From Octopus vulgaris (taxonomy: Eukaryota), in assembly GCA_951406725.2 (NCBI GenBank), contig OX597824.1:92008001-92072000 (forward strand): a stretch of DNA of 64,000 nucleotides. Reading direction: 5' to 3'. Below are positions 1 to 64,000 of the stretch, one piece after another. The position numbers and the translations under genes were made by a program. Below the pieces are notes generated by a model. The model was not told where the DNA came from and did no database searches. It worked only from the letters and a program-made list of their open reading frames with translations. The stretch's first letter is position 1; every line of letters begins with the position of its first letter.

Positions 1-421
1 CCAACCAACTAACCCCAACCTCAACAACACCACCATCTCAAGTGTCACCACTACCACCAGCATCCCCTCCACCACTACCAATCCCAACATTACAACCGAC
101 ATCAACGCCACCACCGCACGCATGGTAACAACAACCACTAAAGCACAATTACTGCTATCGCATTAGTAATGCCAAATATAAACCGTGCTCATGTTTCTGG
201 CAAACAGTTCTGAGGTTATTCGCAAAGTTCAGAGCTTGTCTTTCAAAATTGCATTCTTCTGCCATCCAACGTTCATCCACCAACGCCACCGTTAGCCTGC
301 TTCTGATTGGTTGAAATGTATAAAGGATCTTACGCAACAGAAAAATCAATCCCGTACTCTATCGCCATTCATTTTTCTGTATCTTTGTCTTTCTCTGCCT
401 CTCACTTTCTTATACTCACAG

Positions 422-475
<54 letters not shown>

Positions 476-544
476 TCTCTCTCTCTCTCACACACTCATT
501 CTATATACGCGTATCAGTGTGTGTGTGTGTATGTTTGTGTAATT

Positions 545-735
545 TCTACTCTTCTTCTCTGGAAGCCATCTACCCGCAATACCAGAGGGCGCACACTTTC
601 CTACCCTGATGTAATCTCCAGGGATACAGGCATCCAGCAACAGGACCCCCGTAATGCCATGATGGACCGTGAAGTCTGGCGTAGCATGGTAAATTCCATT
701 GTCTCGACCACGGTCGAACAATGATGATGATGATG
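545..735 (+). mobile_element. RTE-clade LINE 3' end fragment with (TGA)n tail
   Basis: Frame reads LLWKPSTRNTRGRTLSYPDVISRDTGIQQQDPRNAMMDREVWRSMVNSIVSTTVEQ*, containing the A-x-DR-x-x-WR motif typical of RTE ORF C-termini, followed directly by (TGA)n. Confidence 0.75.
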
Positions 736-784
736 TGTTTGTGTATATATAAACATATATATTCTTTTTTTCTTTTATATTTTT

Positions 785-1040
785 TTACTTACTTCAGTCA
801 TTTGACTACAGTCATGCAAGAGCACCCCTTCCTGCCGAAGAAATCTGCCCATGGACCAATTCTTCGTAAGCCAAGTACGTATTCTGTCGGTCGCATTTGC
901 CGAAACGCTAACCGACCGGGACGTAAACGTACCGACATCGGTTGTCAAGCGATGGTAGAGAGACGAACACAGACAAAAGTACACATACACACAAACACAC
1001 ATATATGACGTGCTTCTTTCAGTTTCCGTCACCAAATGCA
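785..1040 (-). mobile_element. SINE family A (CORE-type) partial copy
   Basis: Reverse complement of the 10551-10905 body (cttctttcagtttccgtc, cggttgtcaagcgatg, cagtcatttgact). Confidence 0.8.
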
Positions 1041-1283
1041 ATTATTTCAGAAATCCTGGGAATAGATAGTGCACGACTTTCTCAAAACACGTATGGTATG
1101 AAAATAAGTTGATTCTTTCTATTTTAAAGCAAAACTTTGAAAAATTTCGCCCATGAAGGCATGAATCTTACCAAAATTCTATGAAACATTCCTTGTGCTT
1201 AAGTGTGCCTTGAAACGAAAATCTGAGCTTTGCGCTATTGAGATAACTTATCGAAATTGTTGATTTGCAATGATTTTAAATAC

Positions 1284-1575
1284 CGTGGCCAACCCCTCCG
1301 TCGATACCATGACTAACTAAAGCAAAACTTAAACTGACTGGAATCGGTCCCAAAGCCTGGGTCATTGAAGCTCTGGACAGGCCAGGGTGGCATCATTCCA
1401 TCTCCATTTTGACAAATCCTTTTGAAGATGAACGACAGAGGAAAGAGGAAGAGAAACGACAAGAAAGAAAATGGAGTCTGCAACAACCGAAGCCTCCACC
1501 ACGGATCCCCTATGAACTTTGTAACAGACGCTTCCATGCAAGAATCGGTCTCGTTAGTGATTAGAGGCATAAACA
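1284..1575 (+). mobile_element. Degenerate RTE-like LINE ORF C-terminus with decayed C2H2 zinc finger
   Basis: With one stop and one frameshift: RGQPLRRYHD*LKQ/LKLTGIGPKAWVIEALDRPGWHHSISILTNPFEDERQRKEEEKRQERKW...IPYELCNRRFHARIGLVSD*RHKH, matching the RTE pattern W-x-x-x-A-x-DR-x-x-W ... C-x-R-x-F-x-ARIGL-x-SH. Confidence 0.75.
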
Positions 1576-1640
1576 CGGACAGAGGGGAAGAAGTGGTCAT
1601 GAAAAACCAAATAAATCATCGGACACACGATAAAAAGGCC

Positions 1641-1716
1641 ACTGGCGCCGCTGCCGCTGGTGCCGCCGCCGCTGCCGCTGGTGCCGCCGCCGCTGCCGCT
1701 GGTGCCGTCGCCGCTG
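1641..1716. repeat. GC-rich 21-bp tandem repeat (gccgctgccgctggtgccgcc), about 3 copies
   Basis: Directly visible; an isolated GC-rich patch in AT-rich DNA. Confidence 0.9.
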
Positions 1717-1919
1717 ACGATGACGAAATACCGAATAGCTAACATCACGGCTAATTAAAGCTTTGCCATTTGTCATCGTTCTATTTGATCCACTAGTTTA
1801 AAATAAATCGGTATTTGTGAGATACTTTTCTTTTCCGCAATCTTGTGTTTTTTTTTTGTTTTTTGTTCTGAATAGAATTATATCAGACCGTATATTTTTG
1901 GTATATTTCAGTTTAGTAA

Positions 1920-2050
1920 ATTCCACCGTGGTGGACTTTGCCTTTCCTCCTTTCGAGTTCGATTAATTAACTACCAGTTGCGTATTGGTGTCGATCTAAT
2001 CGACTGGCCCCCTTCCCCAAAATTTCGGGCCTTGTGCCTAGACTAAAAAA
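1920..2050 (+). mobile_element. SINE family B 3' fragment
   Basis: gactttgcctttc(a/c)tcctttcg...taccagttgcgta...tcgatctaatcgactggcccc core shared with 25243-25670 and 55900-56105. Confidence 0.8.
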
Positions 2051-3097
2051 ACTATATTTTACATCAGGTATTGCAGTTTTCTTTTTACAGATTTCACATA
2101 ATCCTTTATTATCCAAGAAATATGCTTCAAACACGTATTTCTGTATGCTTGCGTGGTTGTGCATGTTTGTGTCTGTGCATGCATGCGTCTGTTTGCATTT
2201 GTGCCTGTTTTGACAACAGTTGTTGGTTCATTTGCGTCCTTGTATTTTAGCAGTTCAGCAGAGGTTACTGGTAATAATAATAATAATAATAATAAGTACC
2301 ACACACAGCAAAACCTCAGCTAGTGTGGTCGGTTTATTTGACTAAAACCCTTTAAATTGTTGCCCCAGAATGGACGCAGTCCATCGACTACAAACAAGGG
2401 GGAAAATAAATTGATAAAAAATACAAAAGATAAACTGTATATAAAAATCTATGCATTGCAAATATAATCGATCTGCTGAAAACCATAATTAATGAAAATG
2501 AATACTTTTGGAAAATGTAGACGTAGGAAACCTCTGGATAGAGAAGAACTGTTAGAAAGGCGGGTTGGCCATTGTTGGATTGCATTTCATATCGGAATTG
2601 TCAGTCACAGCTGAAATGTAATTGAATAAATAGCAATGACAGCCTAGATACTAGCATATATTCGATTGACTGAGAAATCGAATATCAGACACGTAACGAT
2701 ATGCGAAACCTCAGCTTACACATGTTCAGCTGCGTTTATTCCGCATACGAATGAGATTCTCTAGTCACATGTGTTCGACGACAATAGAAGAAGTGTTTTC
2801 AACGAAAATATTATTGTGAACATAATCCAGCTCATTGTAAACAAGCAACGATATAGAAAATTACAAGAAACTAAATCTAATACAAATACTAGCTCTAGGC
2901 AGATGTAAGAGAATACGAAACAATATACCGAATAAAATTTTCTTGCAAGATAGGATAGCAAAAATCACTTAAATTCTTGCATAATCCAATCAAATTTGTT
3001 TCTTGAGAATCTCGAATCTAATATATTTTTTTTACTTCATATACTGTCAGTATGAATCATTATTTTCCTATAAATATGTGTGGGTATATACATACAT

Positions 3098-3129
<32 letters not shown>

Positions 3130-3613
3130 GTATATTTATATAGATATATATATATATTTACATATATGTATGTGTGTATATATATATGTATATCTGTACA
3201 TAATTATTATTAAGGGTATCTAAAAGATAGCAGCATGCTAGATATAGCAGCCAAAACTTGACTCTAAAACCTCATTAAATGTTCATACAGCACCAGGAAA
3301 GAAGACAAAGAGACAGAATAAACTAGCAAACAATTATTGGATAATTCCAGATCCCGGATTTCTGATTTTGCATAAGAAATGTTTTGCCTTCATCAGTGGA
3401 ATATACGCAAAATACGCATATATGTAGTTTTAAACGTTAGAGTGGCACGTCTTCAGATTTGCATCAAAGGTAAACTCTATATTGTGTGTCTGCGGGATTG
3501 TTTGCTTGGCTTATATCGGAAGGGGTAAAAATCCACCCGTGTACATAGCCTAAAGATATAGCTGAGTGGTGCATTGAACTTTCCCTATCTTTCCACCATC
3601 CAAGGACATTAAT

Positions 3614-3646
<33 letters not shown>

Positions 3647-3726
3647 ATATTTATATATGTATACCCTCCTCCCTCTTTCTCTCCTCCTCTCTCACTCCTT
3701 CTCTCTCTCTCTTCCAGTCACTCTGC

Positions 3727-3764
<38 letters not shown>

Positions 3765-3780
3765 ATATATCTACACACAC

Positions 3781-3865
<85 letters not shown>

Positions 3866-3869
3866 CGTT

Positions 3870-4085
3870 TATGCCTGCGTGACTTTGGCCTTGCACCACC
3901 GCTTGACAACCGGTACTGGTATTTTTATGTCCCTGCAACTCCGCGGTTCTGCGAAAGTGACAGAATAAGTATCAAAATTAAAACATTAAAAAATGGAGTC
4001 GATTCATTCGAATAGAATATTCTCCAAGACAGTACTCCAGCATGGCCGCAGTCTAATGTCTGAAGCAGATAAAACATAAAAGAGA
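3870..4085 (+). mobile_element. SINE family A 3' half
   Basis: cgcttgacaaccggt...gcggttc...gaataagta...cagcatggccgcagtc...ctgaa; similar 3' halves at 2190-2400, 30060-30260 and 60160-60400. Confidence 0.8.
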
Positions 4086-4384
4086 AAACATGAATATATA
4101 TCTGTCAAACCTCATTTAGGCGGGCCTTAATACAATTAATGCGACGATGAATACATCGGATTTTTGTATATTGCAAGACACAACAGCGGATATTTTCTTT
4201 GTTTTCTTCCTTTACTATATCAGGTGAACTGTTATTTCATTCCTTTATACCTCTACCATGCAAGTGTATGAGCATACGTACGTAGGTGTGTATGTCTGTA
4301 TACATACATACATACATACATACATACATACATACTCACGAACGTACTCAATACACACACACGCACACATATGTATGTACGCAC

Positions 4385-4418
<34 letters not shown>

Positions 4419-5754
4419 TTATAGATTATGAGACTATATAAAACGCTGCTGTATCTCACTATTTTCATGCTTGTCAACTCTTCTATGAAGAAGTACTTCA
4501 TTCCGAAACGTTTTTCCATTCCACATGAGAAGTTCCTGGAATACTTTTAATCGATCTTACTAAATAATACAATCTTACTAGCGGAGACTAACAAAAGATT
4601 CTTTAGATTACATACACACACACACACGCCAACACACAGTCACACATACACACACATACACACATATATACGCACACACACATACCCACTCACAGACGGT
4701 GTTATGTTTGTGTGTTTTTTTTGTTTACTTTTCTGTGCCTATTACATACACTGTACTGTCACACTTACCATTAACATTCTTAGAGGACCAGGCTTTCTTG
4801 CTCAAATTAAAAACGTAGAGTCCGCATTTACCTCGTTTTTGAAGCGACGTTGTCGTGTCTACAAACTAATATACTGATTTCATACAATTTAGACCAAACA
4901 TTAAATATGCAATTAATGCCTTCTATTTTGTGTGTGAGCGCACGTCTGAATGATTGTATGTGTGTGTGTATGTGTGTACGTGTGTGTATGTGTGTGTGTG
5001 TGTGTGTGTGTATGAAAGAGCAAAATATATATGTATAAGGAAATAAGATGGTCAGCAGATATGACTATGTTCCTTGACGCTTACCAACTGGTCGGTAGAT
5101 ATTAAGAATAAACTATAACAGTATCTTCTGCGATTAGCTAAAAACGATAAAAATAAAAAATAACTACAGCAACAGCTACTGCATCAACAACAGCAACAAC
5201 AACATTCGTATGGAAAACAAATTCTTAAAGAAAAACTAAACGTAGCGACAGAGAAGAACCTGACTGATCAATAACAGAGGTAAGAGATATAGAGTCGATA
5301 GCGTGTATTAGATCAGATATATAACAACAATTGTTAGGAGCAAAAACAACAACAGCGAATACAAGAACAGTATAAACATTGTCACAACCATGAGCAACAA
5401 TGATAACGGTAATTCCACCTCTCCTCGCCAAAGACAAAAAATATATATATATATATATATATATAACAGTAAAATTTATCCATAACCATCAATACGTACT
5501 ACCGAAATAAAAGAAGTAAAAAAAAAACGAAGCATAGGAAACTATTGTAACGTATGAAAGAATATAAACACACTGAAATAGGAAAAAAAAAACAAACAAA
5601 AACAAGCAACAGCTAACAACAGCAGATACATGACCAAAGCATCATGACCAAGAGAAGAACGGGGGAAAAAATTTAGCTACAATAACGATCTGAGTCAATA
5701 ATAACAAGAACATGAATAGCAACAACGACTGCCATAAATATACATACATACATA

Positions 5755-6115
<361 letters not shown>

Positions 6116-6566
6116 ATATGTTTGTGGAGGCAAAGAAAAAAAAAATGGAAAGAGAAAAGACGAAACGATAAATGTCTTTATATTGGGTTGACATTTTCAG
6201 TGAAAGATAATCGCAGCAGTATTTATAAGTCAGCCATGATATATTTGTGTAAATCTTGGTTTTAAAATAGAAGTATGGAAGCAGCGATACAGTAAAATAC
6301 GTAAACACACAGAGAGAGAGAGACAGAGATTTAAACAGTTTTACATACAACGAACACAAAGATATATGCACCATGAGTGTGAGTATGCATGTGTGTGTGT
6401 GTGTATCTATGTATTTATGTGTGTATATATGTGTCTGAGTCTGTGTGTGTGTGTCTGTATTATGTTTGTGTGTATGCATTTATGTAGAATTTATGTATGT
6501 ATCTATCTGCCAGTTTGTCAGTCTGTCTGTCTCTCTCTCTCTCTTTCTCCCCCTTTGTCCCTTTCT

Positions 6567-6659
<93 letters not shown>

Positions 6660-6685
6660 TTTATATATATATATATATGTATATA

Positions 6686-6716
<31 letters not shown>

Positions 6717-6769
6717 CGTTTAAATATTTGTTGGCTAAACTGGCAATATGACCATTCCGAAATATAACA

Positions 6770-6837
<68 letters not shown>

Positions 6838-6847
6838 TTTATTGCTT

Positions 6848-6890
<43 letters not shown>

Positions 6891-8144
6891 TAATATATGT
6901 GTCTGTGTGTGTATATATATGCATGCATAGATAGATAAATATGAGTGTGTAAATATGAGTGTATACTTATGTCTATACAGACATATATATGTATAGACCA
7001 ACTTTTGCTTATCGGTGTATAAGCGCGTGCCTGTGTGCGTGTGTGAGTATATATACATACATAAATACATATATACGTACATGCACATGCACACACACGC
7101 ACAAACACGCATATATATATATATATATACGCAATTACATAATGTGCGAGTGTGTGATTATGTGTACCTCCATTTTACTTGTTTCAATTGTTTCAAATAG
7201 AACGATGTGATCTTTTGCATTGAAGGTAGAAAAGAAACGGAAAATATTCTACGTTAGAAATATAAACGAAATGTTATAAAAGAAGAACATTCAAACAATT
7301 TTATGAAACCATACAAAGCTGCAAAATCTCAAAAAATAATAAAAGATCACAGACAAAAACAAGCAAAATATACAATTGAACGAGAGATATCATTAGGAAG
7401 GAGGGTCATGCTTTATTTGGAATAATAAATAGGTTGTGAATTGCACATTCGTCTTTTGCGAGAGAAAAGAAAAATGGAAGACTGTGGTCTTCCGCTGGAG
7501 AGAGAAATGCAAGTTACACAAGAAGAAGCGTGCCATTGAATTATATTCTGTTTTAAACGACATCCTTTATATTTGTGTGTGTGTGTGTAGGTGTGTAGGT
7601 GTGTGTTTGTGTGTGTATTTACACGCACAGACACACACATGCACACACACCTGCATACACACGCATATATATACATATATATGATCGTGCACAAGGCCAA
7701 TTCAAGTTAAACTGGAATACACACTGACTCAAGCACGCACAAACGTATCCGTCTGTGTGAGTATATATGTATATAGATCTATGTGTGTGTCTCTGTGTGT
7801 GTATGTGTGTGTATGTGTGTGTGGTTGTATGTAATTATTTATATGTCTATAACTAAAGATATTTGTATTATGCCATCTTATATTATTTCAATTCTGAAAT
7901 ATATTAAACAAGTGACACAAAATTATACAACACATTATAACTTAAAACAACACAAACACAACAATTCTTGAGCCATTTGCACAAAACGTGACCATCAAGT
8001 GTGGATGCAAATAATGGAAAGCATGTTAAAAATCAATATTCATGAAATTAGTGGAATAAAATTAGTAAAAATGAATGAATGTATTATGTCAATTTTCGAC
8101 TGAGAATTCAGACTTCACGGGCAACTTATATATCTGTATATGTA

Positions 8145-8355
8145 TAGGGTGGCGCAATAACAGGGTTACAGTTATCACGGAGGGATTTTAATTTGCTTTC
8201 AAAACATGATCTTACGTTTAAATTTCTCTCTATAATTAACTAAATTAGCATAGAATACTGGCTTCATATTTTTTTATAATTCAGATCTAAATTGTTAATA
8301 TATGAATGCGAAAGAGATTGTTGAATAATTGTAAACTTACTTTTGGGCCACCCTG
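8145..8355. mobile_element. Tc1/mariner-type MITE (about 210 bp) flanked by TA
   Basis: Left end ta|tagggtggcgcaataacagggttacagttat; right end aataattgtaaacttacttttgggccaccctg|ta. Imperfect TIRs with a (C/T)AGGGTGG start and TA flanks. Confidence 0.65.
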
Positions 8356-8394
8356 TATATATACCTATACATATACATGCATACACATATACAT

Positions 8395-8431
<37 letters not shown>

Positions 8432-8519
8432 GTATATGTATCTGTATATATTTATACATACATAGAAACATTATATATATATATGTATATGCATATATGT
8501 ATGTATATATATATATATA

Positions 8520-9153
8520 TCAATTGAGTTTAAAAGCACAAATTATCCAGTTGATTACCGTGGTAGCTCTTAGATAAATTCCAGGTAATAGCTAACCGCA
8601 TCAGGTTGCAATGGGAGTCGATGACAGCTTGGTATTAGCAATCCAGGTGCCATTCTTCTGATTTGTTCGCTTCACTAGATTGTGAAAATTCTCAGGGATG
8701 TGGATTTTTAACATAAAGAATACGGAGACTGGTTCATCATAAAATGTCTCTCCCATATTTACAGATTGTCCTACAGCATAGTTTATCTGCTGTATCTGCT
8801 TTCAAGATATCTCACTCAATCTTGGTATATATATATATATATATATATATATCAATTGAGCTAAATAGGACAAATTATCCATTTGATTACCGTGGTAGCT
8901 CTTAGATAAATTCCAGGTAATAGCTAACCGCATCAGGTTGCAATGGGAGTCGATGACCGCTTGGTATTAGCAATCCAGGTTTTATTCTTCTGATTTGTTC
9001 GCTTCACTAGATTGTGAAAATTCTCAGGATTGTGGGTTTTTAACATAAAGAATACGGAGGCTGGTTCGTCATAAAATGTCTCTCCCATATTTTCAGTTTG
9101 TCATACAGCATAATTTCCCCTGTATCTGCTTTCAAGGTACCTCACTCAATCTT

Positions 9154-9155
<2 letters not shown>
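8520..9155. repeat. Tandem duplication of an about 305-bp unit, each copy bounded by (TA)n
   Basis: 8520-8825 and 8852-9155 align end to end (tcaattgag...ctcactcaatcttgg) with scattered substitutions. Confidence 0.92.
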
Positions 9156-9208
<53 letters not shown>

Positions 9209-9535
9209 AACTGATTCGTTTTGCGCGGAATCACGACAGCCACCGGTGTAAAAGGTAGACATACTTAGTATTTCCTCTGATTAATTTTAATCCTCCAGCT
9301 ATTTAATGCTATTTTGGGCCTACAATCACCTATATTATCGATTCTATCATTATCATTCTTAAATTGTTACACTAGATAATAATAGAATCAATTTATCTTC
9401 GCAAATATCTTCTCATGAATTATTTGCTCCGTATTGAATATATATATATATCATAAAACAGTAAAATCAATAATAATTTTCCAGGTGGTCAGTGCGTAAA
9501 AAAAAACCTCATAGATAAATTTTACGAAATATTTC

Positions 9536-9709
9536 ATAATTATATACATAATTGTAACAAGGGATCGGGTTTACGCCTCATCATGCATTGCAAGAAACAG
9601 ACGCTAAAGCCCCTCACCAAGGTGGTAACAGGGGCTTTATCGGCAATTTCTTGCTGTGCGTGGTGAGGCGTAAAACCGATCCCTTGTTATAATTATTTAT
9701 ATAATTATA
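9536..9709. repeat. Imperfect palindrome (about 170 bp hairpin; MITE-like)
   Basis: Arm ataattgtaacaagggatcgggtttacgcctcatcatgcattgcaagaaacagacgctaaagcccct pairs with aggggctttatcggcaatttcttgctgtgcgtggtgaggcgtaaaaccgatcccttgttataattat around a 15-nt loop. Confidence 0.9.
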
Positions 9710-10550
9710 AAATAGTTTATATATATACAAACATACCAACACACACACAATGGAGTGTATATTAATTCTTAATTTGTTCCGGCAGTTTTCAATGATAAGA
9801 AGTATAATATATAAATAACTCTTGTGCTTTGTCATACAACCAACTCCCTTTCAAGGCGAATATGTGCACATAACATTGCTCGAATGAATAACGTTCCTTT
9901 GACATCATTGTTCGGCGTCAGCAAGGAGCCGCTACACAGCAATAAATCTAACAGGAGTTGTTGTACTTGAATTTAACTACAGCGAATAAACACATCGTTG
10001 AACCGAGATGATAATAAATCATTATTTACCCGAAGAACGACGATTTTGTTACACCCAAGTGCAAAAGCTAGTTACTCGGGATCAGAAATCTCTTGGGAGA
10101 GAAATTGGATAAGTAAAGGGACACATGCCCTCTAAACAGAAACGCTCAAAAACACATGAACACGCCTACGTGAACGCATAAAAACACGCACCCACGAATA
10201 GACACACACACACACGCACACACATATACGCACACAATCTAGAACGGATTTATTTCAGTTTCCGTCAACCAAATTCAGTTATAAGATTTTGATCGTCCAG
10301 AGTCGTAGTTGAAGACAGCTTATCGAGATGGCGCTCGTTGGAACGCGAACTTCAGCTTCAATTCAGAACCATGTAGAGTTTAGTTATGAGGAAGGGGAAT
10401 CCACAAACCAGCCATACTTGCGCCTAATGACACTTACACACACACTCAGACAAACACACATACATACAAACACATACATATATGCATAAATATATAAGGA
10501 ATTGTTATTTGATAATTGATATATCATTGTTTTCATGTATATAGACATAT

Positions 10551-10716
10551 AGGCTTGGGAGTGGCTGTGTGGTAAGTAGCTTGCTTATGAACCACATGGT
10601 TCAGGGTTCAGTCTCACTGCATGGCACCTTGGGTAAGTGTCTTCTACTATAGCCTCAGGTTGACCAAAGCCTTGTGAGTGGATTTGGTAGACGGAAACTG
10701 AAAGAAGCCCGTTGTG

Positions 10717-10769
<53 letters not shown>

Positions 10770-10905
10770 ATGTTTGTGTGTCTGTGTTTGACCCCAACCC
10801 AGCATCGCTTGACAACCGATGGTGGTGTGTTTACGCCCCTGTAACTTAGCGGTTCGGCAAAAAAGACCGATAGTCAAATGACTGAAACAAGTAAAATAGT
10901 AAAAT
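10551..10905 (+). mobile_element. SINE family A, near full-length: tRNA head + CORE-like domain + internal (TA)/(TG)n + 3' tail
   Basis: A-box tggctgtgtgg, B-box-like ggttcagtctc, then ggcaccttgggtaagtgtcttctactatagcctc, which resembles the CORE-SINE domain. Other copies at 10250-10425(-), 24045-24130(+), 33870-34220(-), 39010-39310(-), 44222-44500(+), 50065-50390(+). Confidence 0.85.
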
Positions 10906-10929
10906 TGTATATACAAATACATATATGTG

Positions 10930-10967
<38 letters not shown>

Positions 10968-11483
10968 GGGAGAGAGAGAGCGAAAGAGGCATACGCACAC
11001 AAACGCATACAAGTACCTGCACACATCCATACATATATTCTTAGATATAGATAGACGGATCTAGCAAAAGTGTGAAAACAAAACTGGTGAGGAGAATCAT
11101 AAATCACTTATGTCATCTTAAACGTGTTAGAGCAAAGATAATGACGGAATGATTCAATCATTGACAAGAAAAAGTTTTAGATTTTCACAACTTCACAGAA
11201 TGGTGTGTAAGACTACGTAATGAAATAATTTTTAAATCTCACATTTTCATTTTCCTATATGTGACCTGTAAACTTTCTACCGATGGATATTAACGAAAGA
11301 AAACTTGGATAATATTTCACGTGTTCTCTACATTGATTTCTCCTCGATATAAAACAATACACATGGTGTAGGAAACATTGGCTAGCATCTCTGCAGTGAA
11401 TGTTCCAAATCAAGTTAGATTCTGAAGAATCTCGGTGTTTTTGAGAACACTTTTCTGAATTGTGTTTACGAAGTTCATATGTA

Positions 11484-11635
11484 TTTGCAAATACCGATAG
11501 GGCACAGAAAGTGTGTCAATAGCCAGCTGGAGAAGATGTTCTCCTAGGGGCTACAAGCTACCGTAACATCCACCCTTAGTGGTTAACCATATCTAGATGG
11601 CAAATATACTGTATATATATGTATGTATATGTGTG

Positions 11636-11702
<67 letters not shown>

Positions 11703-11967
11703 CATTGGGACCCTTCCATCGAAAACCGGTGATTGTCGTGCGCTGATGACGAGTCAATACCCAGAAACTGCAGTCCGTGAGTATCACTTAGGTTGACGAG
11801 GGAAGGATAACCTCCCTTTGCAAATACCGGAAGGGCACAGAAAGTGTGCCTATAGCCAGCTGAAGAAGATGTTCTCCTGGGGCTACAAGCTACCGTAACA
11901 TCCACCCTTAGTGGTTAGCCATATCTAGATGGTAAATATACTGTATATATATGTATGTATATGTGTG

Positions 11968-11970
<3 letters not shown>
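11484..11970 (+). repeat. Partial tandem repeat, period 333 bp, with internal (TA)n
   Basis: tttgcaaatacc...gtgtgtaata occurs at 11484-11640 and 11817-11970. Confidence 0.9.
11729..11787 (+). ncRNA. Type I hammerhead ribozyme-like motif (stem II decayed)
   Basis: gtgat..gtgcg CTGATGA cgagt-caat-accca GAA ACTGCAGT C cgtg..atcac: intact core, palindromic stem III, GUC triplet, bulged stem I; two mismatches in stem II. Confidence 0.6.
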
Positions 11971-12002
<32 letters not shown>

Positions 12003-12057
12003 GTATGTATGTATGTATATCTGTAAATGTAATATGTGACTATTATTCGGTATCCAT

Positions 12058-12118
12058 GATAAAACTCCGAGTTTCGGATGCTGAGGTGGAAACCCGCGCC
12101 GCCGTCTCTTCAGTTATC
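12058..12118 (-). ncRNA. Type I hammerhead ribozyme-like motif
   Basis: Minus strand: gataa CTGAAGA [31 nt] GAA ACTCGGAGT T ttatc. Perfect 5-bp stem I, near-palindromic stem III, GUU triplet; stem II pairs poorly. Confidence 0.5.
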
Positions 12119-12368
12119 TGGTCATCGGAAAAATGCTATGAAAAATGACCGTCATACAAAGGAAAATTACTGTGTGATTGACCATTATAAAGACAAAAGA
12201 GCTATTCAAATGGCCGCTAAGTAAGCGATTAGATTATTTGCTGACTACGATGAGATTATTGCGAAAATATTCGCATGAAACTATTTATACAGCATTAACC
12301 GAGGGGGCAGCTTTAAAAGAAATTAATGTCTTTGGATTTGATCAATCCTTTTATGCATATATATATGT

Positions 12369-12401
<33 letters not shown>

Positions 12402-12406
12402 TATAA

Positions 12407-12438
<32 letters not shown>

Positions 12439-12736
12439 CCATGTATATATACATATTTACATCCATATATATATATATATATATATATATTTAGCAAAAT
12501 TCTCACATATTAAATACATGCACACTTACATGCATTTGGGTATGCACACATATACGCACACATACACGCAAGCACACACACACATACATACTGATATGAA
12601 GAGAGAAATAGACGGGGATATAATGGAGAAAATGAGGTAATACGTGACATAATCGCTATTAATATACATCATAGCACCGTTTATGTATCAAGCATTACAT
12701 ACTGGGTACTATCGTTTCATCTTCTGATACTCTTCT

Positions 12737-13235
12737 ATACATACATACATACATACATACATACATACATAAACACATACATACGGACACATATATAAAT
12801 AAGTACATACATTTATACATACATAAACACAAACTGACATACATACATATGTACATACATACTTACATACATACATACATACATACATGCATAAACACAT
12901 ACATACGGACACATATAAATAAATACATACATTTATACATACATAAACACAAACTGACATACATACTTATGTACATACTTATATACATACATAATTACAT
13001 ACATACATACATACTTATATATATAGATACATACATACATATATACATACATATATACATATATACTTACATATATACATACATCCTTAGATATTTACTT
13101 ATATACATACATATATACAGACATACGTACATACATATCATAATTACATACATATATACATACATACATATTTACATACACACACACACATATATATATA
13201 TACGTTTGTTCATACATAGATACCTACGTACATAA
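12737..13235. repeat. (ATAC)n-rich degenerate microsatellite with an internal duplicated block
   Basis: Directly visible; the block aaacacatacatacggacacatata...cacaaactgacatac occurs twice. Confidence 0.9.
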
Positions 13236-13357
13236 AAACGTACTCAAACACAATCACACACACATAGACCTATATATGCATTCATATATATATATAATTA
13301 TATATACACACACATATATATGCCTACATATACATATACATACACACATACATACAT

Positions 13358-13399
<42 letters not shown>

Positions 13400-13794
13400 C
13401 AAGTGCGTGAGTGTGTAGACACCATTTATGTACTTCATGTACTTCTCAATGGGTATACCGTAGTATCGTTTCATCTTTTACCAAGGAAATCACAAAAAGA
13501 AAAATTAACTTCAAAGGAATTATCGAAGTCGATGATGACAAAATAGCAAAAATCTTCTATCATCTCGTTCATTTTTTCAAGTGAAAAAGACGAACAATGA
13601 CGATAACCAAATAAAGAAGAAACTTTAGAAAAACAGACGTAAAGAAAAGAATGATAACAAAGATAATAATAATAATGTTATTAAACGTATGGAAGAGAAA
13701 ATCACATTTTACACTGTACGACAGAATAAGTATCTGTGTTATAATAACGACATTTTAATATATAGTACACGTACACTTACAGCGTCTCACACAC

Positions 13795-13847
<53 letters not shown>

Positions 13848-13939
13848 TTATACATTCGCGTATATGTATATAGATACCTATCTATCTATCTCTGCATATA
13901 ACATATATAAGTATATATACATATACATATGCCTATATG

Positions 13940-14021
<82 letters not shown>

Positions 14022-14381
14022 ATATATATATATATACGTAGATATATATACGTAAATATAAGAGAGTTAAGGTTAAGTGGTTAACTCTAGTGCTAGAAAT
14101 AGCTCCTTATTCTGGTATAGCCACCGAAGTTGTTTCCACAAAAGAAATAACATTAGCTTCAACGTAAGGAAAGCGAAGTACAACGAAAAGATAGATTAAT
14201 GCTGAACAATTGTTTCTTTATCAACATAATATGCAATTATACTCAGATATTTGTCTATAAGTCATCGTGAGAGTCTGATAAATTGTATCGAGAACAAATC
14301 CCCAATTGTTTGGGATCCTTCCTCACCTTCTCCGTAAAACTAAGTCTGATATATGTATACACACTCATACACTCAAACACA

Positions 14382-14463
<82 letters not shown>

Positions 14464-14716
14464 AATATATACAGAAATTATTTAGAATTAAATGTACGCC
14501 TAGTCCTGTTACGTACATAACTCCTCATTAGTCTTGAAAATCGAGTTTCCTTTCTGTATTGTTATTAGTAACTTGATACCATAAACTGTCCCCTAATGAC
14601 CCGTTCTGGATGAGCGTTTGTATGCAGGGCTCCAGATAACAATAGCGTCGGAACTCTCGTAAGCATTTTACTATAAAACCTGTATTTATCCTTATTTTTT
14701 CAAATATATATCTACA

Positions 14717-14750
<34 letters not shown>

Positions 14751-14761
14751 CATACATAAAT

Positions 14762-14798
<37 letters not shown>

Positions 14799-15104
14799 AC
14801 GTTTATGTATATAATTTGGAAGATTTCTATGTTGAAATCGTGTGTTGAAAGAAATATTGTTATATTTCGGGATGGCGATTTTTATCTTTTCTTTCTTTTT
14901 TTTTTTGTCAGGTAAACACACGCAATATTATTCGTTTTTCTTTTTTTTTCAGATTTATTACTTTTCTCATAATATGTCGTTTATCTGGAAATCTTTCGTC
15001 ACACGTCCTGAAGTGATGGACGAATATATAGTGTGGGTGTGTTTATTTAATGGCAAATGCGAAAGAAATTACCATCTCAAAATAAAATATAACAATATAT
15101 ATGT

Positions 15105-15157
<53 letters not shown>

Positions 15158-15823
15158 TATAGCTATATGTACATGTGTTTATATATATATGTATATATAT
15201 ACATGTATGTGTGTGCTTGCATGTAAAGACATAATTACATCTGTAACTATATGTTCATGTGTTTCTGTGTGTCTGTGTGTCCGTAAGCAAACGTGCGTGT
15301 GTGCACATGATGTCGGTGTTCGTGTCTGCATCTATAACTCTTGGACGACGCTATCAAAGATAAAGCGTGTAACATTATTTGCACATTATTTTAACAGATC
15401 AATATTTAGAGAAGCAGCGAAGTCATCACGATTTGAAATATTTGACATGATCTTGATCTTCGGTTTTATACACAATTCCGCTTCATTGAGGATCAATATT
15501 TCCGCTTGCAAAATACTTAAATATCAAAACATATGTACTCCCCCTCTCTTCCTTCTTTGTTAAATTATTCGATTGACAACACATCTTAATCGAACTCGAC
15601 GGAGCAAAATACAGTGCATATAGCATAATTCAATGATTCGCCTGTACAGAGAGGAGAACAACGATTTTCTTAAACAATGTGTAAAGACTGTTAGATGCTT
15701 AACCATCCTCATGATTGCCAATCTAATGTTTGTTGGCAATCAAACATACACCCACACTTGCATAGTCAATGGTACAAACACATACTGTATACGCACATGC
15801 ACAAACACACATATATATATATA

Positions 15824-16291
15824 CTAGCAGTATCGCCCGGCGTTGCTCGGGTTTCTAAGGGAAATAACTATAAAAGCAATTTTAGAGAGTTATAGCCAAA
15901 AAATAGCAAAAAAATGCATTAAAAATGATAGTAATTTTTTTTTTAAATCGTTGACTCATCGTAGACATTTTTAGAGCGTTACTTCCCTTATATAATAGCG
16001 ACAAAAATGCATTAAAATGGAAAAAAAATGATGGTAAATTTTTTTTAAATCGTTGACTCATCGTAGACATTTTTAGAGAGTTACTTCCCTTATATAATAG
16101 CGAAAAAATGCATTAAAATGGAAAAAAATCGTAGACTCATCGTAGACGCGCGCTAATACCCAGAAGGGCTCGATATGAATCACGACTATAAGATACCCGG
16201 TTTTTGTTTAAACTGCACGGCAAAATGTGGGAGTAGTTAGGAATCTAAATGGTAGGAGACAGACACATAACTTCACTTTTATATATAAAGA
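15824..16291 (-). mobile_element. Non-autonomous Helitron (about 470 bp)
   Basis: Minus strand begins A|TCTTTATATATAAAAG and ends with hairpin CCCGAGCAACGCCGGG, 9 nt, then CTAG|T: canonical 5'-TC, 3'-hairpin-CTAG and A|T target with no TSD. Contains an internal tandem repeat of about 100 bp. Confidence 0.85.
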
Positions 16292-18137
16292 TATATCCAC
16301 ATACATATATACGTACAGAGGTCTCCATCTTGACGTTAGCATTCTGTGTCTTATCCAATAAATGCCGTCCTAGTTACTGGTTAGTATAATTGTTAGAGGG
16401 TATAATTGTTAAAGAAATGCGCTGTGAGAGTTTCGGCTCTTTGCCCTTTCGCGGTCGAAGTACCAGTGAAATAGTGCGGTCAAAAATAACGATTTGTCCC
16501 TCTTCCCAACCTTTGTGGCTTTCTCCTTATAGCAGAAGTCATTTATGGTTGCCTGTGTAATGCTCTCTATCTGCTTTACTTCAATGCTCTCCTTTGTCAC
16601 TTGTTCGATTAATTTTTAAATTCATTTACAGGTTTATGTCGTGGACCGAAACTAATAAATAACAAGCTGAGATGCTGCGACCATATTAAAACAACCATAC
16701 TCTTATTTGAATCAGATGATCTATTTATCGAAATGCCAAGTTAAAATTCGGAATGACAGTATGAGATTTCACCATATTCATACAGCGATTTTACCGAGTA
16801 TTTTCCTGTAAAGATTATGCTCAAATGTTATGCTACATAATGTGGTCAATTACCCTCGATTTCATACGCAAGGTAAATTGTGGACATTATATGAGTGTAT
16901 TGTTTTAACTTATTAAAGATGAAGCTACTGCGCTGGCTAGACGGACAGGCCATCTATTATCTCTTTAGTTAGCTTCCAAACTCTAGTGAAAAGATTACGT
17001 GCTTGCATGCGTGAGCCAGACCCTCTGTAAGGTCATACGCCGAGGACCTTGCTAGCTTGGTTGGACCTACCAAAGCAGACCCCTCGCTACCATAACGTTC
17101 GAACAACTATTACCAATGTGGCACCTCTATGGGGTATTGATGTAGGATTTCGCAACAGGTCAAGATGGTCAAGAATGGTGCGATGAAGATGAAGATTGTG
17201 ACCAGTGGTGTATAAGAACATCACAAGGCCTGGTGGATACTTTGCTACATTTGTTTAAGCAATGCAGCAGTAAGACATATGATGTTAAATGTTTTTCTCC
17301 ATGTTAATAAACCTCATTTAGCATTTTCAATATCTCTGCAACAGGCATGCACCTTAGTGAGGACGGTTTTTACCTTCCAAATTTATAGATTTCTTTTTAC
17401 AAGATATTATTTTTGCACTGCACACTTGGGCTGTACGTGCAATTTCTCCTTTGATAAAGCATTCAGCTTCTTCACAAGTTTGGTGTATAATACATCTAGT
17501 ACATTTTTAAGAATTCAAAGTATAGCGTTTTGCTTAAACTTTGCAGTATTTGATTTCTGGAAGAGATAGTTTTTATCAGTGGTGCCTATAATAACATCAT
17601 AATCTCCCTCCGTAGCGCATTTATGTTGCATTCATACACATTTAAATTACTTTTTCCACTTTTGCTTTCATCGAAAAGAATGGAATAGTTACTGCGTGTT
17701 CCTTTGTATTAAGCGAACAAATGTTTTCTGTAAGATTTCCCACTACTTTACACAAACGTCTTTGTATTTCTGTTTAACTATGTGTCTACCATTTCTGTTT
17801 GTGTTTAGACACAAAAATAAAACATTGCTTACAAATTCCTTACGCAGGTTCCGTTCGATCCGTCGAACCAAACACGTCAGTAGATAGGAAAATAATAAGA
17901 CTGACTCCAAGTGCTACAAACGCTGTAAATGATGCTACCAAGTTTATCATTGGGGTGCGGAGAGGCGTCTGGAGCGTATTACATTTAAGCCTCAAGTGTA
18001 ACCGCGTACGATAGATGAACCATCTAGAATAGCGACCGAAGGTATGTAACCCCTATCCATTAATCTTTCTACGCTACAAACATCGGAATCGGTACAGCAA
18101 CACACACACACGCCTACGATCACGCAGATAGGCGTGT

Positions 18138-18176
<39 letters not shown>

Positions 18177-18365
18177 TATATATAGCAATATTGGACATTG
18201 TTTTTATGAGAAGTTGTATATAAAATCATTTTACAGGAAGCTAAATATACATTCAATACTTTTTATTGAGTTAAACATATTGAGTTTTCCACGGAAAATG
18301 TTAAAAGTGACTTCGAAGTATCGCGTGGCTATGTATGTGTGTGTGTGTGTGTAAATAGACGTGCG

Positions 18366-18432
<67 letters not shown>

Positions 18433-18577
18433 GCATGTATATACATACAAACTTGCACATATACATTGGTTTGAATCATTCTATAACTTCTGCTGGTTAT
18501 TAATAAAGAGACGAACACACACTCACACACATACATATATATATATATACATACATGCATACATATATATATATATA

Positions 18578-18659
<82 letters not shown>

Positions 18660-19200
18660 GTATATTTATAAATATATATACATGTTTTATAGAGATGAGG
18701 TCGGATACATGCAAAGGTGGGAAGCGAAGGAGAAGGGTGAGAAGGTGGGAATAGCTTCAGAGATAAGCAAGATATAAGCGTGCCAAATGTAGAAGGTGAG
18801 TTAGATGTGTGCGAAACGTAATCAAGTTTGTCATGCTTATAAGAAACAGGGTTACATTCCGGGTCTTACGTTCTCCTTCAATATATTATAAATTCGAACG
18901 TCAGGTCCAGATACGTATAATCGTGTATTCCATATTATGTGTGAGGGGGCATATGTTGTGTGTTCAGAAGAGCACGAGCACACATATGCCTCCTACCACA
19001 CACGCAAAGTTATGTAAATATAGGAATACGTGAAAATATATGTGATTCAGCGTGGGTATGTTGCCAGGTCTCTATAAGTAATAAGCTACCATATCAGGAA
19101 TACATATTTTAAGCATAAAATATATTTAGAGATTTATGAGAGGAAACCTAATCAGAAAACAAGTAAACTGCCCCTCCTCACCCTTTCTACCACTTTTACT

Positions 19201-19905
<705 letters not shown>

Positions 19906-19936
19906 GTCTGTCTGTCGGTCTGTCTGTCTGTTTATC

Positions 19937-20510
19937 GATCCTTCCTTCAAACGGAAGGAAAGCTATTTTCATCATCCTTGTGGCTATGGCGAAGAATGTA
20001 TCTGGTGGACGCGTCTGAAAGGATTGGAGACAAACACTTTCCTCTGGTCAATCTCTATCAACTTTTCAAGTACCACTTGAAAGGAAAGTGAAGTAGAGAG
20101 AAGTTTTTGATGTTTTAAAAAGATGGGTGAATGTGCAAGAATGGCACGTATGAATGCAAGCCACCTTGAGATGTCCTATAACCAGAAATCGAAAACAGAG
20201 TTGCTTATTTGCAAAAAAAAAAAAATATAAATGTGACATCATTGACGAGGTTACCGTGGTCTTTTCCGTAGGCTTTTCTTTGCACGGGTAACTCCCGTCT
20301 CCCTTTACATCATATGACATTTCTGTGATAACGATCCCTATTGATCAATTTTTTCCTCCCCCCTTTTTTAAACCCCTTTTTGTCCTCTTCTTTTACGATC
20401 CTTTGATCGAAACTCCCTTCCTTCTTTTTTTTTCTTTCAACCTTCAAAGAGCTCTACCTTGTAATTTGTTCTATCTGTGTGCAGCCCTGTGTGGCTAATA
20501 AAGAAACATA
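19937..20510 (+). mobile_element. L1/Tx1-like LINE 3' fragment with AATAAA, within (CTAT)n
   Basis: Frameshifted peptide AIFIILVAMAK/ECIWWTRLKGLETNTFL/..KYHLK../FKKRWVNV resembles the Tx1 ORF2 C-terminal AK-x-x-IW-x-x-R ... F-x-x-RW pattern. Followed by a pyrimidine-rich 3' UTR and AATAAA at about 20497. Confidence 0.6.
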
Positions 20511-20559
20511 TCTAAATAGCTATCTATCTATCTATCTATCTATCTCTTAATCTATCTAC

Positions 20560-20594
<35 letters not shown>

Positions 20595-20837
20595 GCTAGC
20601 TAGCTAGCTATCTATCTGTCTGTCTCTCTGTCTATATATCAATCTATCTATCTATCTATATATCTATCTATCTCTATCTATCTATTTATTTAGCTATCTA
20701 TCTATCAATTTATCTATCTGCTTGCCTGTCTGTCTTTGTTTATCTAGTTATCTCTCTTTCTATCTTTATGCATGTATGTGCGTAAATAGGTACATATATA
20801 TACAAAGAAACAGAAACAGAGAAAGGTAGAGTGAGAT

Positions 20838-20883
<46 letters not shown>

Positions 20884-21369
20884 CAAGACTGAGATAGAGA
20901 AAGGCATATGGAAGCCTTGCACTCACACATAATCAAATGCAAACGAATATTCGAAAGCAATATGGACGTTCTAATAATGTCCATATATCAGGTGTCGATG
21001 ACAGAATAAGAATTTTTGAAACAATTCTACTTTTCGTAAGTGATCCATCAGCAGATTCCTTGCTCGAAGCCATTCCAAAACAGAGGAATTAGAGAAATAC
21101 AGAAGTAGTGATGATATCTTCTGTAGCACAACAGCTGTTGTTGATTAGCCGTACATTCTACCTGATCACAGATACCTGTGATGAATAGATTGAAGTAGTT
21201 ATAAAGGACTTTATTATATAATGCCTCGTGCTAGAGAGTAATTCGAAGATTTGACTGCACCGACCGCACTGAATGGGGAGCGACCGCGATTTGAGGTTGA
21301 TACATATCACAATATTACGAAAGAGTCACATTGAAATTAAAAAAAATCAGGTACGCACACATATATGTA

Positions 21370-21451
<82 letters not shown>

Positions 21452-21453
<2 letters not shown>

Positions 21454-22276
21454 CAATATAGGGTAGCAAAAAAATTCAGCAGAAATTATTTTGCTACCAG
21501 CGGTCTAGTGAGAAAAAAGGAAATAGTCAGAGACTATTTATAAATTCAACAGCAAAATTAAGGAACGGCCATAATAGGCCGTTCAACCCACTAGAAATAA
21601 CAGCCAAGGCTTCAACCGCAAAATAGTAGTAATTCCGTAAATCAGGAGAAAATTAAAAAATCAGGAGAAACAGGGTAAATGTTTTTTAATCTTCTCCTGA
21701 TTTACGGAATTACTACTATTTTGCGGTTGAAGCCTTGGCTGTTATTTCTAGTGGGTTGAACGGCCTATTATGGCCGTTCCTTAATTTTGCTGTTGAATTT
21801 ATAAATAGTCTCTGACTATTTCTTTTTTTCTCACTAGACCGCTGGTAGCAAAATAATTTCTGCTGAATTTTTTTGCTACCCTATATTGATTAATTATGAA
21901 TTTTCTGTTTAATTCCGAAATGGAATCGGCAGCTTATATTTGCTGCCGATAAATTGGCGCGAGTACGATGATTTTGAAAATTTTAGATTAGATATTGCCG
22001 AAGCGGTAGTGGTGCTGCCTCGTGTAAATATCTCTCCCTCCTGGCTTACTTTACTGATGAATCTGTTGACCTATGGAAGATTAACTTGATTTAATTTAAT
22101 CAGGCTGATTTACCATTAAAAAACGATGAAACAATGCATTGTATAAAGTGAAACAGGGTAAATGTTTTTTTAATTTTCTCCTGATTTACGGAATTACTAC
22201 TATTTTGCGGTTGAAGCCTTGGCTGTTATTTCTAGTGGGTTGAACGGCCTATTATGGCCGTTCCTTAATTTTGCTG
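21452..22276 (+). mobile_element. Non-autonomous Penelope/retrozyme-like element: 209-bp inverted copy + 483-bp unit + 127-bp direct repeat, flanked by (TA)n
   Basis: 21452-21660 is the reverse complement of 21682-21890; 22150-22276 repeats 21667-21793; hammerhead at 22048-22149; (TA)n on both sides; no ORF. Confidence 0.75.
22048..22149 (+). ncRNA. Type I hammerhead ribozyme with extended stem II
   Basis: acttta CTGATGA [67-nt hairpin] GAA ACAATGCATTGT A taaagt: 6-bp perfect stem I, invariant core, 12-nt palindromic stem III, GUA cleavage triplet (cut after 22143). Confidence 0.8.
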
Positions 22277-22343
<67 letters not shown>

Positions 22344-22409
22344 ACACACACACATACGCACATATATATATGTCTCTAATTAATATTATATATATATATA
22401 ATGGTGCCC

Positions 22410-22782
22410 TGTTAACAATTTTTAAACTAAAAGGCAAAAATATATACGTCACTAAAGCAACTGAATGGGCTATTCAGCACCAGTGTTGCTAGAAATAAGA
22501 GTTAAACAACTCATAGTCACAATAACGCACCGTCTTATTTACTGACAAAGGAGGCGAGCTCCCTAATCACTGGGCATAGCCAGATCACCAGTGATTTCTC
22601 GTTTACATTGACGCACATCAGAGGCCCTCACTGGCGCCTTCGTCTAAACTCATTTCGCTTGTAAGATTACCGTAGAAACCATACGCTGATTTCATAAACA
22701 GAAAAAGGTGTAAATTATAAATAATAAGGGAGAATTGTTAGCAATTTTTCAACCGAAAGGCAAAAATATATACGTCACTAAA
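22410..22782 (-). mobile_element. About 326-bp unit with 46-bp terminal direct repeat and a decayed hammerhead (22578-22626)
   Basis: tgtta(a/g)caattttt..aaaggcaaaaatatatacgtcactaaa at 22410 and 22736. Minus strand reads ggcct CTGATGT gcgt-caatgtaa-acga GAA ATCACTGGTGAT C tggct. Confidence 0.5.
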
Positions 22783-22801
22783 TTTTTGCATATGTGCGTG
22801 C

Positions 22802-22860
<59 letters not shown>

Positions 22861-22937
22861 TGCACGTGCGTGAAGTGTTCAAATTTGCCTCACTGAGGCA
22901 ATCATATATGTAGTGGACATCAGTCCGTGAAGGAGGA

Positions 22938-23270
22938 ATGGCCCATTATTTAAGGCAGTGGACTCGCGTCCGTAGGATCACGGTTTCGATTCCCAGACCA
23001 GGCGTTGTGATTGTTTATTGAGCGAAAAAACCTAAAATTATTTCCCCACAACTTACTCTCACTCTTTCTTCCTGTTCCTGCTGTACCTGTATTTCAAAGG
23101 GCCAGCTTTGTAACACTGTGTGTTACGCTGAATCTCCCCGAGAGCTACGTTAATGGTACACGTGTGACTGTGGAGTACCCAGCCACTTGCACGTCAATTT
23201 CACAATAAAGCTGTTCTGATAATCGAATCAACTGGAACCCTCGTCGTCGCAACCGACGGAGTGCCACGAC
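22938..23270 (+). mobile_element. SINE family C (tRNA-derived head)
   Basis: Head tggccca.t..tta.ggcag.ggactcgcg...ggtttcgattcc and tail gaaccctcgtcgtcg.aaccgacggagt.ccacg shared with 57520-57895. Confidence 0.85.
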
Positions 23271-24529
23271 AATGACGAGACATCAGTCCAAGAATCCCAG
23301 ACATCTCGTACAATTTTCACCTTGTAATTTATCGGAATTTCTACAGCAAACAATTTCCGAAAATCTTTTAACAAATTTAAACTTTTCTCGACGATTATTG
23401 ATTTCGTAATTCTGTTATTCCTTTTTTTCTTTTTACCGAAAAAAAAAAAAATCGCTGTTGCATAATACTTTTCTTTGTGTAAAATTTTCTATTTTGTGTA
23501 TCGTTTAGTTTGTTTACTTTGATTTTTGTACTCGTAAAATACTTTGATGTTCTTTTTTCTTTTTACATTTGCACCTTTTTTATGCTTTCTTTCCTGCTGC
23601 GGTTGTTTCAACGCGTGCTTTTCTTGTTATTTGTTTTAACCTTTCAATCGATACACATCTTTTCTGCTTATTATTTATGTTCTTATTTCTGCATACCTCG
23701 TCGCCATTTTGTTGATATAGCTGTAGTTGTTACAACTTGATATGTTCTCTCTAGATTTCGATATTTCCAGCTTTGCATTGCTGTCTTTGTTGTTGTTGAT
23801 ATTGATGTTATTTATGCTATTGTATAGCATTTAGCTGGTTTGTTTTGCAACGTGTCGTCCATTTGATGGTTTTTGTTCTTGAAGTTTTTTTTGTTCTTAG
23901 TTGTTGTTATTACTTATTGTTGCTTCTGCTGATGTTCTGCTGCTGCGTTTCGTCGTATATTTGCTTTTATTTCTAATGTTTGGATGTTCTTAGATATAAA
24001 TTTGTTTCCCCAAATTATATATTGCTGTTTATATTTCGCCCGGGATGGTTGCGTGGCTAAGAATCGTGCCTTGCAACCATATGGCTTCTCATGCTGTTAC
24101 ACACTGCAGTATCTTGGGCAAGTATCTTTTATAAAATTCCAATGGATAAGATAAAAATCCTTCCCAAGTCATATAGACTCAGAAGACATGTTTCTCAGTT
24201 TCCGTGTAACTTATATTCCCCGCGCGCCTCCGTCAAAGGATTTCTGATTTTTTTCCAGCTGAGTTGAGAGGAGCAGCCTGATGTTAAATGTTTTGCTCAT
24301 AACCACAACGCGTCGTTTGCTCCAGGAATCGAAACCACAACCTTACAATCATGAATCACAAAATCCTACCCACTTCCACACACACTGGACTGAATAATGA
24401 CTTGCGAGTGAACATTTTAGGCGGAAACTATGTGGAATCCCGTTAAGGATTGCAGTCATTATGTTCAGGGTATTTTGCTTGATGTTGATTCCACAGATAT
24501 ATTTATTATTTAAATAATATTTTGCTACT

Positions 24530-24915
24530 TTAGGCACATGACCAAAATTGTTGGGGAGGGGGCAGTCGATTAGATCACCCCCAGTACGCAACTGGTGCTT
24601 AATTTATCGACCCTAAAAGGATTAAAAGCACAGTCAACCTCGGTGGAATTTGAACTCAGAACGCAAATAGAGACAAAATACCCATTTCTTTACTACCCAC
24701 AAGGGACTAAACACAGAGGGGACAAACAAGGACAGACAAACGGATTAAATCGATTATATCGACACCAGTGTGTAACTGGTACTTAATTTTATAGACCCCG
24801 AAAGGATGAAAGGCAAATTCGACCTCAGCGGAATTTGAACTCAGAATGTAACGGCAGACGAAATACCGCAAAGCATTTTGCCCGGCGTGATAACGTTTCT
24901 GCCAGCTCGCTACCT
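24530..24915 (-). mobile_element. SINE family B, dimeric copy
   Basis: Core aatttatcgaccc..aaaggat.aaa.gca.a.tc.acctc.g.ggaatttgaactcagaa occurs twice; ends tttctgccagctcgc (the head on the minus strand). Confidence 0.88.
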
Positions 24916-25242
24916 TTCCACAGATTATTTTGGCGGCGTTAATCTTATTGAGATGCTTTTTAGTGAGCCATGTACTCTGTCCGGAGAGAATTCTGTTTGT
25001 GTTGTGCTTTTGAATGGAAATACCGTGCATAGGATGTAGATAATATTTAACTATTATCTGGAGTGTGTTTAACATTGCCATCGCTGCAATAGCTTGGATT
25101 TTTGCGTTCATATGTTTATCATATCACCTATTGTGAATAGTGTTTTTATTTGTTTCTCTCCAATTCCTGTTTATTCCCAATTGAAGATTGTTTTAATTTG
25201 ACTCTTTCACTACATTCTCTCAGCAATATTTTCATCAGAATA

Positions 25243-25670
25243 AGGCGGTGAGCTGGCAGAAACGTCTGTCTGTCCTTGTTTGTCTCCTCTGTGTTTGGTC
25301 CCTTGTGGGTAGTAGAGAAATAGGTATTTCGTCTACCGTTACGTTCTGAGTTCAAATTCCGCCGAGGCTGACTTTGCCTGTCTTCCTTTCGGGGTCGATA
25401 AATTAAGCACCAATTACTCACTTGGTCGATGTAATCGACTTAATTTGTCTGTCCTTGTTTGTTTCCTCTGTGTGTAGCCTCTTGTGGGCAGTAAAGAACT
25501 AAGAAACGTTAGTACACGAGGCGAAATGCTTAGCGGTATTTCATCTGTCTTTACATCCCGAATCCAAATTCTGTCGAGGTCGACTTTGCCTTTCATCCTT
25601 CCGGGGTCAATAAATTAAATACCAGTTGCGTACTGAGGTCGATCTAATCGACTGGTTCCCCTCCCCAAAC
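25243..25670 (+). mobile_element. SINE family B, dimeric/rearranged copy
   Basis: Starts ggcggtgagctggcagaaacg; B-box-like gagttcaaattcc; core occurs twice. Confidence 0.88.
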
Positions 25671-26544
25671 TTAACACCACTTATAATATATTGCGCGAAG
25701 AAAAAAATATGCAACAGCTCGATATCTTTTTCTTTTTTTATTTGTTTCAGGAAATAGAAATAAGGAATAACAGAATTACGGAATCAAGAATTGTTGAGAA
25801 AAGTTTGTCCCTAGTGAAGAAAAGAATATTTTCCTCAGAATAGATTGAGAGATGGATCACATTTCATATACAGGCAGTTTGCATCGAGCAAATTTTCTGG
25901 GTACACAATGTGAATTTTATACCATTCCCTCGAAATTGTGGGCTTGAACCTTAAACCGGATCGAACTCTCAAGCAGAGGAAATGTCGTATTCTCGGATTT
26001 TTATACACTACAGAATTCAGATAACCGACCTGATGCATCCGAGAGCTCGAGACAAAACTATATACATGCAGAGACAACATATAATAGGGGCGTTGTGCGT
26101 GTGTGTATATGTGTGTGTATATGATCTCGCGAGCGTGTGTATAGCGATAATGTATATTTATAACGACACACGTCAAACATTATCTGCAGCTATACGTAAT
26201 AAGAAACTCTCAAATTCTCAGCTGCCATAAATCAATTCCACATTGTATAATTCCTGGCTTCTGACGAACACAGAAAATGTCATAAAATCCTCGCAGTAAA
26301 AAAACAAAAGCCATAACAATGATGGCAGTCCTACAAATAAGTGTTTAATAAAAGATCTGCCACACGTCGCCTGGAATACAGACTAATCAGAAATAAAGAT
26401 CAATAAAATTCGTCGACGATAATAACCATTAACATGACTAAAGCCAACTCCTGCAAAATAAACTGTGTGTAGACACATACACAGGATATAAAAAAAACAG
26501 GATATACATATACATATATATTTATATAAATATATATATATAAT

Positions 26545-26701
<157 letters not shown>

Positions 26702-26897
26702 TTTATTACACATTGCAGCCACTGTATGCAAACAAATTATGTTCAAAGAGAAATTATCAGAGAATATGTATACAAATTGTGTAATCTATCTGCCTGTCTG
26801 TTTACCTGTCTGTCTTTTTGTCTGTATGTATATATTATGTCTGTATGTCGGTCCGGCTGCCTGTCTTTCTGTCAATCTATCTATCTATCTATCTACG

Positions 26898-26965
<68 letters not shown>

Positions 26966-26974
26966 CATCCATCC

Positions 26975-27071
<97 letters not shown>

Positions 27072-27204
27072 GTGTATATGGGTGTGTTGACGCGCTTATA
27101 TGGTTGGCGTGAATGTGTGTTGATGCGAGCATGAGCATCTGTGCATGGGCGCCTCCGCGCACGCCCCCTGATATATATGCATGAATGGACATGTTCCCGG
27201 GCAC

Positions 27205-27329
27205 ACACATATATATTTGCGCTTGCGCACACACAGACACACATACATTCAGCTACACACACAAACACACATATCCACACATGCAAATCATTCATATGAA
27301 CACGCATGCGCACGCTCCCACTACATATA

Positions 27330-27378
<49 letters not shown>

Positions 27379-27505
27379 ATATATATGTGGTGAGGGCGTG
27401 CGCATGCGTGTTCATATGAATGATTTGCATGTGTGGATGTGTGTTTGTGTGTGTAGCTGAATGCATGTGTGTGTGTGTGCGCAAGCTCAAGTATATATAT
27501 ATATA
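27205..27505. repeat. Inverted repeat, arms of about 120 bp around a (TA)/(TG) spacer
   Basis: gcttgcgcacac...cattcagctacacacacaaacacac..atccacacatgcaaatcattcatatgaacacgcatgcgcacgc is present as reverse complement at 27385-27495. Confidence 0.9.
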
Positions 27506-27641
27506 TATACATGAACGTATATGCGCGTGTGCACAAACATTGACAGGCACAAACAATCATGCATGCACATGCACGCACACACACACATACACACACATCT
27601 ACTTATGCGTATTCATTCATACGTACGATGCAAGCATGCAT

Positions 27642-42172: not shown

Positions 42173-42589
42173 ATCAATGACATTACCTAAGGGGTCTCGA
42201 AGATTGTTTTACAATTATTTGATAACGTAACGCCTGCTCCATGTCATCTGCTTGAACATTGCTACCCTGACGCTTCACCTCTATTGAGTGGAATTCTCTT
42301 GTTGGCAGACAGATATGCATTATCACCCGTCTCCAAAATGTACAATTCATTGGGCAAACCCTCAACTTGTTAAAAGCGTACCATTCGAGTGACCAACAAA
42401 GTTTATCTGAAATTAAAATTCATCAAGATTGTGGCTTTAGTCATAATGATAGTGAAATCGGGAAGTTGTGCATTCAGTTAAATGTACCAGCTTCATCTGC
42501 TTGAGAACTCCTGCACTTCCAGATTCTTTGTGCATATTACTCCGCAGAAGTCATGTACGAAAGTTTAAGTAACAGTTGAAACGCTGATT

Positions 42590-43485
42590 CAGCTGTGCGG
42601 AGGTAACTGACATGGACAGAAAACCCATTTCGTCATTTTTTTGTTTTGTTTTGGAGGGTTTTCTCTACAGAAACCCACTTTTTCGACTGCGGATATTTCG
42701 AATCTGCAAAAAGAAAAAAAAAAGAAATATTGGCATTTCAAAATCTTAATTATCCCTTCCAACTCCCACCACTCCATTTTTTTTTCTTTTGACGAAATAC
42801 ATAGAAAAATACGGAGATTATGATTCTGAAAAAAAATTGTAAAATTTCAATTTTTCAAAAATAAATACATAAATAAACACTCCCTCCACTCCGCCAGTGC
42901 ATCTGTAACAGAAGGTGAACATGTTGTGGTTGAGGGTCTTTTGGAATTAAGGGACATCTGTACAAAATAGTTTTTTGGCATTCATATACACGATAACAAC
43001 ATGACATTTAAAAAAAGTTTTTTTCGTTTTTGGTAATTCGTATTTAGAAAGAGGATCTTCGGTTTGGCTGTTTTTTCAAGCATTCTGGTTGGAGCGTACT
43101 TAAAAATTGAAGATTTTAGAAACCTTCAAAACACGTTTTCAAAATTTTTATTTCCCCTTTCTCCATCCCTCTGGCAAAGAAAAAAAGGGTGTAGGGCAAA
43201 TTACAACTTTTAAAACGTGATTCGTTGTTTAGCTGCTGTTTCTAGCATGTTGAGTTTTCTGTTTAGATACTTTTAAACGTCTGCTATTGTAGTAGGAGGG
43301 GAGAGGTGTTTATTTATTTATTTATTTATTTATTTTGAAAAATTGAAATTTTGAAATGCCGATTGTTTTTGCAGACTCGGAATCTCTCTGCAGAATCTCT
43401 GTAGAAGAAAAAATAAGAAAATAAAAGATAAAAAAATAATCGAAAGCGAGTGCGGTCCATGTCTTTTCCCTCCGCCTTCAGCTGT
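42590..43485. mobile_element. Old foldback/MITE-like element with long imperfect inverted arms
   Basis: Termini cagctgtgcggagg..gacatggac / gtccatgtc..cctccgccttcagctg. Inner arms aaaatttcaatttttcaaaaataaata..aaacac (42841-42885) and gtgtttattt..ttttgaaaaattgaaatttt (43305-43352). Confidence 0.65.
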
Positions 43486-45437
43486 TTTATTATATGGAAG
43501 AACAGTTAAAAGAAACTATGGAGAGGCAAAATTATAGCAACCAGGTTATATAAATAAACATTTGTGAAACGTAGGGCAATATAATTGTTGAAATTGCGCA
43601 ACCACATCCATCAAGATATGCTTTTCCTCATATATCAGATTTCGCCAATATTTTATCTTACAATTATTTATTTTCTTTATCTAATGTATGATATTACATG
43701 CAGAGCAAATACGTTTTCCAAACAACCAACGAGTAATTGTTAATGAATATATAGATTAATATGCTAAACGAATTTTTAAATATTTTTCCTTCAACAATGT
43801 AGTGAAAAAATATCTGTTTAACCAACTGTTAAATAAAGTCTGCAATCATTGAAAAATATCGACCACGCTTAAATAGGGATATATAATTGATTGAGCTGTT
43901 AAATAATTAATTCTAATTGATTTTACTAGTTACATTTGAGTTGGATTACATTTATATTTATTACACCTATTGTTACAAGAAGATGAATGTTGCACGTCTA
44001 ACCTCCCCAGTTACTTTCCATAACATTCATTTATAACTTCCGTTGTTACTGTCAACTATAATTTATTACCTGCTTTGTTATCATTAACATCTGTTATGAA
44101 ATTACTTCGCCAACAACGGCTAATTATAAAGTCATGAAATTTTGACGCCATTATTTAGGAAATTATGAACAGAGTTAAAAACAGTGAAACGAGATATTTA
44201 AAGGTGCAGATGTAACATAGACGCAGGTGTTGCTGTAGAGGAAGAAGCTTGCTTCCTAATCACAGGTGTTAGTGTTCAGACAAACTGCGTGCCATCTTTT
44301 GCAGATGTCTTCTACTATAATCCTGGGCCAAACAAAGACGTGTACGTGGATTCTGTAGTGGAAAACTGAAAGAAGCCCGTCTTATATATAGAATAAGTAC
44401 TATGTTTAGAAAAACATAAGTACTGGTGTTGATTGTTTCCCTTAAAAGCGCTGCCTCAACATGGCCGCAGTCTTATGACTGAAACACGTAAAAGATAAAA
44501 GGCATGAGGTTTCCATTTCATTCATAAAGGTATAAGTGTATGCCCTTCTCTTTGTCTCAATTACAATTTAGCACGTGGAAAATTTCTTGGTTTGCTCCTA
44601 TTTTGTTCATATTTGCGTTACAAAATGAGACTGGTATAAAGCAGAAAAAAAGCATTTTGGATAAAAATTACAAATGAATGTATTCGAAAATAATTAGCGG
44701 GAATCTTGTAACAATGATTAATGCATTCAATGAATTACTTAAAAAATTAAGGAAATTAAAAAAATTATAACCAATATGGTGAGCATGCATTTATTATCGT
44801 CGAAAAAACATTTGATAAAGAAAAGGTGAATAAAACGAAGGGGATAAGAGAAGCATATCAAATGTAGCATATTCTTTTTCATGCGATTCTGTTCAAAATG
44901 GAACTGAAAGAGACTGTAGCGTGAATGACCACAAAGGTGAGAATGTAGGGGTTTACAGAATCAGATGTCGGGTGACAGAAAACGTAAAGGACTAAATATA
45001 ATAAATAAATAATGAATAATAAATAAATGTATTAATCCAATTTACATCGAATAATTTTTTCAGCAATTACAATAAGTAAAGATTACAATTTTTTTTCTTT
45101 CAGAAATTGCATAAAAAATCGGATTAAACCCTTTGGAAGCTTGGCTGATTTGTGCAAGTTGGTAGGAGGTCAAAGAATAAAAAAAAGGTCAGAATTTATA
45201 TAAAAAAGAATGCAAGAAAGCCGGCCAAAAACGTATATAAAAAGTAAATCTCTGTAAGTCTGGAAACATAGAATATTACAAATGTTATAAATGGCGGTGC
45301 CCCAGCATGGCCGCAGCTCGTGAGCTGAAACTAGATAAAATAAAATAAAATAAAATAAATAATGATATATTTTAGGTGTATAAAATAAAGTTTATAAATG
45401 AGTTTGGTTGAGCAGAAGGTGGGTTTTTGTGTATGCG

Positions 45438-45725
45438 CAATGGCCCAGTGGTTAGGGCAGCGGACTCGCGGTTTCGATTCCCGGACCGGGGGGGGGGTTG
45501 TGTGTGTTTTTTGAGCGAAAACACCTAAAGCTCCACGAGACTCCGGCTGCGGGTATAGTGGCGATCCCTGTTGTACTCTTTCGTCCCAACTTTCTCTCAC
45601 TCTTTCTTCTTGTTTCTTGAGTAACGCCGCGATGGACTGGCATCCGGTTCAGCTGAGGGGAACACATACGCCATAGTAACCGGGAAACCGGGCCCATGAG
45701 CCTGGCTAAGCTTGAAAAGAGCGCA
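45438..45725 (+). mobile_element. SINE family C head with an alternative 3' body
   Basis: Head tggcccagtggttagggcagcggactcgcggtttcgattcc; 3' part gcgatggactggcatcc...aaccgggaaaccggg differs from the 22938 and 57520 tails. Confidence 0.8.
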
Positions 45726-45734
45726 TAAAAAATA

Positions 45735-45900
45735 AAGAAAGTGGGTTTTTAATGATCTTTTGAAATTTGACAGCGAAAAGATGTCTTTTAGCTTTTGTGG
45801 TAAAATATTATTCCATAGGCAAGAAGAAAACAAGATGATGATAGTGAGTTCCAGAGAGCAGCAATTCGAGGAAAAGTTGTTAACAGAATGGAAAGATTTA
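45735..45900 (-). mobile_element. CR1/L2-like LINE C-terminal fragments
   Basis: Peptides FPRIAALWNSL and LWNNILPQKLKDIFSLSNFKRSLKTHF match the LWN-x-LP ... SL-x-x-FK-x-x-LKT LINE terminus. Confidence 0.6.
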
Positions 45901-47329
45901 TGGCTAACAGGAAGCTCAACAGGGAAACAATGTGCGTGAAAAAGAAACAGATGACAGGAAAAGCTCTTGACAGCCGGTATAAAACTAGGTAGTGCATCAG
46001 GGCAATGGCCATGGAAATAGTTATAGAAAAGATGTAAGAAAAATAGAATTAAGGGATAAATTTTAACTGAAAGACACGTTAACTACCATAGGATAAAAAA
46101 ACGGATCCCTAGAAATTTACCTTTTGGAACATGATAAATAGTAACAAAAACAAGCCGAAATATATGAAAGTTACATGAATTCAGTGCCAAAAATTCTTCC
46201 GCGAGTTCTACATATAAAACTAATTGCAGAAATTCCTGAACTGTGCAATGATGGCGAAGGTGAGATGGAAATATAAAATGTGGAGCATTAAGCGCCGAAC
46301 AAAAGTTTGAAATCTTTGATGAGCATACGTTCAATTCAGTAACCAAAAAGAAAACAGATTTGTTGAAAGTGGTGTAAAATTTGGAAAAAATATTGGGAAC
46401 AGGAATTACCGAATTCTGTAATTGGTTCCAAAATTATGTATCCGATTTCAAAAATGAATACAGTTCCGTCAACAGCAAATTGACAACAAAAATATAACGC
46501 AATGAGAATCGAACAACCACCAGTTCCAAACAAATTTTGAATAATATTCAGAACGATATAGCAATTCAAAGAAAACTTTATGTTTCGAAGTATATCGTTT
46601 ACAACGCAGAAATTATAACAACTCAGATATCAGAAATATAACAACCTAGAAACGATTTTCAAAATAGGAACACAAATTTAGTTCCAACAACGAGAAATAA
46701 TCAGAGAAATTAAATTTTGAATCTCATCCAAGAAACATGGATTCTGTAAATACATTTATATTCTTAGGCGACGAAATCTCACTTCAAACCACACTAATAA
46801 ATTTACAAATACTAATTATTCAAGCCAATGAAATTATAGTAACTAGTTTTTACTGTTTGTCCAGAGGAATAAGAAGAATAGAATTACACTTGAAAAACCG
46901 TGAATTTTAAATTTATCTGGAAAGACATTAGCAACACAAAAAAGTCGATTTACTAACAAATAAAAAAAAAAATTACCAAAATCCCCGAAGATCTAATTAC
47001 AATGAAATTGAAGACGACATTTCAGAATTTTGTAGAAAATTGCTACTCACAGAAGAATTACGATGATAAATTATTTGTTAAGACAACAAGCAATTATTCT
47101 TCACCCAAAAGTAGGAATAAAATACTTGCAGATTTTTGTGACGTTTTCTATTTTCCATATTGTATCCCTGATAGACAAGAATTTAGTCACATTTCAGTAG
47201 TTCTGAATAGTGAAATAATAATTGAAATGTAATATCGTGAAGAAATTTAAAATTAAATATCATTCAAACATAATGACCGTTATACAAATATGCTTTTATA
47301 CACGGTAGAGGATGATATACATTACGAAA

Positions 47330-48720
47330 TGTTTAGAAACTAAAGCCCGCATGATAAAAGAAAAACATGTTTACCGAAAAAGGATTGATTGCTAAGGAAT
47401 ATGATTCCATAACAAAATCTAAATGTCAATCATAAACTATTCTTTGGCAAACAAAAATTCAAAGAATTGGAATGATACTCAAAGTATGCAACCAATGTAC
47501 AGGCAAATGCATAAACATCTATGCACAAGAATTGAAAATTAAATCTAATACAAGATGGTTCTACATGTAAAGCACACCCTTTGATGAACTTTTAGAAATT
47601 ATATTATAAACCATTCTAAGATAATTTTAAAGTTTTATAAGAAAAGTTAAGCAATCTGAATCACATTACAAGCATAATCAATTAAAACACTGACAAAAAG
47701 TTCGTATATTTTAGTTTTGAATTTCGATACACATATTCCTCACTAGTTTGGAATAGGAGCAATAACATTTTGCTAGCAGATTATGTAGCAAAAATGCCTG
47801 AACTTGTCGAAAATTTATCATTATCATCTAATGATTTATCAATTTCGAGTATAAATATTAAATTTCATGTCAAGTTTGTTTTCAACTAATAACAAGAAAG
47901 ATTCAGAACTGCAATGGGCACAAAAGTAGTCCCCATCTTTACAATTTAGATATTATATGTTTGGAGATTACAGTGTACTGAAATCGCTTAAGAGAATACG
48001 TGAACTAATTCTATCAAGACATAAGAGTAAATGTGAAAACGACTTCTAGAGTGTTGCTTCATTCTTTTGAATGAAAGTATCTACAAATTAAATAAACTTA
48101 AAATGAGACCTGATGGAAAAATAAAACTTTCAATTCTCGTTGGAATACAGTCGAGAGAAACTAACATTCTTAAATATTTAAATAATGCAAATTGACAGCT
48201 GATTTGGGACAGACATATATTTCAAGCTCATAGACTCATGACAATATCTGCTCTGTATATCATGTCAGCCGAAACACACATGAACAAATATTCCTTTTTA
48301 ATTTAGTTAAATGGATACGTACAGTGCTGTCGAATATAAATACCCGCAATAAAGAATTCAGCTTGAAGCTATAGAAACATTACCGTCCATACTCAACGGT
48401 GAATTGATAAAATACACCAAGACAATTGGAATCCAGATTAAAAAGATAAATAAGTAAAACACTGCGACACACCTGAATTGAAAATATTGCCAGGTGTCTC
48501 TACTCTCACTGTTAAAACCTATAAAAGTCTATAATATTATTTTTCGAAATGCATCGAAGTCAAAAAGGGCGACGCGGTTGATTGGATTTAGTAAACGAAA
48601 AACATAAATTAATAACGGGATTATCAAATGATGCCTAAATGTATTCAGCAACAACAAAGCCAACCGTCAGGACGTGCAGTCGACCGAACGGTTGAAATTG
48701 TTTAACTTGTCACTAGGATA
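47330..48720 (+). pseudogene. Heavily decayed Penelope-like element RT/thumb region (copy 2, different lineage)
   Basis: TAMGTKVVPIF (47908), KRLLECCFIL (decayed catalytic motif, about 48037), TDIYFKLIDS*QYLLCISCQPKHT*TNIPF (48209), and a Cys-containing linker near 48660-48710. The element may extend upstream to about 46200. Confidence 0.7.
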
Positions 48721-49359
48721 GTCATATAATTTGCGTGCCGTTTGAAAGTGTCCAGTACAAGGTTCGAATCTTGCCATAATGCATACCAACTTCAAAACGG
48801 GTGGAAACTTTCCTCACTTCAATGCTATGAAAACTGACTGAATATTAAATACGTCTGGCTGACTTTTCCTTTATTTATATGTGATAGAAATTTCAATTAA
48901 TTAATTATTATTCAATGTATTACTCTTTAGTTAATGGGGGTTTTTAACGTCAACGAGCGTCAACGCAATGCAATAGTTGATTTGTCTCTCTTCACCTTCT
49001 GATAATTCAGAGATCAATCAAAATTATTGACCATTGGCTCAACAGAAGTCGTTTTATAAGTTTGTCCTAAATGTCCATAATTGCTTTCTGACTTTTCGTT
49101 ATCTCTCGTTTCATACGATCTGAGTAATGTAAAGCTTTACTTTCGTAAGCTCCAAGTTACTCTGTTGGATGAGAACAATAGATATTCGTTTTATATATTA
49201 TGCATGGACGCTTCGAAAATATGCCCTGTATAAGACGTGTGCTATACTGGACAAACAAAAGATTTAAAGTATTATCTTTATAAATATGGCCTCAACGCTT
49301 GAAAATAAATTCCTCCATTATTATTACTAGTTATTAGGCGAAGACGTGGCTGTGTTGTA

Positions 49360-49409
<50 letters not shown>

Positions 49410-49536
49410 TATATACATCCATTTATACATATATTATATATATATATATGTATATATATATATTATATATGTATATATATATATATATATATACATATAT
49501 ACATCCATTTATACATATATTATATATATATGTATG

Positions 49537-49597
<61 letters not shown>

Positions 49598-50411
49598 CAT
49601 ATATATATATGCGCGCTTCCCGTAAATGTAACAAGGTTAGCGTGCTTAGTAGCTTTCAGAGTTAATGTTTGATTTTGATTTTTAGCAATCGCTGGTGCTA
49701 TTTCGCGCCTTTTATTTATGAATTCGCTTTCGGTTTTTAATTGCTAGCGAGCCACTCATAATATAATTTATTTAATATATTTTAATGCATTAATATACCA
49801 TTGTAGTATCAGCTTGTAAGTGTATATACATTACTTTTTAATATATGCATTAGCATTTCACCAAATCAGCCATAAATGTATATGGTAAATATACATACTG
49901 ACAAGATGGTTTAGCCAAACCAGCGAATGATTGAGTAGTCACTGTTGAGTAGTCACTGATTGATGGGCAAAACAAGTGAGTGATGATGATGCGAATATTG
50001 ATTACTAGTTTTACTTTGTAAAACCTAAGCTGACACAATTACGCAAAATGACACATAAGCGAGTGCTGAAATGGTTGCGTGACTAAAGATTTCATTTCTT
50101 AATGACGGGCTACCAGGTTCGAATCCATTGCACAGCGCCTTGGACAATTGGCATCTATTGTCGTTTCAGCATAGAATTTACAAGACGGAACCTGTACGGA
50201 ATCCCTTTGTACTTGTATGTATGTATACGTGTTTTCTTTTTTGCTGTCTGTTTGTCTCCTGTTCAATCATTTCGACAAAATGGAGATTTTACAATGGATA
50301 TCGGGCGAAATACGTCTGCGATCGGTAATGGCAGTGGCAGCGTCTCAGAATCACTACAGTTCAAAGAATGAAACCAATAAAAGCATAAATCAGTAAATTA
50401 TATGCCTGTAA

Positions 50412-50583
<172 letters not shown>

Positions 50584-50605
50584 CATATATATATATATAT
50601 ATATA

Positions 50606-50803
50606 GTTAATCCAAACATGAAAACACAACAACGCGAGGACGTGGAACAAGTATAGTATTATTGGACGCTCAGGAATGGAAAGAAAGGAGGATTTAACGT
50701 TTCGAGCGGAGCTTTTCGTCAGAAACATAGGAAAAGGAAAGATCCAAGGAAGAGAAGACGGAGGGAAAAAAAATCGCCAACGATACACACGCGCTCGCTC
50801 ACA
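50606..50803 (-). mobile_element. About 200-bp (TA)n-anchored element with minimal hammerhead (50692-50726)
   Basis: Minus strand gttt CTGACGA aaagc-tcc-gctc GAA ACGT T aaat; its 3' end runs into (TA)n. Confidence 0.65.
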
Positions 50804-51596
50804 GTATATATTTATTTTCTAAATCCTCTACCTAAAATTAAAATTATCATTACACCTGGTAAATTGCTTTTTTCCAAAATAAATATATGACTATATAAAT
50901 ATTTTTGTGCTTCTGTGTTTGTGTAAACTCGTGAAACAACGACGTGCTTTATTATGGCAAAATATGGTTTTACGACTCATTCGTAGAAGAACGAGAAAAT
51001 AGGCATAACGCTTATGAATAGGAACGAAATTAACGGTGGACATAATCTCATTCTAAACCGGTTTCTAACAGGACCGCAGAATATTGAGATGAAACCAGCA
51101 GAAAGAGTAAATAGAAACGGGAGTAATGCAATTTAAAAGACAAATAAATATATAAATAAAAAGAAATATACCAAGAAACACAAAGTATATGTGAAATTTC
51201 AACAGTAATATGTGATATATCACTAAGTGAATATTCTAGAATTTACAGCAGTAAACAACATTGAGCCACGAATATAATTCAATAATATTCGAAATAAAAT
51301 TAAAAAGAATAAAAAAACATAAAATAATAAATATATCGGAATATAAAAAATCTGTATATTCTGCTTATAATCTAATGTTTGAAAATAAACTTGAATTTAT
51401 ATGTCAAACAGTAATGTCGTTGGCGGTATAGTAGACATAATACATGAGAATTTACAATGTTCCCACCAATATACATTGTCTATACGGATCGTCTGCATAT
51501 ATGTAGAGGCAACAATACAATATAAATCTTTGGAACAGATGACAAATTGTTATAAAACATTCAGATACACGACTGAACTGAATATGTATATATATA

Positions 51597-51802
51597 GTTA
51601 ATCCAAACCTGAAAACACAAAGAGAAAACACAACAACGTGAGGACGTGGAACAAGTATAGTATTATTGGACGCTCAGGAAAGAAGGAAAGAATGAGGGTT
51701 TAAAGTTTCGAGCGGAGCTCTTCGTCAGAAACATAGGAAAAGGAAAGATCCAAAGAAGGGAAGACGGAGGAAAAAAATTGCCAAAGATACATACGCGGTC
51801 AC

Positions 51803-51803
<1 letters not shown>
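51597..51803 (-). mobile_element. Second copy of the 200-bp hammerhead-bearing element (motif 51697-51732)
   Basis: Aligns with 50606-50803; gttt CTGACGA a gagc-tcc-gctc GAA ACTT T aaac. Stem II is perfect but the stem III palindrome is mutated. Confidence 0.65.
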
Positions 51804-51901
<98 letters not shown>

Positions 51902-51923
51902 GACATATATATATTTATATATT

Positions 51924-51973
<50 letters not shown>

Positions 51974-52022
51974 CATATATATTTATTTATATATTGACAT
52001 ATATATATATATATATATATAT

Positions 52023-52213
52023 ATTTTATTGAAGGAGCTTCTACAGGACTAGAACTCTTTCATTCAAATGAAATCCTCAGAGCTTCCTGATGATTTCATT
52101 TGAATGAAACAGTTCTAGTCCTATAGAAGCTCCTTCTATAAAATAAATTAATTTACTCTGCCATGTATTGAGTACCTTATTTGCTGTGGTTAACCCCGAC
52201 TCAACCCGGGACC
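52023..52213. mobile_element. (TA)n-embedded element beginning with a 58-bp-arm inverted repeat that carries hammerhead core motifs
   Basis: 52023-52080 is the reverse complement of 52087-52144; the right arm starts CTGATGA tttcatttgaat GAA ACAGT T. Confidence 0.6.
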
Positions 52214-52397
52214 TATATATATATATATATATATATATAAAAGGGGATTTAGAAAGTGATGTCCTGTTTTACAATCCTGTAAGTAATGAACATATTTCAT
52301 GAGCTTAAATCTTATAAGTGATCACAGTGAATTGATTACAAGGAATAATGTAATATTGGGGCATATACGCCCTCGACGGAAAAAAAGTAGTGTTTTC

Positions 52398-52469
52398 AGT
52401 ATGCGTGGTAATCGAACCCACGCCTATGTCTTTTCACGACTTGTGTGCTACCATTACACTAAGGACACC
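52398..52469 (-). pseudogene. tRNA-like sequence (GAA at the anticodon position); pseudogene or solo SINE head
   Basis: Minus strand ggtgtccttagtgtaatggtagcacacaagtcgtgaaaagacataggcgtgggttcgattaccacgcatact: A and B boxes and D and T arms are present; anticodon and acceptor stems are imperfect. Confidence 0.5.
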
Positions 52470-53112
52470 TGGTTTCTTCCCATCAGATTTATGAATTATA
52501 ATTACATAGTGCTGTTTTGATAAGCAAATGTGTATTTTCTACGAAGATAGAAAGACAGAAAGAGAGGAAATAACAATTGAAAGGCAACACTAAAGTGACG
52601 GTCGGTGCTAATCAGCATTAGCATTGCTAGAAATAAGAGTCAAAACACCTCTTCGCCACGTGCGAGTACTTTCCTAACGACTAACATAGGATACGAGCGC
52701 CCTACAGCAAGAGAGATAAATTCTCATTTGACTGTTTTAGGAATCAGACAATGTTCCATATGGTGTTTCCTATAAGACTGAGAAGGTGAGTTACGTTTTT
52801 TAGCCATCGGCGATGGAGTAATAGGTCACTGATAACGATTAATCAAATCTGAAAACAGCGCTTATATGATCATCTCGCATCCCGTAGGGATCCTACCTTC
52901 CTTGTCAGTTGTTAGAAAAGTGCTCGAACGCGGCTAGAAATTGTTTTGAGGGCAATGCTGACTATCACCTTCCATCACAATAATGACGACTATAATTTTC
53001 TCTCTGTGTCTTTCTGTCTCTCTCTTCTGTTGGCCTGCTCGCTTAGCCAGCAGGGTGGCGTCATTTAAAGGCTAAAACAATGCGAAGCCTGGTCGGTCAC
53101 GGTGATCACGTT

Positions 53113-53149
<37 letters not shown>

Positions 53150-53943
53150 ATTGCTTCACCTTGAGAGATGATAGCTGTCACATCAACACACACATCACAC
53201 CACATCACACAGTACATTCACTCCGTTGATGGGTCCTTAGATGACTTTTAAGACCAGCTTCTGTCTGACAGGGTTTAAAACACAAGTGACAGATATTATT
53301 CAAATTCCTTCTATCTCTGTGATTTTTCGCCAACATTTACTTTGATATTATCTATCGCTGTCAATGAACTTTGAAAAGTGTTTATTCAATTCCTACTTTA
53401 TAATTTTAAATTCTGTTAAAGTCCCATTGTTTATGTACATTCATAAACAACACATTGCTGAAACTAATATGGTATGTATGTGAATAAAACTATTTAATGA
53501 TAACTACACATTTCCAAATCAGCTGCTTTTCCTCACAAGCAAATTCGGTTTACATTTATAGTCTTGTTTATCAAATCTTGTATATCATAATCTAAGAATA
53601 TAGAGCAATGACCGTTAGAAAAAGGCATGGGGGAGTTGAAAGAATCATAGTGGGTATAGTCATAGAACTTGTCAAGATTAGTTTGAAGTAGCATAAAGTA
53701 ACTGGCTATAACGAGGTTTGGTAGAGGAAGAACTTAAAACAAGATGTTAATTGCCAGTTAACGGGGAAGAGACTAATAAAAGCAACGATGATAATACAGA
53801 GGAAATATTTATGGGGTACTATATTTAAACAATATTGTTATATTGTATAAAGATAAAATTTAAGGTTAACCCTAAATTTTATCTAAGATATCAGTGCTAT
53901 CTTCCTTTTTGCATAATTATGGCGGCGGTTTATTCATTACACC

Positions 53944-53993
<50 letters not shown>

Positions 53994-54071
53994 ATATATC
54001 TTCATCTCTCAGTCTCTCATTCTTTCCCTGTCTGTCTTTATGTCTATCTGAGTGTTAGTCTGTCTGTCTAT

Positions 54072-54153
<82 letters not shown>

Positions 54154-54227
54154 CTCTCTCACTCTCATTCTTTCCCTGTCTGTCTTTGTGTCTATCTGTG
54201 TGTCTCTGTGTCTGTCTGTCTCTCTCT

Positions 54228-54280
<53 letters not shown>

Positions 54281-54473
54281 CATACATACATATATAGATA
54301 TTTGTATGTGTGTCAGTGCGTGCGTGTCTGTATGTATGGATTGATGCATGTATTTTTGCGTGTGTATTTGTCCCATTTTCACCATGACCTTTCCCGACAT
54401 GGATAATGAGAAATGCATTATTAAATATTGACGAAGTGACATTCAACGATTATAAACACAACACACATACACA

Positions 54474-54524
<51 letters not shown>

Positions 54525-54879
54525 GCAATTATGCCCCTATATCCCCCCCAGATAATCTGTATCAATATTTATGTATGAAATATTCAGTATACCTGAATAG
54601 AAAACAGGATGATTTATTATCATTGCAAATATATTTACAACATTAACGTAAAGGTGTCTTTGATTTAGGGACTTTGTCATCAGCTACAGGTGTTCCAGTT
54701 CTTAGACTCCACTTTTTACACTGCAATTTTGCATTATCGATGCAGTGGGGGGGGGGCGGAGCGGTGAAAGGCAGAGGTGAATTTAACGGGAGCTGAAATC
54801 ATACGTTAAGGAGTCGCAACAAATGCTGTAAAGTAATTTCTGTCCGGCATTCGCGTGATTGCTCCAACTGGGCACCATG

Positions 54880-55625
<746 letters not shown>

Positions 55626-56295
55626 CAATAGTAAAGAGGAAAATATATTAACAATAATAAGGCATAAATGTATGTATATTTATATATCCATCTACACATG
55701 GCAGAATTGTTAGCATGCCGGGCGAAATGCCGCTACGTTCTGAGTTCAAATCCTGCCGGGGTCGACTTTACCTTTCATTCTTTTGGGGTTGGTAAATTAA
55801 GTACCAGTTGCGTGCTGGGGTCGATATAAACGACTATCCTTCATCTCCAAATTTCAGGACCTTGTACCTATAATAGAAAGGATTACTATTATTACTAATA
55901 AGGCGGCGAGCTGGCAGAACTGTTGACCCGCGGGGCAAAATGCTTGGCGGTATTTAGTTCATCTTTACATTTTGAGTTCAAATTCCATCGATTTCGACTT
56001 TTCCTTTCATCATTTGTGGGTCGGTAAAATAAGTACCAGCTGTGTACTGTGTTCAATGTGGTCGACTCATCTACTCTCTCGAAATTGCTTGCCTTGTGCC
56101 AAAATTATTATTATTATTATTATTATTATCATCATCAGCATCATCATCATCATCGTCATCCTCCTCCCCCTCATCCTCCTCATCATCATCGCCATCCCCT
56201 CCTCCTCCTTATCATCATCATCAACATCATCTTCATTGTCATCATTATTGTTATTATAGTGAGAGAGCAGTGCATGCCAGCAAGGTGACACTGGG

Positions 56296-56342
<47 letters not shown>

Positions 56343-56358
56343 GATACTATTATTATTA

Positions 56359-56396
<38 letters not shown>

Positions 56397-56397
56397 G

Positions 56398-56484
<87 letters not shown>

Positions 56485-56494
56485 TATTATTATA

Positions 56495-56532
<38 letters not shown>

Positions 56533-56626
56533 TAATAATAATAACAATAATAATAATAATAATAATAATAATGATGATAATACTAATACTAATAATAATA
56601 ATCCTAATAATAATAACAACAACAAC

Positions 56627-56670
<44 letters not shown>

Positions 56671-56674
56671 CAAC

Positions 56675-56741
<67 letters not shown>

Positions 56742-57101
56742 TGCCTCATATATCTACGAGCACTGTAGTGTTTGCATCAGTATATATTTATTCATATTCT
56801 GCTGCAACCGGCTGCGTGGTATGAATGTAATAAAATTGGATTTGGCGTAGCAAATTCTTGGATAGTCTGGAATCATGAATGAGCGGATTTGGCAGAATCT
56901 TTGCATGTGAGAATCAGATTTATTAGCTGAATGCTTCTTCCTTCTTCCTTGCCAAAGCTCGCCTATAAAACCGAGAGGAACACACACAACCATCAGAGAT
57001 ATGAAACGTCAATGTAAGCAGTGAATGTGTCCACATATGCACACATACGCCTGCACTCACTCACACACACACATTTATATTTGCATAAAACTGAGCTTAT
57101 G

Positions 57102-57158
<57 letters not shown>

Positions 57159-57164
57159 TGTATA

Positions 57165-57325
<161 letters not shown>

Positions 57326-57337
57326 GTATATATATGT

Positions 57338-57383
<46 letters not shown>

Positions 57384-57406
57384 ATATATATATATGTATA
57401 TAGATG

Positions 57407-57442
<36 letters not shown>

Positions 57443-57519
57443 TACATTCATACATACACACTCATATGTCTGTATATGTGTGTGTGTGTGCGTCTGTATA
57501 ACAAGCAAAGTGGAGGTGC

Positions 57520-57895
57520 AATGGCCCAGTGGTGAGGGTAGCGGACTCGCGACCGTAGGTTCACGGTTTCGATTCCTAGTCCGGGCGTTGAGAGTATTTA
57601 TTGAGCAAAAACTTCTAAAACTCCTCGCGGCTCCGTTTGTGAGGTGTTGGCGAACTCTGATGTATTCTTTCGCCACAACTTTCTCTCACTCTTTCTCCCT
57701 GTATCTGTTGTACCTTTATTTCAAAGGGCCAGCCTTGTCACACTCTGTGTAATGTTGAATCTCCCCGAGAACAACGTTAATGATACACGTGTCTGTGGAT
57801 TGGTCAGTCACTTGCACGTCAATTTCACGAGCAAGCTCTTTCGTTTCATCGTATCAACTGAAACCCTCGTCGTCGTAACCGACGGAGTACCACGA
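57520..57895 (+). mobile_element. SINE family C full-length copy
   Basis: Aligns with 22938-23270 over head, body and tail. Confidence 0.85.
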
Positions 57896-58118
57896 TTGCA
57901 TGCAAAGTAGCCAGTTACATAATCTCTATAACACCTGCAAGGTCTTATATAGATTATATATAAGAGGGGTGACGACTAAGTGGACATCCATATGCTAGAA
58001 GTAGATCCGCTATTGTCTTACCACTAAGAAAGGATTGTTCTCAAGAAAATTTAGCAAACGCCAGAACGTAGGCGAGCAAGACAAATGAAAAGATACAAAA
58101 TATACAGATTAATCACAG

Positions 58119-58157
<39 letters not shown>

Positions 58158-58220
58158 GTGTCTGGGGAGATTCGTTCTCCTTTAGTGCCTTTTAATTTAA
58201 TGCACTCACAATGATATATA

Positions 58221-58273
<53 letters not shown>

Positions 58274-59297
58274 TGATATATACATACACACACACATATA
58301 TATGTGTGTATGTGTATGCATGTGTGCGTATGTGTGTATGAGTGTATGTATATGGAAGCATGGATGTATGGATGGTTAAATCTACCTCGGCTTCGATGAT
58401 AAATATTCTGTTTGCCGATCAATTGAAATTCCTCTTCATTGAACGATCTTCTAAGCGACCGAGCAATCCACAAACACAAATTTTCAAGCTGCTACTAAAT
58501 TACTGCGACATTGTTTGCATCTAGTCGGTAGCTGTACGTTACAGATGCAGTTACAATTCACTCGACTGTTTCCGTCTGACCTGCTATTCACGGAATGTAA
58601 AGATAATCTTGAGGTTATGGAAGTGATCCACCCATCATCCCATCCATTGAAACTCAACCCTGTACCACGTGGCTTCGAAGCGATCATTTTCTTTGAATTT
58701 TAGTGCACAAAATGGCAGGCTTTAACCTTTAACGCATCACATCTTGCATTAATTTCAAACTTTCATTTCGTGGTGTATTAATGCTTTAACACTGAATCCT
58801 TCCTGCATATTTCATTTCAGATTTAAAGGTTTCCTAATTTACATAATTGGAATCTACACCCCTAATGTTCCCTCTTATTCCACTATTACTCAATGTCTAA
58901 CCGCTGTCCCTACAAATTAGTTATAGTAATTGTATCTCTCTGAATCTTAATTTCATACATATCTACAAATAATACGCATAAATTACAAAGGTCCGTTTTA
59001 CTTCGTCACAGGAATCCATTCTTACAGACATCTACATCTTATTTCTTGTTTTATTTTACAATTATAATTTGAGTTTTGCTTTTGATTTCATCTTATTGCT
59101 TTCTTAACTGACTTAACCGCCCGTCACCAAGATCTGGAGGGACTGTCTGGTCATCACATGATCATGGAGTAATAGATGTAACATAGAGCAGAGACTTCAA
59201 CATTTGTTGCTCGATAGGACAACCATAACATCCTTGCCGTTATTATGATTTTTTACAGGGTGTTCGGAATAAATGGCGATGTTTTATGTCACAATGG

Positions 59298-59760
59298 TAG
59301 CCTACAGTTTAGATAGTTTATCTATAGTTTACAAATGTTAGCGTATAGTTTAGATATTGTAGCCTATAATTTACAAATGTTAGCCTATCGTTTAGGTATT
59401 TTAGCCTATAGTTAACAAATTTTAGCCTATAGTTTATAAATGTTAGCCTATAGTATAGATATTTTAGCCTAAAGTTTACAAATGTTAGCCTAGTGTAGAT
59501 ATTTTAGCCTATGGTTTAAAATATTGCCTAGAGTATAGATATTTTGCTCTATAAGTTGCCTATAGTTTAGATATTTTAGCCTATAGTTTACAAATGTTGC
59601 CAGTAGTTTAGATATTTTAGCCTATAGTTTACAAAAGTTAGCCTACAGTTTAGATATTTTAGCCTATATTTTACAATTTTTACTATAGGTTAGATATTTG
59701 AGCCTATAGTTTACAAATTATAGCAGAGTTTAGATATTTTAGCCTATAGTTTATAAATGT
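59298..59760. repeat. Minisatellite of alternating 21-bp units (tagcctatagtttacaaatgt / tagcctatagtttagatattt)
   Basis: About 20 diverged units are visible. Confidence 0.92.
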
Positions 59761-59914
59761 TGGATTTTCTTTACCTCTTGGATACTTACCATTGGCTGCA
59801 CCTCTCTTTCGCGGATCAAAGTGACTTTGTTATTGATGTGAAATCCTTAAAAAATATACCACGACGTCTACACATTTCTAACCTTGAACTCTCAACCTTG
59901 AACTTGTTCGCATA

Positions 59915-60117
59915 AACTGTTCGTTAGTTACTGCACGCATTTTTTTTCTCTCCTTCTTTCTGTGTTTTTTTCTCACTGTGTATCTTTCTGTTGAAGAGCG
60001 TAGGCTCGAAACGTTAAAGACTTGTTTTATTTATATTTCCTGAGCGCCATACTAATACAATTGTTTGTTTGTTTTCCACCTGCCTTCGTCTTTTGTCTAT
60101 TTTCATAAAGCTTCCCG

Positions 60118-60120
<3 letters not shown>
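59915..60120 (+). mobile_element. (TA)n-anchored element with minimal hammerhead variant (59983-60020), distant relative of 50606/51597
   Basis: tcttt CTGTTGA a gagc-gtag-gctc GAA ACGT T aaaga: stems I and II perfect, core has CUGUUGA. Shares downstream ttcctgagcg and ttttcat with the 50606 family. Confidence 0.6.
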
Positions 60121-60173
<53 letters not shown>

Positions 60174-61099
60174 ATTTATGTTTGTGTGTCCGTGTTTGCC
60201 TCCCCCAACATCACTTGACAACCGATGCTTGTGTGTTTACGTTTCCGTAACTTAGCGGTTCGGCAAAAGAGAGTGATACAGAATAAGTACTAGGCTTACA
60301 ATGAATAAGTCCTGGGATCGATTTTCTTGACTAAAGGCGTGTCTACAGCATGGCCAAAGTCAAATGACTGAGACAAGTAAAATAGTAAAATAGTAAAAAT
60401 AGTATATATAGAGGGAGAGGGAGAGAGGGAGAGAGAGAGAGGGAGTACAGAAGACAAAAGCGAAAAATACAGCTGAGGGAACAAATAAGTGGTTTATTAT
60501 TAGGACGTGCGGGAAGAATGGAAAAGTATTCGACATACGAAGTCTATGTTGTTTGGCAGCAAGGAATGCGAGGGAAAATAATTACAGAAAATTCGGAGAG
60601 AGAATAAAAATGTGTCGTGGGTCAGCATGATATGTGTTTCTCTGTGTGTGTATGTATGGTTATATAAGCATGTCTCTGCCGGCTGCTGCGTCCGCGAAGG
60701 CTATGTCGTGTTGCGTATGATACGACACTGTACTGCTGGATATAGTTGAAATCAAAGAAATATTTTTGAAGAAGAGAATAAAATATTAAATCTGTTAGCG
60801 TTTTCCTTTTCTTTTTCAAATGAAACTTGAAATGATGCGTGATATTGTAGGTTGTAATTTCGTTTCTATATTTTCTTTTTTCTTCAGTTACTTTGGCAAG
60901 GAAAATAAAAGGCAAAAAGTACAAATGTACAACAGCATAAATATGAGCAGTGTGATCAAATATGTATTATCAAATTTGTTGAAGTCTTTGAAGATCTTTC
61001 CACGCTGTTGGGCAAAGCCGTGATCTTGTAAGTCATTGCGTCATAAATGGGTAAGCTCGATATATATATATATATATATAAATATATATGTATGTATGC

Positions 61100-61157
<58 letters not shown>

Positions 61158-61175
61158 ATATGTATATATATATAC

Positions 61176-61245
<70 letters not shown>

Positions 61246-61301
61246 GGATATTCATATACATATATAGTCATATATATATGCATGTGAAATATATGTACAT
61301 G

Positions 61302-61390
<89 letters not shown>

Positions 61391-61391
61391 G

Positions 61392-61440
<49 letters not shown>

Positions 61441-61727
61441 ATATATAAATGTGTGTGCGTGTTTGCGTATTTGTGTAAAGTTACGTATAGATTTTAGATG
61501 ATTAATTTCAAATGCAAATTTTGTTTATTTTTTAAAGATTATATTATTAATATTTACGTAATTTACATTATTATTATTGTTATTGTTGTTATTATTACTA
61601 TAATTTTATCAGTATAATCATCATTTTTATTATTCATATGTGTATGCAAATATATAAATATTTGTATATATATGTATATATATATATATATATATATGTA
61701 TATGTATGGATATATATGTGTATATAA

Positions 61728-61763
<36 letters not shown>

Positions 61764-61880
61764 GTCATATACATAGTCACCCCATAAAACACCGTTTTAT
61801 ATGTATTCTAAGTTGTAAAGCTATATATTTTTTTATTAATTGACATTTCTGCTTCAGGTTCCGTACATGAATTTTTAATT

Positions 61881-62790
61881 ATGCTACGTACAAAAGAAGC
61901 CATGCAACTGTCTGAATTTGAAAGAGGACGTATCGTGGGTTATTCTGAAGGTGGACATAGCGTAACATCGCAGAAAACCTTGGGATCCCGCTTTCTAAAT
62001 TTAATAGAGCGATTGTGCAATTTATCAGAGAGGGGGAGGGGTCCGCATCACTTCACCCAAATCAACTAGGGCCCTCTGACAAGAACCTTCTCTTTGCTGA
62101 GAGAAGTGTAGAGAATTATCCTCGTTGCAAGCCTTCTGACATAGCAGAAGAATTTGATATCAGTCTCAAAATAGCCGTCAGGTATGTCCACACACTTGCT
62201 TACTATGTCAGAGCAGCAAGGAGGAAGCCACGTCTTTGACCAGCCAATATCAAGTGGAGAAAATATTGGGCCAATGAGATGGTGGAGAGACCACTAGCAT
62301 TTTGGACACAGTCATGTTCCAACCAAGAATTTGTTGTGAAAAGATTGCAATCAACAATGAAATCCGACAGCTATTCTGTGATGGTCTGGGGAGCAATTTG
62401 GAGCAATGGCTGAACAGAGCTGGTGCAGTTTTAAGGAAACAAACATCTGATAGATATGTGTCCATATTGCAGAAAGGACTCTTTCCAATCTTCCCCACTC
62501 GTGAAATGATTAGAGAAGTGTCTTTATTTATGGAAGACGGGGCTCTTTGTCACACGGCCAAAACGACACAAGATTTGTTGGATGAGAATGGCATTAAAAG
62601 ATTCTAGGGTTAATCCGGTCACTAGATATGAAATCTTTTGTACACTTCTGGGATATAATTGTCAGGACACTTCATAATAAGAAAAAGAATGCATCTTCAA
62701 AACCAGAACTTTTGAGAGTACTGAATGAAACTTGGCAAGAAATTCCGCAAGAGAATATTCGTCATCAGATCAATAACATACCCTAAAAGG
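61881..62790 (+). pseudogene. Decayed Tc1/mariner transposase
   Basis: Fragments QLSEFERGRIVG, AARRKPRL, RYVSILQKGL..LFMEDGALCHTAKTTQ..ENGIK, and a decayed SPD-x-NP..H-x-WD region at about 62615-62655. Several frameshifts and stops; TIRs not clear. Confidence 0.9.
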
Positions 62791-63088
62791 GCATGCCTAC
62801 TAAATATTAAATATTCACATCATAGCAATTAATAAATAATTTGAATGTATAATTTCAGATTAAAATAAATTTTAATGAATATATGGGCGTCTATTTATTT
62901 CAGTCATTTTCCTGTATATTGTCTTACTACGATTATGCTGAAAGAACAAAGCCTTATTTTGTACAAAATTGTATAATATCTTTAATTATCATGTCTCTAA
63001 TAATCCTGTAAAATAAATCTTGTTTTTCATCTTATCTCTTTCTCTATTCACATCCACCACGTGTGTTTCCCCACTAAAATATATTCTA

Positions 63089-63145
<57 letters not shown>

Positions 63146-64000
63146 CACAATCATTTATTGAAGATGAATGAAGGTGAAGTTCGCGAATTACTTCTCAGAG
63201 TTACATGTACTCGAGCATCGGACAATAATGAATACCAAAAAAACAGTGGGTTTTGAAAAGTGTAGAAATCGTGTCTTTTAATTGCAATCCTTTTCTTGAT
63301 TATTCTGGTATCGATCAGGTTGTAAACATGTTGATGACCTTTTTCCCAGAATTCACTAATGTGTGTGTAGATAAAGACAGTCTTTGAAGTTGTCATTTGT
63401 AGCTCCAGTCTAAATTTTATATGTAGCGCTACGATCGATCTGGATCTGAGCATTGTAAACAGCGCCTTTGAACAGGCAATTACCGTTAAGATAGCTGCTG
63501 CTAAGGTGATTGATTATGTACTTAAAACCGTCATTTTATCCACTGGATGTGTCAACTCCATTTTCGTTGTTCTAGTTAACAAACAATTCAGAGATTTTCA
63601 AACAGGTAACGCTAAACATCAGTGTTCTTGCGTTAAACATTTTACAATACCTATGTTCAATGGGAAAATGCCTAAACATCTCATTTAAAGAGTTTGTTGC
63701 CACATTAGTCCTAACTAAATGTAGAGCTGAACCACAAAATGATTTAAGTTCAGCTGTTGTGTGACCTCCTGTTACTTCAATTCAAACATACCATGTATTT
63801 CAAACTATTCTACTAGCCTGTATAAGTTTTGAGCAATGTCTCAAATAGCTTTCACATGATATACTTTTACGTAAAATTAAAGGGTGATAAAATAGTGATA
63901 TAAACATCAACAGTTTTCTCAGAAAACGGGCACAAGTTTTTTCTGGCAAGCATGTATAAGTCACTGAACTTCTCTCCCTTTTTCTCTGTCTCTCTTTCAA

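Follow-up and report, generated by a model that had tools for sequence, protein, structure and literature searches.

Non-LTR retrozymes of metazoans are non-coding tandem repeats with one type I hammerhead per unit, low GC content and reported units of 51-972 bp, mostly fewer than seven in number, and a link between them and Penelope-like elements (PLEs) was argued from co-occurrence and pLTR homology (PMC7229834; bioRxiv 10.64898/2026.07.22.740005). Circular RNAs have been reported for other animal retrozymes (PMC7229834), and one of nine tested retrozyme dimers cleaved (bioRxiv 10.64898/2026.07.22.740005). EN+ PLEs, as described for Neptune, Naiad and the Penelope pLTR, combine 5′ truncation, partial tandems and an inverted 5′ copy with a tail at one end, microsatellite targets and a hammerhead in the repeat (PMC8557442, PMC3846280); the origin of their tandem and inverted repeats and of their one-sided tails has been named an open question (PMC8557442). 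The hammerhead variants of PLEs are of type I, with an enlarged helix II of 6-8 bp and a palindromic helix III suited to dimer cleavage, they occur in opposite-strand pairs 100-700 bp apart, and a circle has been proposed to act as template for PLE cDNA longer than one unit (PMC4209133); those published cleave weakly or require protein (PMC4209133, PMC11167929). The PAc protein (Poseidon, Anolis), a predicted dimer, cleaves and extends both strands of AT-rich targets in vitro, starting at two internal sites downstream of the hammerhead that bound the tail (PMC11167929). PLEs and hammerheads have also been listed in cephalopod genomes, in texts whose available parts do not give the anatomy described below (PMC13282606, PMC6962438).

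Here we analyze a repeat of Octopus vulgaris contained in a 64,000-nt stretch of DNA, hereafter the window (assembly GCA_951406725.2, contig OX597824.1, positions 92,008,001 to 92,072,000 of the forward strand). The element type is already known: the repeat works like a non-autonomous EN+ PLE and, judged by its sequence, classes with the non-LTR retrozymes, whose non-coding tandem structure, single type I hammerhead per unit, low GC content, unit number mostly below seven and co-occurrence with PLEs it shares, its 483-bp unit falling inside their reported size range. Tandem units each with a type I hammerhead are found at the level of the family, in arrays of up to 14 laps. All the EN+ PLE traits named above recur in the octopus family, as do the type I form, palindromic helix III, enlarged helix II and opposite-strand pairing at 100-700 bp of the PLE hammerhead variants; with PAc the family shares two internal start sites, AT-rich targets and, as we propose, the cutting and extension of both strands.

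What is distinctive here is a 105-nt folded tail, a stem II of 67-78 nt, head-to-head multi-unit arrays and a counted rule of one site per end. Unlike the non-LTR retrozymes as published, the octopus family places its arrays at dispersed (TA)n sites, as head-to-head insertions whose 3′ ends are fixed at two positions. Unlike the EN+ PLEs, the family has no ORF and no homology to any sampled autonomous family, its folded tail of ~105 nt compares with 30-40 bp there, and the one-tail rule, counted here in 96 of 108 two-armed insertions, is worded as "often" or "optionally" in the corresponding descriptions (PMC8557442, PMC3846280). Stem II contains internal loops, and the motif further differs from the published PLE variants in a helix I of at least 8 bp and a 12-nt palindrome (PMC4209133). 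PAc start sites are non-homologous to the target, whereas the octopus ends abut AU-rich sequence able to pair with a TA primer; for PAc, moreover, start sites are reported to be alike on both strands, and the main text does not describe a one-site-per-strand coupling (PMC11167929). The literature searched, with supplements and subscription papers outside it, held no count of one-site-per-end pairing, and Figs. S1-S2 of PMC11167929 may bear on the point.

Anatomy of the window copy and extent of the family

Positions relative to the ribozyme are written cut+n, with cut+1 being the first base past the predicted cut (window 22144); for the first unit of the window copy, cut+n corresponds to window position 21660+n. 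The copy comprises the following features.

21376..21449, no strand: left (TA)n target tract (sequence)
21452..21660, minus: inverted arm, spanning cut+22 to +230, its 3′ end a site-B end with the 105-nt tail (repeat alignment)
21661..21666, plus: 6-nt junction insert, repeating sequence of 21639-21651 (sequence)
21667..22149, plus: one full 483-bp unit, forward arm, beginning at cut+7 (repeat alignment)
21747..21838, plus: predicted three-way junction, outer stem 21747-21755 with 21830-21838 (consensus fold, 18 subfamily copies)
21779..21792, plus: site A in its internal read-through copy (cut+~123-135), where 3′ ends of insertions preferentially fall
21844..21880, plus: hairpin immediately upstream of site B (consensus fold)
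21879..21897, plus: site B, likewise in its internal read-through copy (cut+~230-241), the other position favored by 3′ ends
21927..21948, plus: additional hairpin downstream of site B (sequence)
22046..22151, plus: type I hammerhead motif, predicted cut after A22143 (sequence, folds, alignments)
22046-22053 with 22144-22151: hammerhead stem I, 8 bp, continuing beyond an internal loop
22054-22060 and 22128-22131: hammerhead core, CTGATGA and GAAA
22061-22127: hammerhead stem II, 67 nt, with the helices that the sequence-only reading had drawn
22131-22142: hammerhead stem III, a 12-nt palindrome
22150..22276, plus: partial second unit, stopping at site A, the 3′ end of the forward arm
22277..22339, no strand: short slipped repeat at the A end, then the right (TA)n target tract (22278-22339)

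The copy lies with its site-B end at the left and its site-A end at the right, and contains one hammerhead. Its direct repeat (21667 to 22150, period 483 bp) is 98% identical over 127 nt and its inverted arm of 209 bp shows 99% identity, so that both repeats reported by an initial reading of the sequence alone were re-found, together with the (TA)n tracts on both sides and the three hairpins it had listed, which we locate at 21758-21779, 21803-21821 and 21844-21880. The first two are enclosed, with site A between them, by the predicted three-way junction. The absence of an ORF is equally confirmed, the longest ATG frame in a tandem dimer of the unit measuring 26 aa and an RT + GIY-YIG frame being absent. 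The same reading had placed a unit boundary at 22150, a position that merely mirrors the 5′ truncation of this copy's forward arm at cut+7; that truncation point sits behind the 6-nt insert repeating nearby sequence, and the insert itself likely arose by primer realignment followed by microhomology joining of both arms. The wider view of a young non-autonomous element with Penelope-type insertion anatomy is supported. Two pairs of short dispersed repeats lie near the element (24603-24682/24788-24867 and 22398-22456/22724-22782), the former of which resembles what we take to be a short interspersed repeat of octopus genomes.

A search of the genome (2.8 Gb, 227 contigs) places the copy in a family of over 2,000 units, part of them in head-to-head arrays, with partial tandems of variable 5′ truncation among them; the subfamily labels S1-S9 are our own. 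Exact patterns recover 125 hammerheads of the window's group, 226 of the sister subfamily S8 (~82% alike) and 681 instances of the motif before site A; site B in its read-through form was matched 2,101 times, and no reversed control gave a match. The insertions studied number 163, a small fraction of the family taken by order of position or by best score, and form four samples. The hammerhead region served to pick 92 of them after removal of three duplicates, the site-A list on contigs C1-C2 supplied 30, with a segmental duplicate entered a single time, 21 were chosen for an S8 hammerhead or adjoin one, and the site-B motif supplied 20. An inverted 5′ copy, and thus a two-armed structure, is present in 108 of the 163. 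Two insertions 376 kb apart on C2 (L196 and L197) have the same arm breakpoints and probably reflect a segmental duplication. Contigs of four sequencing runs guessed as RNA cover the unit piecewise, which is evidence of neither transcription nor a circle. Across window positions 21661-22280, A>G is the commonest difference in runs X14, X16, X17 and X20 (guessed RNA), at 12-18 places per run; since several of these match subfamily differences, they are not claimable as editing.

Outer 3′ ends at sites A and B

The initial reading overlooked the outer 3′ ends of the insertions, which fall at two other fixed sites, used one each. They cluster at site A (cut+132) and site B (cut+237), 105 bases apart. 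Of the 225 A or B ends in samples 1 to 3, 222 continue into (TA)4; because both insertion ends lie in (TA)n, a target-site duplication is unreadable. The consensus fold of 18 copies predicts site A in the single-stranded linker of the three-way junction and site B just after a hairpin, with a support for this region that comes mostly from one-sided changes, both-side changes being found in 3 of 43 pairs.

The two sites are paired with great regularity. Sample 1 holds 48 A+B insertions, one A+A, no B+B and seven other among 56 two-armed ones, with an exact p of 5.5e-13 over the 49 insertions with both ends classed. A+B accounts for 17 of 18 two-armed insertions in sample 2 (one other), for 15 of 17 in sample 3 (two other, the rearranged L219 having been moved to that class by eye), and for 16 of 17 in sample 4 (one other), where L235, masked before by an unrelated fragment, was added by eye and the irregular L238 was counted. 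All four samples together thus give 96 A+B, one A+A, no B+B and 11 other (n = 108). Furthermore, a minute B arm was present at the far end in 5 of 28 seemingly single A arms. A ends with slipped di- or trinucleotide repeats, and short B ends that are repeated, were observed at window 22270-22280 and in L094, L093, L127 and L187; we infer a resemblance of such slipped ends to primer realignment by a telomerase-related RT.

Autonomous RT + GIY-YIG elements are present in the same genome. One family with a 781-aa frame carries the CxxxxCxxC linker motif given for Neptune and Nematis (PMC8557442), and its copies end in (TA)n at two sites ~38 nt apart. Among 48 loci examined, all nine genuine two-armed insertions within range are A+B, a count from which the "A+o" and "B+o" labels and the only "A+A" label were dropped as fuzzy matches to an internal site ~340-410 nt away. 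The A+B geometry is therefore common to the retrozyme family and to an EN+ PLE of the same genome. Among 90 GIY-YIG loci, out of thousands of candidates in the genome, none yielded an autonomous element whose repeat matches the unit; these loci gave a small unrelated insertion of the retrozyme family in L055 and otherwise short weak matches only.

The hammerhead motif and the 5′ ends

The core, the three stems and the predicted cut after 22143 that had been claimed for the window copy could all be located, and a type I descriptor matches this motif alone in the window and one of 100 shuffled windows. Internal loops are present in both stem I and stem II. The 121-nt hammerhead region folds with z = -4.3 (none of 200 shuffles as good), and holding the core unpaired in the window copy yields the three-helix form at a cost of 0.7 kcal/mol; in its unconstrained fold the probability of stem III is only 0.10 and that of the stem II base only 0.23. 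Both are weak in monomer folds of most subfamilies. For the stem III palindrome of the window copy, an intermolecular duplex is predicted at -15.1 kcal/mol, compared with 0.0 for the hairpin. A correspondence between array-forming subfamilies and a monomer-stable stem III was considered and rejected, as it holds for S8 only (P 0.85), with eight S9 representatives at 0.01-0.10. An Rfam scan of the region, one of the checks proposed with the initial reading, returned no hammerhead family among 31 matches at E ≤ 10, as would be expected with a 67-nt stem II, and a genome search with RF02275 gave four sub-threshold matches, all elsewhere.

Comparison of genomic copies was another proposed check. 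A set of 27 units, whose least alike members share 76% identity, keeps 10 of 11 core positions invariant as against 249 of 468 other columns (Fisher p = 0.011), the single deviation being A14, which differs once; N7 can be any of T, A, C and G, and H17 is confined to A and C, never G. Across 18 subfamily representatives, 93.1% of cells pair (slid controls 28-45%), and stems I, II-base and III covary, with both-side changes in 12 of 38 pairs (among them 5/8 in stem I, 3/6 in the stem II base and 3/6 in stem III) that stem from related sequences and hence are not independent events. Stem I and the 12-nt palindrome have been rewritten between S1 and S8, ~82% alike, with complementarity kept. Together, these patterns of sequence change indicate ongoing selection on the hammerhead fold. 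In a single case (L007:2093-2212), a 9-nt deletion between two short microhomologies removes the cleavage site.

The length of stem II, singled out at the start as unusual for the class, is real and ranges from 67 to 78 nt across subfamilies, while the feature is not unique to this repeat. Hammerhead-like motifs with a stem II of ~40-70 nt, several of them with a palindromic stem III, lie in unrelated repeats (L056:-, L061, L074:- and L091:+5163), and the genome seems to hold several long-stem-II hammerhead-like families.

The proposal that self-cleavage sets the 5′ end of the RNA stands in part. A naive uniform test found no enrichment (9/148 vs. 8.0 expected) in hammerhead-picked loci, which are biased by the picking, and was replaced by at-risk counts. 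By these, pooled without overlap, 31 of 180 5′ ends lie at cut+1 to +40 where 12.8 are expected, and the best 40-nt window begins at the cut, with none of 2,000 simulations as high. In the cut+1 to +40 interval, the C1-C2 census (45 insertions) has 20 of its 73 ends, with 6.8 expected; S8 has 7 of 31 there (2.2 expected), and S1-S7, beyond the first hammerhead, 8 of 101 (3.6 expected); in 20 further loci (L220-L239) the pile-up was not seen (3/26 vs. 2.2 expected). Against the proposal stand a peak that lies at +16 to +30, the 20 loci that do not reproduce the excess and the fact that most arms cross the cut; the cut site is a partial barrier at most.

A transcription start, or drop-off with microhomology in the U-rich tract at cut+17 to +30, could produce the same pile-up in place of a ribozyme cut, and we rate this explanation as a serious competitor that falls somewhat short of an even chance. 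It would account for the position of the peak (16 ends vs. 4.8 expected at +16 to +30), for the weak signal at +1 to +15 (8 vs. 4.4, p = 0.07) and for the missing excess in the further 20 loci, but other U- or AU-rich stretches show no such accumulation (150-175, 9 vs. 9.8; 200-250, 17 vs. 21.8; 420-445, 5 vs. 6.3), and the start of the best window at the cut also argues for the ribozyme. A TATAAA at the cut, considered as a promoter, was rejected, being missing from several subfamilies with the same 5′ ends.

Arrays, template and the two arms

Counted by cuts crossed, the arms of the array-forming subfamilies fall into 69 with one, 38 with two, 25 with three, 11 with four and six with five, up to a maximum of 14, and survival per lap over the first four laps is 0.55, 0.66, 0.44 and 0.55, a distribution as for steady drop-off on an endless template. 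S1-S7, the window's group, rarely lap: 114 arms cross one cut, 16 two and none three. Over 92 array units, differences within an array average 0-3.4 substitutions; the seven units of L220 show none in both arms, and the six units of L225 are 0.5 substitutions apart and 13 from the nearest other array. Variants shared in near-periodic fashion occur in L222, L225 and L226. The arrays do not all fit one monomer circle, for the units of J181 are mosaic at two sites, the three variants of L221 are confined to one of its arms, and the rearranged locus L219 unites two subfamilies. Comparison of opposite arms reveals no in-register identity (1.5 substitutions at the same index, 0.88 at different indices). 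On this evidence, a circle step in the mobilization would have slightly better than an even chance.

The alternative has twin priming occur without any circle, on linear transcripts that read through tandem copies already in place, and would derive the long arrays from multi-unit source loci or from later unequal crossing-over. The mosaic units of J181 and the near-periodic variants are what it predicts, the enrichment of 5′ ends directly after the cut matches what a linear cut end would give, PAc in vitro has uncleaved RNA for its main substrate (PMC11167929), and local amplification has been proposed for retrozymes (bioRxiv 10.64898/2026.07.22.740005). We nonetheless consider it unlikely: opposite arms lack in-register identity, many arrays are homogeneous yet distinct from other arrays, arms on both sides span several units while their ends keep exactly to A and B in (TA)n, the chance of surviving a lap stays roughly constant, and linear copying alone would shorten the element in every round. 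That the hammerhead is a mere vestige of a PLE repeat, no longer cleaving while the element spreads via sites A and B alone, is highly improbable, for although the missing Rfam match, the weak stem III and stem II base of most monomer folds and the passage of most cDNAs beyond the cut would suit it, the core is invariant where N7 is free and H17 never G, and stems I and III have been rewritten in compensatory fashion between the ~82%-alike subfamilies.

L1 twin priming likewise uses a primer from each of the target strands and yields a head-to-head inversion closed through microhomology, in which the arms cover separate stretches of the RNA and the second start has no fixed position; the octopus arms, in contrast, overlap and start at two fixed sites. 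For 31 of 48 pairs it is the A arm that has the greater 5′ reach, with the 105-nt tail on the B arm, so that neither arm copies or nests in the other and each would have needed its own priming on the RNA. In 11 of 54 arm pairs both arms share alleles absent from every other sampled arm; comparison with the nearest neighbor is neutral overall (22 closer, 11 equal and 21 further, n = 54), and L221 and L219 have unlike arms. A single template molecule for both arms is favored by these comparisons, though not proven. The junctions show overlaps of 1-5 nt and some palindromic centers. One priming event followed by fold-back or self-priming on the antisense template, with the tail made by endonuclease resolution, is the reading given in the available text of PMC3846280 and PMC8557442 and would explain such overlaps and centers as well as the few pairs with matching breakpoints (e.g., L200, 463/463; L188, 28/28), but it has very little probability here, as the second arm should then be a subset of the first, which the 31 non-nested pairs are not, and in the sense RNA a conserved stem precedes each of the two sites A and B.

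The best reading of the window element is that of a non-autonomous PLE, or non-LTR retrozyme, inserted by two coupled priming events, and we hold it probable that a non-coding repeat with a hammerhead motif is mobilized in trans by a PLE RT-endonuclease and primed twice, at A and at B. A Penelope-like enzyme, probably of Neptune type, would nick both target strands within (TA)n and start once at each site on the RNA of the element; the ribozyme would cut part of the read-through RNA, probably as a dimer via the palindromic stem III, and the cut monomers would likely be circularized. Both cDNAs would extend 5′-ward with a steady chance of falling off, often through at least one cut site, and their two ends would be joined head to head by microhomology, whereas a minority of templates, linear with a ribozyme-cut 5′ end, would produce the modest pile-up of 5′ ends just after the cut. 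A more specific proposal goes beyond this reading and is offered tentatively, with the balance of probability against it: an asymmetric Penelope RT-endonuclease dimer may grip the two structured start sites on a single circular ribozyme RNA of 483-492 nt and assign one site to each nicked strand of the (TA)n target, both subunits then rolling round the circle to give a head-to-head array in one event, as a general rule for EN+ PLEs.

The counted one-A-one-B rule, common to an autonomous element of the same genome, excludes simple fold-back, and the insertion ends tie a retrozyme to PLE machinery. If true, a one-site-per-strand rule general to EN+ PLEs would be the source of their inverted repeats and one-sided tails. 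With its two start sites and ribozyme motif, the 483-nt RNA also makes a small substrate for in vitro tests of twin priming and rolling-circle reverse transcription.

Several further PLE families are present in the genome. In autonomous Neptune-type families, hammerhead-like motifs of atypical form and altered core lie a short way ahead of the A ends (L083:4560-4670 and L087:4300-4480), and the reiterated motifs of the L083 repeat are presumably CRE-like and CCAAT-like. A very young and abundant GIY-YIG family (L240-L264) has open frames of up to ~1,000 aa or more, a tandem spacing of ~6.2 kb on C10 and C16 and a long (CA)-rich 3′ region that holds a GC-rich island. Another family (L265-L280) has two 3′ ends ~55 nt apart, of which the outer often closes in short reiterated triplets before (TA)n.
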